Source of the DNA: an uncultured Rhodospirillaceae bacterium
GTDB lineage: Bacteria; Pseudomonadota; Alphaproteobacteria; Micavibrionales; UBA2020
Direction of reading: 5' to 3'
Length of the DNA stretch: 64,000 bases
Assembly: GCA_964476835.1 (NCBI GenBank)
Contig: CAYZCE010000004.1
Coordinates: 16,244 to 80,243, forward strand
Positions within the stretch are counted from its first letter, which is position 1; each line of letters opens with the position of its first letter. The notes beneath the pieces were generated by a model. That model had not been told where the DNA came from. It ran no database searches and saw nothing but the letters and a program-made list of their open reading frames with translations. The position numbers and the translations under genes are program-made. Positions 1-64,000 of this stretch are shown here, one piece after another.

Positions 1-13
1 TTCTTGAATATCT

Positions 14-1324
14 TCAGCATGGCATTCCTTTCAGCACGCCATTCTCGGCGGCGAGAATCTTGACGGGGATCAATTGACCCGGCGCGACATCGGTTGCAAA
101 CGCGACGGCGCTGAAATATTCCGTGTGCCCCTTGTTGCCGCGCTCGGTCAGCACAGGCAGCGTCTTGCCGACCAGCGATTGCAGGTGTCGGTCGAGCATA
201 CGGTCGCCGAGGTCGCGTAGGCGTTTCGCGCGGTCCTTGCGCAGCGTGCCGTGCACCTGCGGCATGCGCGCGGCGGGCGTGCCGGTGCGCGCCGAGTACG
301 GAAAGACATGCAGGAACGTGAGGCCGCAATCCTCGGCGGCTTTATACGTGTTCTCGAACATCTCGTCCGTCTCGGTCGGGAAGCCTGCGATGATGTCTGC
401 GCCGAAGACGATGTCAGAGCGTAAGCTGCGCGCCTTCTCGACCACCGTGAACAGGTCCTTGCGCAAATGGCGACGCTTCATGCGCTTCAACACCATATCA
501 TCGCCTGCCTGCATGCTCAGATGCAGGTGCGGCATCAGGCGCGGCTCTTCCGCGATCAGTTGCCAGAGGTCATCGTCGATCTCGACGGGGTCGAGGGATG
601 AGAGGCGCAGGCGCTTGATATCCGGCACCAGCGCCAGCAGGCGGCGCATCATCTGGCCGAGCGTCGGCTTGCCCGGCAGGTCGGGGCCGTAGGACGTAAT
701 ATCTACGCCTGTCAGCACGATCTCGTGATAGCCGCGCTCCGTCAACGCGCGCGCCTGCTCGACGATCTCGCCGATGGCGACCGAGCGTGAATTGCCACGC
801 GCGAAAGGAATGATGCAGAACGTGCAGCGGTGATCGCAGCCGTTCTGCACTTGCAGAAACGCGCGCGCATGGTCGTCGAAGCCACCGATCATGTGGCTGG
901 CGGTTTCCTTCACTTCCATGATGTCGTTAACACGCACGCGCTCGCCCAACTGCCAGCCCTCGGCCTTGAGCTTGAGGTCGTTGCCGATGACGTGGGAAAC
1001 TTCCGGCATCGCGCCGAAGCCCTGCGGGTCCAGCTGCGCCGCGCATCCGGTGACGATCACCTTGGCATCGGGGTTCTCGCGCTTGGCGCGGCGCACCGCT
1101 TGGCGCGCCTTCTGCACGGCTTCGTTGGTGACGGCGCAGGTGTTAATGATGATGGCGTCGTTCAGCCCCGCCTTTTTGGCGTGGTCTTTGATGACTTCGG
1201 ATTCATAAATATTCAGGCGGCAGCCGAAGGTGATGACTTTCGGCCCCTCGCCGCTTTGCTGCGCAAGCTGTATTTCTGCGTCAGGAAGATCTACGATTTC
1301 TTCTTTATCCGGACTCATTTCCAT
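14..1324 (-). CDS. mtaB: radical-SAM methylthiotransferase, MiaB/MtaB family (tRNA modification)
   Basis: 436-aa ORF; N-terminal UPF0004-type motif 'VITFGCRLNIYESE'; radical-SAM CxxxCxxC 'CDHRCTFCIIP'; C-terminal TRAM-like tail. Confidence 0.8.
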   Translation of the reverse strand: MEMSPDKEEIVDLPDAEIQLAQQSGEGPKVITFGCRLNIYESEVIKDHAKKAGLNDAIIINTCAVTNEAVQKARQAVRRAKRENPDAKVIVTGCAAQLDPQGFGAMPEVSHVIGNDLKLKAEGWQLGERVRVNDIMEVKETASHMIGGFDDHARAFLQVQNGCDHRCTFCIIPFARGNSRSVAIGEIVEQARALTERGYHEIVLTGVDITSYGPDLPGKPTLGQMMRRLLALVPDIKRLRLSSLDPVEIDDDLWQLIAEEPRLMPHLHLSMQAGDDMVLKRMKRRHLRKDLFTVVEKARSLRSDIVFGADIIAGFPTETDEMFENTYKAAEDCGLTFLHVFPYSARTGTPAARMPQVHGTLRKDRAKRLRDLGDRMLDRHLQSLVGKTLPVLTERGNKGHTEYFSAVAFATDVAPGQLIPVKILAAENGVLKGMPC

Positions 1325-1755
1325 CCATGCTCAAGGTAATGCTTGCCGCTCAGAATTGCGTCAAGAGCGTCACGAATATAGGGGATTGTGTTCTGCGGCA
1401 GCGCATCGAGCGGAAAAAAATCGAGTCCGCCGCATTTTTCAGGTTCCGCGTTGACGATGTCTCCCTGCCATTCTTCGGCCAGAAAGAAAAGATCTATCGA
1501 CTCACGGTCAGGATCCAGCCCGTGCATGACAAGCTTCATTGTCAGCGCGTCAGCGGGAATATCGATGCCGATTTCCTCTCTGACTTCACGGCGCAAACCT
1601 TCGGTGGCGGGTTCTCCGCCGTCAAGATGGCCGGACACCAGCCCATATTGCCCGTCTGCATAACCTGTGTTTTGCCTTAAAGACAGAAGGATGCTATTTC
1701 CTTTTTTAAGGATGAGATAAACGACAGGGATAAGCTTGAATCGTTCCTGCGCCAC
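1315..1755 (-). CDS. NUDIX hydrolase
   Basis: 146-aa ORF with complete Nudix box 'GHLDGGEPATEGLRREVREEIGI'; overlaps mtaB start by 10 nt. Confidence 0.85.
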   Translation of the reverse strand: MAQERFKLIPVVYLILKKGNSILLSLRQNTGYADGQYGLVSGHLDGGEPATEGLRREVREEIGIDIPADALTMKLVMHGLDPDRESIDLFFLAEEWQGDIVNAEPEKCGGLDFFPLDALPQNTIPYIRDALDAILSGKHYLEHGWK

Positions 1756-1773
1756 TTCGTCTTTATCCTTTGA

Positions 1774-2583
1774 CTAGAGATTAATCGTTCCGCGATAGAC
1801 TTCCTCGGCGTCGCCGGTCATGAGGATATGGTTATCGCTTTCCCGCCATTCAATGTCCAGCGTTCCGCCATCCAGCACGACCGCGGCCTTGCGCGCGGTG
1901 AGCCCGCGCCGCACGCCCGCCACCACCGTCGCGCACGCGCCGGTGCCGCAAGCTTGCGTTATGCCAACGCCGCGCTCCCACACGCGCATGCGCAATTTAT
2001 CATGTGCGAGGACTTCGGCGATCTCGACGTTGACGCGTTTGGGAAACAGCGGATGATGCTCGACCTGCGGCCCGAGCGTCTCGAGCGGCACCGCGCTCAC
2101 GTCGGCGACGAAAAACACCGCATGCGGATTGCCGACGTTGACGCCGCTCGCCTGTTTCAGTTCGCCGATGTTCACGGGAATAAAATTGACGTCTTCATCT
2201 TGCAATAGCGGAATTTCCTGCCACGCTAGATGAACAGGACCCATATCTACCGTCACCTTGTCGCTGCTTTTCCATGCTTCGAGCGTGGCGGCGCGGGTCT
2301 GCAGTTTCAGCGGGCCTTCCTGCATCAGCAGCTTCGCCACGCAGCGGCTCGCATTACCACAGGCGCCAACTTCGCTGCCGTCCGCATTGTAAATGCGCAT
2401 GAAAGCGCTCGTGTCGGGGTCGCGCGGCGGCTCGATCAGGACGATTTGGTCAAAGCCGATGCCCGTCCGGCGGTCGGCCCAGAGCCTGATTCTTTCCGCT
2501 GAAATATCAATTGCTTGCGCGCGGACGTCGATAATGACGAAGTCATTGCCGAGGCCGTGCATTTTGACGAAGGAGATTGCCAT
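1774..2583 (-). CDS. dapF: diaminopimelate epimerase
   Basis: 'MHGLGNDFVIID' N-terminus; both catalytic Cys contexts present ('GACGNASRC', 'QACGTGACA'). Confidence 0.9.
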   Translation of the reverse strand: MAISFVKMHGLGNDFVIIDVRAQAIDISAERIRLWADRRTGIGFDQIVLIEPPRDPDTSAFMRIYNADGSEVGACGNASRCVAKLLMQEGPLKLQTRAATLEAWKSSDKVTVDMGPVHLAWQEIPLLQDEDVNFIPVNIGELKQASGVNVGNPHAVFFVADVSAVPLETLGPQVEHHPLFPKRVNVEIAEVLAHDKLRMRVWERGVGITQACGTGACATVVAGVRRGLTARKAAVVLDGGTLDIEWRESDNHILMTGDAEEVYRGTINL

Positions 2584-2767
2584 GAACTGCTTATAAACCT
2601 ATTTTCTCTGTTATACAATCCGTTAAGGCCCTTCCCTCATCTAAAACATTGAGTCAAGGGTGTTTTTTTGTCCATAAACCGCCAAGACGGGTTGATTTCC
2701 TGTTTTCGGGAAGACTATAATCAACACGGATTCTGAACATAGAATATTGAAAGTAAATGAGGACGTT

Positions 2768-3646
2768 ATGTCGGAGAAGAACAACGTGCGCCTAGCCCTT
2801 ATCCTGATCGTGATCGTCGCGATCGGCGTGGGATTGTTTTACATGTCGACGGGCTCGAAGCCGATCGATCAAACGGCAACGCCGCCCGCACCCGTGGCTT
2901 CCGCTGATGCGACAGCACCGGCAGCTGACACGTCCGCACCGACGCCTGCAACCGACGCAGCACCTGCTGCAGATGCCGTAACGCCGTCTGCGGCGGCGGC
3001 GACCGATGCAACTCCCGCTGCTGCCCCTGCTGAGGCCGCTCCGGTTGCTGAAGCCGCCAAGCCCGCCGACGGCAGCCTGCTGGCCGCGCCCACCGCGCTG
3101 ACGATCGACGTCGCCGCCGCCATGAAGGACCGCGTCATCGGCAAGGAAGACGCGCCCGTCACCATCATCGAATACGCCTCCCTCTCCTGCCCGCACTGCG
3201 CGCACTTCACCAAGGACATCCTGCCCGAAGTGAAGAAGCAGCTGATCGACACCGGCAAGGCCAAGCTGATCTTCCGCGACTTCCCGCTCGACAGCTTCGC
3301 GCTCAAGGCGTCCGAGATGGCGCGCTGCGCGGATGCCGACAAGTATTTCGGCCTCATCGAAGTCATCTTCAGCAGCCAAGAACGCTGGACGCAGGCGAAG
3401 GATCCGCTTGATGCGCTGGCGCAGATCGGCGCGCTCTCGGGCATGGACACCGACACCTTCAAGGCCTGCACGACCAACACCGAACTCGAGAACGCGATCC
3501 TCAAGGGCGTCAACGACGCGCAATCGCAGTTCAAGGTGCGCTCCACGCCCACCTTCGTCTTCAATAACGGCGAACAGACGCTGACCGGCGCGCAGGACGC
3601 GTCCGACTTCGTCAAGATCGTCGACAAGCTTAGCGGCGGCAAATAA
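2768..3646 (+). CDS. DsbA-family thiol:disulfide oxidoreductase, membrane-anchored with Ala/Pro-rich linker
   Basis: N-terminal TM helix 'LALILIVIVAIGVGLFY'; about 70-aa A/P/T-rich linker; thioredoxin fold with CxxC 'SCPHCAHF'. ATG at 2768 preferred over the TTG at 2747 (GAGGA-type RBS upstream). Confidence 0.8.
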   Translation: MSEKNNVRLALILIVIVAIGVGLFYMSTGSKPIDQTATPPAPVASADATAPAADTSAPTPATDAAPAADAVTPSAAAATDATPAAAPAEAAPVAEAAKPADGSLLAAPTALTIDVAAAMKDRVIGKEDAPVTIIEYASLSCPHCAHFTKDILPEVKKQLIDTGKAKLIFRDFPLDSFALKASEMARCADADKYFGLIEVIFSSQERWTQAKDPLDALAQIGALSGMDTDTFKACTTNTELENAILKGVNDAQSQFKVRSTPTFVFNNGEQTLTGAQDASDFVKIVDKLSGGK

Positions 3647-3664
3647 GAATACAGGGGGAACGTC

Positions 3665-6600
3665 ATGGTACAGTTCAACAAGCTCAAGCTTTCCGGCTTC
3701 AAGTCCTTCGTCGAACCAACCGAACTTGAAATCGGCCCGGGTCTCACCGGCATCGTCGGCCCCAACGGCTGCGGCAAGTCGAACCTCGTCGAGGCGCTCC
3801 GCTGGGCGATGGGCGAAAACTCGCCCAAGCGCATGCGCAGCTCGGGCATGGACGACGTCATCTTCGCGGGCACCGACCAGCGCCCCGCGCGCAACACGGC
3901 GGAAGTCATCCTGACGCTCGACAACACCGACCGCACCGCGCCCGCCGAAATCAACGACAGCGACGAACTCGAGATCTCCCGCAAGATCGAGCGCGAAGTC
4001 GGCTCCGTCTACAAGGTCAACGGCAAGAGCGTCCGCATGCGCGACGTCCAGCTGCTGTTCGCCGACAGCTCTATCGGCGCGCACTCGCCGGCTCTCGTGA
4101 GCCAAGGCCGCGTCGCCGACATGATCAACGCCAAGCCGCAACAGCGCCGCATGGTGCTCGAAGAAGCCGCCGGCATCTCCGGCCTGCACGCCCGCCGCCA
4201 CGAGGCGGAACTGAAGCTGCGCGCCGCCGAAACCAACCTGACCCGCGTCGAAGACGTCCTCGGCTCGATGAACACGCAGCTTGAATCCCTCAAGAAGCAA
4301 TCGCGTCAAGCATCCCGCTACCGCAACCTTTCCACGCACATCCAGGTCGCCGAAGGCGGCCTGCTCTACAAGCGCTGGATGGAAAGCACCACCGCCGTCA
4401 CCGAAGCGCTCGCCGCGTTCGAAGCCGCCGAGAGCATCGTGCGCGAGAAGACCCTCTCCGTCACCCAGCTGACAACCGCGCAGACCGAAGCCGCCGCCGC
4501 CGTGCCGCAGCTCCGCCAGAACGAAGCCGAAGCCGCCGCCGCGCTGCAACGCCTCAAGCTCGCCTACGGCAGCCTTGAGACCGAAGAGCGCCAGGTCATC
4601 GAAGAGCGCACGAAGTCCGAGCAGCTGCTCACCCAGTACAGCAACGACGTCAGCCACGAAAACGTGCAAAAGTCGGAAGCCAACGACACCGTCACCCGCC
4701 TGAACGATGAGCACGCAACGCTGGAACAAGACAGCGAACAGCAGGCCGAGAACGAAGAAAGCGCCCGCCTCCTCGCCGAAGAACAGCAGCAATCGGTCGA
4801 AAAGTCCGAAGGCGAAGTCTCCGAACTGACCGAAGAAGTCGCCGCTCAGGACGCAGCCCGCAACGCCGCGCAACGCGCCCTGCAAGACCTCGAGCGCCGC
4901 CACGCGCACATCGTCTCGCGCAAGGAAAGCCTCGAGAACGAATACGCGACCCTCCTCGCCAACACGCCCGCCAAAGCGCAGTTGGAAGAAGTCGCGGCCG
5001 CGATCGTTGTCTCTGAAGAAACCTATGCCCAAGCCGTCGCCGCCTTCGACGCCGCCGAAGCGACCCGCGCCACTGCTGAAACCGCGCAATCGGATGCGAC
5101 CGAGCAGTTCCAGTCCGTGCAAAAGACTTTCGGCCAACTGACCGCCGAAGCCGACGCGCTGCGCCGCATCCTGAAGAGCCAGCAGTCCGACTACCAGCCT
5201 GTCCTCGACCTGCTTGCGGTCGAAGCCGGCCTTGAAAAGGCCATGGCCGTCGCGCTCGGCGACGACCTGCAAGCGACGCTCGACGGCTCCGCGCCGATCT
5301 TCTGGCGCGAACTGCCGGAATTCTCGGCATCCGCCACCCTGCCCGCACAAGCCAAGCCGCTGACGCAATTCGTCCAAGGCCCCGCCGCGCTGTCGCGCAC
5401 GCTGTCGCAAATCGGCGTCGTCGATACGGCTGACATCGCCGAAGCGATCATGTCCGAACTGCAGCCCGGCCAGTGCCTCGTCACGCTCGACGGCGGCGCA
5501 TGGCGTTGGGACGGCCTCGTCGTCACGCCGAACGCAGAAAACGCCGCCGCGATCCGCCTGCAGCAAAAAAACCGCCTCGCCGACCTCGACGCCGAGATCG
5601 CCGTCGTTCAGGTAAAGCTGGATGAAGCGCGTGCGACGCTTGACGCCGCCCGCCAAGCCCGCAGCGCCGCCATCGACGCCGTCAACGCCGCGCGTCAAGC
5701 ATTCAAGTCGTCCGAGGAAACCCTCAACGGCCAGCGCCGCAGCCACGCACGCCTGACCGCGCAGCTGAGCGAAGTCACCGCCCGCCTCTCCGGCCTCGAA
5801 GCCTCCATCGGCAACGCGGCTGAAGAAGTCGAAGCGCTGTCCGGCCAGATCGTAGAAGCGCAAACGGCTTATGCCGCACTCCCCGATACCGTCGAGAGCC
5901 GTGAAAAGATCGTCGCGCTCAAGACCTCCCTCGGTGAAGCGCGCCAAACGCTGGCCGAGCGCCAGGCCTCCTACGCGGAAATCCGCCGCGCCGGCGAAGC
6001 CCGCAATCGTCGCATGGCGCAGATCACCGACGAAGTCGGCGTCTGGAACTCCCGCCTCGAGCGCATCGACCTGCGCGTGATCGAGCTCGAAGAACGCATC
6101 CAGCAGGCGCAAGACGTCATCAACCGCCTCGCCGAGCGTCCCGCGCAAATCGCGCAGGAGAAGCAGGGCCTGATGAGCCACATCTCCGACGCCGAGCAAA
6201 AGCGTCAGGATGCCGCCGACGTGCTGGTCTCCGCCGAGAACACCTCGAACGAGCTGGCGCGCGAGTTGCGCGCGTCCGAAAGCGCCCTGTCCGACGCCCG
6301 CGAAGCCCGCGCCATGGCGCAGGCGAGCGTCAACACCTCGCAGCACACCCAGGCGGGCATCGAGGCGACCATCCATGAAAAGTTCGCCTGCACGCCCGAA
6401 GAAATGGTGGCGCGCCTCGAACTCATCGTCGCCGAACTCCCCGGCATCGAGGAACTGGCGCAAAAGCTCGACCGCCTCGTCCGCGAGCGCGACAACATGG
6501 GCCCCGTGAACCTGCGCGCCGAAGTGGAAAGCCAGGAAATCACCGAGCAGATGACCACGATGCAGACCGAGCGCGACGACCTTGTCCAAGCGATCGAGAA

Positions 6601-7123
6601 GCTGCGCGAAGGCATCAACACCCTCAACAAGGAAGCGCGCCAGCGCCTGCTGTCGGCCTTCGACACGGTCAACGCGCACTTCCAGAAGCTGTTCACCCGC
6701 CTCTTCAACGGCGGCTCCGCGCACCTCAAGCTGATCGAGGCGGACGACCCCCTCGAAGCCGGCCTCGAGATCTTCGCGCAGCCCCCGGGCAAGAAGCTGC
6801 AAGCCCTCTCGCTCCTCTCGGGCGGCGAGCAGACGCTGACCTCCATCGCGCTGATCTTCGGCATGTTCCTCACGAACCCCGCCCCGATCTGCGTCCTCGA
6901 TGAAGTTGACGCCCCCCTGGACGAAAGCAACGTCGACCGCTATTGCATGCTCCTCGAAGACCTCGTCAAGGAATGCCGCACCCGCTTCATGGTCATCACC
7001 CACCACCGCATGACCATGGCGCGCATGGATCGCCTCTACGGCGTCACCATGAGCGAACGCGGCGTGTCGCAATTGGTCTCCGTCGACCTCAAGCAACACG
7101 ACCTGAACCTCGAAGCTGCGTAA
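3665..7123 (+). CDS. smc: chromosome segregation ATPase SMC
   Basis: 1152 aa; Walker A 'GPNGCGKSN'; long coiled coils; signature 'LSGGEQTL'; Walker B 'CVLDEVDAPLD'. Confidence 0.95.
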   Translation: MVQFNKLKLSGFKSFVEPTELEIGPGLTGIVGPNGCGKSNLVEALRWAMGENSPKRMRSSGMDDVIFAGTDQRPARNTAEVILTLDNTDRTAPAEINDSDELEISRKIEREVGSVYKVNGKSVRMRDVQLLFADSSIGAHSPALVSQGRVADMINAKPQQRRMVLEEAAGISGLHARRHEAELKLRAAETNLTRVEDVLGSMNTQLESLKKQSRQASRYRNLSTHIQVAEGGLLYKRWMESTTAVTEALAAFEAAESIVREKTLSVTQLTTAQTEAAAAVPQLRQNEAEAAAALQRLKLAYGSLETEERQVIEERTKSEQLLTQYSNDVSHENVQKSEANDTVTRLNDEHATLEQDSEQQAENEESARLLAEEQQQSVEKSEGEVSELTEEVAAQDAARNAAQRALQDLERRHAHIVSRKESLENEYATLLANTPAKAQLEEVAAAIVVSEETYAQAVAAFDAAEATRATAETAQSDATEQFQSVQKTFGQLTAEADALRRILKSQQSDYQPVLDLLAVEAGLEKAMAVALGDDLQATLDGSAPIFWRELPEFSASATLPAQAKPLTQFVQGPAALSRTLSQIGVVDTADIAEAIMSELQPGQCLVTLDGGAWRWDGLVVTPNAENAAAIRLQQKNRLADLDAEIAVVQVKLDEARATLDAARQARSAAIDAVNAARQAFKSSEETLNGQRRSHARLTAQLSEVTARLSGLEASIGNAAEEVEALSGQIVEAQTAYAALPDTVESREKIVALKTSLGEARQTLAERQASYAEIRRAGEARNRRMAQITDEVGVWNSRLERIDLRVIELEERIQQAQDVINRLAERPAQIAQEKQGLMSHISDAEQKRQDAADVLVSAENTSNELARELRASESALSDAREARAMAQASVNTSQHTQAGIEATIHEKFACTPEEMVARLELIVAELPGIEELAQKLDRLVRERDNMGPVNLRAEVESQEITEQMTTMQTERDDLVQAIEKLREGINTLNKEARQRLLSAFDTVNAHFQKLFTRLFNGGSAHLKLIEADDPLEAGLEIFAQPPGKKLQALSLLSGGEQTLTSIALIFGMFLTNPAPICVLDEVDAPLDESNVDRYCMLLEDLVKECRTRFMVITHHRMTMARMDRLYGVTMSERGVSQLVSVDLKQHDLNLEAA

Positions 7124-7151
7124 AGAGGGCTGTTTCCGTCCTCTTTCCTGT

Positions 7152-7183
7152 AAAAAAGCCGCCTTGCAAAGGGCGGCTTTTTT
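7152..7183 (+). terminator. rho-independent terminator after smc
   Basis: A-tract, stem GCCGCC / GGCGGC with 8-nt loop, then TTTTTT. Confidence 0.7.
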
Positions 7184-7199
7184 GCGCTAGGACTCTTGT

Positions 7200-8141
7200 A
7201 TGTCCAACGCCTCCTACATCGTCGCCGCGCTTTACAAGTTCGCCCCCCTCGCCGACCTGCCGGCGATGCAGGCGGAGATCTTGGACGTCTGCAAGCGGAA
7301 CAACATCTGCGGCACCCTGCTGCTGGCGCAAGAGGGCATCAACGGCACCATCGCGGGCAGCCGCGAAGGCATTGACGAGACGCTGGCGTTCCTGCGCTCT
7401 TATCCCTACCTGCACGATCTTGAACACAAGGAGTCGACCGCGACAGAAGAGCCGTTCTACCGCATGAAGGTGCGCCTCAAGAAAGAGATCGTCACCATTG
7501 GCCTGCCCGAAGTCGATCCCAACGAGACGGTCGGCACCTACCTCGAGCCGGAGGAATGGAACAAGGTCATCTCCGACCCCGACACCGTCGTCATCGACAC
7601 GCGCAACGACTACGAAGTCAAGATCGGCACCTTCAAGGGCGCGGTCGACCCGCATACCAAGACCTTCCGCGAATTCCCGAACTATGTGCAATCGCACTTC
7701 TCGCCGGACAAAAACAAGAAAGTCGCCATGTTCTGCACCGGCGGCATCCGCTGCGAGAAGGCGTCGGCCTACATGAAGAATCTGGGGTTCGAGGAGGTCT
7801 ATCACCTCAAGGGCGGGATCCTTAAATACCTCGAGACCGTGCCGAAAGAGGAAAGCCTGTGGGAGGGCGATTGCTTCGTCTTCGACCAGCGCGTGTCAGT
7901 CAGGCATGGCCTGCATCAGGGCGATTACGTGCTCTGCCCCTCTTGCCGCCATCCGGTCGGGCCCGAGGACCGCAAGAGCGCGAAGTATATCGAGGGCGTC
8001 GCCTGCCCCAATTGCCACGACGCGCTGACGCCTGAAAAACGCGCCGCCGCCGCCGAGCGCCAGCGCCAGATCAAGCTGGCCGAAGCGCGCGGGGAAAAGC
8101 ACATCGGCGCGCTATACGCGGCCGAGGGCGACGAGGATTAA
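7200..8141 (+). CDS. trhO: rhodanese-domain tRNA uridine(34) hydroxylase (YceA/TrhO family)
   Basis: 313 aa; rhodanese active-site loop '[11 protein letters not shown]'; C-terminal Cys cluster 'CPSCRHP...CPNCHD'. Confidence 0.8.
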
Positions 8142-8755
8142 CCCTTCTTTTTCGTGGCGCAGCCGTCGCCTTGTTCGCAGGCGCGGCATTTGTCGCGCTG
8201 GCCGTCCCACTTCTTCTGGAAGTCATCGCCGTCGCCGTAGTCGATGAAATCGTAATAACGGTCGTGCATGCCTTTGGCCTTCTTGGCGTGCTTGATCGGG
8301 CACCAGTATTGCTCGGTGCGGCCGGCGACTTCGCGCGCGTAGGCGATGACGCCGTTGCCGTACTCGCAATAGATGCAGTTTATTTTCTGGATGATGTTGA
8401 GGTACGCGAGATACTTGCGGTCCATCACCACGTATTCGCCGCGTTTGACCTTGGGGATGCCGTAAACCGGGAAACAGATCGCCTGATAGAACGTGATGAA
8501 CAGGTCGAGCAGCACGAAGGGAATGATGCAGCTGTAGATCACCGGCGCCGTCACGAACATCATGATGGGCGACGTGCGCAGGAAGCGCGACAGCTTCATC
8601 CGCAGCAGGCGGTGGCGGACGACGACTTCCTGCTCGAAGACGACGCGCTCGCGCTCGAGGCGGTAGCGGAAGCGCGTGCGGCGTTCCTCGAGCCCCTGTT
8701 CGACGTCGTGCTGGATCTCGGAGAGCTTCTCGCGGATCTTGTCGGCCAGTTCCAT
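8138..8755 (-). CDS. hypothetical membrane protein with Cys-rich C-terminal domain
   Basis: 205 aa; N-terminal charged helix; hydrophobic hairpin '[37 protein letters not shown]'; Cys motifs 'CIYCEYG', 'WCPIKH', '[10 protein letters not shown]'. Family not recognised. Confidence 0.6.
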
Positions 8756-8839
8756 GTGTTTCTCCTTCGTCTGTAATTCTATTCTGGAAAAATAGGCGCG
8801 GTGTGAAATCTCCCCGGGATTGTGCTATATTTCGCGGGC

Positions 8840-10026
<1,187 letters not shown>

Positions 10027-10030
<4 letters not shown>

Positions 10031-10275
10031 CCGCCATTTACCTGCTCCTCGCCTATATCCTGCCGATCCCGCTGATCTGGGCATGCTTCCACTACCACCT
10101 CTATGAGAACATGCCGGACATGCAGCGCATGCTGGCCATCGCCGTCACGGCCTTCGCGCCATCGGCGGTGCTGATGATCGTCGTGCTCAAGCGCCTCCTG
10201 CATTTGCTCTTTTACATCATGCTGGTGCTCGGCGCGCTCTATGGATTGCAACGCCTTGGATTTATCAAGCCATGA
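10027..10275 (+). CDS. small hydrophobic membrane protein (82 aa) embedded between kbl and tdh
   Basis: GTG start overlaps the kbl stop (GTGA); its stop overlaps the tdh ATG (ATGA); two to three predicted TM helices. No family recognised. Confidence 0.5.
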
Positions 10276-11300
10276 AAGCCCTCTATAAAAAAGAAGCCAA
10301 GCCCGGCATCTGGATGAAGACGGATGCGCCGATCCCCGAGATCGGCCCCAACGACGTCCTTATCAAGATCAAAAAGACCGCCATCTGCGGCACCGACATC
10401 CATATCTATAACTGGGATGAATGGTCGCAGAAGACCGTGCCGGTTGGGCTCATCACCGGCCATGAATATGTCGGCGTGATCGAGAAGGTCGGCGCGGAGG
10501 TCAAGGGCTTCAAGCCCGGCGACCGCGTCTGCGGCGAAGGCCACATCACCTGCGGGCATTGCCGCAACTGCCGCAGCGGCAAGCAGCACTTGTGCATCGA
10601 GCAGCGCGGCGTCGGTGTCAACCGTCAGGGCGCCTTCGCGGAATATCTGTCGCTGCCCGCCGTCAATACAGTGCGCATCCCCGACGACGTCAGCGACGAT
10701 GTCGCCGCGTTCTTCGATCCCTTCGGCAACGCGGCGCATACCGCGCTCTCGTTTGACCTTGTCGGCGAGGACGTACTGGTGACGGGCGCAGGCCCCATCG
10801 GCATCATGGCGGCGGCGATCTGCCGCTTCGTCGGCGCGCGCCACGTCGTCATTACCGATATCAACGACTACCGCCTCGAACTTGCGCGCAAGATGGGCAT
10901 CAAGCACACCGTCAACGTGAGCCGCGACAAGCTCGAAGACGTGATGAAGTCTCTCAAGATGACCGAGGGCTTCGACGTCGGCCTCGAGATGTCGGGCAAC
11001 GCGCAAGCCTTCCGCCAACTGATCGACCGCATGCGCCCCTCGGGCAAGATCGCCCTGCTGGGCATTCCGCCCGGCGACGTCAGCATCGACTGGAGCCGCG
11101 TGATCTTCAAGGGCCTGACCATGAAGGGCATCTACGGTCGCGAGATGTTCGAGACGTGGCACAAGATGATCTCGCTCGTGCAATCCGGCTTCGACCTCAC
11201 GCCCATCATCACCCACCGCTACCCCGCCGAGGATTTCGAGAAAGCCTTCCAGGCCATGGCCTCGGGCAATTCGGGCAAAGTCCTTCTGGAATGGGCGTAA
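10272..11300 (+). CDS. tdh: L-threonine 3-dehydrogenase
   Basis: Zn-ADH motifs '[12 protein letters not shown]' and structural-Zn Cys cluster '[15 protein letters not shown]'; Rossmann 'VTGAGPIG'. Confidence 0.92.
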
Positions 11301-11442
11301 AAGCTTCCGGCAGCCCCGTTATATCTATAGTTTATGTAAATATGTGGCAGCATCAAGCTTTTAGTAATTGAGCGGTTTTCGCTCTTGGGGCATGGTAGGC
11401 TCCGTCATTCATTTTTATCACCATCTGCGAAGGAGAATCCGC

Positions 11443-12993
11443 ATGGCTGCCCGCAAACAAAAGACCAACGTCAAGTCCATCGACCTCGCCACGACCGCCG
11501 CCCACCTGCTCAAGAAGATGGGCGTGGAGAGCAAGGCGTTCACGTCGGGCAACCAGAAGGTCTTCTCGCCCATCGACGGCGCCGAGATCGGCCGCGTGGC
11601 TTACGACACGGCGAAGTCGCTCGACGCCAAGATCGCCCGCGCGCACGACGCGTTCATGGAATGGCGCACCGTGCCCGGCCCGAAGCGCGGCGAACTGATC
11701 CGCCTCTTCGGCGAAATCCTGCGCGCGAACAAGGAAGACCTCGGCAAGCTCGTCACCATCGAATGCGGCAAGATCACCAGCGAAGGCCTCGGCGAAGTGC
11801 AGGAGATGATCGACATCTGCGACTTTGCGGTCGGCCTGTCGCGCCAGCTCTACGGCCTCACCATCGCGTCGGAACGCTCCCAGCACAAGATGCAGGAAAA
11901 TTGGCATCCGGCCGGCGTGGTCGGCGTGATCTCGGCCTTCAACTTCCCCGTCGCCGTATGGTGCTGGAACTTCGCGCTCGCCGTCGTCTGCGGCGACAGC
12001 GTGGTGTGGAAGCCCTCGGAAAAGACGCCGCTGGTCGCGCTCGCGTGCCAGGCGCTGTTCCTGCAGGCGGCTGAAAAGTTCGGCGAAGTGCCTGACGGCC
12101 TCTCCGAACTCGTCATGGGCGCGCGCGAGATCGGCGAGAAGCTGGTCGACGACAAGCGCATCCCCGTCATCAGCGCCACCGGCTCCACCCGCATGGGTCG
12201 CGAGATCGGCCCGCGCGTCGCGTCGCGCTTTGGCCGTTCGATCCTTGAGCTCGGCGGCAACAACGCGATGATCTTGGCACCCTCGGCCCGCATGGACCTC
12301 GCGCTGATGGCGACCGTCTTCGGTTCCGTCGGCACCGCCGGCCAGCGCTGCACGTCGCAGCGCCGCCTGATCGCGCAAAAGGACATCGCTGATGCTTTCG
12401 TCGCGCGCGTAAAGAAGGCTTACGCCTCCGTCCGCATCGGCAACCCGCTCGAAAACGGCACCCTGCTCGGCCCGCTGATCGACAAGCAGGCCTACGACAA
12501 CATGCAGGACACGCTCAAGAAGGCGAAAGCCGCGGGCGGCAAGGTCACGGGCGGCGAGCGCGTGATGGCCGACAAATACCCCAAGGCCTACTACGTCACT
12601 CCGGCGCTGGTCGAAATGCCCAAGCAGGCCGCGATCGTCGAGCATGAGACCTTCGCGCCGATCATGTACGTGATCAAGTACAACAAGTTCGAGGAAGCCC
12701 TCGCGCTGCAAAACGCCGTGCCGCAAGGCCTGTCGTCGTGCATCTTCACCAACGATCTGCGCGAGGCGGAACTGTTCACCTCCTCCGCCGGCAGCGACTG
12801 CGGCATCGCCAACGTCAACCTCGGTACCTCGGGCGCAGAGATCGGCGGCGCGTTCGGCGGCGAAAAGGAAACCGGCGGCGGCCGCGAGAGCGGTTCCGAC
12901 AGCTGGAAGGCCTACATGCGCCGCTCCACCAACACGGTCAACTTCTCGACCTCCCTGCCGCTCGCGCAGGGCGTGAAGTTCGACATCGAGTAA
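11443..12993 (+). CDS. aldehyde dehydrogenase, ALDH7/AmaB-like (aminoadipate-semialdehyde / piperideine-6-carboxylate dehydrogenase type)
   Basis: Catalytic Glu 'ELGGNNA' and Cys 'GTAGQRCTS'; overall resemblance to the ALDH7 family. Start at 11443 follows RBS AAGGAGA. Confidence 0.8.
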   Translation: MAARKQKTNVKSIDLATTAAHLLKKMGVESKAFTSGNQKVFSPIDGAEIGRVAYDTAKSLDAKIARAHDAFMEWRTVPGPKRGELIRLFGEILRANKEDLGKLVTIECGKITSEGLGEVQEMIDICDFAVGLSRQLYGLTIASERSQHKMQENWHPAGVVGVISAFNFPVAVWCWNFALAVVCGDSVVWKPSEKTPLVALACQALFLQAAEKFGEVPDGLSELVMGAREIGEKLVDDKRIPVISATGSTRMGREIGPRVASRFGRSILELGGNNAMILAPSARMDLALMATVFGSVGTAGQRCTSQRRLIAQKDIADAFVARVKKAYASVRIGNPLENGTLLGPLIDKQAYDNMQDTLKKAKAAGGKVTGGERVMADKYPKAYYVTPALVEMPKQAAIVEHETFAPIMYVIKYNKFEEALALQNAVPQGLSSCIFTNDLREAELFTSSAGSDCGIANVNLGTSGAEIGGAFGGEKETGGGRESGSDSWKAYMRRSTNTVNFSTSLPLAQGVKFDIE

Positions 12994-12996
12994 CGG

Positions 12997-13575
12997 ATGC
13001 CTGTCACCGAATTTTTCGGCGCACTCGCTGTTTTCGCGATGGTATGTTCACGCGGGAACTATTTCCGCTCGATCTTCCAAGGCAAGACGAAGCCGCACGC
13101 GTTTTCGTGGTTCATCTGGGGCACCATCTCCAGCATCGGCTTCGCGGCGCAGGTGGCTGAGGGCGCAGGCCCCGGCTCATGGGCACGCGGCTTCGCGGCG
13201 GCGACCTGCTTCATGCTCGTGATCGTCGCTTTGATGCGCGGCAAGAACAACATCAAGCGTAGCGACTGGGTGACTTTTTTCGTTTCGCTCGCCGCCATCC
13301 CGCTGTGGGTCGCGACGAAGACGCCGGTGTGGTCGGTCATCCTCGTCTGCATCATCGACACGCTCGGTTATTATCCCACGGTGCGCAAATCGTGGGAGAA
13401 GCCGGACGAAGAGGCCGCGCTCAGCTACATCTTTTCCGCGTGCGGCGCGTTCTTCTCGATTCTGGCGCTGGAGCACTATACGCTCTCGACGTGGCTTTAT
13501 TCCGCGGTGCTGACCTGGTCGAACGGTTCCATGGCCTTGTTCTTGTGGGCGCGCCGCCGCTTCATCACTTCTTAA
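12997..13575 (+). CDS. polytopic membrane protein, unknown function
   Basis: 192 aa with about 6 hydrophobic segments; starts 3 nt after the ALDH stop (co-transcription likely). Confidence 0.6.
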   Translation: MPVTEFFGALAVFAMVCSRGNYFRSIFQGKTKPHAFSWFIWGTISSIGFAAQVAEGAGPGSWARGFAAATCFMLVIVALMRGKNNIKRSDWVTFFVSLAAIPLWVATKTPVWSVILVCIIDTLGYYPTVRKSWEKPDEEAALSYIFSACGAFFSILALEHYTLSTWLYSAVLTWSNGSMALFLWARRRFITS

Positions 13576-13644
13576 CCGGTCTGTGATATATTGGAAAATA
13601 GGCCGCGTATCGCAGGCCGTTTTCGTCAGAAAGGTCAAACAACA

Positions 13645-13941
13645 ATGAAGATAGCTCATGTTTTGATGGCAGGTGCCGTCATTGCGCTGATGTCCTCCAC
13701 TACCGCCCGCGCCGCCGATGCCCCGGCTGCTGGCGCGCCGAAGGCGGAAGACTTCGCCGCGCATAAGGCCAAGATGGTCGACAACATGCAGAAGAAGCTG
13801 GATTGCGTGAAGGCCGCCAACGACCGTGAGGCGGTAGGCAATTGCTTCCCGCGCTGGAAAGGCCGCGCGGAGCACATGAAAGAGCAACACGGCGGGATGA
13901 TGAAAGATGGCGCGCCTCCGGGTGACGGCCCTCCCAAGTAA
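13645..13941 (+). CDS. small secreted/periplasmic protein, His/Met-rich C-terminus
   Basis: Signal peptide 'MKIAHVLMAGAVIALMSSTTARA/AD'; two Cys; 'HMKEQHGGMMKDG' tail; followed by a strong terminator. Confidence 0.55.
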   Translation: MKIAHVLMAGAVIALMSSTTARAADAPAAGAPKAEDFAAHKAKMVDNMQKKLDCVKAANDREAVGNCFPRWKGRAEHMKEQHGGMMKDGAPPGDGPPK

Positions 13942-13952
13942 TACGTTTTCGC

Positions 13953-13987
13953 AAAAAAACACCCGCCCTTGTGGCGGGTGTTTTTTG
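13953..13987 (+). terminator. rho-independent terminator
   Basis: AAAAAAA-CACCCGCC-cttgt-GGCGGGTG-TTTTTT. Confidence 0.8.
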
Positions 13988-14003
13988 TTTGTAAGATGCG
14001 GGC

Positions 14004-15335
14004 ATGACAAACAAGACCATCCATATCATCGGCGCAGGACTGGCAGGCAGCGAAGCCGCATGGCAAGCCGCGCAAGCGGGCGCGAAAGTCATCGTGCACG
14101 AAATGCGCCCCACGCGCGGCACCGACGCGCACCAGACGGACAAATGCGCGGAGCTGGTATGCTCCAACTCCTTCCGCTCCGACGATGCCGAATACAACGC
14201 CGTCGGCTTGCTGCACGATGAAATGCGCCGCGCAGGCTCGCTCATCATGCGCTGCGGCGATGAGTCCAAGGTGCCGGCGGGTTCCGCGCTGGCCGTCGAC
14301 CGCGAGGCATTTTCGGAAGCCGTCACCAAGGCGCTGCACGAACACCCCAACATCACGATCGAGCGCGGCGAAGTCGCTGGTCTGCCGCCTGAAGAATGGG
14401 AGAATGTGGTCATCGCCACCGGCCCCCTCACCTCGCCCGCGTTGACCGACGCCGTGCGCGCGCTGACGAACGAGGCGCACCTGGCGTTCTTCGACGCCAT
14501 CGCCCCGATCGTCTTCAAGGACAGCATCGACATGTCGAAGGCGTGGTTCCAGTCGCGCTACGACAAGGAAGGCCCCGGCGGCACGGGCAAGGACTACATC
14601 AACTGCCCGATGGAGAAGGACGAATATTACGCCTTCGTCGCGGCGCTGGTCGCGGGCGAGAAAACCGAATTCAAGGAATGGGAAAAGAACACGCCCTATT
14701 TCGAAGGCTGCCTGCCGATCGAGGTGATGGCGGAACGCGGCAAGGACACGCTGCGCTTCGGCCCCATGAAAGGCATTGGCCTCACCTATCCCGAAGGACA
14801 CCCGAACGCGGCCAAGTTCCCGCGCCCCTGGGCGGTCGTGCAACTGCGGCAGGACAACGCGCTCGGCACGCTCTATAACATCGTCGGGTTCCAGACCAAA
14901 TTGAAATACGGCGCGCAGACCGACATCTTCCGCATGATCCCGGGGCTGGAGAACGCGGAGTTCGCGCGCCTCGGCGGCATCCACCGCAACACCTTCATCA
15001 ACAGCCCGCGCCTGCTCGACGCCACGCTGCGCCTCAAGGCACAGCCGCGTCTGCGCTTTGCGGGGCAGATCACGGGTTGCGAAGGCTATGTCGAAAGCGC
15101 AGCGGTCGGCCTGATGGCTGGGCGCTTCGCCGCAGGCCGCACCGACGTGCCGCCGCTGACGACGGCGATGGGTGCTTTGCTCAATCACATCACCACAGGC
15201 GCGCAAGCCGAGACATTCCAGCCGATGAATGTCAACTTCGGCCTCTTCCCGCCGCCCGAGGGCGACCTCACCGGCCGTGAGCGCAAGAAGGCTTACACGG
15301 ACCGGGCGCGTGCGGATATCTCGGGCTGGCTTTAA
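14004..15335 (+). CDS. trmFO: methylenetetrahydrofolate--tRNA-(uracil54-C5)-methyltransferase
   Basis: 443 aa; FAD-binding '[16 protein letters not shown]'; Gid/TrmFO-type body ('[10 protein letters not shown]', '[16 protein letters not shown]'). Confidence 0.92.
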
Positions 15336-15336
15336 A

Positions 15337-15861
15337 TTAAGGCTTGTTCCTGAAGACGTTGCGCGGCGCCGGCTTTTTCTGGAAGTCGGCGAGGTGCGAT
15401 ACCTGTTCCTGTTCCCACTTCAGGCGCACGGCTTTTCCAACCAGCGTCGGGTCGTCTTCCTGGCGCTTGCGCAGATAGTAAAGCGCGTCGCAGCCGTTTT
15501 TGTCTTGCAGCAACACGTTGGCGCGCGCATCCAGCAGTGCATGAATCATCTTCGGCGTGCCGTAGGTGCAGGCATAGATCAGCGGCGTCGCGAAGCCGTT
15601 GTTCTGCACGTTGATGTCGGCGCCCTTTTCGACGATCGCGAGCGCGGCGTCCTCGAGGCCGTAGAGGCAGGAGCGGATCAGCGCGGTTGCGCCGTGCGCA
15701 TCGCGCACCGTCAGGTCCGCGCCCTCCCGGATCAGGCTCACGGCGCGCTTTTGGTCAACCACATCGACGATATCGAACAGCCACACCGTCATCTCATCGA
15801 AGTCGAGCACTTCCAGAAGTTCCTGCCCGCGCGCGACCGCTATGTCGTTTTCCTGCGTCAT
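15337..15861 (-). CDS. ankyrin-repeat protein
   Basis: 174 aa; consecutive ANK repeats ('GATALIRSCLYGLEDAALAIVEKGADINVQNN', 'GFATPLIYACTYGTPKMIHALLDARANVLLQDKNG'). Confidence 0.8.
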   Translation of the reverse strand: MTQENDIAVARGQELLEVLDFDEMTVWLFDIVDVVDQKRAVSLIREGADLTVRDAHGATALIRSCLYGLEDAALAIVEKGADINVQNNGFATPLIYACTYGTPKMIHALLDARANVLLQDKNGCDALYYLRKRQEDDPTLVGKAVRLKWEQEQVSHLADFQKKPAPRNVFRNKP

Positions 15862-15951
15862 GACGTCAATTTAGGCCATTTTTATTATTCTGACAACAGG
15901 CAATAAATCTATTAATAACAAATAGATATTACCACTATGTCATTTTATTTA

Positions 15952-15979
15952 TTGACATAATCATAAAAAAGGATATTAT
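15952..15979 (+). promoter_or_regulatory. candidate sigma70-type promoter for the 16010 ORF
   Basis: TTGACA (15952-15957), 16-nt spacer, TATTAT (15974-15979), in an AT-rich divergent intergenic region; GAGGAG RBS before the ATG at 16010. Confidence 0.45.
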
Positions 15980-16009
15980 AACGCATTCAATTTCATGAGG
16001 AGAAAACCT

Positions 16010-16324
16010 ATGTTCATCATTTCCAGCATCGTTGACTACTTCGACAAGCGCGCCACCAAAGGCACCCGCAACGAAGCCAGCCAGACGGTCGTCGGTACAG
16101 TCTATGACCTCAAGCGCCTCGAAGCCGCGCAGACCGAAATCCTCAGCATTTCCGCGCGCTTCAACGGCACCACCGCCGAACGCAAGATCGCCGCTGTCAT
16201 CGCATCCGTCGAACCCCTGCGCACACAAGTGCAGATCTTCGATGCGGGCTGCGCCGGTGCAGGCTCAGGCAAATACGCCTTCGTCGCGACTTCGCGCGGC
16301 GGCAAGAAAACTCTCATCCGGTAA
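16010..16324 (+). CDS. hypothetical protein (104 aa)
   Basis: ORF with RBS GAGGAG 6 nt upstream of ATG 16010; GC3-rich codons; no recognisable motif. Confidence 0.5.
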   Translation: MFIISSIVDYFDKRATKGTRNEASQTVVGTVYDLKRLEAAQTEILSISARFNGTTAERKIAAVIASVEPLRTQVQIFDAGCAGAGSGKYAFVATSRGGKKTLIR

Positions 16325-16389
16325 ATTTGCGGTTTCTTGCGGGAACGCTTTCCACGTCTCACGCGTTATCCGTCAAAATGGGGGCTTGC

Positions 16390-16773
16390 ATGCGTCTCTT
16401 GATGCCGATTTTCGGGATTTTTCTGCTGGCCGCATGCGCGACGTCCGTGAACACGGCATATATCACGCAAATGAACGGGTATACGGGGCTGACGGAGCGC
16501 GAGCTGATCGACGAGATGGGCACGCCGGACAAATCCTACAGCCTCGACAACTATACCAAGGTCGTGACCTATGTGCAGACGCATGCTTACCGGAGCAGCG
16601 GCGGGTTCGACGTCTGCATGGGCGGTTTCAACTCTCCCTTCGGCTATTCGGCCTGCCAAGGCGCCTCTCCCGGGCGTTACATCAACGAATATTGCGAAGT
16701 GAACTTCAACATCTTCCACGGCAAGGTCGACGGCTGGAGCCAGAAGGGCAACGATTGCCCGCGCATCAAATAA
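16390..16773 (+). CDS. lipoprotein, possibly SmpA/OmlA (BamE)-like
   Basis: Lipobox 'FLLAAC' after 'MRLLMPIFGI'; 'LTERELIDEMGTPD' resembles the BamE-type core; several Cys. Confidence 0.6.
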   Translation: MRLLMPIFGIFLLAACATSVNTAYITQMNGYTGLTERELIDEMGTPDKSYSLDNYTKVVTYVQTHAYRSSGGFDVCMGGFNSPFGYSACQGASPGRYINEYCEVNFNIFHGKVDGWSQKGNDCPRIK

Positions 16774-16774
16774 A

Positions 16775-17527
16775 TCATTCCCTGAGCTCGACCAGCAAGG
16801 CCGCGTGATCCGAGAACGGCTGCGGAACGATGCGCAGGCTGAGCCGCGGCAGCAGGTTTTGCGAGCACACGCAAAGGTCGAGCGCCCATCGGCTGTCGCC
16901 GAGCATGAAGGTATGGTCGGTCTCGCTGCTCATCACATGCAGCTTCATGCCCTTCAGGAGCGGCCCCAGCTCCCCAAATCCCTCGAAGATGTTGAAGTCC
17001 GCAAGAATGATGGCGTCGCCGCCGTAATTGCCGACGAGCTCGCGCATCTCCAGGAACTGGCGCGCGCGCACCTTGGCTTGCAGCGAGAAGTGCGCGAAAA
17101 AAACGTGGATGCCGCACGGCAACGCGATCTCGTACACCAGCCGCTTGGAGCCGTGCCTGAAATAAGCCTTGCGGTGCTGCAACGGCGTGCGGGAGAGGAA
17201 GGCGTTGCACTTGCCCTTGAAGAAGGGCATCTGCGCCAGCAAAGTGTCTTCGCCGTATTTCCCGGCGATGTCATGCACGGGATAGTTTTCATCGACCAAG
17301 GCTTCGATCTGGTTGTAATAGCCGGTCTGCCACGATCCTTTGTCGATCTCGACAAGGCAGCATAGATCAGGGCTTTCGTGCTGCAGGATTCCGTTGAATT
17401 GCATCAGCACATCGCGTTGCTGCGCCGCGCTGGTGTAGACATGGCGGTACAGGCGGCCGATATGCTGGTTGAAACTGCCGTCGATGCCGCGGGCATAGCC
17501 CAGGTTGCTGAAAAGGATCTTGAACAT
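16775..17527 (-). CDS. endonuclease/exonuclease/phosphatase (EEP) family protein, YbhP-like
   Basis: 250 aa; EEP motifs 'IILADFNIF' and C-terminal 'SDHAALLVEL'; 1 nt downstream of the PLD/ClsB-like gene. Confidence 0.7.
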   Translation of the reverse strand: MFKILFSNLGYARGIDGSFNQHIGRLYRHVYTSAAQQRDVLMQFNGILQHESPDLCCLVEIDKGSWQTGYYNQIEALVDENYPVHDIAGKYGEDTLLAQMPFFKGKCNAFLSRTPLQHRKAYFRHGSKRLVYEIALPCGIHVFFAHFSLQAKVRARQFLEMRELVGNYGGDAIILADFNIFEGFGELGPLLKGMKLHVMSSETDHTFMLGDSRWALDLCVCSQNLLPRLSLRIVPQPFSDHAALLVELRE

Positions 17528-17528
17528 G

Positions 17529-18590
17529 CTACAAGATCCTCTTCAGGTAACGCCCCAGACGCCCCTGCACGCGCTGCCACCACGGCAGGCTGCGGTAATA
17601 GTCCATGTCCACTTCCCGGCACGCCTGCAGGCACGCCTCGAAATCCGCGCGCACCAGGGCGACCGCCGCAGGATCCGTCATGAAGACATTGGCCTCGCGG
17701 TTGCGCAGCAGGCTCAGGAAGTCCATGTTGACGCTGCCGATCGTCGCCCAGTCGTCGTCGATGACGACGTATTTGGCATGCATGACGCCCTTTTGGTAGT
17801 GGAAGATGCGCACGCCGTGCCGGAGCAGGCGCGGGTAATAGGAATGCGAGACATGGTCGGCGATGGCGACGTCGCTGTTTTCGCTCACCATCACCCGCAC
17901 CTCGACGCCACGCCTTGCCGCGCGGCGCATCGCCCGGCGCAAGAGCCATGGCGGCAGGAAATAAGGCGTGACGATCAGGATGCTTTTCTTCGCGTTGCGC
18001 ATCGCCCGCAAAAGCTCGCGGTAAATCCGGTTCGGCGCGGGGCCGAATTGCGAGACGAGATAAAAGAACGCGCCGCGCTGCGCATGGCCGTTGCTGATGG
18101 TCGGCACCCTTTCCCTGCCCGCCTGCGCCCAGAGGCGTGAAAAATCCCGCTGCACTTCCGCGATGACGGGCCCGGTCAAGCGCACCTGCAGGTCATGCCA
18201 TCCGGCGGTGTCGTCCCAGATGCAGACGCTGCCCGTATAACACACCACGCCGTCTACCAGCAGGATCTTGGTATGGTTGCGCGGCAGCCAGAGCGACGGC
18301 GTCAGCAGGCGGATGGGGTTGTAGAAATACGTGCGCGCCCCGGCCTGCCGCAACGCCGCGAAGGCGGGCGACAGGAAAAGGTCGCGGCTGCCGATGCTGT
18401 CGACCATCACGCGCACGTCGACCCCCGCCCGCGCCTTGTCGGCGAGAAGCGCGAGGAAGCGCCGGCCGATCTTGTCGTCAGCAAGAATATATTGCTGAAA
18501 CTCGATCGACCGTTGCGCGTCCGCGCAGGCGGCGTACATCGCCTCCCAGATATCGGGGACGGCGGTATAAAGCTCCATCGTCGTTTCCAC
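17529..18590 (-). CDS. clsB: phospholipase D superfamily protein, ClsB-type cardiolipin synthase-like
   Basis: Two HKD motifs 'HTKILLVDGVVCYTGS' and 'HAKYVVIDDDWATIGS'; no N-terminal TM helices. Start is GTG 18590 or ATG 18578. Confidence 0.75.
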   Translation of the reverse strand: METTMELYTAVPDIWEAMYAACADAQRSIEFQQYILADDKIGRRFLALLADKARAGVDVRVMVDSIGSRDLFLSPAFAALRQAGARTYFYNPIRLLTPSLWLPRNHTKILLVDGVVCYTGSVCIWDDTAGWHDLQVRLTGPVIAEVQRDFSRLWAQAGRERVPTISNGHAQRGAFFYLVSQFGPAPNRIYRELLRAMRNAKKSILIVTPYFLPPWLLRRAMRRAARRGVEVRVMVSENSDVAIADHVSHSYYPRLLRHGVRIFHYQKGVMHAKYVVIDDDWATIGSVNMDFLSLLRNREANVFMTDPAAVALVRADFEACLQACREVDMDYYRSLPWWQRVQGRLGRYLKRIL

Positions 18591-18602
18591 GCGCGTGTCC
18601 CG

Positions 18603-18686
18603 TTAGCGCCAGAGCAGCGCGATCAGGATGATGACCGGGATCGGGATACCGATCAGCCAAAGCAAAAGACCTTTACCGAAGTTCAT
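18603..18686 (-). CDS. 27-aa hydrophobic peptide (MNFGKGLLLWLIGIPIPVIILIALLWR)
   Basis: Not in the ORF track (<60 aa). ATG at 18686 is preceded by GGAGGA at about 7 nt; it overlaps the last 14 nt of the AI-2E transporter gene in another frame and ends 12 nt before clsB. Single TM helix. Confidence 0.5.
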   Translation of the reverse strand: MNFGKGLLLWLIGIPIPVIILIALLWR

Positions 18687-19794
18687 GATATCCTCCTATG
18701 CTAGGTTTGAGTGGTTTGATTTCGCCGGCCAGGAAATGGCCAAGCGGCTTTAGATTGCGTGTGCGCTCGAACGTGATGCGGATGACCGCCAGCATCGGCA
18801 TGGCAAGGACGGCGCCGGGGAAACCCCACATCCAGTACCAGAACATCAGCGACATGACCACCAGCACGGGGTTGAGCGTAAAGCGCCGCGCCAGCAGCAG
18901 CGGCGTGATGAAACTGCTTTCGGACAGGTGGATCGACAGGTAGAGAACGGCCGGCAACACGGCATCGCCGATATCGCGGCTCGTCATCAGCCCGACCATG
19001 AAGAATAGCACACCGCAAAACATCGGGCCCAGCACGGGCACATAGTTCATCAGGAATGCGATGGCGCCCCACAGCACGGCATCCTCCAGCCCGCAGAAAT
19101 AGAGCGCCACGCCGGTCAAAAGCCCGACCATCGCGTTCATGAAGGTGATGGTCATCAGGTAAAGAGAGATGTCGTGCTCGATCTGCTGCGAGATGTCGAC
19201 AGCCTGCCGCTTCGCATGGAAATGCGGCAATATCTCGACCAATCGCCGCAGGAAGGTGTCGCCGCTCGCCAGCAGGAAGAACAGCATCACCATCGTCAGG
19301 AAGAGCGAACTCATGAAAGCGCCCGTGTTGGCGAAGATACGGTCGTAAAGCCGCGTGCCCTGCACGGCGACCGGCACGATCTCCTGCCCCTCGCCCTGCG
19401 CTATGGTTTCGGCCTTCACGATGATCTTTTGCGCGGAATGCATGGGCGCGCTGATGAAGCTGAGCCGCTCGTACAGCTTGGGTATGCTGCTGGGCAGCTT
19501 TTCAGCCCAAGACGCGGCCGGGCCGGAAAGGCTGACGCCACCCGCAGCAATCCCGCCCATGACCAGCAGCATGACGATCAGCGCCGACAAATGGCGCGGC
19601 ACGTTCAGCCTCTCAATGGCGCGCTGGATGGGCAGCAGCACCATCTTCAGCATGGCCGCGATGATGATCGGGATCACCATGTCGTCCGCCACATGCAACG
19701 TCGCCATCAGCAGGATAAAGAAGATCCCGCCGATAAAAACGGTGCTGGCTTTGGGGAACGGCAATTTCTTTTCTACAGATTTGATCATGTCCAA
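18673..19794 (-). CDS. AI-2E family transporter (PerM/YhhT-like)
   Basis: 373 aa; about 8 TM helices; overall AI-2E/UPF0118 topology and conserved C-terminal half ('NYVPVLGPM', 'FWYWMWGFPGAVLAMPML'). Confidence 0.8.
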   Translation of the reverse strand: MDMIKSVEKKLPFPKASTVFIGGIFFILLMATLHVADDMVIPIIIAAMLKMVLLPIQRAIERLNVPRHLSALIVMLLVMGGIAAGGVSLSGPAASWAEKLPSSIPKLYERLSFISAPMHSAQKIIVKAETIAQGEGQEIVPVAVQGTRLYDRIFANTGAFMSSLFLTMVMLFFLLASGDTFLRRLVEILPHFHAKRQAVDISQQIEHDISLYLMTITFMNAMVGLLTGVALYFCGLEDAVLWGAIAFLMNYVPVLGPMFCGVLFFMVGLMTSRDIGDAVLPAVLYLSIHLSESSFITPLLLARRFTLNPVLVVMSLMFWYWMWGFPGAVLAMPMLAVIRITFERTRNLKPLGHFLAGEIKPLKPSIGGYHELR

Positions 19795-19802
19795 TTCTCA
19801 GG

Positions 19803-19831
19803 AAAAAGCCCCGGCTGCTTGAAGCCGGGGC
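19803..19831 (-). terminator. rho-independent terminator downstream of csbD
   Basis: Perfect 9-bp stem GCCCCGGCT/AGCCGGGGC with 6-nt loop, followed on the minus strand by TTTTT; only 9 nt upstream of the AI-2E ATG. Confidence 0.65.
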
Positions 19832-19846
19832 TTGTCCGTGTCGGGT

Positions 19847-20023
19847 TTATTCCGGTTTCTTCACCGCGTCCTTGACGCCGCCCCAGGTATTTTGGGCTTT
19901 GCCCTCAAGCTTCTTCGCCTTGCCTTCGGCTTGCAGTTTGGCGTCGCCGGTGACCTTGCCTGCGGCTTCGGTCAGTTTTCCGGCAGCTTGCTTGCCGGCG
20001 CCTTCAATGCGATCTTTATCCAT
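19847..20023 (-). CDS. csbD: CsbD-family stress protein (58 aa)
   Basis: Hand-translated: MDKDRIEGAGKQAAGKLTEAAGKVTGDAKLQAEGKAKKLEGKAQNTWGGVKDAVKKPE; RBS GGAGAA; missed by the ORF track because it is <60 aa. Confidence 0.8.
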   Translation of the reverse strand: MDKDRIEGAGKQAAGKLTEAAGKVTGDAKLQAEGKAKKLEGKAQNTWGGVKDAVKKPE

Positions 20024-20044
20024 GATGGTTCTCCTTTGCTTTGT

Positions 20045-20653
20045 TTACTGGTTGAATTCATTGTGTTCAGGCGCCGTAGGGGGAATGCCGTTCAGTTCGG
20101 TGTCATTCCAGTACTTGGTGCCCTTCAGCATGACTTGCGCGAGCAGGCCCGACTTCGTCATCTGGTAGATCTCGACGCCCGGGAGGACGTCAACGGCACC
20201 GCCTGTCGCGCCGCCCGATGCACCCTGCTTTGCGGCAAGGTCGGCATGGCCGGAGAGGTCGAGGCCGCGCTTGACGAAGTCGTCGAAGATCTTCCGGTCA
20301 TGGAAGATGAAGACCACGCGGAAGTCCTTCGCGCCAAGGCCGAGGCCGACACCGGCGGAAGCCATCTTCATGTAAGTGTCCGTGCCGGTGCGGTTGTCGT
20401 GCGAGATGCCGTGACCGTAAGAGCCGGAGAAGAAGATGACGGCCAGGTCGGCATTGGTGAAGACGGCGGTGCCTTCAGCCTTCGCCACCTTTTCAGCGGT
20501 GCCGGGTGCGGCTTTATAAAGCCTGTTCAGCGTCGCGGACTGCATCTTCTGGATCTCGGCGCGTTGCTCGTCCACCGTCGCCGCCGTATAGGCGAAAGCG
20601 GAGGAAGCCGAGAAGGCCATGACGACGGCTATTGCTGCGATAAGTAACTTCAT
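20045..20653 (-). CDS. SYLF (Ysc84/DUF500) lipid-binding domain protein, secreted
   Basis: Signal peptide 'MKLLIAAIAVVMAFSASSAFA'; core 'GSYGHGI...SAGVGLGLGAKDFRVVFIF...ADLAAKQGASGGATGGA'. Confidence 0.75.
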   Translation of the reverse strand: MKLLIAAIAVVMAFSASSAFAYTAATVDEQRAEIQKMQSATLNRLYKAAPGTAEKVAKAEGTAVFTNADLAVIFFSGSYGHGISHDNRTGTDTYMKMASAGVGLGLGAKDFRVVFIFHDRKIFDDFVKRGLDLSGHADLAAKQGASGGATGGAVDVLPGVEIYQMTKSGLLAQVMLKGTKYWNDTELNGIPPTAPEHNEFNQ

Positions 20654-20687
20654 GTTGCTCTCCTTGAAAGGTTGATGTTGCGGCTGG

Positions 20688-20873
20688 TTACACGACCGGC
20701 GGCGGCGGAGACTTGCCGCTGAAGAGGTGCAGGACCGCAGTCACGAGGAATAGGATGATGAAGACGCCGAACAGAATCCGCGCCATTTCCATCGAGATCA
20801 CGGCAACGCCGGTGAAGCCGAAGAGCGCAGCGATCAGCGCGAGTACCAAGAATGTGATTGCCCATCTCAGCAT
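20688..20873 (-). CDS. DUF1328/UPF0391 small membrane protein
   Basis: 61 aa, 'MLRWAITFLVLALIAALFGFTGVA' is the typical family N-terminus. Confidence 0.8.
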   Translation of the reverse strand: MLRWAITFLVLALIAALFGFTGVAVISMEMARILFGVFIILFLVTAVLHLFSGKSPPPPVV

Positions 20874-20911
20874 GATTTTTCTCCTTTTATGGATTATTGT
20901 CTGTCTTTCCG

Positions 20912-20937
20912 AACGTCTCGCCTGCCCGTGAAGTTCC
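20912..20937 (-). promoter_or_regulatory. ECF/EcfG-type promoter (GGAAC-N17-CGTT) for the DUF1328-SYLF-csbD operon
   Basis: Minus strand reads GGAAC ttcacgggcaggcgaga CGTT; 38 nt from the -10 element to ATG 20873. Confidence 0.6.
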
Positions 20938-20971
20938 GCGGGAAAAGCAAGTCTTTGATGTGCGGGGTAAT

Positions 20972-21475
20972 TTAGTGGTAGGTGAAAATCCGGAACTTGC
21001 CTTCATCGAGCGCGGCCTGAAGATGTTCGCGCGCGCGCGACAGGCGCGAACGCACGGTGCCCACGGGGATGGACAACGCCTGTGCGGCCTCTTCATAGCT
21101 CAAGCCATCGACGCAGACCAGTTGCAGGACTTCCTGGTGTTCCGGGCAGAGCCGGTGGATATAGTCCATCACGATATGCAGGTCCGCGCAACCTTCCTGC
21201 GCCGGGCCGACCGAAACCTTGTCGATATAAGGCGCCGGATCGTAGCGCGTCTCGAACTTCTTCCGATGGCGGTATCCCGACACGAAGAGGTTGAACATCA
21301 TTTTCGACGTCCAACTGAAGAGGTTGGTGCCGTCGAGGAAGTAATCTTTCTTTTCGAGTGCCCGCAGAATGGTGGATTGGAACAGGTCGTCTGCATTCTG
21401 GGTGTTTTTGGTGAGGCCGAGCGCGAATCTTCGCAATTTACCGATTTCATTGATAAGTGCTTGTTCTTGAAACAT
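20972..21475 (-). CDS. ECF-type RNA polymerase sigma factor
   Basis: Region 2 'LRRFALGLTKNTQNADDLFQSTILRAL...FSWTSKMMFNLF'; region 4 'LSYEEAAQALSIPVGTVRSRLSRAREHL'. ATG 21475 follows the AAAGGAGGGG RBS. No anti-sigma gene adjacent. Confidence 0.85.
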   Translation of the reverse strand: MFQEQALINEIGKLRRFALGLTKNTQNADDLFQSTILRALEKKDYFLDGTNLFSWTSKMMFNLFVSGYRHRKKFETRYDPAPYIDKVSVGPAQEGCADLHIVMDYIHRLCPEHQEVLQLVCVDGLSYEEAAQALSIPVGTVRSRLSRAREHLQAALDEGKFRIFTYH

Positions 21476-21646
21476 GTCCCCTCCTTTTTTGCTGCCTATC
21501 TTCCATATTATCAAACCCACACAACAACAAAGAAACAGGCAAATCTCAAAAAGGAAAAAGTTCTGTTTCATTTTTGTATCAAGTGCCCTACTATTCACCC
21601 GATATTTCAATTTCAGTCATTACACCCCTTTTATTAGGATCACGTC

Positions 21647-22390
21647 GTGACTCAAGCCACAGTTCTCGCCATCGATGACGATGCCGTCATGCAGGAACAG
21701 ATGCGCCAGCATCTGGAGCGTGAAGGCTATCGCTTTCTCGCCCTTCCCGACAGCAATGACATCCTTCAGAACATGGAGGAGCAAAATCCCGATATCATCG
21801 TCCTCAGCCTGCCGCCGTCCGGGGATCATATCGAACTGCTATCCTCCATCCGCAGCAAGAGCCGCGCCGGGCTGATCATCGTCAGCTCCAAATGCGAAAC
21901 GATCGACCGGATCATCGGCCTGGAAATGGGCGCGGACGACTTCCTCAAGAAACCTTTCGAGTTGCGCGAACTAGCTGCACGCATCAAAGCACTGCTACGA
22001 CGCGTCCCGCCCGACGAAACCACGCCGCTGCCGCTGAACGACGCGCCGATTGAATCGCCGCTCGCGCAGGCGGAGCGCATCGTCTTCGGCAACTGGGTGC
22101 TCGACCGCCTGCAATACCAATTGTTCGACGCGGAAGGAAAAACGGCAGAGCTGACGAGCGGGGAATTCAAGCTGCTCGAGGCGCTTGTGCTGGCGCCGCA
22201 CCGCGCCCTCAGCCGCCAATACCTTTTCGAGACGACTCACCACGCCAACTTCCCTGAATTCGACCGCGCGATCGACATCCAGATCGGTCGCCTGCGCAAG
22301 AAGATGAACGACGACCCGCACAACCCCACGCTGCTCAAGACGATTCGCGGCGTCGGTTACATGTTTGTGGGCGAGCCCAAAGCGGGCTGA
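21647..22390 (+). CDS. OmpR/PhoB-family response regulator with aspartate-less receiver (Ser at the phospho-acceptor position)
   Basis: Receiver 'VLAIDDD...PDIIVLSLPPSG...IIVSSK...KKPF' plus winged helix 'LTSGEFKLLEAL...IRGVGYMF'. AGC (Ser54) at 21806-21808 aligns with OmpR Asp55. GTG start. Confidence 0.85.
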   Translation: MTQATVLAIDDDAVMQEQMRQHLEREGYRFLALPDSNDILQNMEEQNPDIIVLSLPPSGDHIELLSSIRSKSRAGLIIVSSKCETIDRIIGLEMGADDFLKKPFELRELAARIKALLRRVPPDETTPLPLNDAPIESPLAQAERIVFGNWVLDRLQYQLFDAEGKTAELTSGEFKLLEALVLAPHRALSRQYLFETTHHANFPEFDRAIDIQIGRLRKKMNDDPHNPTLLKTIRGVGYMFVGEPKAG

Positions 22391-22428
22391 TACATAGTAT
22401 ATACAGCGTATAAGCCGGAATAAGGTAG

Positions 22429-22454
22429 GGAACCAGCCCTGCACGCTCTCCGTT
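22429..22454 (+). promoter_or_regulatory. ECF/EcfG-type promoter (GGAAC-N17-CGTT) for the EF-hand gene
   Basis: GGAAC cagccctgcacgctctc CGTT; 36 nt from the -10 element to ATG 22491. Confidence 0.6.
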
Positions 22455-22490
22455 GGATGTCTGCAATCCAACATAACAAGGAGAACGTTC

Positions 22491-23084
22491 ATGAATACCA
22501 TCGTCACACGCCTTTTGGCAGGCACGGCACTTACGGTCTTCTTTATCTCGGCAACACCGGCGCTCGCCGCCACTGTCGTCCGCGAGACCACGGTCACCGA
22601 GTCGGCCCCGACCGTCACCACGACGGTTGAGGAAACGACGCTGCCCGCCATCGGGTCGTCGACGTTCCGCTTCAATGACTTCGACCTGAACAACGACGGT
22701 ATCCTGTCGATCGACGAAGTCGGCCGCATGCTGTTCAAGCTCTATGATAACGACGGCAACGGCTTCATCGACAGCAACGAGTACAAGCGCCGCGCCGTCA
22801 TCACGGTGGTGCCGATGGAGAAGAACGTGAAGATCGCGTATGACCTTGACGGCGACGGCGTCGCCGACGTCACCAAGTACACCTACGAGACCTTCATGCA
22901 GGAGACCATGCTGACGCGCTTCGATAAGAACCGCGACGGCCTCTCGCCGCGCGAGTTCACGGGACGCGACTTCTGGTCTGCCGACGTCAACCACGACAAG
23001 GGCGTCGACCTGCAGGAATGGCAAGGCACTTATATCAAGAGCCTCGACCACTCCAACAAGGAAAAGGCACGCTTCAACAAGTAA
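22491..23084 (+). CDS. secreted multi-EF-hand calcium-binding protein
   Basis: Signal peptide 'LLAGTALTVFFISATPALA'; EF-hand loops 'DLNNDGILSIDE', 'DNDGNGFIDSNE', 'DLDGDGVADV', 'DKNRDGLSPREF', 'DVNHDKGVDLQE'. Confidence 0.8.
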   Translation: MNTIVTRLLAGTALTVFFISATPALAATVVRETTVTESAPTVTTTVEETTLPAIGSSTFRFNDFDLNNDGILSIDEVGRMLFKLYDNDGNGFIDSNEYKRRAVITVVPMEKNVKIAYDLDGDGVADVTKYTYETFMQETMLTRFDKNRDGLSPREFTGRDFWSADVNHDKGVDLQEWQGTYIKSLDHSNKEKARFNK

Positions 23085-23130
23085 CCGTTTCTAAATCTAC
23101 CTTAACTTCACAACAATAGGAGGATACGAC

Positions 23131-23445
23131 ATGACAACCCGAAACATCGCAAAGCGAACGCTGAAGAAGGCTCACAAGGCAGCCGGCAACATGGAAGTCG
23201 GCCTGGAAGACATCCGCGACGACGTCGTCGGCCTTGCCCGCGACATCCGTGACGCTTCCGCTTGCCAGGCAAGTGCGGCCGCTGAGTACGTCGCCGATTA
23301 CGCGACGGACCTGAGGGACCAAGGCGCCGACGTGGTCGACAAGATCGAACGCCAGATCAAGGCCAAGCCGACCCGCAGCGTTGCGATCGCGTTCACCACG
23401 GGGCTGCTCGCCAGCCTTTTGCTCGGACACCATCGGGCATCGTGA
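23131..23445 (+). CDS. DUF883 (ElaB/YqjD-like) C-tail-anchored stress protein
   Basis: 104 aa; helical N-terminal part and the typical C-terminal anchor 'KPTRSVAIAFTTGLLASLLLG'. Confidence 0.7.
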   Translation: MTTRNIAKRTLKKAHKAAGNMEVGLEDIRDDVVGLARDIRDASACQASAAAEYVADYATDLRDQGADVVDKIERQIKAKPTRSVAIAFTTGLLASLLLGHHRAS

Positions 23446-23876
23446 TGCTGAAGGACCCGGCAGGCATGATCGAGGACCTTCTCCTGAACGCCATTGTCGG
23501 CGAGAAGGCTCTGCCGCCGCCCCGAAGCAGGTGGGACTGGGGCTTGACCGCCCTGTCCGTCCTGCTGGCGGGCGTCGCGGTCGCTTTGTGCGTCATCGGG
23601 CTGGTGCGCTTCTTTGAAGCGCGCTACAGCCCCGATGCCGCCGCCCTGCTCTCCGCTGCCGTGATTTTTGCTGCGAGCCTCCTGGCACTGGCCGCCGCAA
23701 ATATCTGCAAGAAGAGGAAGGCGCGCCGCATCAATGCCGCTCAAAACGACACGAGCAAGAACGTGCAGGCACTGGTCGAAGGCATCGCCGCCGAACTCGA
23801 CGGCCCTGTCCGCGAAAACCCGAAGACCGCCGTCGCGATCGCCGCGCTCGCCGGCTTCCTGGCGGCAAAGCACTAA
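23442..23876 (+). CDS. membrane protein, YqjE/holin-like (putative partner of the DUF883 protein)
   Basis: 144 aa; start overlaps the previous stop (GTGA); two central TM helices and a C-terminal hydrophobic segment. Confidence 0.5.
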   Translation: MMLKDPAGMIEDLLLNAIVGEKALPPPRSRWDWGLTALSVLLAGVAVALCVIGLVRFFEARYSPDAAALLSAAVIFAASLLALAAANICKKRKARRINAAQNDTSKNVQALVEGIAAELDGPVRENPKTAVAIAALAGFLAAKH

Positions 23877-23883
23877 CGGCGCT

Positions 23884-23908
23884 GGAACTTTGCATGTTCA
23901 AGGCCGTT
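23884..23908 (+). promoter_or_regulatory. ECF/EcfG-type promoter (GGAAC-N16-CGTT)
   Basis: GGAAC tttgcatgttcaaggc CGTT; 38 nt from the -10 element to ATG 23947. Confidence 0.6.
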
Positions 23909-23946
23909 GGTCTTTTATCTACAACCACAAACTAAGGAGAATGATC

Positions 23947-24150
23947 ATGGCCAACAATATCAACGGAAATAACGGCGGCAATCGTCAAGACACTGCGCGC
24001 CCGGATGTCAGCCAGCCCGGCTATCAGCAAGGCGACCGCAAGAACGCAGACCAAGGCCGCGACAGCGACCGCAAGGTCAGCGCTCCCGACAAGTCCTCCG
24101 ATATGCCGAAGAAGAACAAGGACAGCAGCAGCTGCGGCTGTACCAAATAA
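23947..24150 (+). CDS. small hydrophilic (stress-type) protein, 67 aa
   Basis: RBS AAGGAGA. Highly polar N/G/D/K/Q-rich sequence ending in 'SSSCGCTK'. Sits between an ECF-type promoter and a strong terminator. Confidence 0.55.
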   Translation: MANNINGNNGGNRQDTARPDVSQPGYQQGDRKNADQGRDSDRKVSAPDKSSDMPKKNKDSSSCGCTK

Positions 24151-24170
24151 GTCCTTCTCCCACGGATAAG

Positions 24171-24201
24171 AAAAGGGACCTGGAAACGGGTCCCTTTTTT
24201 A
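24171..24201 (+). terminator. rho-independent terminator
   Basis: AAAAGGGACC-tggaaacg-GGTCCC-TTTTTT. Confidence 0.75.
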
Positions 24202-24469
24202 TTGTCCCGAGTTCCGCCTTAGAACTGGTACCTAATCGCAGCAAACAGCTAAGCAAGACGCAAAAGATAGTACAAAAAAAATGATAGAAGAACAGGATGA
24301 ATTTAAGAAAGTATTTGCCGGTATGGAGATGAAAGTTATAAGACCTGTTTTTGTAGAAATGGCTACACATCCTTTTGCGACAAGGGGATCATGCCGCCGT
24401 CATGCCCGTGAGGTTGTTTTTATTTTTCCGGCTGCTGTTTCTCTTGTGTGAAAATATGTGAGGTGAAAG

Positions 24470-24658
24470 ATGGCTATAAAGTTTTGTCGAGATACAGAAC
24501 TTGCTGAACGATATAATGTTGATCGTGTAACAATCTGGCGCTGGGTAAAAGAAAATAAATTTCCTGCGCCAGTGCATTTTTCCACAGGTTGTACACGATC
24601 GAATTTACAGGAAATTGAAGCGTGGGAACTACGTTGTAAGGAACAAAAAAAGCTATGA
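24470..24658 (+). CDS. alpA: AlpA-family (MerR-like HTH) phage/island transcriptional regulator or excisionase
   Basis: 62 aa; 'ELAERYNVDRVTIWRWVKENKFPAPV' is the AlpA/Phage_AlpA HTH signature; AT-rich context beside the 3' end of a tRNA gene. Confidence 0.7.
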   Translation: MAIKFCRDTELAERYNVDRVTIWRWVKENKFPAPVHFSTGCTRSNLQEIEAWELRCKEQKKL

Positions 24659-24723
24659 TTTAGGCAATTTATATGGAGGGCTTATAAAAAAATCTTCCTA
24701 AGCGGTTGATTTTATTGAGTAAA

Positions 24724-24813
24724 TGGCGGACAGGGCGAGATTCGAACTCGCGATAGGATTGCTCCTATTCTAGTTTTCGAGACTAGCGCCTTCAACCGCT
24801 CGGCCACCTGTCC
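24724..24813 (-). tRNA. tRNA-Ser (anticodon CGA)
   Basis: Hand-folded: acceptor GGACAGG/CCTGTCC; anticodon arm CTAGT-CTCGAAA-ACTAG; long variable arm; T-arm GAGTTCGAATCTC; encoded CCA. Confidence 0.9.
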
Positions 24814-24905
24814 ATTTCGAAGCGTGCAATCTAGCAGAAGCATCCGATTCCGAAAAGTATTTGTTTTGGCTTTCTTTTCAAGGCCTTCGAGGCCTTGACT
24901 TGCCC

Positions 24906-26405
24906 ATGCGGGCGGCTTCTAATAATGACATGTTCGATGTATTGACCGCGGCCGAGATGCGCAAAGCCGATGCCGCCTGCATTGCCGGCGGCACGGGAAG
25001 CCTGGAGCTTATGGATGCGGCGGGCGATGCGGTGGCGCGTCAGGTCATCGCGTTTTTCAAGCCCTGCCCCGTCCTCGTCCTCTGCGGCCCCGGCAATAAC
25101 GGGGGCGACGGCTTCTTCGCCGCCGCGAAGCTGAAGCGCGAAGGCTGGCCGGTGCGCGTCGCGTGCCTTGTGCGCAAGGCCGCGCTCAAGGGTGACGCGG
25201 CGCTGGCGGCGAAGGAATGGGGCGACGAGATCGAGAGCCTCAATTCCAACCTCTCCGTGCACCAGACCGGTCTTGTGATCGACGCGGTATTCGGCACCGG
25301 CTTCGACCGCGCGCTGGAGCCGGAACTCGGCATCGTCTTCGACAAGATCCGCGCGCGCAAGATTCCCGTCGTCGCCGTCGATGTGCCGAGCGGGCTTGAT
25401 GCCTCGACCGGCATGGCCGCGGCTGGCACGCTCAAGGCTGATCGCACCGTTACCTTCGGACGCTGGAAAGTCGGGCACCTCCTCTACCCCGGCCGCGCCT
25501 TGTGCGGATGGGTGCATGTCGCCGATATCGGCCTGACGCCCGCGCATATCGCTGCCAGCGGCGTAACATGTTACGTGAACGTGCCCGACGTATGGCTGAA
25601 GGACTTCCCGTGGCCCGCGCCCGAAAGCCACAAATACATGCGCGGCCACACGCTCGTCTACGGCGGCGCGGCGCGCACCGGGGCGGCCTGCCTCTCGGCG
25701 ATGGCGGCGCAGAAAATCGGCGCGGGCGTCGTTTCCATCGCCAGCCTGCGCGAGAGTTTCGCCCTTTATGCCGCCTGCCGCGCGAGCATCATGGTCGACG
25801 CGACGGAGACGCTCGACGACTGGAAGTCGCTGTTGCGCGACGAACGCAAGAACACGATCGTCATCGGCCCCGGCGCAGGCGCGGACGACCGCCTGCGCGC
25901 ATCGGTCGAGGCCGCGCTCACGTTCAACAAATCCGGCGTGCTGGATGCCGATGTCTTCACCGCGTACCAAGCCGCGCCGCAAGAACTCTTCTCGCGCCTC
26001 TCGCCACACTACGTGCTGACGCCGCATGAAGGCGAATTCGAACGCCTCTTCGGCGCGGGTGACGGCAGCAAACTTGAGCGCGTCCGCGCCGCCGCGCAAA
26101 AGGCCAATGCCGTCGTGCTGCTCAAGGGCGCCGATACCGTGGTCGCGGCGCCCGACGGCACAGCTGTCATCAACACCAACGCCCCGCCGACGCTGGCCAC
26201 CGCCGGATCGGGCGACGTTCTGGCGGGAATCATCGCAGGCCTGATCTCCCAGGGCATGCCGGCCTTCCCGGCCGCGGCGGCCGGGGTCTGGCTTCACGGG
26301 GAAGCGGCCCAAGCCTACGGATTGGGACTGACGGCGGAAGACATAATAATCAAGCTGCCGCAAGTACTTAACACCCTCTACGGCCTTGAGAAAAATCATC
26401 CGTAA
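24906..26405 (+). CDS. nnr: bifunctional NAD(P)H-hydrate repair enzyme (epimerase / ADP-dependent dehydratase)
   Basis: N-terminal YjeF_N 'LCGPGNNGGDGF'; C-terminal carbohydrate-kinase part 'LATAGSGDVLAGII'. Start is 24906 or 24930. Confidence 0.88.
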   Translation: MRAASNNDMFDVLTAAEMRKADAACIAGGTGSLELMDAAGDAVARQVIAFFKPCPVLVLCGPGNNGGDGFFAAAKLKREGWPVRVACLVRKAALKGDAALAAKEWGDEIESLNSNLSVHQTGLVIDAVFGTGFDRALEPELGIVFDKIRARKIPVVAVDVPSGLDASTGMAAAGTLKADRTVTFGRWKVGHLLYPGRALCGWVHVADIGLTPAHIAASGVTCYVNVPDVWLKDFPWPAPESHKYMRGHTLVYGGAARTGAACLSAMAAQKIGAGVVSIASLRESFALYAACRASIMVDATETLDDWKSLLRDERKNTIVIGPGAGADDRLRASVEAALTFNKSGVLDADVFTAYQAAPQELFSRLSPHYVLTPHEGEFERLFGAGDGSKLERVRAAAQKANAVVLLKGADTVVAAPDGTAVINTNAPPTLATAGSGDVLAGIIAGLISQGMPAFPAAAAGVWLHGEAAQAYGLGLTAEDIIIKLPQVLNTLYGLEKNHP

Positions 26406-26501
26406 AGTTTTAAATAAATACCCCTAAAGCGAAAAACATGCTACACTGGAACAATAATGGCAGCTTTGGGGATTGAGATGCAGCCACGCGACGACATGGG
26501 G

Positions 26502-28532
26502 ATGAAAGCGACGATGCGCCGCTGGCGCGCTTCGGCTGCTGTCCTGCTTGTCGCGATTTCCCTCACCGCCGCCATCCCTGCGATTGCCGAAGACGGCGAC
26601 GACCAGAGCGGCCCGAGCGCTTCCGCTTCCGACGCCACCAACGACTGCCAGAACAGCGGCGCCGACCTCAACGGCAGCTACCAGCAGAACCCCTGTAACC
26701 TGACCTCCACCAACCAGACGCTGATGGACGACGACGGCCACACCTTCGACCACACGGTGGGCTCAACGGTGACGACCCAGATCAACGCCTATCACGGCGG
26801 CGAGCAGGTGACCAACTACCTCGAAGGCTGGTGGCGCAACGAAGCCCTGCCCGCGCTGCGCGCGATGACCGGCCAGCTGAACCAGAGCCGCCTCGACCAG
26901 ACGCGCCAGATCGGCTCGATGATGGACGCCGCCTCCACCAACGAGATGGCGCTGAAGGGCCAGAAGGAAGAACTGAACGCCAACCGTCGCAACGCGCCGA
27001 GCGAACTCGCCTGCACCTCGACCACGCAGCTGAAGACGATGGACAAGGCCGCCGCGCTCGCCAAGGCCGTGCCCAAGGCGCTTAAAATGGATTTCAGCCG
27101 CCGCGCCGCCGGCGCGCCCGGCACGCCCGGCGAAGTCGGCCCCGCCGCCGACCAGGAAGCGCGCTGGCGCACGTACTGCGACGTCTTCGACGATCCCGAC
27201 AACAACAACGGCGTCAGCGCCTGCCCCGAGCAAGATGACGACGACACCGACAGCGGCGGCGGCATCCCCAACGGCGACGTCGCCGTTGAATCCCTGCTGC
27301 TGCAAGACACGATCGACGTCAGCGACCCCTTCAACTACGTCGCGCTCGGCTCGATGGTGCAGAACCTCGTCCAGCCGCACATCAAGCAACGCCTGCCCGA
27401 AAAGGTCGTCAATACCGACGCTGGGCATGAAGCGATCTTGAAGCAGCAGCACATCGATGCGATCCGCAACATCGCCGTGCACACGATTTCCTCCATCATC
27501 GCGCGCCGCACTTCCGTTCCGCTGGACCAGGCGGAGACCGATGCGGTCGACAGCGGCACCAGCAGCGACAACTCGGGTTCCGGCTCCAGCAGCAGCGGCA
27601 CCGGCGATGACGGCACGACACAGACCTTCCACGCCAGCACGCCGATCGGCTCCTCGTCAGATGCCTGCGCGTCTTATGACGGCTCCGGCTATTCGGCCTG
27701 CTTCGCCGAACATGAAATGAACCGCCTCGCCTCCAACCAGTCGGAACGCACCAATTCGCCCGGTCCCTATACCTCCGCGAAAGCGACGTTGTGCCAGCAC
27801 CTCTCCACCCTGTCGTCGCGCCGTTATTCGACCGGCGGCGAAGGCGCTTACCAGACGTGGAGCCTGATGGAGAAAAAGGGCCTCGTCGTCAAGAACCAGC
27901 AGCCGCAAAACGCCGGCGACATCGTCTACTGGAAGTGGACGGACGCGCACGCCAAGGAATGGTCGAAGGACCACGGCTATTCGACGACGCAATACTACGG
28001 CCACACCGGCGTCTATGCGGGCAGCAGCCAAGCGTTCTCGGTCACCCGCTTCAAGGGCTATCCGCCCATCACCAAGCACCCGATGAGCCGCTTCAGCAGC
28101 AGCCCGGACTACGTCTACCTCGGCTACGTTCCGCTGCCGAACGACGGTTCTGAAGTTTATCAGGTCGACCCCAGCAGCGGCAGCCAGACGTCCAATCCGC
28201 CGCCGCCGAAGGATCCTGCCGAGCGCATCTTCGAGATCCGCGAGCGCGCCGGCGTCGATCCCTCGTCCATCTCGCCGATGCCGAGCTACAACGAAGTCAT
28301 GCTCGCCATGACCAAGGAACGCTTCATGGACCCTGAATACTTCGTGCGCATGCAAGGCAACATGAGCGAGATCAAGCAGGAACAGACCTCGGTCAACGCC
28401 TTCATCACCGCGCAATATCAGGACATCTACGACCTGCAGGAGCAGATCAACGCCCTGCTCGCCGCGCGCGCCACGCTGAAGCTGGAAATGCAGAAGAAGG
28501 GCAATGCCGCGCAGGCCGCGCCGATCCAGTAA
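26502..28532 (+). CDS. large secreted protein of unknown family with candidate papain-like (CHAP/NlpC-P60-like) insert
   Basis: Signal peptide 'MRRWRASAAVLLVAISLTAAIPAIA/ED'; acidic low-complexity stretches; S/G/D linker; Cys (27792) ... 'GDIVYW' ... 'YGHTGVY' (His 28002) pattern; helical C-terminus. Start is 26502 or 26514. Confidence 0.7.
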   Translation: MKATMRRWRASAAVLLVAISLTAAIPAIAEDGDDQSGPSASASDATNDCQNSGADLNGSYQQNPCNLTSTNQTLMDDDGHTFDHTVGSTVTTQINAYHGGEQVTNYLEGWWRNEALPALRAMTGQLNQSRLDQTRQIGSMMDAASTNEMALKGQKEELNANRRNAPSELACTSTTQLKTMDKAAALAKAVPKALKMDFSRRAAGAPGTPGEVGPAADQEARWRTYCDVFDDPDNNNGVSACPEQDDDDTDSGGGIPNGDVAVESLLLQDTIDVSDPFNYVALGSMVQNLVQPHIKQRLPEKVVNTDAGHEAILKQQHIDAIRNIAVHTISSIIARRTSVPLDQAETDAVDSGTSSDNSGSGSSSSGTGDDGTTQTFHASTPIGSSSDACASYDGSGYSACFAEHEMNRLASNQSERTNSPGPYTSAKATLCQHLSTLSSRRYSTGGEGAYQTWSLMEKKGLVVKNQQPQNAGDIVYWKWTDAHAKEWSKDHGYSTTQYYGHTGVYAGSSQAFSVTRFKGYPPITKHPMSRFSSSPDYVYLGYVPLPNDGSEVYQVDPSSGSQTSNPPPPKDPAERIFEIRERAGVDPSSISPMPSYNEVMLAMTKERFMDPEYFVRMQGNMSEIKQEQTSVNAFITAQYQDIYDLQEQINALLAARATLKLEMQKKGNAAQAAPIQ

Positions 28533-28542
28533 GTGCCGGTTT

Positions 28543-29508
28543 TTATCCCAGATACCGTCTTGGGTCTATCGTCTTCGCGCCGTTGCGGATCTCGAAGTGC
28601 AGCTGTGCGCCGCTCACCGCGCCGGTCGAGCCGACCGTGCCGATGGCCTGCCCCTTCTTCACCGCCATGCCGCGCTTGACGTGCAGGCTGCCGAGATGGG
28701 CATAGGCCGTCATCATGCCACTGCCGTGGCGGATCAGCACGAGGTTGCCGTAGCTCTTAAGGTCGTCGCCGACATAGGCCACGACGCCGTCGGCCGCTGC
28801 CGCCACCGGCGCGCCGCGCGGGGCGACGATATTGATGCCGTCATTGAACAGGCCGCCGTCCTTGGGGCCGTAAGGTGAAATGACCTTGCCCTGCACAGGC
28901 CAGATGAAGTCGGAACGCTTTGACGATGCAACCGTTGTCTGCGCCGGCGCTTTTGGCATCGGCTTGGGCTGCACCAACGGCTGCGCGGGCGGCAGGGATT
29001 TCGGCGCAGGCAACGACTCGGCCTCGACCGCTTCGGGACGCTCTTCCGGCATGATTTCTTCGGGCGGCGCGGCGGCGGCTTCGACAGCCTGCGCGTGGCG
29101 CGACGGGATGCGCAATACCTGCCCCACGTGCAGTTGGTACGGTGCCGGAAGCGCGTTCACCTGCACGAGGCGCGAGACGGAGGCGCCGAACATCGCCGCC
29201 ACGCCGTGCACGCTGTCGCCAGCCTTGACCGTATAGTCGAGCGGCGCGGGCAGCTTGAGGCGCGTGCCGAGCGGCAGCGCATAGGGCGGCTTGAGGTCGT
29301 TGAGGTCGATGATGTCGCGGATCGGCAGGCGGTAGCGCTGCGAGATGTTCCAGAGCGTGTCGCCCTCTGAAACCATCGCGACACCCGCCGCGGATTCAGG
29401 CTGCAAGCCGAGGTTGACGACCGGTGCGGGTGGATCAATGCGGTCACAGGCAGAGAGCGAAAGTACCGCCACCAGCGCCGTAGAGACAAGGAACGTTCCG
29501 CGCCGCAT
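28543..29508 (-). CDS. nlpD: LysM-domain M23 peptidase lipoprotein (NlpD-like)
   Basis: Lipobox 'LSLSAC'; two LysM repeats ('GDTLWNISQRY', 'GDSVHGVAAMF'); M23 motifs 'GINIVAPRGAPV' and 'AQLHFEIR'. Classical surE-pcm-nlpD order. ATG 29508. Confidence 0.88.
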   Translation of the reverse strand: MRRGTFLVSTALVAVLSLSACDRIDPPAPVVNLGLQPESAAGVAMVSEGDTLWNISQRYRLPIRDIIDLNDLKPPYALPLGTRLKLPAPLDYTVKAGDSVHGVAAMFGASVSRLVQVNALPAPYQLHVGQVLRIPSRHAQAVEAAAAPPEEIMPEERPEAVEAESLPAPKSLPPAQPLVQPKPMPKAPAQTTVASSKRSDFIWPVQGKVISPYGPKDGGLFNDGINIVAPRGAPVAAAADGVVAYVGDDLKSYGNLVLIRHGSGMMTAYAHLGSLHVKRGMAVKKGQAIGTVGSTGAVSGAQLHFEIRNGAKTIDPRRYLG

Positions 29509-29513
29509 GATAT

Positions 29514-30233
29514 TCAGCCCTGAAACGCAAAGGCCGGGTTCATCAGGAACGGTTCGGCCAACTCGTCCTGGTCCTGCACCGGGTCCGGCTCGTTGCGCGC
29601 GACTTCGGGCAGCAGCGGCACGAACCGCACGGGCATCAGGCGCTCGCAATCGAAGCCCGTCTCGGTGCGCGTGATGCGGTAGACAAACTGGCTGGCCTTG
29701 TCGCGGCCCATCGGGATGATCATGATGCCGCCGACCGACATTTGATCCAGCAAGGCTTGTGGCGGCTCTTCAGCCGCAGCGGCGGTGACGATGATGCGGT
29801 CGAACGGCGCCTGTTCGATCCAGCCCTTCATGCCGTCGGCGGCCTTGCAGGTGATGTTGCGCACGCGCAGGTCGGTCATGCGGCGCTCGGCGGTTTCCAG
29901 CAGCGGGCGGTGGCGCTCGATGCTATAGACGCGGCGGCAGAGCTTGGCGAGGATCGCCGCTTGGTAGCCCGACCCGGTGCCGATCTCCAGCACCTTGTGG
30001 CGGTCGTTGACTTTCAGTTCCTGCGTCATGCGCGCGACGACCAGCGGCTGGCTGATCGTCTGCCCGCGCCCGATGGGGAGCGCGATATCTTCATAGGCCT
30101 GGTCGTGGAACATGAGCGGGATGAAATCCTCGCGCGGCACGCGCTCGATTGCGGCCAAAACCGCCGTGTCCGTGATGCCCGAGGTGCGGAGCTTCATGAT
30201 CAGGCGGATTTTGCGCGCAAGCATCACGCTCAT
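29514..30233 (-). CDS. pcm: protein-L-isoaspartate O-methyltransferase
   Basis: 'GQTISQP' and SAM motif 'VLEIGTGSGYQAAILA'; about 25-aa C-terminal extension relative to typical Pcm. Confidence 0.9.
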   Translation of the reverse strand: MSVMLARKIRLIMKLRTSGITDTAVLAAIERVPREDFIPLMFHDQAYEDIALPIGRGQTISQPLVVARMTQELKVNDRHKVLEIGTGSGYQAAILAKLCRRVYSIERHRPLLETAERRMTDLRVRNITCKAADGMKGWIEQAPFDRIIVTAAAAEEPPQALLDQMSVGGIMIIPMGRDKASQFVYRITRTETGFDCERLMPVRFVPLLPEVARNEPDPVQDQDELAEPFLMNPAFAFQG

Positions 30234-31018
30234 TTAAACAGTCCTTCCAAATCCTGCAGGGTCGGGTAGTGCGTGAGGTTGAGCGAGAGCGGCGTGATCG
30301 TCACATGACCCGCCTTCATCGAGCCGACGTCGGTCGTCGGATCGTTCTCGTCGCGCTTTGGCGGCGCGCCGACCCAGAAATACGGGCGGCCGCGCGGATC
30401 GACCGACTGCTGCATCGCCTGGTCCTTCATGTTGAAGTGGCCCTGCTTGCGCGCGCGGATTTCCGGCACCACGCCGGGCTTGGCGACGGGGAAGTTGACG
30501 CTCATCAGCACGTTGTCGGCCCACGAACGGCCTTCGAAGGCCTTGAGGATTTTCGGCACGTAGTCGCGCGCGACGGACCAGTCCGGCTTGCCGCCGAGCT
30601 CGTCGAAATCCTGGCTGAAAGCGATCGCCGGCACGCCCAGCAGCGTCGCCTCGATGGCCGCCGCGATGGTGCCCGAATAGGTCACGTCGTCCGCCGTGTT
30701 CTGGCCGTGGTTGATGCCGGAGACGACGAGGTGCGGCTCGAAGCCCTTCATGACTTTCTGGATGCCCATCAGCACGCTGTCGGTCGGCGTGCCGTAGACG
30801 GAGACGTGGTTCTCATCATATTCCTTGATGCGCAGCGGCATGTGGATGGTCAGCGAGTGGCCGGCGGCCGACTGCTGGTTCTCCGGCGCCACGACCCATA
30901 CGTTGGGCGTGATCTTGCGGATCGCCTCTTCCAGAACCTTGATGCCGTCGGAATGGATGCCGTCGTCGTTGGCGATCAGCACGCGCGCCTTTGAAAGGTC
31001 GGTCGGGAACTTCAACAT
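30230..31018 (-). CDS. surE: 5'/3'-nucleotidase SurE
   Basis: 'VLIANDDGIHSDGI', 'SGINHGQN'. Confidence 0.92.
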   Translation of the reverse strand: MLKFPTDLSKARVLIANDDGIHSDGIKVLEEAIRKITPNVWVVAPENQQSAAGHSLTIHMPLRIKEYDENHVSVYGTPTDSVLMGIQKVMKGFEPHLVVSGINHGQNTADDVTYSGTIAAAIEATLLGVPAIAFSQDFDELGGKPDWSVARDYVPKILKAFEGRSWADNVLMSVNFPVAKPGVVPEIRARKQGHFNMKDQAMQQSVDPRGRPYFWVGAPPKRDENDPTTDVGSMKAGHVTITPLSLNLTHYPTLQDLEGLFK

Positions 31019-32292
31019 TACTTTAAGGGCTCCAGTTTGGTGACGCCGCCCATATAGGGCTTGAGCGCATCGGGCACCACGACGCTGCCGTCGGGCTGCT
31101 GGTAGTTTTCGAGCACGGCGATCAGCGCGCGTCCTACCGCCACGCCCGAGCCGTTGAGCGTGTGGACGTAGGTCGTGCTCTTGTCGCCGTCCTTCTTGTA
31201 GCGCGCCATCATGCGGCGCGCCTGGAAGTCGCCGCAGTTCGAGCAGCTCGAGATTTCGCGGTAGGTGTCCTGCCCCGGCAGCCAGACCTCGATGTCATAG
31301 GTCTTGCGCGAACCGAAGCCCATGTCGCCCGTGCAGAGCGTGATGGTGCGGAACGGCAGGTCGAGCTTCTTGAGCACGTTTTCAGCGCAGGACGTCATGC
31401 GCTCATGCTCTTCGTCCGACTTGTCGGCGGCGGTGATGCTGACGAGTTCCACCTTGTAGAACTGGTGCTGGCGGATCATGCCGCGCGTGTCCTTGCCCGC
31501 CGCGCCCGCTTCGGAGCGGAAGCACGGCGTCAGCGACGTCAGGCGCAGCGGCAGGTCGGCAGCGTTCAGGATGCTGTCGAGAACCGTATTGGTCAGCGAC
31601 ACTTCCGACGTCGGGATCAGCCAGTGGCCGGTATTGGTCTTGAAGAGGTCTTCGGCGAATTTCGGCAGCTGGTTGGTGCCGTAGAGCGCGGCATCGCGCA
31701 CCAGCAAAGGCACGGACAATTCGGTGTAGCCGTGTTCGCGCGTGTGCAAGTCGAGCATGAACTGGCCGAGCGCACGCTCGAGCCTGGCGACCTGGCTCTT
31801 GAGCAGGACGAAGCGTGTGCCGGACATCTTTGCCGCCGTCTCGAAATCCATGCCGCCGAGGCCTTCGCCGAGGGCGACGTGATCGCGCGGTTTCTCGATC
31901 TTCTTGGGCGTGCCGACGCGGCGCACTTCGACGTTGTCCTTCTCGGACCCGCCGTTGGGCACGGTGGCGTCGGGGATGTTCGGCAGGCGGCTGAGGACGT
32001 CCTTGACCAGTTCGCCGGATGCGGCGGCCTTGCCCTCAAGGCTGGCGATTTCTTCCTTGAGCTTCGTGGCCTCGGCCATCTGGGCGTCGGCGTTCTCCTT
32101 CTTGGCCTTGAGCTGGCCGACGATCTTGGAGACTTCGTTGAGCTTGGCCTTGGCCTGCTCCATCTCGGTCAGCTGGGCGCGGTGCTCGGCGTCGAGCGCG
32201 AGGATGCCGGCGGTTTGCGGTTCCAGCCCGCGGCGGCGCCAGCCGGAATCAAAATTCTCGGGCATCTCCCGAATAAGTTTCAGATCGAACAT
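31018..32292 (-). CDS. serS: seryl-tRNA synthetase
   Basis: N-terminal coiled-coil arm; class-II motifs ('FRSEAG', '[18 protein letters not shown]'). Confidence 0.95.
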
Positions 32293-32333
32293 CGTAACTC
32301 TCTCAAAATGTGGAAGGTTCCCCCGAACCCAAC

Positions 32334-33095
32334 TTATTGAAGTCTACGCTTTTTCTCGGAGAACTTCACGAGAAAAACAGAGATTTCATAGAGTCCCATG
32401 AGCGGCACGGCGAGCATGATCTGGCTCATGATGTCAGGCGGGGTGAGGACGGCGGCGACGGTGAAGATCGCGACGATCGCATAGCGGCGCTTCTCCGCCA
32501 GCCCCTTCGCGGTGACGAGGCCGACGCGCGCGAGCAGCGTGAGCAGCACCGGCATCTGGAAGCAGAAGCCGAAAGCGAAGATCAAGGTCATGACGAGCGA
32601 GAGATACTCCCCTACCCGCGCTTCAAGCTGGATCGGAAGATCGCTGTTGAAGGTCTGGAAACTCGCGAAAAATTTCCACGCAACGGGGATGACGAAGCAA
32701 TAGACGAAGGCCGCACCGATCAGGAACAAGACCGGCGTCGCGACGAGGAACGGCAGGAAGGCGCTTCTCTCGTTCTTGTAAAGCCCCGGCGCCACGAACA
32801 TCCAGACCTGCGCCGCGATGATCGGGAACGACAGGAAGCCGCCCGCGAAGACCGCGAGCTTCATGTAAGTGAAGAAGGCCTCGGTCAGGCCGGTATAGAT
32901 CAGGCGGCGGTTTTCGCCGTGAAGGACATCGGCCAGCGGCCTGACAAGGAAGGAATAAATGTCTTCCGCGTAATGATAGCAGATGAGGCTCGCGACCACG
33001 AAGGCGAGGATGGAATAAACCAGCCGGCGGCGCAGCTCGATCAGGTGCGCGATCAGCGGCATTTCAGGCGATTGAACGGCTTGATTTTCAGCCAT
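32334..33095 (-). CDS. tatC: twin-arginine translocase subunit TatC
   Basis: '[14 protein letters not shown]' N-terminus; 6 TM. ATG 33095 overlaps the tatB end. Confidence 0.9.
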
Positions 33096-33372
33096 TTGTG
33101 GAGCTTTTCTCAGATTGCTCTTTAGAAATCTGGCGATCGATCTCGAACTGCAGGTTCTCGCCACCCGGGGCATTGGCCTCGCGGGTGATTTCCTCAAGCT
33201 CGCCTTCGGCCATCACTTCTTCGATTGATTTCTGAACGTCGTAAGACAACTTCTTGACCTTACGCATCATTTTTCCGGCGTTATACAACACGCCCGGCAG
33301 GTCCTTCGGGCCGATGACTACGACCGCGACCGCGACAATCAACAGGAATTCGGGAAGGCCGATGCCAAACAC
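33088..33372 (-). CDS. tatB: twin-arginine translocase subunit TatB
   Basis: 'FGIGLPEFLLIVAVAVVVIGPKDLP'; GTG start. Confidence 0.85.
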   Translation of the reverse strand: MFGIGLPEFLLIVAVAVVVIGPKDLPGVLYNAGKMMRKVKKLSYDVQKSIEEVMAEGELEEITREANAPGGENLQFEIDRQISKEQSEKSSTNG

Positions 33373-33373
33373 C

Positions 33374-33541
33374 TTAGCCTGCCTTCGGCTTGTCGCCCTT
33401 GTCGTCTTCGCCCTTGAGGCCGTCCTTGAAGTTGCGGAGGCCCTTGCCGAGGTCGCCCATGACGTTGGGCAGCTTGCCCGCGCCGAACAGCACCAGCACC
33501 ACGACCAGCAGCAGCAGAATATGCCCGAAGCTCAAACCCAT
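33374..33541 (-). CDS. tatA: twin-arginine translocase subunit TatA (55 aa)
   Basis: Hand-translated: [55 protein letters not shown]; absent from the ORF track (<60 aa). Confidence 0.88.
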
Positions 33542-33556
33542 ATGAAAATTCCTTGT

Positions 33557-34453
33557 TTACTTGTCGTCTTCTTCGTCGGACGCATCGTCTTCGTCATCGA
33601 AGTCGTCGTCATCATCGTCGCCTTCGTCTTCGTCGAGCGCTTCCATGTCGGTCGTCTCTTCTTCGCCATCAGCTTCGACGTTTTCGTCGTCCTGGCGGCC
33701 GATGAGGTCTTCGTCGGTGACCTCGTTCGGGTCCGCGCCTTCTTCGTCGCCGAAGAGGTCGGAGGTGGAACCCGGCATCGCCTCGATCGCGGGGCGCTTG
33801 TCGAGCAGGCCGGAAGCCTTCAGCTCATCCATGCCCGGCAGGTCGCCGAGGCGCTCGAGGCCGAAGTGGTCGAGGAAGGCCTGCGTGGTCAGCCAGGTGA
33901 CGGGACGGCCGGGGACTTCGCGGCGCTTGCCGGGCTTGATCCAGCCTGCTTCCATCAGCGCGTCGAGCGCGCCGGGGCTGGTGGCGACACCGCGGATGTT
34001 TTCGATTTCAGCGCGGGTGACGGGCTGGTGATAGGCGATGATCGCCATCGTCTCCATCGCGGCGCGGGTGAACTTGCGCGGCTGTTCTTTTTCAAGACGC
34101 AACTGTTCGCCGAGGTCGGTGGCCGTGCGCAGCGCCCACTTGCGGTCGCGCTGCACGAGGTTGACGCCGCGGCCCGCGTATTGCTCTTGCAGGTGCGCGA
34201 GAACGTCGGGGATCAGCGCGACGCGCTCGGCGGGGAAACGCTCGGCCATCACGCGCTCGTCGAGCGGGTTGCTGGAGGCGAACAGCATCGCCTCGATCAG
34301 GCGGATGTCGTCCTGCGTCATTTCCGGCTTCGGTTGCTCTTCTTCGGCAACAACTTCGTCTTCCGCGACGGTTTCTTCCTCGATCGCGGTTTCGGATTCA
34401 ATCACGAGCGCCTCTTCTTCGGCGAGCTCATTTTTCTTCTTGGACTTGGCCAT
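33557..34453 (-). CDS. scpB: segregation and condensation protein B with long acidic N- and C-terminal tails
   Basis: Core 'IEAMLFASSNPL...MAIIAYHQPVTRAEIENIRGV'; C-terminal about 80 aa D/E-rich ('DEDEGDDDDDDFDDEDDASDEEDDK'). Confidence 0.85.
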   Translation of the reverse strand: MAKSKKKNELAEEEALVIESETAIEEETVAEDEVVAEEEQPKPEMTQDDIRLIEAMLFASSNPLDERVMAERFPAERVALIPDVLAHLQEQYAGRGVNLVQRDRKWALRTATDLGEQLRLEKEQPRKFTRAAMETMAIIAYHQPVTRAEIENIRGVATSPGALDALMEAGWIKPGKRREVPGRPVTWLTTQAFLDHFGLERLGDLPGMDELKASGLLDKRPAIEAMPGSTSDLFGDEEGADPNEVTDEDLIGRQDDENVEADGEEETTDMEALDEDEGDDDDDDFDDEDDASDEEDDK

Positions 34454-35261
34454 CTGCCACCTCTTCCTTCTTGTCGGTCGGGCGCCGGATGAAGATCGGC
34501 GCGTAGTTCTTGTCTTGCATGATCTGGATCAGGCCGCGTTTCGCCATCTCGAGCGCGCCGCCGAAGGTGGAGGCCACCGCCGAGCGCTTGACGATGCGTT
34601 CCTGCAGGCCGCCCGGCAGGAACATGAACAAGGAGACCCAGTCCTGCGGGATCTTGCCGAGCATCTGCCCCATGCGCTCGATCGCGTCTTCGAGCGAGAA
34701 CAGCTTGACGGGATTCAGCTTGTAAACCGAATTCTTCTGGCGCTGCTGGATGTCGCCGTAGGCTTTCAGCATGTCGTACAGCGTCATCTCGTACTTCGAG
34801 ATATACGAGGTCGGCAGGCCTTCCGCATCGCCGCGGCCGAAGACGTTGAAGCCGAGGCGCGGCAGGTGGAACAGGTCGTTGGCGACCTTGCGCATCGCCT
34901 CGAGGCGGCGCAGCTGGAACTGCAGCGCTTCAGCGAGGTCTTGCGCCGAGGGCTCCGTCTGCTTCTGCTCTTCCTTGGGGATCAGCAGGCGCGACTTCAG
35001 GTACGCGAGCCATGCGGCCATGACTAGGTAATCCGCCGCGAGTTCGAGGCGCAGCTCGCGCGCCTTCTCGACGAATTCAAGGTACTGGTTGGCGAGCGCG
35101 AGGATGGAGATCTTCGTCAGGTCAACCTTCTGGTCGCGCGCGAGCGTGAGCAGCATGTCGATCGGCCCGTCGAAATCGCCGAGCTGGAGCAGCAGCTGCT
35201 CGCCCTCGATCCGCTCCTTGGTCAGGAGGTCTTCTTCAAATTGTGCGCTCTCGTTGCTCAT
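34428..35261 (-). CDS. scpA: segregation and condensation protein A
   Basis: 'FDGPIDMLLTLARDQKVDLTKISILALANQYLEF'. ATG 35261 overlaps the nagZ stop. Confidence 0.85.
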   Translation of the reverse strand: MSNESAQFEEDLLTKERIEGEQLLLQLGDFDGPIDMLLTLARDQKVDLTKISILALANQYLEFVEKARELRLELAADYLVMAAWLAYLKSRLLIPKEEQKQTEPSAQDLAEALQFQLRRLEAMRKVANDLFHLPRLGFNVFGRGDAEGLPTSYISKYEMTLYDMLKAYGDIQQRQKNSVYKLNPVKLFSLEDAIERMGQMLGKIPQDWVSLFMFLPGGLQERIVKRSAVASTFGGALEMAKRGLIQIMQDKNYAPIFIRRPTDKKEEVADGQVQEEK

Positions 35262-36271
35262 CCGATCTTCTTCATCGTCTTCAGTTTCGCTGCGCGTTGC
35301 GCTTCCGCCGCCTCGATGCGTGCCGCCGATACGGCCGTCACTTTCGGCGAGGCCTGCAGCGCGGTCACGCGGTCCTCGAAGCTGCCGTTGCACAACATCG
35401 TCAGGTCCATGCCCGCCGCCATCGTGTCCGTCACGCGGCTTTCCAGCGTGCCGCCGAGCGCCTTCATCGAGATATCGTCGGCGAGCAGCACACCCTCGAA
35501 GCCGATCTCGCCCCGCACCACCTCGTCGGTGATGCGCTTCGATACGGTCGCGGCAGAATCATGATCCAGCTGCGAGTATACAACATGCGCCGCCATCGCC
35601 CAAAGCGCCGTTTTCATATCCGTATGCGCGAGGTATTTGAAGGGCTTGAAGTCGATTTCGGAGAGAAGACTATGGGAAACATCGACAACCGGGAGCGCCA
35701 AATGGCTGTCCACCTTGGCGCGGCCATGGCCGGGAATGTGCTTGATGACGGGCGTCACGGCGCCGTCGAGCAGGCCGCGGCAGACCGCCTCGCCCAGCAC
35801 GCCGACGCGTTCGGGGTCGTCGCTATAGGTGCGGCTGGCGGAGAGGAACGCGTGGCAATCCGGCGCGGGCACGTCGACGACGGGCGCGCAATTGACGGTG
35901 ATGCCCATGTCGATGAGGTCGAGCGCCATGCGGTACGAATTGAGGCGCGTCGCCTTGACGCCCTCTTCCAGCGAGGTCGCGGCGAGGTCGCCGAAGCTCT
36001 TGGCCGTCGGGTATTCGATCCATTCCGGCATCTTGAGGCGCGAGACGGAACCGCCTTCCTGGTCGATCAGCACCGGCACATCGGCGCGTCCGACGCAGGC
36101 GCGCATCGCGGCAACCAGTTCGGTCACCTGCGCACGGCTGACGCAGTTGCGCTTGAAGAGGATGAAGCCCGCGGGCTTTTCGCTCTTGAAGAGCTGCTCT
36201 TCTTCGCGCGTCAGTTCGGTGCCGGTGGCGTCGACGATGATCGCCTTCATGGCGGTAAATTGAGTGCTCAT
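35258..36271 (-). CDS. nagZ: beta-N-acetylhexosaminidase (GH3)
   Basis: 'IDQEGGSVSRL', 'KHIPGHGRA'. Start is 36271 (TGATG overlap with the upstream stop) or 36298. Confidence 0.85.
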   Translation of the reverse strand: MSTQFTAMKAIIVDATGTELTREEEQLFKSEKPAGFILFKRNCVSRAQVTELVAAMRACVGRADVPVLIDQEGGSVSRLKMPEWIEYPTAKSFGDLAATSLEEGVKATRLNSYRMALDLIDMGITVNCAPVVDVPAPDCHAFLSASRTYSDDPERVGVLGEAVCRGLLDGAVTPVIKHIPGHGRAKVDSHLALPVVDVSHSLLSEIDFKPFKYLAHTDMKTALWAMAAHVVYSQLDHDSAATVSKRITDEVVRGEIGFEGVLLADDISMKALGGTLESRVTDTMAAGMDLTMLCNGSFEDRVTALQASPKVTAVSAARIEAAEAQRAAKLKTMKKIG

Positions 36272-37116
36272 CACTTTTGTCCCTTCACGAGGATGCATCC
36301 GCCCGGCACCGCCGTCTTGAGCATGGCGCAGATTTCACGCGCGCGGTCTTCGGTCACCTTGCCGGCCTGCAGGCGGTAGAACGTGCCCTTGGCGGGGAGG
36401 ACGACTTTTTCGGTGTGCATGCTCAGGTTTTTCAGCAAGCCCGGGTACTTCTTGCGTGCCCAATCCCAATCCTTCTTCGCGCCCGCGACATCGCGGTAAG
36501 AGCCGAGCTGGATATAGGAAGCGGCGACAGCCTTGGTGTTGGCGGTATCCGCGGCAGGTACAGCCGCGGCGGCGGCGGACGCTGCCGGCGGCACAAGCTT
36601 TTCAGCTTCCGGCGCGGCAGGCGTGAGATCAAGCTTCGGCGCGGACGTATCCTGGGGCGGCACAGCGGCGACTGAAGCCACTTCCGCCGCCGACGCATCC
36701 GCTTTCGCCGCTGCGGCGTCATCAGGCGATTGAAGGGCAGCGGATTTATCCATCGGCGCTTCGGGGCTGGGGAGGATCTTTTCAGGGCCGTTGCCGGGAT
36801 TTTTCTCGAGCGGTGCGAAGGCATCGCTGTCCTGATGCGGCACCGCCATCCCGCCCGGATCGACGGGAGCGACCTTGACCGGATCGGTGTCGGCCTTCAC
36901 GACAGGCACGTCCATGTCGACATAACGGTCGCCGCCGCGCGGATAGGCGTACCAGACGATGCTGATGAAAGCGAGGACCGCCACCACCGCCAGCGTGCCT
37001 TGCGGCAGGCGGCGCTTCGGCGGCTCTTCCTGCGGCTGCTTCCTGTTGGGCGCAGCAGCGCCGCGGTTCATGTAATAAGAGCCGAGGTTTTCGTCTTCGG
37101 TATTGTTGTCGCTCAT
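36271..37116 (-). CDS. SPOR-domain membrane protein
   Basis: One TM helix; P/A-rich linker; C-terminal SPOR 'YIQLGSYRDVAGAKKDW...FYRLQAG'. Confidence 0.8.
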   Translation of the reverse strand: MSDNNTEDENLGSYYMNRGAAAPNRKQPQEEPPKRRLPQGTLAVVAVLAFISIVWYAYPRGGDRYVDMDVPVVKADTDPVKVAPVDPGGMAVPHQDSDAFAPLEKNPGNGPEKILPSPEAPMDKSAALQSPDDAAAAKADASAAEVASVAAVPPQDTSAPKLDLTPAAPEAEKLVPPAASAAAAAVPAADTANTKAVAASYIQLGSYRDVAGAKKDWDWARKKYPGLLKNLSMHTEKVVLPAKGTFYRLQAGKVTEDRAREICAMLKTAVPGGCILVKGQK

Positions 37117-38870
37117 CCGTGCATCTCCTCCACCGGCGTTACACCCATCACGGCGAGGCCCGAGGCGATGACGGTCGCAACCGCCTTCACCAGCGCCAGC
37201 CGCGCGCGGCTCAGTTCCTTGTCGCTGTCGATCAGGAAACGCAGGGTCGCGTCCTCGCGCCCCTTGTTCCAGAAGGAATGGAATTCCGACGCGAGGTCGT
37301 GCAGGTAGATCGCGATGCGGTGCGGTTCCAGCGCTTCCGCCGCGCTCTCGACGAAGCGCGGCCAGCCGGCCATCAGGCGGACAAGCTTCAGTTCCTCCTC
37401 CGACGACAGGCGCGACATGTCGGCCGTGGCCAGCGCGGGTGCGGACAGGTCGATGTCATGCCACATATTCTTCGCGTTGCGGAACACGGAATAGCAGCGC
37501 GCATGCGCATACTGCACATAGAACACCGGGTTGTCCTTCGATTGCTCGACGACCTTGGCGTAGTCGAATTCCAGCTCGCTGTCGGGCGTGCGCGCCATCA
37601 TGAAGAAGCGCACCGCGCCCGCACCCACCTCTTCCACCATCTCGCGCAGCGTGATGATGTTGCCGGAGCGCTTGGAGAACTTCACCGGCACGCCGTTCTT
37701 GAGCACCTTGACCATGCCGCAGAACATCACGTCGATCTTGGCCTTGCCTTCCGACAGCGCGGCGACGGCCGGGCGCATCTTGTCGAGGTAGTTGCCGTGG
37801 TCCTTGCCGAGCACGTTGATCATGTGGTTGAAGCCGCGCGTCATCTTGTCGTAGTGGTACGCGATGTCGGGCATGATGTAGGCCCAGTTGCCGTCACGCT
37901 TCTTCAGCGGCCGGTCGGAGCTGTCGCCGAATTTCGACGAGCGGAACAGCGTCAGCTCCGCCGGCTCCCAATCGTCCATTTCCTTGCCCTTAGGCGGCGG
38001 CAGCGTGCCTTGGTAGATCAGGTCCATATCGGACAGCGTCTTGAAGACCTTGTCCAGCGTGCCGTTCTCGATGACTTCACGCTCGTTGGCGAAATAGTCG
38101 TGGTGGATGCCGATGAGGTCGAGGTCCTTGCGGATTTCTTCCATCATGTACTGAACGGCGAAGGCGCGGATCGGCGCGATCCATTCGGCTTCGTCCTTGG
38201 CCAGCCAGCCTTGGCCATCGCGCTTGGCCAATGCGGCGCCCACGTCCTTGAGGTATTCGCCGGGGTACAACCCTTCGGGGATCGTGACGAGGTCGTCGCC
38301 GAGCGCTTCGCGATAGCGCAGGTACACGGTACGCGCCAGCACATCGACCTGCGTGCCGGCATCGTTGAAGTAATATTCGCGCGTGACGTCATAGCCCGCT
38401 TTCTGCAGCAGGCGCGCCAGCACGTCGCCGATCACCGCACCGCGCACGTGGCCCGCATGCATCGGGCCGGTCGGGTTGGCGGAGACGTATTCGACGTTGA
38501 CCTTCTCGCCCTTGCCCAGCATGCTGTCGCCGAAGCGTTCGCCCTTGGCGAGAATCTCGCCGAGGATGTTCACCCACTCAACCGGATGCAGGCGGAAGTT
38601 GACAAAGCCCGGCCCTGCGACCGATGCATCCGCGACGCCCGGCAGTTCCTTGAGCTTCACAACCAGCGCTTCGCCGAGCGTACGCGGATTGGTGCCTGCG
38701 TTCTTCGCCAGCACCATCGCGGCATTGGTCGCCATGTCGCCATGCGACGCCTCGCGCGGCGGTTCCACCTTGGCGCGGGAAAGGTCGAGACCCGCCGGCA
38801 GCGCACCGGATGCGATCATGCTGTTGAGGATTTTAAGGACCTCATCCTGATAGCGATGGAATATGTTCAT
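37113..38870 (-). CDS. argS: arginyl-tRNA synthetase
   Basis: HIGH-type 'PTGPMHAGHVRG'; 'KFSKRSGN' (KMSK-like); DALR anticodon-binding C-terminus. ATG 38870. Confidence 0.93.
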   Translation of the reverse strand: MNIFHRYQDEVLKILNSMIASGALPAGLDLSRAKVEPPREASHGDMATNAAMVLAKNAGTNPRTLGEALVVKLKELPGVADASVAGPGFVNFRLHPVEWVNILGEILAKGERFGDSMLGKGEKVNVEYVSANPTGPMHAGHVRGAVIGDVLARLLQKAGYDVTREYYFNDAGTQVDVLARTVYLRYREALGDDLVTIPEGLYPGEYLKDVGAALAKRDGQGWLAKDEAEWIAPIRAFAVQYMMEEIRKDLDLIGIHHDYFANEREVIENGTLDKVFKTLSDMDLIYQGTLPPPKGKEMDDWEPAELTLFRSSKFGDSSDRPLKKRDGNWAYIMPDIAYHYDKMTRGFNHMINVLGKDHGNYLDKMRPAVAALSEGKAKIDVMFCGMVKVLKNGVPVKFSKRSGNIITLREMVEEVGAGAVRFFMMARTPDSELEFDYAKVVEQSKDNPVFYVQYAHARCYSVFRNAKNMWHDIDLSAPALATADMSRLSSEEELKLVRLMAGWPRFVESAAEALEPHRIAIYLHDLASEFHSFWNKGREDATLRFLIDSDKELSRARLALVKAVATVIASGLAVMGVTPVEEMHG

Positions 38871-38937
38871 GACGGTGATTTTAGAGAAAAATTCCCACGA
38901 ATAACAGGGTTTTAGACGGTTTCTTGTCAAAAAATAA

Positions 38938-38966
38938 TTGACATAATTAAGGAAAAGCTGTAGCAT
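38938..38966 (+). promoter_or_regulatory. candidate sigma70-type promoter for the 39010 ORF
   Basis: TTGACA, 17-nt spacer, TAGCAT, in the AT-rich divergent region. Confidence 0.35.
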
Positions 38967-39009
38967 CTAAAACAAGTCAATAAATGCCAAGAAAAAAAGG
39001 ATATTCCTC

Positions 39010-39465
39010 ATGACGATCAGCAGCTTCTTCAACCGTCTCCTCGGCACCGAAACCGCCACCGCGAGCGTCATGAACACCGTTACCTTCGTGACCACGCGCG
39101 CACGTGGCGCCGACGAACCGAACCCCGAGAGCACGACCAGCTACACCACCCCGCAAAAGGGCTACACCGTCGATCTCGACACCGCCACGGTTTATAAAAG
39201 CTGCGAAGCGCGCAAGGTCAAGGGCGGCGATTATGCCGTATCGGTCATCGAGACCGTCGTCGTCGCGTCGGAAAACCCGGGTTACAAGCGCAGCTACACC
39301 ACCGCAACGCAAGTTCCCAACGCTGACGGCACGCTGGTATTCGACGCCGATGAAGCCGTCTCTGCCCTCAAGTCTTTCGAGAAGCACTTCGGTTCGCAGC
39401 CGGAATACAAGGTCTCCGGCGGCGCCGAACCCCGCCACTACAAGAAATACGAGCCGAAGCCGTAA
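39010..39465 (+). CDS. hypothetical protein (151 aa, Thr-rich)
   Basis: RBS AAGGA; GC3-rich codons; followed by a strong terminator. No motif recognised. Confidence 0.55.
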   Translation: MTISSFFNRLLGTETATASVMNTVTFVTTRARGADEPNPESTTSYTTPQKGYTVDLDTATVYKSCEARKVKGGDYAVSVIETVVVASENPGYKRSYTTATQVPNADGTLVFDADEAVSALKSFEKHFGSQPEYKVSGGAEPRHYKKYEPKP

Positions 39466-39483
39466 GAACGGCCTCCACCAAAC

Positions 39484-39514
39484 AAAAAGCCGGAACTTAG
39501 GGTTCCGGCTTTTT
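39484..39514. terminator. bidirectional rho-independent terminator between convergent genes
   Basis: AAAAA-GCCGGAAC-ttagg-GTTCCGGC-TTTTT. Confidence 0.8.
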
Positions 39515-39530
39515 GTTTGCGCAATGATTT

Positions 39531-40724
39531 TCAGCGCCGGTACGGGTCGAACAGTTCCTTGTGTTCCAGCAGCGCCGAGCGGTCGGTAAGGCCGGCGATA
39601 TAATCAGCGACGATGCGGGCGCGCGCAGTCTTGCTGACGCCTTCTGCTTGCGCCTTCCATTCAGGTGGCAGGCAGCGCGGGTTTTCGAGGAAGGCGGCGA
39701 AGAGGTCCTGCACCACCTTGAACGTGGTGAGGCGCGAGCGGCTGACGTGGTCCGACAGGTAGAAGTTGTTCCACAGAAAACCGCGCAGCTCGCTGTCGCG
39801 CTTCTGCATGGTGGGCGACATCGTCACGATCTGGCGGTCGGCGTGGCGCACGTCGTCGGGGCATTCGGGCGCGATCCTGGCGAGACGCGCCTTGGTCTCC
39901 GCCAGCACGTCGACAACATAGGTGCCCATCACGTCGCGGATGGTTTCCTGCACCAACCGACGGTCGTCGATGCCGGGGTAATCGCGGCGCTTCTGGTGGA
40001 TGATTTTATCCACCCACTCCACCGCCTTGAGGTCGGCCAACGTGAAGATGCCGCCGCCGATGCCGTCGTCGATGTCGTGGCTGTTGTAGGCGATGTCGTC
40101 GGCTATCCCTGCGATCTGCGCCTCGAGCGAGGCGTAGGTGTTGAGCATCAAATCCATCTCGCCGCTCAGTTCCTTGAGCGTGATTTCCAGCTTCTTCTTC
40201 ATCGGGCCATTGTGCTTGACGAGGCCCTCGAGGCTCTCCCACGTCAGGTTGAGGCCGTCGAAGTTGGGATACTTCTTCTCCAGCTTGGTCACCACGCGCA
40301 ACGTCTGGTCGTTGTGGTCGAAGCCGCCGTAGGGCTTCATGCATTCCTTGAGCGCATCCTCGCCCACGTGGGCGAAGGGCGTGTGGCCGAGGTCGTGCGC
40401 GAGCGCGCAGGTCTCGGCGAGGTCCTCGTTCGCGCGCAGGTGCCGGGCGAGCGAGCGCGCCACTTGCGCGACCTCGATGCTGTGGCTGAGGCGCGTGCGG
40501 AACTGGTCGCCTTCGTGATAGACGAACACCTGCGTCTTGAACTTGAGGCGGCGGAAGGCGGTGGAGTGGATGACGCGGTCGCGGTCGCGCTCGAAGTCGC
40601 CGCGCGTCTTGCTCGGCAGTTCGGGATAGAGGCGGCCGCGGTTGTCGTTCTCGCGGCTCGCGTAAGCCGCGAAACCATCATCGTGAATTTTCGGCAGGGA
40701 TTTCAGCTTCTTAGCTTTGGACAT
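39531..40724 (-). CDS. dgt: dGTP triphosphohydrolase-like HD-domain protein
   Basis: 'RTRLSHSIEVAQV' and HD motif 'ALAHDLGHTPFAH'. Confidence 0.88.
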   Translation of the reverse strand: MSKAKKLKSLPKIHDDGFAAYASRENDNRGRLYPELPSKTRGDFERDRDRVIHSTAFRRLKFKTQVFVYHEGDQFRTRLSHSIEVAQVARSLARHLRANEDLAETCALAHDLGHTPFAHVGEDALKECMKPYGGFDHNDQTLRVVTKLEKKYPNFDGLNLTWESLEGLVKHNGPMKKKLEITLKELSGEMDLMLNTYASLEAQIAGIADDIAYNSHDIDDGIGGGIFTLADLKAVEWVDKIIHQKRRDYPGIDDRRLVQETIRDVMGTYVVDVLAETKARLARIAPECPDDVRHADRQIVTMSPTMQKRDSELRGFLWNNFYLSDHVSRSRLTTFKVVQDLFAAFLENPRCLPPEWKAQAEGVSKTARARIVADYIAGLTDRSALLEHKELFDPYRR

Positions 40725-40790
40725 CGCAAAATCCTTTCAATGACAAGCTTTTAGAGCATATAATAAGGGTATAACAAAGGAAAATGTGCC

Positions 40791-41129
40791 ATGACCGCCG
40801 AAACACTGTCAATGACCGACTCTTGCGCGCGTCGCATCCTCTCCCTGCGCGAAAAACAGGGCAACCCGAAACTCGCCCTGCGCGTGACGGTGCTGGGGGG
40901 CGGCTGTTCGGGTTTTAAATACACCCTCGAATTCGACGACCAGTCCCAGCCCGACGACGTGACCGTGGAGAAGAACGGCGCGACGCTGGTGACGGACGAA
41001 ACCTCGCTCCCCTTCCTCGCCAACGCTGTCGTGGATTACGAACAGAGCCTGATGGGCTCCGCCTTCAAGATCAAGAACCCGAACGCGGCCTCGAGCTGCG
41101 GCTGCGGCAAGTCGTTCTCGACGATGTAA
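40791..41129 (+). CDS. erpA: iron-sulfur cluster insertion protein, HesB/IscA/ErpA family
   Basis: 'GGGCSGFKY' and C-terminal 'SCGCGKSF'. Confidence 0.88.
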   Translation: MTAETLSMTDSCARRILSLREKQGNPKLALRVTVLGGGCSGFKYTLEFDDQSQPDDVTVEKNGATLVTDETSLPFLANAVVDYEQSLMGSAFKIKNPNAASSCGCGKSFSTM

Positions 41130-42593
41130 TCAGGCCTTCGCTTTACGCAGGCCGAGATACACCACAAAAGCAATCGCGAAACCGATGAACCACGCATAGG
41201 CGTAAAGGCCTTGCAGCGGTGCGTCGTTCAGTAGCTTCACTTGCACGAGGAAGCCAGACAAGCTCGGCAGGACGCCGGCTACGAAAGCGATAAGGGCTGC
41301 GGGACTGATGCCGGCATAAGGCCCCTTCTCGCGATACAGTCCCGCAAGGTCGAGCTTGCAGCGGCGATACACGAAATAATCCGCGATCAGGATGCCGCCG
41401 ATGGGGCCGAGCAGCGCGCTATAAGCGATCAGCCACGTGAAGATATAGCCGTTCGGGTCGGCGACCAGCTTCCACGGCATCATCAATACGCCGATCACGC
41501 CGGTGATATACCCGCCGGTGCGGAACGAGATCTTGCTGGGCGCGAGGTGCGCGAAATCGTTGGCAGGCGAGACCACATTGGCCGCGATGTTGGTCGCCAA
41601 CGTCGCGACGCAGAGCGCGAGCATCGAGACGACCAGCACGACTGGGTTGGTGAAGCGCGTCAGCACGTCGACCGGGTTCCAGATCGGCGCGCCATAGATG
41701 ACGGTGGTGGCCGAAGTGACCGCGACGCCGATGAAGGCATAGAGCGCCATCGTCAGCGGCAAGCCGATCGCCTGCCCGAGCGCCTGATCCTTCTGCGTCT
41801 TCGCATAGCGCGAGAAGTCGGGAATGTTGAGCGACAAGGTCGCCCAGAAGCCGACCATGCCCGTCAGCGCCGGGAAGAAATAGTGCCAGAACTGCCCCGC
41901 CTGCGGTTGGCCTGCGTCGAACTGCGACGGCTGCGACAGGATGGGGCCGAAGCCGCCTGCCGCCTTGTACGCCCACGCCAGCAGCGCGAGGCCGAGCGCG
42001 ATCAGCAATGGCGCCTTGATGTTGAGCAGGAAGCGGATGGTGTCGATGCCGCGCCATATCACCCACATGTTGATGCCCCAGAACAGCAGGAAACACGCGA
42101 ACTGCCCGGGCGTGATGCCGAACATGTTGTCAGCCGCCGCGGTCTGGATGTTGAAGACTACCGCGCAGATTTTATAAATCGCCTCGCCGCCGATCCACGT
42201 CTGGATGCCGAACCAGCCGCAGGCGACCAGCGCGCGCAGCACGGCGGGGATATTGGCGCCCTTGGTGCCAAAGGCCGCGCGGCAGTAAACCGGGAACGGG
42301 ATGCCGTAGCGCGTGCCCGCATGCGCATTGAGGATCATCGGCAGCAGCACGATCAGGTTGCCGAGGAAGATGGTCAAGACCGCCTGCCACCAGTTCATCC
42401 CGCCGCCGATCAACGACGAAGCGAGCATATAAGTCGGGATGCAGGCCGACATCGACACCCACAGGGCGGCGAAGCTGAACATCCCCCACTTGCGCCCCGC
42501 CGCGCCCACCGGCGCGAGGTCGCCGTTGCATATCCCGCTGCCCTTAAGTTCGAGCTGCTCGGCTTTCGACAGTTCGGCGCAGAGTGTCGTCAT
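41130..42593 (-). CDS. NCS1-family nucleobase/allantoin:cation symporter
   Basis: 12-TM permease with the N-terminal 'NGDLAPV' NCS1 signature. ATG 42593 follows RBS AAGGAGA. Confidence 0.8.
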   Translation of the reverse strand: MTTLCAELSKAEQLELKGSGICNGDLAPVGAAGRKWGMFSFAALWVSMSACIPTYMLASSLIGGGMNWWQAVLTIFLGNLIVLLPMILNAHAGTRYGIPFPVYCRAAFGTKGANIPAVLRALVACGWFGIQTWIGGEAIYKICAVVFNIQTAAADNMFGITPGQFACFLLFWGINMWVIWRGIDTIRFLLNIKAPLLIALGLALLAWAYKAAGGFGPILSQPSQFDAGQPQAGQFWHYFFPALTGMVGFWATLSLNIPDFSRYAKTQKDQALGQAIGLPLTMALYAFIGVAVTSATTVIYGAPIWNPVDVLTRFTNPVVLVVSMLALCVATLATNIAANVVSPANDFAHLAPSKISFRTGGYITGVIGVLMMPWKLVADPNGYIFTWLIAYSALLGPIGGILIADYFVYRRCKLDLAGLYREKGPYAGISPAALIAFVAGVLPSLSGFLVQVKLLNDAPLQGLYAYAWFIGFAIAFVVYLGLRKAKA

Positions 42594-42595
42594 GA

Positions 42596-43138
42596 TCACT
42601 TCTCCTTTTGCGGCTTCCACGCGCTCGCGCGGGCTTGCGCGGTGGCGAGTGCGGCGGGCGTCAGGCGGCGCGCTACTGAATCGCGCGCCGTAGCCACGTT
42701 ACGCGAGCGGCCACCGGCCGAGGCCAATGTGAACCAGAAATAGGCCTCGGCGTAATTCTGCGTCACGCCGTCGCCGCGCACGTAGAGAGACGCGAGGTTC
42801 GCCTGCGCCAGCGCATCCCCCTGACGCGCGGCCTTTTCGTACCACTTGAAGGCCAGCGCAGCATCGCGCGCGTCCATGCCGAGGCCTGCGTCATAGAAAA
42901 AGCCGAGATTGGTCTCGGCGAACATATGCCCCTTGTTCGCGGCGCGCGTGTACCATTGCAGCGCCTTCTTGTCGTCGCGCGGCACGCCCTGTCCGCGCGC
43001 GTAGAGCGAGCCGAGCACGTATTGCGACGCCGCATCGCCCTTCTCCGCGGTCGCGACCAGCTTGCGGTCGGGCGCAGCGGAGGCAGGAACGGCGAACAAC
43101 GTGAGAGCCAGAACGATCAACACCAGAAGGCGGGTCAT
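42596..43138 (-). CDS. secreted Sel1-repeat (SLR/TPR-like) protein
   Basis: Signal peptide; repeated 'A..WY.KAA.QG.A.AQ..LG.LY..G.GV' units. Confidence 0.8.
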   Translation of the reverse strand: MTRLLVLIVLALTLFAVPASAAPDRKLVATAEKGDAASQYVLGSLYARGQGVPRDDKKALQWYTRAANKGHMFAETNLGFFYDAGLGMDARDAALAFKWYEKAARQGDALAQANLASLYVRGDGVTQNYAEAYFWFTLASAGGRSRNVATARDSVARRLTPAALATAQARASAWKPQKEK

Positions 43139-43278
43139 TGCGTGTGTACTTCCTTGAATTTAACAGCTTTTTGTCAGGGTAGCGGCGTGACGGCGACGAG
43201 GCAAGAGACAACCTTGACTCGCTGGGTTAAATTCTTCACATTGTGTAAAATAATACGCCGACAGAAACAGGAAAGCCT

Positions 43279-43809
43279 ATGCACGCCAAAAACGCCCTGC
43301 TGATCTGCCTGACCACCCTCAGTTCCGTTTTCGGCGCCGCTGCCCTGCCGCCGAAATCGCCCGAGCGTGCGCTGGCTGTCACCGAAACTTATACGCCCCT
43401 GGTCACCAATGACGGCCGCCTGCCCTTCAAACCCGGCGTCGAGGACGAACTGCAAAGCACCGCAGTCAAGATGCTGTGGAAGCTCGGCACGCACGGGGAG
43501 TGGACGATGACCAAGCAGATCTGGGCGCTGCAGGATATCATCTACTATAAGACGCCGCTGCCCGTTTATAACCGCCTCGTCACGGCGCTCAACGACGATG
43601 CCGATCGCAAGAAGATCGTCGGCGCGCTGGTCGCGCTTGCCAACGGCGTGCTCAACGACGACAAGGTCGTATCGCAGAAATGCCGGGATTCGATCAAGTC
43701 CTGGTCGGCGGACCCGTTAAACTTCGCGCGCTACGTCAGCGGCGTGATCGGCAAGGACATCGTGTCCGAACCCAAACACGTCGCCGCGCCTGCGCCCGCG
43801 AAAAAATGA
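43279..43809 (+). CDS. hypothetical secreted protein
   Basis: Signal peptide 'LLICLTTLSSVFGAAA'; stop overlaps the xthA ATG (ATGA). Confidence 0.55.
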   Translation: MHAKNALLICLTTLSSVFGAAALPPKSPERALAVTETYTPLVTNDGRLPFKPGVEDELQSTAVKMLWKLGTHGEWTMTKQIWALQDIIYYKTPLPVYNRLVTALNDDADRKKIVGALVALANGVLNDDKVVSQKCRDSIKSWSADPLNFARYVSGVIGKDIVSEPKHVAAPAPAKK

Positions 43810-44597
43810 TCGTCGCCAGCTGGAACGTCAATTCCATCAACGTCCGCCTGTCCATCGTGCTGGAGTGGCTGAAAGCCCACGCGCCCGACGTCCTGCTACT
43901 GCAGGAACTCAAGATGACGGAAGACAAATTCCCCGCGGCTGATTTCGAGGCGCTCGGCTACGAAAGCGCCGTCTTCGGCCAGAAGGCATGGAACGGCGTC
44001 GCCATCCTCTCCCGGCACAAGATCTTGGATATCCGGAAAGGCCTGCCCGGCGGCGACAATGATGAACAGGCGCGCTACATTGAAGCCAATGTCAACGGCC
44101 TGCGCGTCGCCTCGATCTACCTGCCGAACGGCAATCCCGTCGGCACTGAAAAATACCCTTACAAGCTGGCATGGATGGAACGCCTGCGCGCGCATGTGGC
44201 GATGCTGCTGAAAGCGGAGCAGCCGCTGGTGCTCGGCGGCGATTACAACGTGATTCCCGAAGCGCGCGACTGTTACGATCCACGCGCATGGGCGGAAGAC
44301 GCGCTCTTCCGTCTCGAGACACGACAGAAATTCCGCGCGTTGCTCAACCTCGGCCTTACCGACGCCTTCCGCGTGCACAACGACAAGGACGACCAATATA
44401 CATTCTGGGATTATCAGGCTGGCTCATGGCCGCGCAACGCGGGCATCCGCATCGACCACTTCCTGCTCTCGCCGCAGGCGGCCGACCTGCTGGAACGCTG
44501 CGTCATCGACACGCAGCCGCGCGGGCTCGAGAAAGCCTCGGACCACACGCCGATCCTCGTCAAGCTCTCACAGCCGACGATCCTGCATAACCTTTAA
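43806..44597 (+). CDS. xthA: exodeoxyribonuclease III
   Basis: 'IVASWNVNSI', 'LLLQELK', 'GDYNV', 'SDHTPI'. Confidence 0.9.
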   Translation: MIVASWNVNSINVRLSIVLEWLKAHAPDVLLLQELKMTEDKFPAADFEALGYESAVFGQKAWNGVAILSRHKILDIRKGLPGGDNDEQARYIEANVNGLRVASIYLPNGNPVGTEKYPYKLAWMERLRAHVAMLLKAEQPLVLGGDYNVIPEARDCYDPRAWAEDALFRLETRQKFRALLNLGLTDAFRVHNDKDDQYTFWDYQAGSWPRNAGIRIDHFLLSPQAADLLERCVIDTQPRGLEKASDHTPILVKLSQPTILHNL

Positions 44598-44600
44598 GGC

Positions 44601-45071
44601 TTAGGCCTTCGGGCGCGGCCAAAGGCGGTCGCCAGCCTTATTGATCAGCACTGTATCTTTTGCGGTGGATGGGAAGAACGCCCACAGCCTGCCTTGCGCG
44701 TCCTCATAGAACGTGCCGTCTTCCTGCTTGATGCGTTCCAGCGTGGAGGCCGGCATAAGCTTACGATTAGAGTCGTATTTGGCGGCTGTGTTGAAGTCAG
44801 CGAGGCTGACGACCTTCGAGGCGAAGCGATAGCGGGTCGTCGCATTCTCGCGGCGCATGAACTGGAGTTCGCTGCCGTCTTCCAGTTCCACCTTTGCCGT
44901 CACCGCCTTCGCAAAATGGAAGCCGAGGTGATAGGACTGGAAATCGAATTCCTTAAGCGCCGCATCGACCGTCGCCGATGACACAGGCACGGGCGTATTC
45001 TCGCCGTCGATCGCGATGGGGACGATCAGGTTATCGGTAGTGACGATAGCTTTGCCGGTTTGTTCGGTCAT
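44601..45071 (-). CDS. hypothetical protein (156 aa)
   Basis: ORF with coding-like GC3 bias; no signal peptide or motif recognised. Confidence 0.5.
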   Translation of the reverse strand: MTEQTGKAIVTTDNLIVPIAIDGENTPVPVSSATVDAALKEFDFQSYHLGFHFAKAVTAKVELEDGSELQFMRRENATTRYRFASKVVSLADFNTAAKYDSNRKLMPASTLERIKQEDGTFYEDAQGRLWAFFPSTAKDTVLINKAGDRLWPRPKA

Positions 45072-45154
45072 GAAAAATGTCCTGTTTCAAATGATGAATT
45101 TGAAGAACATAGGCGCGCGCAAAGGACATGTCCAGCCGGAAAAAGCCCGGAAAA

Positions 45155-45844
45155 TCAGAAAATCGACCAAACCTGGAACTTGCTCTTGAGATCCGTCGTG
45201 CCGGGCTTGCTGCGCGGCAGCAGGACCTTCGGGTCGGCAAGGAAGTTGCGGTAGTAGCCGACGGTGTACGGATGATAGCGGCTGTCCAGCTCGACCGAGC
45301 TCATGATGGTCGAGAAGACCGGCGCATATTGCGCGTAAGTCTCCAGGCTCGAGGAGCAGGCGACGACATAGCGCGTGCCGCCGTAGATGCTGCCGATCAT
45401 CGAGCCGTACATGTTACGCTTGCCCGCGCCGCTGTCGAAGACGAAGGAAGTCTTGATCGCGGTCGCATCACCCTTTCCGCCCAGACCGGCGGGAGCATAG
45501 TATTCGGTGACGACGGGATTTTCGTACTGGCCGACTTCGTTCTCCCAGAAATCGCGCGTCAGCGTCTCGTCCACCGCCTCGGTCATCAGCGGCTTGGGGT
45601 AGATTTTCAGGCGGCCGTCTTCCACCGCCTTGACGCGGCAGGTGGCGAAGTCTTCGCCGACCGGGCCGGCGATGCGCACGACCGTCGAAGGCTGGTCGGG
45701 GCTCTGCAGCGTCCAGCTGTCGGGGAAGGTGAACTTGAAGCCGTGCACCTTGTCTTCCCATACGTAATAGCTCGCCTGCGCCGACTGCGCGCAGGTCAGG
45801 GCGAAAATGAAAGCCGCCGCGGCGAAACCGAGCTTCATGCGCAT
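45155..45844 (-). CDS. hypothetical secreted protein (229 aa)
   Basis: Signal peptide 'MRMKLGFAAAAFIFALTCAQSAQA'; starts 4 nt after the murJ stop. Confidence 0.6.
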   Translation of the reverse strand: MRMKLGFAAAAFIFALTCAQSAQASYYVWEDKVHGFKFTFPDSWTLQSPDQPSTVVRIAGPVGEDFATCRVKAVEDGRLKIYPKPLMTEAVDETLTRDFWENEVGQYENPVVTEYYAPAGLGGKGDATAIKTSFVFDSGAGKRNMYGSMIGSIYGGTRYVVACSSSLETYAQYAPVFSTIMSSVELDSRYHPYTVGYYRNFLADPKVLLPRSKPGTTDLKSKFQVWSIF

Positions 45845-45848
45845 GTGC

Positions 45849-47447
45849 TTAACTTTCCCTCTCGATACGTTGGACGACATCGACGATTTTGTCCTTTTTC
45901 CCGCGTTTTGGGAATAGGGCTTTTAGCGTGTTCAGCGTGAAAATGCCGAAAAAGTGCAGGCCGGCGAAGTACACGAGGCCGCCAGCCGTCACCAGCGAGC
46001 CAAGACCTGCCACGCGCGCCATCGTCCCGCCCGCGAGCATCCCGCCGACTGCATATTGCGTCATGCCCCACAGCACCGCGGCCATGATCAGGCCGCTGAG
46101 CAGGATCAGGCACGCGCGCTTGAGCGAATTGGCCGGAAGGTCGAGGTGGCGTTTCTTGTGCAATCCGTGCAGCAGCAGGCCGACGTTGACCCATGCCGTG
46201 ATGCCCGTCGCCAGCGCGATGCCGACGTGGTGCAGCGGGTGGATCATGGCGAGCGCCAACCCGGTGTTGATCGCCGCGCAGACGATCGCGAACTTGACCG
46301 GCGTCACCGTATCCTCGCGCGCGAAGAAGGCGGTCGAGAACACGCGCGCGATGACATAGGCCGGAAGCCCCATCGAATAGGCCATCAGCGCATGCGCGGA
46401 CTGGAGGCTGGAGGCATGGTCGAACTCGCCGCGCTCGAACAAGACGCTCATGATCGGCCCCGCAATGACGATCAACGCGATGGCGGCAGGCAGCGAGAGG
46501 ATCAGGCCGGTCTCAAATCCGAGGCCGAAGAGCCGCGTCGACTCCCCCTTCTGCTCCGACTTGAGCGCGCGCGACAGCATGGGCAGCAGCGCGGTGCCGA
46601 TGGCAGCGCCGATGACGCCGAGCGGCAGCTGATACAGACGATCCGCATAATACAGGAACGAGATCGAGCCGACCGGCAGCAGCGACGCCAGAATCATGTC
46701 GATAAAGAGGTTGATCTGCGCCGCACCGGAGCCGATGGCGCCCGGCAGCATCAAGCGGAACAGCTTGCGCACGCGCGGCGTCAATCGCGGCAGGCGCGGG
46801 CGCAGGAAATGCCCGATCTGCACGTAGTTAATCAGCACCCAGATGAACTGCACGATACCTGCAGCGGCAAGACCCCACGCCAGCGCATGGCCGCCCGTCT
46901 CGAACCAGTCCTTGCCGAACAGCAGCGAGCACATCATCATGCCGTTGAAGAAGATCGGCGCCGCCGCGAAAGGCCCGAAGCGGTCGAACGAGTTGAGCAC
47001 GCCGCCGAGCAGCGACGTCAGCGACATCATCAGGATATAAGGGAACGTGATGCGCGAGAATTCGAGCGCGAGTTCATAGCGCTGCGGATCGCCGTGCACG
47101 CCGGGGGCAAGTACGTAGAGCACCCACGGCATCGCGATCATGCCGAGGATGGTGAAAGGGATCAGCACGGCGAGCATGACGGCCTGCGCTTCTTCGGCGA
47201 AACTGAGCGCTTCCTTCTTGCCCTCATCCGAGAGCAGCTTGGAGAACATCGGCACGAAGGCGACGCTGAATGAGCCTTCCGCGGTGATGCGGCGGAAGAA
47301 GTTCGGCAGTTTCAGCGCGATGAAGAACGCATCCGCCACCGGGCCGGCGCCCAGAAAGTTGGCGATCAGCACATCGCGCACGAACCCCAGCACGCGGCTG
47401 ACCATCGTGAACCCGCCGACTGTTGCGACTGCTTTGAAAAACGACAT
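45849..47447 (-). CDS. murJ: lipid II flippase MurJ
   Basis: 'MSFFKAVATVGGFTMVSRVLGFVRDVLIANFLGAG'; 14-TM MOP-type body. Confidence 0.92.
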   Translation of the reverse strand: MSFFKAVATVGGFTMVSRVLGFVRDVLIANFLGAGPVADAFFIALKLPNFFRRITAEGSFSVAFVPMFSKLLSDEGKKEALSFAEEAQAVMLAVLIPFTILGMIAMPWVLYVLAPGVHGDPQRYELALEFSRITFPYILMMSLTSLLGGVLNSFDRFGPFAAAPIFFNGMMMCSLLFGKDWFETGGHALAWGLAAAGIVQFIWVLINYVQIGHFLRPRLPRLTPRVRKLFRLMLPGAIGSGAAQINLFIDMILASLLPVGSISFLYYADRLYQLPLGVIGAAIGTALLPMLSRALKSEQKGESTRLFGLGFETGLILSLPAAIALIVIAGPIMSVLFERGEFDHASSLQSAHALMAYSMGLPAYVIARVFSTAFFAREDTVTPVKFAIVCAAINTGLALAMIHPLHHVGIALATGITAWVNVGLLLHGLHKKRHLDLPANSLKRACLILLSGLIMAAVLWGMTQYAVGGMLAGGTMARVAGLGSLVTAGGLVYFAGLHFFGIFTLNTLKALFPKRGKKDKIVDVVQRIERES

Positions 47448-47497
47448 TTGCCTTGCTCGCCCCTTGGTGTACAGTACAGGCAATCATAGCACCGCCC

Positions 47498-48253
47498 ATG
47501 AAAAGCAAAAACAAAGAATCTGAATGGTTTGGCTACAAACGCGTCGACCCCCGCGCCAAGGCGCGGCTGGTGGAAAGCGTGTTTTCCTCCGTCGCCGACC
47601 GCTATGACCTGATGAACGACCTGATGTCGGGTGGCGTGCACCGTCTATGGAAAAACCGCCTGATCTCGATGCTGCATCCCACGCCGCGCAAGAAGCTGCT
47701 CGACGTCGCGGGCGGCACGGGCGACATCGCGTTCCGCTACCGCAAGCGCGCGGGCGACGGCGCCGAGATCACCGTCTGCGACATCAACCGCGAGATGCTG
47801 CGCGTCGGGCAAGACCGCGCGATCGACCGCGGCTACGTCAAGGGCTTCACGTGGGTCGAGGGCAATGCCGAGAAGCTGCCCTTCGCCGATAGCAGCTTCC
47901 ACCTCTACACAATCTCCTTCGGCCTGCGCAACGTGCCGAAAATCGACGATGCGCTCGAAGAGGCCTATCGCGTGCTGAAACCCGGCGGACAGTTCTTCTG
48001 CCTCGAGTTCAGCCGCATGGTCAACCCGACACTGCGCAAGCTCTACGACGACTATTCCTTCCACGTCATCCCCAAGATCGGCGAGATCGTGGCGCAGGAC
48101 CGCGAGAGCTACCAGTACCTCGTCGAAAGCATCCGCCAGTTCCCCGCGCAGGACGAACTGAAAAAGCGCATGGAACGCGCCGGGTTTGAAAAAGTCGGCG
48201 TCACCAACCTCACCGGAGGCATCGCCGCGATCCACTGCGGGATCAAGCTCTAG
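47498..48253 (+). CDS. ubiE: ubiquinone/menaquinone biosynthesis C-methyltransferase
   Basis: 'FSSVADRYDLMNDLMSGGVHRLWK', SAM motif 'LLDVAGGTGDIA'. Confidence 0.92.
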   Translation: MKSKNKESEWFGYKRVDPRAKARLVESVFSSVADRYDLMNDLMSGGVHRLWKNRLISMLHPTPRKKLLDVAGGTGDIAFRYRKRAGDGAEITVCDINREMLRVGQDRAIDRGYVKGFTWVEGNAEKLPFADSSFHLYTISFGLRNVPKIDDALEEAYRVLKPGGQFFCLEFSRMVNPTLRKLYDDYSFHVIPKIGEIVAQDRESYQYLVESIRQFPAQDELKKRMERAGFEKVGVTNLTGGIAAIHCGIKL

Positions 48254-48722
48254 ATTTCAGGAATTCTTGCGCCGCGCGGATGTCGACCTGCTGGTGGTCG
48301 CCGTCGAGCAATGACTTGTAGGCGATCAACCGCGCCGGCGCGATGACCGGGACAGTCAGGCCGAACAAATCCATCGGCCGCGCGTCCTCCACCCCGAACG
48401 GGATATCCACCCACGCTGTGCCGTCAAAAATCTTCGTGGCGTCGCCTGCGCCGATATCCACTTCCTGCCCGTGATGGTCGAGGGTGATGAGCGGCAGGTC
48501 CCATCTCTTGTCGACATAGCGCGCAGGACCGAAGACCGCATACGCCGCCACCTCGGGCGCAACACGCGCGAAAGCTGACGCCGGAATATCGAGGTCGATA
48601 TCGTTGAGCGCACGCGGCGATCCGTAGGCCTTCGCCGCCAGACCGCCCGTCACCACGAATGGCACCTGATACCGCCGTAACAGAGAAATGATCCACTGAA
48701 ATGTCTTGGCCGTATCCTTCAT
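48243..48722 (-). CDS. nucleotidyltransferase-fold protein (pol-beta superfamily)
   Basis: 159 aa; 'VVTGGLAAKAYGSPRALNDIDLDI' matches the G[GS]-x9-13-DxD minimal nucleotidyltransferase pattern. No HEPN-type partner seen. Confidence 0.55.
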   Translation of the reverse strand: MKDTAKTFQWIISLLRRYQVPFVVTGGLAAKAYGSPRALNDIDLDIPASAFARVAPEVAAYAVFGPARYVDKRWDLPLITLDHHGQEVDIGAGDATKIFDGTAWVDIPFGVEDARPMDLFGLTVPVIAPARLIAYKSLLDGDHQQVDIRAAQEFLKSRA

Positions 48723-48839
48723 GAAATAAAATATATCATTATCAAATACTTATCGGCAACCCCGGCCTGCTTTTTCCACTTGCGTTATGGATAATATTTA
48801 TATAAATTATAAAGGCTTAACGCATAGCCCGGATCACGC

Positions 48840-49439
48840 ATGATGACGTTTGAACAACAACTGAAAAAGGTCGCCGCTTCGCTGACGGCAGGCAACCAAA
48901 AAATTGCGTTGGTGATCATCGACGTGCAGCGCGATTTTTGCGACCCCACGTCCTTTGGCTCGCGGCGCGGCAATGCGGAAACCAAGCAAGTCGCCACGCG
49001 CATCGCCGAGCTGGCGCCGGAATTCCGCAAGGCGGGCATTCCCGTCTACGCCGTCTATTTCGGCATCTTCGACAAGAAATCCGAAGACATCGACTTCTAC
49101 CAGTTCAAGCCCGCACCTGAAGACAAGATCGTCCGCAAGAACGCCAATTCCGCCTTCAAGCACGGCGGCCTCAAGCCGGCGCTGGAACAGGACGGTCGCA
49201 CCTTGCTGCTCACTTGCGGCTTCAACCTCAACGCCTGCGTATACAAGACCGTCCTCGATGCACGTGAACGCGGCTATGCGGTCACACTGCTGCGCGATCT
49301 CTGCGGCAACGACAACAACCACAAGCCCGAGGACGAAAATCCGCAAGTTTTCGTCGACGTCATGGCCCACAACGGCGTCGCCATCGAGCAATCCGCCGAT
49401 GTGCTGAAACAGCTGACCGCAAAGAGGTCCGCGCCATGA
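48840..49439 (+). CDS. isochorismatase-family cysteine hydrolase, paralog 1
   Basis: Asp 'LVIIDVQRDF', Lys 'RKNANSAF', Cys 'GFNLNACV'; conserved 'DLCGN'. Confidence 0.8.
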   Translation: MMTFEQQLKKVAASLTAGNQKIALVIIDVQRDFCDPTSFGSRRGNAETKQVATRIAELAPEFRKAGIPVYAVYFGIFDKKSEDIDFYQFKPAPEDKIVRKNANSAFKHGGLKPALEQDGRTLLLTCGFNLNACVYKTVLDARERGYAVTLLRDLCGNDNNHKPEDENPQVFVDVMAHNGVAIEQSADVLKQLTAKRSAP

Positions 49440-50065
49440 GCGATTTCACCGCCCGCCTGAAACGCGTCCTCGACTTCTTCACGCCGGAAAATCTGAAGAA
49501 GCAGACCATCCGTTATGAAGGCGACACCGCGCTGCTGGTGATCGACGTGCAGAAGGAATTCTGCGCGGAACAAAACGTCATCGACCGGCTGCTCTTGCAC
49601 GACCGCTCCGGCAATCGAGAAACCGAGGAAGTGGCGGAAAAAATCCAGTCAATCGTTCCCGAATTCCGCAAAGCCGGCATCCCCGTTTACGTCGTCTATT
49701 GCGACTTTGCCGCTTCCAGACGGCCGAACTTTCATAAGTTCAAGCCCGCATCCGGCGACATGATGATCCCAAAATCGACTAACTCGGCCTTCGCAGTACA
49801 GACCTTCAAAGACATCCTGCACCAAGAAGGCCATGAGAACTTGCTGGTCTGCGGCTTCAACCTCAACGCCTGCGTCATGGATACGGCGATAGACGGCGTC
49901 AGGCTCGGCTTCAATGTTTCCGTCCTGCGCGATCTCTGCGGCAACAATAGTCCCAACGATGACGAACCCGCTTATTGCGTCAATGAGATGCGCAACAGCG
50001 GCGTGACGATCGAGGAGGACGTTTTTGATATTCTCAAGAAGCTTCCCCGGAGGAAACTGCCATGA
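49436..50065 (+). CDS. isochorismatase-family cysteine hydrolase, paralog 2
   Basis: 'LLVIDVQKEF', 'PKSTNSAF', 'GFNLNACV', 'DLCGN'; ATGA overlap with paralog 1. Confidence 0.8.
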   Translation: MSDFTARLKRVLDFFTPENLKKQTIRYEGDTALLVIDVQKEFCAEQNVIDRLLLHDRSGNRETEEVAEKIQSIVPEFRKAGIPVYVVYCDFAASRRPNFHKFKPASGDMMIPKSTNSAFAVQTFKDILHQEGHENLLVCGFNLNACVMDTAIDGVRLGFNVSVLRDLCGNNSPNDDEPAYCVNEMRNSGVTIEEDVFDILKKLPRRKLP

Positions 50066-50604
50066 GCCGTAAAAGCGCCTTCAACAACGCCGCCCTCCTT
50101 GTCGTCGACGTGCAGCGCGAGTTCTGCGACCCCACGTACCATCCGCGCGGCAGCTTTGAGACGAACATGATCGCGCAAAACATCGCCAAGCTCGTGCCGC
50201 AATTCCGCAAGGCGGGCCTCCCCGTCTATGCCGTCCATTTCGGACTGCCCGTGAATAACATCTATGAAGCCCATTTCCACCACTTCAAGCCCGCGAAGGA
50301 AGACACGCTGATCTCCAAGCTGTCCAATTCCGCCTTCGGCCGGCGCGGCAACCAGACGGCGAAGACCCTGCACAAGGACGGACGCCAGACGCTGCTGGTC
50401 TGCGGCTTCAACCTCAGCGGCTGCATCAAGGACACGGTGCTGGACGCGCGCCGCGCCGGCTTCGATGTCTTCGTCATCACCGACCTGTGCGGCAACGGCA
50501 ACACCAACCACGACTGCGACGCCGCGGCCGACCTTGCCGACATGGTAAAAAAAGGCGCCGTGGCCGACACCGCGCAGAACATCCTGAAACGCCTGACCCA
50601 TTGA
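50062..50604 (+). CDS. isochorismatase-family cysteine hydrolase, paralog 3
   Basis: 'LLVVDVQREF', 'SKLSNSAF', 'GFNLSGCI', 'DLCGN'; ATGA overlap with paralog 2. Confidence 0.8.
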   Translation: MSRKSAFNNAALLVVDVQREFCDPTYHPRGSFETNMIAQNIAKLVPQFRKAGLPVYAVHFGLPVNNIYEAHFHHFKPAKEDTLISKLSNSAFGRRGNQTAKTLHKDGRQTLLVCGFNLSGCIKDTVLDARRAGFDVFVITDLCGNGNTNHDCDAAADLADMVKKGAVADTAQNILKRLTH

Positions 50605-50605
50605 C

Positions 50606-52486
50606 ATGACGTTCCGGCAGGACATCAACGCGCTGCGCGCCATCGCCGTCGTGTCGGTGCTGCTCTACCATTTCGGCGTGCCGGGATTTGCGGGCGGCTT
50701 CGTCGGCGTCGACGTCTTCTTCGTGATTTCGGGATACCTGATGACCGGCATCATCCTCGGCGGGCTGGCCGAGGGGCATTTCTCGCTGCTGCGTTTCTAC
50801 CTTGCCCGCGCGCGCCGCATCATGCCGGCGCTGGCGGTGCTGGTGACCGCCCTGCTCGCGCTCGGCTGGTTCTTCCTGCCGCCGTCGGATTATGCGGGGC
50901 TTGGATTGCATGGCGCGTCGTCGTCCTTGTTTTTCTCGAACTTCGTCTACAAGGGCGAGGACGGGTATTTCGACGTGCCTTCGCGCACGAAATGGCTGCT
51001 GCACACCTGGTCGCTCTCGGTCGAATGGCAGTTTTACCTGATCTATCCGCTGCTGCTGGTCTTCTTCCGCCGGCATGGGCGCACCATCGCGGCGCTCGGC
51101 GCCTTGTCGCTGCTCGTCTCCATCTGCACCTCGGCGTCGATCCCCAGCTTCGCCTTCTACCTTTTGCCGACGCGGCTGTGGGAAATGGCGCTCGGCGGGC
51201 TGATCGTCGCGCTACCCAAGGCAACAACGCGCGCGGGTCGCTGGCCGGGTTACGCGCTGATCGCGGCGGCGATCTTCTGTCTCAGCCACGACGACACATG
51301 GCCGGGATATCTCGCGCTGCTGCCGACGCTCGGCACCGCGCTGGTGATCTGGTCGAACGGCAGCGCGAAACTCGAGCAAATGCGACCGGTGCAGGCGATC
51401 GGCACGTGGTCTTATTCGCTCTACCTCTGGCACTGGCCTTTCGTCGTGGCGCTCGGCTATGCGGGGCTGTCGCAGGATCCCGCCGCCATCGCGAGCGCGA
51501 TGACGCTCTGCCTGATCGCCGCCATTGCCTCTTATACCTTCGTCGAGGCGCCGTTGCGTGAACGAAAAATCGGCTGGCTGCCGCTCGGCCTGATGACGCT
51601 GCTGCCCGCCGCGCTCGGCCTCGCCCTCTGGCTGGCGCACGGCGTGCCGGCGCGCGTCAGCCCCGCCGCACTCGCTTTCGACCAAGCTGCGCAAGAACAT
51701 TCCTCCAACGCGGACCGCTGCGCTTTCGACAAGAAGACCCACCGCCTCGGCGCCAAATGCAAACCGGCCGAAGCCGCTTTCGCCGTCTGGGGCGACAGCC
51801 ATGCGGGCGCAGTCTACAGCGCCGTCAAGGCCGCCAGCGGCGGACGCCGCGGCGTGCTGGTCACCTATTCTTCCTGCCCGACGATTTTCGGCGCGTACGT
51901 CGTGACGAAGCGCGACAAGACGATCTGCCCCGGTTTCAACGACGCCGCGCTGGCGGCGCTCAAGACGCTGCCACCGCACGCACCGATCATGATCGTCAAC
52001 CGCTACGGCTACTATCTCTCGGGCCGCGACACCTCGACCGACCGCCGCATGATGCTCGGCTTCGATGTGCCGCAGGCAGGCAAGGATGGCACCGCGCTGT
52101 TCTCCGACACGCTCACGCAGAGCCTGTGCCGCATCAAACATGAAACTGGCCGCTCCGTCTATGCGCTCAAGCCCGTGCCGGAAATGGGGATCGACATTCC
52201 ACGCACGCTGGCGCGCCGTGTGATGATCCTGCCCGCGCAACCCTTGCCTGCGCTTGCGCACCCGCTGGCGGAATATGAAGTGCGGCAGAAAGTTGTGCTG
52301 GAGACACTCGCCCGCGCACATGCGGAATGCGGCATCGGCGTCATCGACACGCCCGCGGCGCTATGCGCGGACGGCACCTGCCAGAGCCACGACGGCGCGG
52401 AAGTCTTTTACTTCGACGACAACCATTTGAGCGAAGCCGGGAACAAGAAGCTCGTCCCGCTGCTCAAGGCCATCTTCAAGAAATAA
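50606..52486 (+). CDS. acyltransferase-3 (OafA/YrhL-type) membrane O-acyltransferase with C-terminal SGNH-like domain
   Basis: 'INALRAIAVVSVLLYHF...GVDVFFVISGYLM'; about 10 TM; C-terminal 'WGDSHA...DDNHLS' SGNH-type segment. Starts 1 nt after the paralog 3 stop. Confidence 0.85.
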   Translation: MTFRQDINALRAIAVVSVLLYHFGVPGFAGGFVGVDVFFVISGYLMTGIILGGLAEGHFSLLRFYLARARRIMPALAVLVTALLALGWFFLPPSDYAGLGLHGASSSLFFSNFVYKGEDGYFDVPSRTKWLLHTWSLSVEWQFYLIYPLLLVFFRRHGRTIAALGALSLLVSICTSASIPSFAFYLLPTRLWEMALGGLIVALPKATTRAGRWPGYALIAAAIFCLSHDDTWPGYLALLPTLGTALVIWSNGSAKLEQMRPVQAIGTWSYSLYLWHWPFVVALGYAGLSQDPAAIASAMTLCLIAAIASYTFVEAPLRERKIGWLPLGLMTLLPAALGLALWLAHGVPARVSPAALAFDQAAQEHSSNADRCAFDKKTHRLGAKCKPAEAAFAVWGDSHAGAVYSAVKAASGGRRGVLVTYSSCPTIFGAYVVTKRDKTICPGFNDAALAALKTLPPHAPIMIVNRYGYYLSGRDTSTDRRMMLGFDVPQAGKDGTALFSDTLTQSLCRIKHETGRSVYALKPVPEMGIDIPRTLARRVMILPAQPLPALAHPLAEYEVRQKVVLETLARAHAECGIGVIDTPAALCADGTCQSHDGAEVFYFDDNHLSEAGNKKLVPLLKAIFKK

Positions 52487-52494
52487 GCGGAAAC

Positions 52495-53635
52495 TTAGTC
52501 GAGATCCTCATAAGCGACCTTCTTGTCGCCCTTCTTGTCGGTCAGCTTCTGCGCAAGCGAAGCTTCGAGGAAGGGGTCGAGGTCGCCGTCGAGCACGCCC
52601 TGCGTGTCGGAGGTTTCGTGGCCGGTGCGCAGGTCCTTGATGAGCTGGTACGGATGCAGCACGTAGGAGCGGATCTGGTGGCCGAAGCCGATATCGGTTT
52701 TTTGAGCTTCCGCCTCGTCGCGCAGGGCTTCGCGTGCTTTCACTTCGCGCTCGTACAGTTTCGCCTTCAGCATCTTCATGGCGGCGGCGCGGTTTTGGTG
52801 CTGCGAGCGCTGGTTCTGGCAGGCGACGACGATGCCGGTCGGCAAGTGCGTCAGGCGGACGGCCGAATCCGTCTTGTTGACGTGCTGGCCGCCCGCGCCG
52901 CCGGAGCGGTAGGTGTCGACGCGCAAGTCCTTGTCCTCGACCTTGATGTCGATGTTTTCATCGACCACCGGCGTGACGGAGACGGAGCAGAAACTGGTAT
53001 GGCGGCGCGCATTGCTGTCGAACGGCGAGATGCGCACGAGGCGGTGCACGCCGGATTCCGATTTCAGCCAGCCGTAGGCGTTCTCGCCAGGCACTTCAAG
53101 CGTCGCGCTCTTGATGCCGGCGACTTCGCCGTCCTGCTTGTCCATCAGGGAGACCTTGAAGCCGCGCTGGTCGCACCAGCGCAGGTACATGCGGAGCAGG
53201 ATGCCCGCCCAGTCGCAGGCCTCGGTGCCGCCCGCGCCCGCGTTGATCTGCAGGTACGCGTCGTTGCCGTCCAGCTCGCCCGAGAGCAGGCTGGCGAGGC
53301 CGCGCTTGGCAACTTCGTCCTTGAGCGTGAAGAGGGATTTCTCGGCGTCGGCAACGATGGAATCGTCGTTCTCCGCCTCGCCCAGCTCGATCATGCCGAC
53401 GTTGTCGTCGAGCGAAGATTGCAAACCCTTGATCGCACCGATCTGGCTATCCAGCCGGGTGCGTTCTTTCAGGAGCTTCTGCGCGCGCTCGGGATTTTCC
53501 CAGAGCGTCGGGTCTTCGGCGAGGGAATTCAGTTCGGAGAGGCGATGGAGGGCACGGTCCCAGTCAAAGATGCCTCCTCAGCAGCTCCAGCGAGGACTTG
53601 ATGTCGCTCACCGCTGCTAGGATTTCTGCTTTCAT
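52495..53635 (-). CDS. prfB: peptide chain release factor 2 (requires programmed +1 frameshift)
   Basis: Frame 0: 53635-53567 encodes [23 protein letters not shown], then in-frame TGA. +1 frame: 53565-52495 continues [12 protein letters not shown]... and contains 'SPF' and '[13 protein letters not shown]'. Confidence 0.93.
53563..53578 (-). promoter_or_regulatory. prfB autoregulatory +1 frameshift site
   Basis: Minus strand reads AGGAGG CAT CTT TGA C: internal SD-like element, slippery CUU, UGA stop followed by C. Confidence 0.9.
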
Positions 53636-53656
53636 GGGAGGCTTCCTTCCAGGCGC

Positions 53657-54151
53657 TTACGCGGCCAGCGCGACGGCCGGTTGGGCCGCGAAGTGCGCGA
53701 CCATCTTTTGCACGAAGCCGAGGACGTCTTCCTTCGCCTCGCCCGACAGCAGGGGCACGTTGGCGCAGTCATGCCCGTTGAGCAGTTGCACAGCTTCGTC
53801 CATCACGCAAGCCGGCTTGCGCGCGGCAACGAAGCTGCCGACGATGCGCTCGGCATGCGGGTTGGCCGCCAGCTTGGCGATGCTGCGCGAGCCGCCGGGA
53901 ATGACCAGGAGGTCGAAATCGGCGCCGAGCGCCTGGTTGATCTGGATGTCGACGGGGAAGTAGAGGCCCCAGGCATTGTTGTTCCAGCTGTTGACGAGGC
54001 CGGGTTCGGTGCCGACGGTCTTGATGACCGCGCCTTCCTTGAGCAGTTCGCGCTGGATCGTGGACATCGCCGCTTCCTCAACGCCGCTGGAAACGAGAAT
54101 AAGGACCTTCTTACCGGTGAGCAGCTGAGCCATGCGACTGACGATCTCCAT
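53657..54151 (-). CDS. DJ-1/PfpI-like (class I glutamine amidotransferase-like fold) protein
   Basis: 'KKVLILVSSGVEEAAMST...DLLVIPGGSRS' matches the DJ-1/PfpI layout. The nucleophile-elbow region 'KPACVMDEA' is atypical. ATG 54151. Confidence 0.5.
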   Translation of the reverse strand: MEIVSRMAQLLTGKKVLILVSSGVEEAAMSTIQRELLKEGAVIKTVGTEPGLVNSWNNNAWGLYFPVDIQINQALGADFDLLVIPGGSRSIAKLAANPHAERIVGSFVAARKPACVMDEAVQLLNGHDCANVPLLSGEAKEDVLGFVQKMVAHFAAQPAVALAA

Positions 54152-54252
54152 GTTATTATTGTTTGTTTCGCGTAGCGGACAGAATAAGCCATCGCGGTCG
54201 GGAGGCGGCAATATAAGTGACTTGCCGCCCGGAAGTCAACATAAAACAGCCG

Positions 54253-55125
54253 TCAGGGCTTGGAAGCCTGCCCCGGAATGGGCGACTTGGTGAAAGTCGT
54301 CTGGCCGGGGTTGACGACGCCGGCGACGTCGAGGGCGGCTTTGTTGATCAGGTCCTTCGCGTCCGTGTAGTCTTTGGGCGTCAGCGCGGGCAGCGCGGTC
54401 AGCTCGATCACGGTGCGGCGCAGTTGCAGGCGCTTCCAGAACTCGGTCAGCATGTTGCCCGCCGTCGGCATCGAATAGAGGTTGCGGACGTCGTCGTTGG
54501 CGGCGTCCTTGCCGTTGACCGACTTCACGCAAATGGCGATCGGCTGCACCACGACGTCTTCCGTCAGGGCGACTTCCTGGCCCTTCTTCCGGCCGTCCGC
54601 GAAGGCCCCCTTCTCGCCGAACAGCGGCGTGATAAGCGCGGCGCGGAACAGGTGGACTTCCTTGCCTTCGCTCGTCGTGCCTTCGGGGAACAGGATGGTG
54701 TTGTAGCCCTTGTTCATGTTGTCGATGATCTTGGCGCGGGAATCCGGGTTGAATTCCGACGAGCGGCGCAGGCCGATGAACTTGATGGCGCGCGCCATCG
54801 GCGCGATGACCGGCCAATCGAGGATGTCGCTCTTGCCCGCGAAGGTGCCCTTGAGCACGCTGCCGAGCACCACGAAATCCATCAGCGCGAGGTGGTTGGC
54901 GACGAAGAGCACGCGCTTGTCCTTGACCACCGGCGCCGACGCCTTGTTGAACACGACCTTGTAGCCGAACAGGCGGCGCATGCTGTTGTAGATCAGCTTG
55001 GGGATCGCCGTGTAATTGCGCGTCAGCGGGCCGACGATGAGGGCTTGGGTTGCCGTGAGGGCGGCAAAGCCGAGGAACATCGGGATACCGATGGCGAGAC
55101 GCAAGGCGGCGCGGACGTACTTCAT
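54253..55125 (-). CDS. lysophospholipid (1-acyl-sn-glycerol-3-phosphate-type) acyltransferase family protein
   Basis: N-terminal TM; HX4D 'ANHLALMD'; 'FPEGTTS' block. Confidence 0.8.
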   Translation of the reverse strand: MKYVRAALRLAIGIPMFLGFAALTATQALIVGPLTRNYTAIPKLIYNSMRRLFGYKVVFNKASAPVVKDKRVLFVANHLALMDFVVLGSVLKGTFAGKSDILDWPVIAPMARAIKFIGLRRSSEFNPDSRAKIIDNMNKGYNTILFPEGTTSEGKEVHLFRAALITPLFGEKGAFADGRKKGQEVALTEDVVVQPIAICVKSVNGKDAANDDVRNLYSMPTAGNMLTEFWKRLQLRRTVIELTALPALTPKDYTDAKDLINKAALDVAGVVNPGQTTFTKSPIPGQASKP

Positions 55126-55252
55126 GCAGGAAGCCTCATGGTGTTGAGTGGTATATTATTCATAATAGAATCAGTCCCCCCAGTCAACGGAATTGATAAA
55201 ACAGGGTATCTTTTGAAAGAAAAATACACAAGACGGGTAATAAAATTACTCG

Positions 55253-57532
55253 TCAGGGTTTCGGGTGATGCTCCGCGTCTGCCCGCGGGCCGTCGTAGCG
55301 GCGATAGCCGATCTGGATCGGCAGCCCGTAGAGATTGGCAAGGCTGGGCGCAACGGAGACATTGTCGACGCCCGCCTTATGCAGACGTGCCGCCGTTTCG
55401 GGATCGGCCGCCTGCGCGCCGCAAACGTCAACGCGCAACGACGGATTCGCGCCCCTGCCCTCGGCGATCGTGCGCTCGATCCGCTCCAGCAGCACGGGCG
55501 ACAGCTTCTTGAAGGGATCGTAACCGTTCTTACGCGCGAAGTTCGCATGCGCCTTGAGGTCGCTGCGCGCGATGCCGAAATGCTGCTGCGTGAGGTCGTT
55601 GGTGCCAAAGCTGATGAAGTCGCAAAGCGGCGCGATGGCGCGGATGTTGGCGCAGGCCTCGAGCGTCTCAACCATGACGCCGAAACTGTATTGTTGCGGC
55701 TTCATGCCCATCTCGCGCGCGACGGTATCAACCAATTCCTTCACCGCCCTGACATCTGCCTCGGTGCGGACGGCAGGCATCATGATCTCGAGCGGTGTTT
55801 GTGCGCCCGGCGCCGCATCCTTGAGCGCCGCGAAGATCGCCCGCACTTGGCCCTCATACAGCTTCGGCCACGTCTCCAGCGCCTCGCCGCCGTGCATGTC
55901 GAGCTTCGGGTAAAGCTCGAGGAAGCGCTTCTGCTCATCGCGCGACAGGATTTCCTGATGCACGAAGTCGAACAGGCGTATCTTGACCGCCGTGCCCGCG
56001 TTCAGCTTCTTGCAGATATCGGCGTATTCGTATTTGGCAACCGAGAACAGTTCGTCATACGCCGCATCCTGATGGTGCAGGATCGCGGACTTCAGCGCGG
56101 CCAGTTGTTCCCGGCTCGCCGTCACCATCTGCTCGGTACGCACAAGGCCGATCGCGCCGACGGCATTGAGAATGGTGGGAGATGCGGATTCAATGTTCGC
56201 CTTGACGCCCGGCACCGAAAACTCATGCTCTTTGATATATGCGGCAAAGCAGTCGCGCAGCTCCGAGAGCGTGCCGAGGTCGCGGTCCAGTTGCGCGTTC
56301 TTGCCGACTGCGTCCAGCGTCAGCGTCGGCAGTTCCAGCGTTTCCGGCGGGTTCAGGCATATGCCGTTGTCGATACCGACCAGCACGGTCTGGCCCTTCT
56401 TCACCACCTGTCCGCCGATCTTGACTTCGTCACCGTCGAAGAACACGGGCAGGTTCGGCTTGGCCTCTTCGTTGAATTCGCCGCGCGGCGACTTGACGCC
56501 CGGCGGCACTTCGCCGAACAGGCCGGCGACCATATGCGTCTCGCACAGCAGCTTGAGGTGCGAGGCCATGTAGGTCGACGTCACCACGATGCCGCCCAGC
56601 TTGCCGCTCGCCAGCAAAGGCACCACCTCGGGATCGTAACTGCGCATGACCAGCACAGGGCGCTCGGTCGTCCAAGTCTCATTGACTTCCTTGATCGAGA
56701 AGACGACCTTGCCCTTCACGGGGAAACCAGCCGCGCCGTAGAACTTCGCGTCGGGCTTCAGTCCTGCTTCCTTGATCTCATCGCTATTATAAAGCCCCTG
56801 CCTGAGCGCCGCGATGATGTCGTCGGCGCGACTGCGCATTTCCTTGATTGCGAGATCCGGGGGCACCACGCCGCGCCGCCATGCGGGCAGCGCGTTGACG
56901 CCGTTGGCGACTCCGTAGGACGCAAGCATCCGCCGATACCTCGTGCTATTGTGGTTCGTCGGAAGGTCGGTGCCAAGTTTGGCGTTAATCGCATCCCGCA
57001 TTGTCGAGGTGACCGGCGTGCGGCCATGCTGATCGCCGTCCATGAAATCGGAGAGCCAATCAACTTCCTCCGGGTCGACGAAACCCGCGACCGGGAAGCG
57101 TGGGTCGCCGCCGACCAGCCGCGCCGCATGCATGGCGGCCAGGTCGATGTCGAGCGACAGGAAGCTGATCTCGGGCAGCTTCATGCCCGGATAATTCTTT
57201 TCATACCAGTCGCCCACTTCCATCGCCGCCGGCGCACCGACGCCGAGCACATCGAGGAAGATGACGTTGGGCACCGGCTGGCCTGTTTCCTTCAGCTTGT
57301 TGAGGTACTGGAACAGTTCTTTCTTGTTATCGACCGCATGGATCGTGGCTTCATGTCCCTGCGCGCGCAGGCGGTCTTCGATGATGTCGGCGTAGATGGA
57401 AAAGCTGCCGCTGTCGTTGCAAAGGACAAGGTGCAGGCCTTTGGAAACGCCCTGCCCTTCGGTGGCCAGATGCACATGGCGCTTGCCGGAGGAAAAGAGG
57501 CGGTTGAAAATGCGGCGCAGGTTCATAGTCAC
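55253..57532 (-). CDS. PPDK-like PEP-utilising enzyme lacking the ATP-grasp domain, with receiver/flavodoxin-like N-terminal region
   Basis: Swivel domain 'GGIVVTSTYMASHLKLL'. PEP/pyruvate TIM barrel 'GLVRTEQM', 'VKIRLFD', 'GVMVETLEA', 'FISFGTNDLTQ', 'VDVCGAQAADP'. No 'GGKGANL'-type nucleotide-binding module. Confidence 0.75.
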   Translation of the reverse strand: MTMNLRRIFNRLFSSGKRHVHLATEGQGVSKGLHLVLCNDSGSFSIYADIIEDRLRAQGHEATIHAVDNKKELFQYLNKLKETGQPVPNVIFLDVLGVGAPAAMEVGDWYEKNYPGMKLPEISFLSLDIDLAAMHAARLVGGDPRFPVAGFVDPEEVDWLSDFMDGDQHGRTPVTSTMRDAINAKLGTDLPTNHNSTRYRRMLASYGVANGVNALPAWRRGVVPPDLAIKEMRSRADDIIAALRQGLYNSDEIKEAGLKPDAKFYGAAGFPVKGKVVFSIKEVNETWTTERPVLVMRSYDPEVVPLLASGKLGGIVVTSTYMASHLKLLCETHMVAGLFGEVPPGVKSPRGEFNEEAKPNLPVFFDGDEVKIGGQVVKKGQTVLVGIDNGICLNPPETLELPTLTLDAVGKNAQLDRDLGTLSELRDCFAAYIKEHEFSVPGVKANIESASPTILNAVGAIGLVRTEQMVTASREQLAALKSAILHHQDAAYDELFSVAKYEYADICKKLNAGTAVKIRLFDFVHQEILSRDEQKRFLELYPKLDMHGGEALETWPKLYEGQVRAIFAALKDAAPGAQTPLEIMMPAVRTEADVRAVKELVDTVAREMGMKPQQYSFGVMVETLEACANIRAIAPLCDFISFGTNDLTQQHFGIARSDLKAHANFARKNGYDPFKKLSPVLLERIERTIAEGRGANPSLRVDVCGAQAADPETAARLHKAGVDNVSVAPSLANLYGLPIQIGYRRYDGPRADAEHHPKP

Positions 57533-57568
57533 ACCTTAATTATATAAGGCATCATACTATGACAAGGT

Positions 57569-59065
57569 TTACAAATCCTTAATAACCTTCAACACCTGCT
57601 GCGCGCACATATATCCCGCAGTCCCGGCGATGGAGCCGGCCGGGTAAGCCCCTGCCCCGCAATAGAAAAACCGCTCATGCTTTCCAAGCCGGTAAAAGCC
57701 GCGCGCCGGGTCCTGCGCATAGGTGCGGTCGGCGAAGGTCTGGCCGTCGCACAGCTCGATGTGGTCGATGTTGCCTTGCGGGAAGTAGAACGTCTCGCGC
57801 AGGTCGCCGGGCGTGTAGAGGATGCTGGTGGCGAGATCCTGCGGGTTCTCGATCTTGTCGAGGATCAGGCGCTCCACCTGCTTGCGCACCGCCGTCAGCG
57901 CGCGCCCATTCTTCGCCAGCGTGAGGTTCTTGAAGAAGACGGAGACGATTTCATACTTGCGCTTGCCGCCCATTTTCCGGTCGGCCGCGCCTTCGCAGTA
58001 AATCTCGAAATAGCCGGGCGTATAGTCGCGGCCCTTGAGGTCACGGAAGGATTTCTCGAGCGCATTTAACGACGGCGCCGCCGCGATGAAGCGCATAGCG
58101 GTGTCGAAATCCTTAGCACCCGTGTCGCCCTTCCAGCGCACGCGCTTGTCGAACAGCAGCACCAGCTTGCCGCTGGTGCCGAGCATCTTCTTGCGCGCGA
58201 CTTTCTTTTCCAGCGGCGCGTCGCCCGCCAGCTTCGATGCCAGCAAGGGATCGGTCGCGAAGATCACGACGTCCGCCTTCTGCCGCTGCACGCGCCCGCC
58301 CTTGCGCCATGTGACCTCGCCGGTCGCCGGATCTGCCTTCAGCACATCCGCCCCCGCCACCGTCTTCACGCCGAGCGCGCGGTTGAGCTTGTCGAGTTCC
58401 TCCGCGATGCGCCAGATGCCGCCCTTGACGAAACCCCACTCCCCGCCGAACACGCTGCCCGACGACATCAACGGGATGGAGAACGCCGAATACCGGCTAT
58501 CCAGCGGCACCGGCCCGCTCTCCGTCGCCGAGACGCTGAAGAATAGCTGCGCCGCGTCGCTGGTGAAATAATGCTCGACCAGTGCGCGCGCGCTGCCGGT
58601 CACCCACAGTTTCGTCATCTCGCGCCCGAGCGCCTTTTCCGCTGCTTTCAACGAGGGTGCTTCGCCTTTGCGGTAGCCTTTCCGCAGGAAGGCGGACACC
58701 TTCGCCATGTCGCGCTCGAACCGCGCGAGGTCGCCGCGTTCGCCGTGCGCGCGGCGCAAGCCTTCCGCCGTGACAAAACATTCCTTGCCCCCCGACCACA
58801 GGATCGTCGGATGCGCGGGCGTCATCAGGCGCAGCTTTTTCGCCAGCCCCGTCTCTTGGAGGACGAAATCCTGCATGAAGCCCAGCACGCTCGCGCCGTT
58901 GGGGAAGGCATAGGTCTTGCCCTTGCGCGTGATCTCCGTCACCGCGCACGCGCCGCCCGCGCGCGGCTTCTTCTCCAGCACCGTGACGTCGTGCCCGCCG
59001 CGGCGCAGGTAATTCGCCGCGACAAGTCCGTTGATCCCCGCACCGATAATGACGATCTTTTTCAT
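57569..59065 (-). CDS. FAD/NAD(P)-dependent oxidoreductase, phytoene desaturase (CrtI)/amine-oxidase family
   Basis: 'KKIVIIGAGINGLVAANYLRRGGHDVTVLEKKPRAGG' dinucleotide fold; C-terminal 'YCGAGAYPAGSIAGTAGYMCA'. Confidence 0.8.
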   Translation of the reverse strand: MKKIVIIGAGINGLVAANYLRRGGHDVTVLEKKPRAGGACAVTEITRKGKTYAFPNGASVLGFMQDFVLQETGLAKKLRLMTPAHPTILWSGGKECFVTAEGLRRAHGERGDLARFERDMAKVSAFLRKGYRKGEAPSLKAAEKALGREMTKLWVTGSARALVEHYFTSDAAQLFFSVSATESGPVPLDSRYSAFSIPLMSSGSVFGGEWGFVKGGIWRIAEELDKLNRALGVKTVAGADVLKADPATGEVTWRKGGRVQRQKADVVIFATDPLLASKLAGDAPLEKKVARKKMLGTSGKLVLLFDKRVRWKGDTGAKDFDTAMRFIAAAPSLNALEKSFRDLKGRDYTPGYFEIYCEGAADRKMGGKRKYEIVSVFFKNLTLAKNGRALTAVRKQVERLILDKIENPQDLATSILYTPGDLRETFYFPQGNIDHIELCDGQTFADRTYAQDPARGFYRLGKHERFFYCGAGAYPAGSIAGTAGYMCAQQVLKVIKDL

Positions 59066-59094
59066 GCCCGCTAGGCTATCAGGACTGCGGACAA

Positions 59095-59128
59095 GAAAAA
59101 AGCCCGGGGCTTGCGCACCGGGCTTTTT
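59095..59128 (-). terminator. rho-independent terminator downstream of cspA (bidirectional shape)
   Basis: AAAAAA-AGCCCGG...CCGGGCT-TTTTT. Confidence 0.7.
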
Positions 59129-59147
59129 CCACCTGTATCAGGATGGC

Positions 59148-59351
59148 TTACGCCGCCTTGAGGTTGGTAGCCGAATCGCGACCCTTTTCGCTCGCGATGT
59201 CGTAGCTGATCTTTTGACCTTCGTTCAGGCTACGCAGGCCTGCGCGTTCGACCGCGCTGATGTGAACGAATACGTCCGAACCGCCGTTGTCAGGCTGGAT
59301 GAAACCGAAACCCTTTTGGGCGTTGAACCACTTAACAGTACCTTGAGCCAT
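59148..59351 (-). CDS. cspA: cold-shock protein (CspA family)
   Basis: '[18 protein letters not shown]' (RNP1) and 'DVFVHIS' (RNP2). ATG 59351 follows AAGGAGG. Confidence 0.93.
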
Positions 59352-59756
59352 ATTGGCCTCCTTGTAAAACGCACTTTCGTGCATGACGCCCCGCCGGCAA
59401 CCATTGCCCGCTGAGCATTATCCGAAAATAGCGATGTCTTGAGAAAGGCCCGTAAGGCAGCAAACAAGTCAGAACTTAAAATCTCGAATAGCCACACTTT
59501 AGGCCTTTTCGCGGCAATAGCAAGAGATATTTTTCAGAAAACATAATAGGGTTGATATCGCTCACAATTCCAGCATCCGTAAAATAAAGACCCGCGCACC
59601 GCGCATCCATGGTATATTGAGATATTAGAGACATGAATTCCTGCGCTTTCTTAATTAAGCGACGGACTGTCCGACCTCTTTCGACACCATGCCGTATCCA
59701 CGCGACACGCCCCACCGGGTGTGAACGAGCGCTATTTTTTTCAAAGGAATAAACCA

Positions 59757-59990
59757 ATGACCAAAGATCAATTCCACGACAGCGCCAAGGACAAAACCGC
59801 CGCCGGAAAAAGCACCACCACGACAGCCGCCGCTCCTCCACGCCCACCCAGCCCACAACCGATGATGAGCATGCACTTGACCCCCAAACCACCCTTCGGC
59901 ATGCCCGTGATGCCAGTGGCGACAAAGGTCAAACTGCTGCCGACGGCAGTGCAGGTGGTGAAGAGAGTGGAAGAGGATAATCAGGAATAA
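59757..59990 (+). CDS. hypothetical small Pro/Thr-rich protein (77 aa)
   Basis: AGGA RBS about 8 nt upstream; GC3-biased codons inside a lower-GC region. No motif. Confidence 0.4.
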   Translation: MTKDQFHDSAKDKTAAGKSTTTTAAAPPRPPSPQPMMSMHLTPKPPFGMPVMPVATKVKLLPTAVQVVKRVEEDNQE

Positions 59991-60048
59991 AGCTTGCCAA
60001 ACATTCCTACATGAGAATTACGCTTGTGGACTTCGTAGAACTAAAGGC

Positions 60049-60138
60049 TGGCGGAAGGGGTGAGATTCGAACTCACGGTGAACTTACGCCCACGCTAGTT
60101 TTCAAGACTAGAGCCTTAAACCGCTCGGCCACCCTTCC
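60049..60138 (-). tRNA. tRNA-Ser (anticodon UGA)
   Basis: Hand-folded: acceptor GGAAGGG/CCCTTCC; anticodon arm CTAGT-CTTGAAA-ACTAG; long variable arm; T-arm GAGTTCGAATCTC; encoded CCA. Confidence 0.9.
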
Positions 60139-60194
60139 GCGTTCGTCTTTCGTATCGGTTTTGCTATAGCGCGTCAACTGCCGCGAAGGGCTGT

Positions 60195-60220
60195 GGAACT
60201 TCCGCAGGCCGTCAGGCATT
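60195..60220 (+). promoter_or_regulatory. candidate ECF/EcfG-type promoter, one mismatch (GGAAC-N17-CATT)
   Basis: GGAAC ttccgcaggccgtcagg CATT; 37 nt to ATG 60258, the same geometry as the three perfect sites at 20.9-23.9 kb. Confidence 0.4.
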
Positions 60221-60257
60221 GGTCAGGTAAGCGGTTTAAAATTCAAGGAGCATCCCC

Positions 60258-60884
60258 ATGAAAACCCATATTTTTATCCTTCCCCTCGTCTCCCTCCTTG
60301 CCCTTGCGCCTTATGTGGCGCAGGCAGCGAATAATGCCAGCAACTTCACGCCCGCGCGCGGCAGCGCCGAAAAGGCAATGGGCACAGGCGCCCCGAACTA
60401 TGTCATGCCCAATACGGGTCCGAGCGGCCTGAGCTATAGCGCGAGCGCGCCGTCGACCGGCAATACGAGCAGCACCGGCACGACGACGAATACAGGCACA
60501 AAAACAACGGGCGGCGCGACGACCACAACGGGCTCGGGCCTCATGCCCAATACGGGTCCGAGCGGCCTCAGCTATAGCGCCAGCGCGCCGAACGGGGCGG
60601 CAAACGCCAATGCGAACGCGCAGCAATTCAGCAGCTATGTTTACAGCCGCTGGGATACCAACCAAGACGGCACGATCAGCCGCTCGGAATGGAACAACAT
60701 CGACCCGAAATGGCAGGGACAGCGCACAACGGCCAACTTCAGGGCGCTGGATACCAACCACAACGGCGTGCTCGATTCAGCGGAAACACAGGCCTATTTC
60801 TCCAACAACAGCATGTATATGCTCTACGACACCAACCACGACGGGGTGATCGACAGCACGGAAGCGCAGAAATTCCCCAAGTAA
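60258..60884 (+). CDS. secreted protein with duplicated 16-aa motif and three C-terminal EF-hand loops
   Basis: Signal peptide 'LPLVSLLALAPYVAQA'; two copies of 'MPNTGPSGLSYSASAP'; EF-hand loops 'DTNQDGTISRSE', 'DTNHNGVLDSAE', 'DTNHDGVIDSTE'. Confidence 0.75.
   Translation: MKTHIFILPLVSLLALAPYVAQAANNASNFTPARGSAEKAMGTGAPNYVMPNTGPSGLSYSASAPSTGNTSSTGTTTNTGTKTTGGATTTTGSGLMPNTGPSGLSYSASAPNGAANANANAQQFSSYVYSRWDTNQDGTISRSEWNNIDPKWQGQRTTANFRALDTNHNGVLDSAETQAYFSNNSMYMLYDTNHDGVIDSTEAQKFPK
60405..60590 (+). repeat. 48-bp direct repeat pair inside the EF-hand gene
   Basis: 60405-60452 and 60543-60590 differ at 2 of 48 positions; 138 bp (46 codons) apart, in frame. Confidence 0.85.
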
Positions 60885-60942
60885 CGCAATTAAAGGAATG
60901 GGAAGATCCGTCTGACGACCGATCGGCTTCATTCTTTTGATA

Positions 60943-60976
60943 GAGAGGTGGCTCCGCGTGAGCCGCCTCTTTTTTG
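60943..60976 (+). terminator. rho-independent terminator
   Basis: GAGGTGGCTC-cgcgt-GAGCCGCCTC (one G-T pair) followed by TTTTTT. Confidence 0.7.
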
Positions 60977-61046
60977 CGCGCACGCCAAGAATATATTACA
61001 TAACATGAAAGTTGCGCTTTTTGGGCGGCGGGGTTATTGTGTGGGC

Positions 61047-62003
61047 ATGACCGACAATACCGAGAACGACGACAAGAAACTGCGTCACCCCGAGAAGCAG
61101 CACAAGCCGGATAACCCGATCCCGCGCAAGCCGGAATGGATCCGCGTGAAGGCGCCGAACTCGCCCGAATATCACGAGACGCGCAAGCTGATGCGCGGCA
61201 TGAACCTCGCGACCGTGTGCGAGGAAGCCGCCTGCCCCAACATCGGCGAATGCTGGAAGCAGAAGCACGCGACCTTCATGATCCTCGGCGCGACCTGCAC
61301 GCGCGCCTGCGCGTTCTGCAACGTGGCGACGGGCATCCCCGACAAGCTCGACCCGTTCGAGCCCGCGCGCGTCGCGATTGCGGTGCAGAAGCTGGGCCTG
61401 CGCCATGTCGTCATCACCTCGGTCGACCGCGACGACCTGGACGACGGCGGCGCGGAACAGTTCGTCAAAGTCATCAACGAAATCCGCCGCCTCTCGCCCG
61501 CGACGACGATTGAAATTCTCACGCCCGACTTCAAGGACAAGCAAGGCGCGATCGAGGCCATCGTCAAGGCGCGTCCCGACGTGTTCAACCACAACCTCGA
61601 GACCGTGCCGAAGCTCTACCCGACCATCCGCCCCGGCGCGCGGTATTTCACGTCGCTGGAGCTGCTGAGCCGCGTCAAGAAGCTGGACCCGTCCATCTTC
61701 ACCAAGTCCGGCCTGATGGTCGGCCTCGGCGAGGAGAAGACTGAGATCATGCAGGTCATGGACGACCTGCGCGCCGCCGACGTCGATTTCATCACTATCG
61801 GCCAGTACCTGCAGCCGACGCCGAAGCACGCGGCCATCGCCAAGTTCGTGACGCCGGACGAGTTCAAGTCTTACGAGACGATCGCGCGCGCCAAGGGCTT
61901 CCTGATGGTCGCGGCATCGCCGCTGACGCGCTCGTCGTATCACGCGGACGCCGACTTCGACAAGCTGCGCGCCGCGCGCGAAGCCAAGCTCGGCAATGCC
62001 TGA
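61047..62003 (+). CDS. lipA: lipoyl synthase
   Basis: '[13 protein letters not shown]' auxiliary cluster and radical-SAM '[10 protein letters not shown]'. ATG 61047. Confidence 0.93.
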
Positions 62004-62439
62004 TCATTCCGAAACGCGCATCCTGCCCTATAGCGCCGAACAGCTGTTCGACCTGGTAATGGATATCGGCAAGTATCCCGAATTCCTGCCCTGGTGCATC
62101 GGCGCGCGCGTCAACGACACCACCAAGAATACCATCGAGGCCGATGTCGTCATCGGCTACAAGATGTTCCGCGAAAAGTTTTCGTCGCGCGTACGCTTCA
62201 CGCGGCCGACGGAAATCGAGGTCGAATACCTCCAAGGCCCCATGCGCCATTTGCACAACAAGTGGGCGTTCAAGAATATTGCGCGCGGACAGTGCCAGAT
62301 AGATTTCTTTGTTGATTTCTCACTGCAATCGAAGCTGCTCGAAAGCTTTGTCGACCAATTCTTCCAAAAGGCGCTTGCGAAAATGATCGACGCCTTCGAG
62401 GCGCGTGCGTTCGAGCTGTACGGCTCTACGAAGAACTGA
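61996..62439 (+). CDS. ratA: SRPBCC-fold protein, RatA/COQ10 (polyketide cyclase-like) family
   Basis: '[25 protein letters not shown]' is typical of the family; overlaps the lipA end by 8 nt. Confidence 0.8.
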
Positions 62440-62923
62440 TTTCCTGCAGAAGCGCCTTGAGCGCCGCTTCGACCGTTTGCAAGCGCACCGCCGTGCGGTC
62501 GCCGGGGAAGATATTTTTCACGGTACGCACGACGCCTGCCGAGGCAATGCCCATATAGACAAGGCCGACGGGTTTCTCCGCCGAGCCTCCGCCCGGGCCC
62601 GCGATGCCGGTGACAGCGACGGTGATGTCTGCGCTGGAATTGGCGAGCGCGCCATAGGCCATCTCGCCCGCCGTGTCCGCGCTGACGGCGCCGACGGCGG
62701 CCAGCGTCTTGTGCGAGACGTTGAGCATCTGCACTTTCGCCTCGTTGGAATAGACGATGAAGCCGCGGTCGACCACATCGGAAGAACCGGCGATTTCCGT
62801 GAGGCACCCGGCGATCAGGCCACCGGTGCAGGATTCAGCCGTGGCGAGGCGCAGCTTTTTCGCGCGCGCCACCGCGAGCACCTCTTCCGCCAGCGTCGTC
62901 AGGTGCGGCGGGAACAGCGTCAT
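62426..62923 (-). CDS. pncC: CinA C-terminal domain / nicotinamide-nucleotide amidohydrolase PncC-like
   Basis: 'LATAESCTGGLIAGCLT', 'VAVTGIAGPGGG'. Confidence 0.85.
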   Translation of the reverse strand: MTLFPPHLTTLAEEVLAVARAKKLRLATAESCTGGLIAGCLTEIAGSSDVVDRGFIVYSNEAKVQMLNVSHKTLAAVGAVSADTAGEMAYGALANSSADITVAVTGIAGPGGGSAEKPVGLVYMGIASAGVVRTVKNIFPGDRTAVRLQTVEAALKALLQEISSS

Positions 62924-63435
62924 TGGTAGTAATACGGCAGGGCGATGATGCAGGTGCCGAGCAGCGCGTAGATGCCCGCCACGACGTCATCCATCATCAC
63001 GTCGAAACCGTTGCGGGCGCGGTTGTCGAAGAAGCGCGCCGGCCACGGCTTCCAGATGTCGAAGAGTCGGAACAGCAGGAACGCCGTCAGCCACGGCCAG
63101 AGATGCAGCTTCGCGGGCAATGCCGCGATCCAGATGCCGACGACTTCGTCGACGACGATCGATTGGTCGTCCACCTCGCCCGACTTGCGACCGTAAGCAT
63201 TCGCCGCGACGGTGCCGACGATGAGCAGCGCAAGCGCAGCCAGCGCGAGATACAGCGGCCCGCCCAGCCACACGATCGCAAGGCCGAAGGGGATCGCCGC
63301 GAGCGACCCTACCGTGCCCGGCGCGGGGCGCACGAGGCCGGAACCGAACCACGTAGAGATCAGCGCGACCGGATTGGCCAGCGGCAATCCCGCAGGCAAC
63401 GGCTTGAAACGCAATTTCAACTTGTCTTTCATCAT
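62920..63435 (-). CDS. pgpA: phosphatidylglycerophosphatase A
   Basis: 'GSGLVRPAPGTVGSLAAIP', 'DDQSIVVDEVVG', 'FRLFDIWKPWP'. Confidence 0.88.
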   Translation of the reverse strand: MMKDKLKLRFKPLPAGLPLANPVALISTWFGSGLVRPAPGTVGSLAAIPFGLAIVWLGGPLYLALAALALLIVGTVAANAYGRKSGEVDDQSIVVDEVVGIWIAALPAKLHLWPWLTAFLLFRLFDIWKPWPARFFDNRARNGFDVMMDDVVAGIYALLGTCIIALPYYYQ

Positions 63436-64000
63436 AGCTCCTTGAACGGCAGGCGCACGGTCACTGTCGATTGTGCGGCAATCCCCTCGCGGCGTCCAGT
63501 GAAACCGAGGGTTTCGCTGGTCGTCGCCTTGACGCTGACGCGGGCGGCAGGCAGACTGAGGATGTCCGCGATGCGCGCGCGCATCCGGTCACGGTGTGGG
63601 CCGATCTTGGGTTCTTCGCAGACGATGGTGAGGTCGACATGCGCGATCACGCCGCCCTGCGCCGCGACAAGCCCTGCCGCATGCGCGAGGAACTGCGCGC
63701 TGTCGGCGTTTTTCCAGCGCGCGTCCTTGGGGCTGAAATGCTGGCCGATGTCGCCGTCGGCGATCGTGCCGAGGATGGCATCGGTGACCGCGTGCAAACC
63801 GACGTCGGCGTCGGAGTGGCCTTCCAGCGCATGGGTGTGCGGCACGGCGATGCCGCAGATCATCAGCGGACGGTCCGGCGTCGCGGGCACCAGCTTGTGC
63901 ACGTCATAGCCCGTACCGACGCGCAGGTCACCGAGACGGGAGAAGAGATATTGTTCGGCCAAGGGCAGGTCCTCCGTGGTCGTGATCTTGATGTTGTCGC
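63432..64000 (-). CDS. ispDF: bifunctional IspD/IspF (partial; IspF domain complete, IspD continues beyond the window)
   Basis: IspF motifs 'GYDVHKL', 'GHSDADVGLHA'. The reading frame stays open upstream of Met 63962 and encodes '...DNIKITTTEDLPLA', the typical IspD C-terminus. Confidence 0.85.
   Translation of the reverse strand, partial: DNIKITTTEDLPLAEQYLFSRLGDLRVGTGYDVHKLVPATPDRPLMICGIAVPHTHALEGHSDADVGLHAVTDAILGTIADGDIGQHFSPKDARWKNADSAQFLAHAAGLVAAQGGVIAHVDLTIVCEEPKIGPHRDRMRARIADILSLPAARVSVKATTSETLGFTGRREGIAAQSTVTVRLPFKEL

Follow-up and report, generated by a model that had tools for sequence, protein, structure and literature searches.

Why three paralogous isochorismatase-like genes should lie in tandem ahead of a membrane acyltransferase gene, between the core genes ubiE and prfB, is the question raised by this locus, which forms part of a 64,000-nucleotide stretch of DNA (hereafter the window). 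A first-pass annotation had read the arrangement either as a hetero-oligomeric hydrolase or as a series of hydrolysis reactions that supply O-acylation in the envelope, in a block that looked slightly less GC-rich than its surroundings.

Gene anatomy and catalytic residues of the hydrolase triplet

The three hydrolase genes lie on the + strand and were designated IsoA (48840-49439, 199 aa), IsoB (49436-50065, 209 aa) and IsoC (50062-50604, 180 aa), with IsoA and IsoB sharing an N-terminal helix that is missing from IsoC. Direct reading of the junctions bore out the coupling reported earlier. The IsoA stop and IsoB start form an ATGA overlap at 49436-49439, with AGAGG 8-12 nt upstream of the IsoB start, and the IsoB stop and IsoC start form a second one at 50062-50065, with GGAGGA approximately 7 nt upstream of the IsoC start. 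The stop codon of IsoC (TGA, 50602-50604) is followed by a single base and then by the ATG of the acyltransferase gene at 50606, before which no obvious Shine-Dalgarno sequence was seen. No convincing + strand terminator was found before 50606, and IsoA, IsoB, IsoC and the acyltransferase gene represent a candidate single transcription unit. No signal peptide or membrane segment was present in the three hydrolase sequences. Of the block described as less GC-rich, only the intergenic region and the first two genes had a lower GC content, with GC3 values of 0.77 for IsoA and 0.73 for IsoB versus 0.80-0.91 in the flanks, whereas IsoC (0.86) and the acyltransferase gene (0.84) were not lowered relative to these.

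The placement of the block between core genes was upheld by matches of ubiE (47453-48253, + strand) to NCBIfam NF001242, above cutoff (E = 2e-111), and of the convergent downstream neighbour prfB (52495-53635, - strand) to TIGR00020 (E = 2.5e-140); murJ and a DJ-1 gene are further neighbours of the triplet. The prfB gene itself carries a classical programmed +1 frameshift site, AGGAGG-CAT-CTT-TGA-C, at about 53563-53578, with the in-frame TGA as codon 24 when counted from the ORF start at 53635.

Each of the three hydrolase ORFs matched Pfam PF00857 (Isochorismatase) with 88-90 bits against a gathering cutoff of 27 (E = 3.3e-25, 8.5e-25 and 4e-25 for IsoA, IsoB and IsoC, respectively), and alignment gave pairwise identities of 42-47%, confirming that they are paralogues. 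Residues D28, K100 and C133 (IsoA numbering) are unchanged across the three proteins and invariant in all 120 aligned members of the subfamily, and in profile alignments, at the level of sequence, they coincide with the Asp-Lys-Cys triads of cysteine hydrolases whose structures have been solved, such as 3irv, 3ot4 and 1im5. These positions support membership in the cysteine-hydrolase branch of the PF00857 superfamily and suggest that, as had been proposed, all three copies are probably active. The motifs described in the three ORFs held in part only; the subfamily consensus at 'DLCGN' is DLTGN, its Cys being no general trait, and IsoC carries VDVQ, not IDVQ. The AF2 model of IsoA, the sole copy modelled, had a pLDDT of 91.4 and a pTM of 0.89 and displayed a three-layer alpha/beta fold with a parallel beta-sheet. 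Foldseek with this model returned 140 PDB matches at E <= 1e-3, and the best 50 of the 140 were all family members; for YecD, PA1677, TrtA, BiuH and RutB, TM-scores of 0.65-0.73 were obtained at identities of 15-26%. No NCBIfam equivalog was matched above its cutoff by any of the three ORFs (17-41 bits versus cutoffs of 174-378). The label 'amidase' is a putative one, drawn from the retained Cys nucleophile and from knowledge of a family whose solved or characterised members are only 15-26% identical to these proteins.

Position, copy number and upstream element in related loci

About 15 related loci of Micavibrio-like alphaproteobacterial MAGs (L003/L006, L004, L007, L008, L010-L015, L086, L087, L090, L093 and L094) have the same hydrolase gene placed shortly after ubiE, which argues against a slightly foreign block. 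Tightly coupled copies number 1, 2 or 3 per locus, and every close multi-copy array examined is joined by 4-nt or 1-nt overlaps or by 1-nt gaps. The flanks most similar to those of the window belong to L013 and L014 (PrfB 83-84%, MurJ 66-67%), where the order is ubiE, one hydrolase gene and prfB, an ancestral-looking arrangement; in these two loci, as in L087 and L090, prfB comes directly after the hydrolase genes, whether one or more. The single-copy genes of relatives are closest to IsoA (45-56% identity). A further triplet, lacking the acyltransferase gene, is present in L087, and L095 has three hydrolase copies away from ubiE. Antisense genes lie between ubiE and the hydrolase genes in the window, L086, L087 and L090, those of L087 and L090 being different from that of the window.

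The antisense gene of the window (48243-48722, - strand, 159 aa) encodes a minimal nucleotidyltransferase, as had been recognised from the sequence, and its fold is TM1012-like. The ORF has no Pfam match above cutoff (Aminoglyc_resit, 15.7 versus 21 bits), and the profile of its 28-member family matched TM1012 at E = 3.5e-6 and LnuA at E = 4e-3. Foldseek with its AF2 model (pLDDT 96.4) gave 2ewr at a TM-score of 0.79-0.81, followed by LnuA, MenT1 and ANT(2''). The GG...D-x-D motif is conserved within the family, with no variation at G26, G27 or D43 and very little at D41. The fold is shared with TM1012-like minimal nucleotidyltransferases, LnuA, ANT(2'')-Ia and MenT toxins at only 12-20% identity; unlike these, the ORF belongs to a small family without a Pfam model and has no adjacent partner gene. 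It occurs between ubiE and the hydrolase genes only in the window and L086 and is an accessory insertion.

The AT-rich divergent intergenic region at 48723-48839 had been taken to contain a promoter. A simple sigma-70 scan of this region found no + strand promoter; comparison of relatives, however, revealed a conserved promoter-like element, TTGCGT-TATGGATAATATTTATA-TAAATT (48780-48808, + strand), which begins 60 nt before the start codon of IsoA. Its consensus in relatives (TTGAYT, a near-invariant TATG, N13, TATAAN) was found at 15 upstream regions of related loci, 37-82 nt (mostly 60-75) before the first hydrolase gene. The pattern occurs once in the window, against 0.03 occurrences expected by chance, and a stricter form of it gave 11 matches in 10 related loci, each upstream of a hydrolase gene, and none in approximately 70 unrelated loci. 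Both hydrolase units of L095 have the consensus element although neither is beside ubiE; the element thus travels with the hydrolase gene even without ubiE. Its conservation suggests that it may serve as a promoter or operator.

Orthologues of IsoB and IsoC were found only in L086, at position 1 (64% identity) and position 3 (73% identity), respectively, each with 100% neighbour-joining support. Positions 1 and 2 of L086 both fall within the IsoB clade, and IsoA has no orthologue there, so that L086 holds B, B' and C where the window holds A, B and C; the three copies of L087 cluster with the single copy of L090. From these trees, stable A/B/C orthologue sets appear to be lacking among the loci compared. 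Support for the deep branches of the neighbour-joining tree is 2-44%, too low to tell independent expansions apart from a single ancient expansion with numerous later losses. Purifying selection acts on every copy (dN/dS 0.2-0.36; about 0.21 for IsoB and 0.31 for IsoC), and the hydrolase proteins change 3-4 times faster than ubiE (dN of 0.20-0.26 versus 0.06).

Competing explanations for the array

Proteins with the isochorismatase-like fold form obligate homo-oligomers whose active sites lie close to the subunit interfaces, which lends some weight to a hetero-oligomeric hydrolase, in which the three paralogues would enter one mixed oligomer, their amounts equalised by translational coupling, and interface active sites would be formed from different paralogues. 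Such an enzyme would be consistent with the overlaps or 1-nt gaps of every close array, and with the triad and purifying selection kept in all copies. It is nevertheless disfavoured by a copy number that varies from one to three, single-copy genomes (L013 and L014 among them) being common; furthermore, the absence of stable orthologue sets, as illustrated by L086, argues against an obligate heteromer, and IsoC lacks the helix shared by the other two. A mixed oligomer was therefore considered unlikely.

It was also conceivable that the function of the hydrolase is tied to that of UbiE, for instance in acting on a precursor of ubiquinone or menaquinone, and that this accounts for the adjacency of the two genes. 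The order is kept in the roughly 15 loci listed above, even where the place of the upstream MurJ-type gene is taken by another gene in the opposite orientation (L003, L008 and L015), and irrespective of the downstream gene being a dUTPase gene or prfB. However, the hydrolase gene has its own conserved promoter-like element, antisense genes split it from ubiE in the four loci noted, and the three L095 copies lie elsewhere. Family knowledge associates the retained Cys nucleophile with amidase rather than vinyl-ether (isochorismatase) chemistry, vertical inheritance within so narrow a clade would be enough to explain the synteny, and a literature search found no such connection. A quinone-related role is accordingly highly improbable.

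The gene at 50606-52486 (+ strand) encodes a 626-aa membrane O-acyltransferase of the AT3-SGNH (OafA/YrhL) type, with an N-terminal PF01757 Acyl_transf_3 domain (E = 4.5e-30, 105 bits), a C-terminal PF19040 SGNH domain (E = 7.6e-44, 151 bits) and multiple hydrophobic segments in residues 1-343. OafA-type enzymes are characterised by R-X10-H in TM1, FFxISG, and the GDS and DxxH motifs of the SGNH domain, and the corresponding R11-X10-H22, VFFVISGY (37-44), GDSH (396-399) and DDNH (604-607) are intact here. Both domains and all of these motifs are thus shared with OafA/YrhL-type proteins, among which thousands of homologs are approximately 40% identical or more; unlike those homologs, the gene lies behind a hydrolase array, a location peculiar to the window and L086. 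The combination of three hydrolase genes with an acyltransferase gene was accordingly confined to these two loci, the gene being missing from every further related locus, among them L013, L014 and the triplets of L087 and L095. Its nearest homologs (<=49% identity) occupy unrelated neighbourhoods, the closest (49%) adjoining citrate synthase, and in the Micavibrio MAG GCA_028283745.1 the AT3 homolog and the hydrolase are on different contigs.

The proposal that sequential amide or ester hydrolysis supplies or edits a substrate of this acyltransferase for envelope glycan O-acylation, which could draw on the 1-nt spacing, common strand and lack of a separate promoter signal, on the IsoC-acyltransferase junction retained in L086 and on the intact catalytic motifs, is the least probable of those considered and has very little chance of being correct, given this distribution and given that AT3-SGNH enzymes obtain their acyl group from acyl-CoA in the cytoplasm and do not require an amidase. 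The acyltransferase gene is an accessory gene, added late and outside the conserved hydrolase unit, although the 1-nt spacing conserved in L086 makes some selected co-expression possible. The earlier remark that the arrangement is not a described pathway holds weakly, in that the subfamily is uncharacterised, but nothing indicates that the four genes together constitute one.

The triplet represents an ordinary local expansion of a gene family of Micavibrio-like bacteria, and the acyltransferase does not belong to a new pathway. The explanation that we regard as probable is that of diverged tandem copies of one fast-evolving, lineage-specific cytoplasmic cysteine amidohydrolase, repeatedly duplicated and lost, around which accessory genes were inserted. 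In these Alphaproteobacteria, a hydrolase gene downstream of ubiE, with its own conserved promoter, would have gained and lost copies repeatedly, leaving between one and three among relatives. By analogy with the family, Cys133 would attack the carbonyl group of a small substrate, whether an amide, ureido or carbamoyl compound, to give a thioester, with Asp28 as general base and Lys100 stabilising the intermediate, and water would then free the acid. The three copies would be co-transcribed as well as translationally coupled. As insertions and deletions between IsoA, IsoB and IsoC fall in the loops that border the beta-sheet at its C-terminal edge, the site of the substrate pocket in this fold, the copies are best read as putative isozymes with a diverged substrate range. 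The acyltransferase and antisense nucleotidyltransferase genes would have entered later, at a site between core genes that tolerates insertion, with the former borrowing the hydrolase promoter; no functional tie between the acyltransferase and the hydrolases was seen.

Comparison with characterised relatives

In true isochorismatases, which act on a vinyl ether, the Cys nucleophile is missing. EntB, PhzD, VibB and AngB share superfamily and fold with the triplet; an identity of the EntB/PhzD type was rejected, as the Cys is invariant in the triplet subfamily and no siderophore or phenazine genes lie nearby.

Closer counterparts are E. coli YecD (1j2r), P. aeruginosa PA1677/CrcA (8cib), PSPPH_2384 (3irv) and PP1826 (4h17), which have the IsoA fold (Foldseek probability 1.0, TM-scores of 0.65-0.73), the same Asp, Lys and Cys positions in profile alignments and a similar size as soluble, single-domain proteins. 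They are only 20-26% identical to the triplet, none has a defined substrate and, unlike for the triplet, no coupled tandem array is described for any of them. PA1677/CrcA is a Crc-binding antagonist that acts through regulator binding rather than known catalysis (PMC10213629), so a non-enzymatic role is possible for the triplet hydrolases.

The triad also aligns with those of the triuret and biuret hydrolases TrtA and BiuH (6xix, 6xjm, 6azo), RutB (8bkd), the maleamate amidohydrolase NicF/Ami (3uao, 4l07), N-carbamoylsarcosine amidase (1nba) and the nicotinamidase PncA (1im5), although the genomic contexts of these pathways are absent around the triplet. Identity with BiuH (27-40 bits, equivalog cutoff 370), RutB (21-39, cutoff 378), YcaC (17-28, cutoff 310) or PRK11440 was rejected on scores of 17-40 bits overall against cutoffs of 195-378. 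PncA was likewise rejected, with 34-41 bits against a cutoff of 174 for NF008623 and no His among the invariant or near-invariant subfamily columns for an Asp/His/His metal site. The Cys-nucleophile amidase chemistry of these characterised amidohydrolases nonetheless provides the best mechanistic analogue for the triplet.

Gene organisation in the window and in related loci

Three consecutive plus-strand reading frames, IsoA (48840-49439, 199 aa), IsoB (49436-50065, 209 aa) and IsoC (50062-50604, 180 aa), each matched the Pfam Isochorismatase family PF00857 (E about 1e-25; scores of 88-90 bits, cutoff 27) and shared 42-47% pairwise identity, with the Asp/Lys/Cys triad (D28, K100 and C133 in IsoA numbering) among the 61 invariant columns of an alignment of the three. 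Direct reading of the sequence placed ATGA start/stop overlaps at 49436 and 50062 and a TGA-c-ATG junction at 50602-50608, where a single nucleotide separates IsoC from a 626-aa membrane acyltransferase (AT3; 50606-52486, +) carrying Acyl_transf_3 and SGNH domains in Pfam. Shine-Dalgarno-like stretches precede IsoB (AGAGG) and IsoC (GGAGGA), and none comparable was seen before AT3. The array is flanked by ubiE, which exceeds its NCBIfam equivalog cutoff, and by prfB, and no fourth hydrolase copy was found across the 64-kb window. The paralogy, triad retention, junctions and position between ubiE and prfB reported in the first-pass annotation were all confirmed; its observation is real and accurately described, and its significance was over-read. 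The prfB gene carries a classical programmed +1 frameshift site (53563-53635, -), in which the ATG at 53635 and 23 codons are followed by AGGAGG-CAT-CTT-TGA-C with an in-frame TGA, explaining why the listed ORF at 52495-53424 is without its N-terminus.

The window proteins were mapped onto related loci from MAG contigs to compare neighbourhoods. About 15 loci in total showed the order (241-aa protein), MurJ, ubiE and then one to three hydrolase copies, with AT3 downstream only in L086, a close relative. Within this layout a single copy without AT3 was seen in L003, L007, L008, L010-L014 and L090, and two copies, likewise without AT3, in L004, L009, L093 and L094, L009 being a 2.4-kb contig that carries just two hydrolase genes. 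The loci with the most similar flanks, L013 and L014 (PrfB 83-84%, MurJ 66-67%), have ubiE, one hydrolase and prfB. Three copies were found in the window and the 3.5-kb contig L086 (ubiE, an antisense 159-aa ORF, three hydrolases with identical 4-nt overlaps, AT3), in L087 (ubiE, two other antisense genes, three hydrolases, prfB and DJ-1, no AT3) and in L095, where they lie away from ubiE and AT3 is absent. This comparison identifies the hydrolase gene or genes as the conserved unit, and AT3 and the antisense ORF as accessory genes that entered a permissive gap flanked by core genes. A foreign island was rejected: about 15 related loci carry the hydrolase at this position, and GC3 is no more than mildly lower in IsoA and IsoB and is normal in IsoC and AT3. 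In L003/L006, L008 and L015, a MurJ-family gene about 25% identical to window MurJ (45849-47483) lies 5' of ubiE on the opposite strand, suggesting that the flippase gene at this site may have been replaced or rearranged; the ubiE-hydrolase adjacency is kept despite this difference.

Copy turnover and divergence

In all close multi-copy arrays the junctions consist of a 4-nt overlap, a 1-nt overlap or a 1-nt gap. A neighbour-joining tree (200 bootstraps) resolved pairings at shallow nodes, its deep nodes being without resolution. IsoC grouped with L086 position 3 (support 100%) and IsoB with L086 position 1 (100%), with L086 position 2 as sister (96.5%), and no L086 orthologue of IsoA was present in the tree. 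The second copies of L004 and L009 formed their own clade (100%), and the three L087 copies clustered with the single L090 copy (64%). By best hits, L087 positions 2 and 3 were each closer to counterparts on other contigs, and some duplications are therefore older than speciation. The array history read from these sequences is one of birth and death, with no fixed A/B/C set. Two tandem hydrolases, 30-37% identical to those of the window, were also seen in a more distant alphaproteobacterial MAG (L016 6449-7749), where they lie more than 100 nt apart and away from ubiE; the gene has thus been duplicated in tandem beyond the close subfamily as well, there without tight coupling.

Between the window and L086, amino acid identity was 89% for ubiE (dN 0.06), 64% for IsoB (dN 0.26) and about 72% for IsoC (dN 0.20), and hydrolase dN/dS was 0.2-0.36 with dS near saturation. 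All hydrolase copies are constrained, yet they change 3-4 times faster than the neighbouring ubiE. Indels among the paralogues fall in four places, the loops after beta-1, beta-2 and beta-5 and the region after beta-3, all at the C-terminal edge of the beta-sheet, which is the pocket side in the isochorismatase-like fold. This placement would fit a diverged substrate range among IsoA, IsoB and IsoC, if weakly, since loops vary in any protein.

The array probably arose by local amplification of a lineage-specific cytoplasmic cysteine amidohydrolase, whose copies would act as co-expressed isozymes. An obligate hetero-oligomer of the paralogues, which would fit the universal tight coupling of the arrays and their intact triads, is disfavoured by variable copy number and unstable orthology and is considered unlikely. 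If the isozyme reading is right, the array would be a clean case of tandem gene birth and death in which translational coupling is conserved.

Upstream element and accessory genes

A consensus promoter scan of the AT-rich intergenic region returned no plus-strand site. Alignment of the upstream regions, however, revealed a shared element, seen only by locus comparison, of TTGAYT, TATG, N13 and TATAAN (also written TTGACTTATG...TATAAT), located at 15 upstream regions in related loci, 37-82 nt (mostly 60-75) 5' of the first hydrolase start codon. In the window this promoter-like element (48780-48808, +) is unique, with 0.03 expected by chance. Its strict form occurred 11 times in ten related loci, each time 5' of a hydrolase, and was absent from about 70 unrelated loci. 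The shared element was located at 7933-7947 in L004, 7879-7893 in L007, 7841-7855 in L010, 7866-7880 in L011, 2755-2769 in L015, 4290-4304 in L093, and 3292-3306 and 4938-4952 in L095, where it precedes both hydrolase units. A promoter region belonging to the array, as proposed in the first pass, is thus supported as a predicted promoter, and its conservation speaks against mere co-transcription of the hydrolase with ubiE. A near-invariant TATG abuts the -35 hexamer and the spacer is A-rich; as both are conserved beyond the plain spacer need of sigma-70, the TATG may mark a candidate operator. No regulator gene adjoins the element, which could itself be used for finding the regulator, and Rfam at the gathering threshold returned two tRNAs only in the whole window, with neither a riboswitch nor another known RNA in the leader.

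A bolder reading, judged very unlikely, would make the array a hydrolase battery specific to Micavibrio-like (predatory) Alphaproteobacteria, under its own promoter-overlapping operator (TATG and A-rich spacer) and repeatedly amplified, either because the copies form mixed oligomers whose active sites are combinatorial or because they process a changing set of prey-derived amides; if true, it would be a trait that defines the lineage, not a housekeeping enzyme. No paper in the literature searched ties isochorismatase to Micavibrio, to ubiE in Alphaproteobacteria or to tandem paralogues, and the M. aeruginosavorus ARL-13 genome paper makes no mention of isochorismatase-type enzymes. The hydrolase's position beside ubiE would speak for a link to quinone biosynthesis, but its separate promoter, the antisense genes inserted in between and the L095 arrangement all weaken that reading, which is highly improbable. 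Anti-phage defence was rejected, none of the five proteins having a PADLOC match, and nothing in PADLOC, Rfam or the literature favoured another reading.

The antisense 159-aa ORF (48243-48722, -; L086 963-1442) had no Pfam match above cutoff. Its 28-member profile matched the putative nucleotidyltransferase TM1012 (E 3.5e-6) and also LnuA, and its model (pLDDT 96) superposed on TM1012 with TM 0.8, followed by LnuA, MenT1 and ANT(2''). No partner gene is adjacent, and its earlier description as a solitary minimal nucleotidyltransferase was correct. Relatives differ in the antisense accessory genes found between ubiE and the hydrolase promoter: the TM1012-like gene in the window and L086, a 148-aa ORF and an alpha/beta hydrolase in L087 (4053-5336), and an alpha/beta hydrolase in L090 (7002-7790). 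The first inserted gene, in L087 the 148-aa ORF, overlaps the ubiE 3' end by 4-11 nt in three of these four loci. Were the isozyme reading right, the ubiE-prfB interval would be a small hot spot accumulating accessory genes. GC3 in IsoA (0.77), IsoB (0.73) and the nucleotidyltransferase (0.74) was below the 0.80-0.91 of flanking genes, and it was typical in IsoC (0.86) and AT3 (0.84); the lower GC noted for the block therefore holds for IsoA and IsoB and fails for the other two. The deviation is mild and does not point to recent transfer. Elsewhere in the window, a stretch of low GC (0.49-0.54; 59000-60140) contains a cold-shock gene of the cspA type (59148-59384, -), preceded by a long non-coding region, adjoins tRNA-Ser(tga) (60049-60138) and looks ordinary. 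The secreted-looking protein at 60258-60884 (+) has a signal-peptide-like N-terminus, two copies of the repeat MPNTGPSGLSYSASAP, a Thr/Gly-rich tract and C-terminal EF-hand-like D-x-N-x-D-G motifs.

The ORF behind the L086 hydrolases begins MKFRQDINALRAVAV... and is an AT3 orthologue. The acyltransferase family is very large (homologs at about 40% identity or above number in the thousands), the closest relative (49%) adjoins citrate synthase, and in Micavibrio MAG GCA_028283745.1 the AT3 homolog and the hydrolase lie on different contigs. A conserved hydrolase-acyltransferase module was rejected on the neighbourhoods of the relatives and of the AT3 homologs. The first-pass proposal of hydrolysis steps feeding envelope O-acylation is contradicted by these loci, AT3 standing downstream only in the window and L086, and has hardly any probability left; the isozyme reading, if right, would correct that annotation.

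Enzyme family and known relatives

Profile searches against the PDB aligned the subfamily motifs DvQ, K..(N/D)SAF and CGfnlnaC with the triad residues (Asp, Lys, Cys) in cysteine hydrolases of solved structure, and D28, Q30, F62, D95, K100, S104, F106, G127, C133 and D153 were invariant among 120 subfamily members. The 'DLCGN' sequence was rejected as a special second-cysteine motif, contrary to its earlier emphasis, because its Cys varies among these members, whose consensus is DLTGN. No hydrolase scored near any cutoff of the NCBIfam equivalogs PncA, RutB, BiuH, YcaC and PRK11440, and a specific enzyme assignment was accordingly rejected; no conserved His able to form the PncA metal site was found among the 120 members. 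Together with the fold, these results place IsoA, IsoB and IsoC in an uncharacterised subfamily of the Cys-hydrolase branch. No signal peptide or membrane segment was detected in any of the three. The retained Cys nucleophile and knowledge of the family suggest amidase chemistry; a non-catalytic role is formally possible, since PA1677/CrcA, a structural neighbour of IsoA, works through protein binding (PMC10213629).

A profile search recovered at least 413 subfamily relatives (clusters at 90% identity, E <= 1e-5); those named by depositors come from Micavibrio-like and other alphaproteobacterial MAGs and are labelled Micavibrio sp. or Alphaproteobacteria bacterium. Among species-representative genomes, ten loci held members 45-56% identical, the next matches being at 34% and then below 30%. 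No evidence of a new pathway was found in the loci, family and literature comparisons, and the isozyme reading opens no new pathway or mechanism; if right, it would add to the isochorismatase-like cysteine hydrolases a subfamily that is uncharacterised and evolves fast, and in practice proteins for expression in substrate screening have been identified.

The confident IsoA AlphaFold2 model (120-sequence alignment input, pLDDT 91.4) matched only isochorismatase-like hydrolases among the best 50 of 140 PDB matches in Foldseek (E <= 1e-3; TM 0.65-0.73, identity 15-26%), including YecD, PA1677, TrtA, BiuH, RutB, maleamate amidase, CSHase and PncA. The enzyme is of this known kind; what is new is an uncharacterised, fast-evolving subfamily with tandem turnover and a conserved upstream element.
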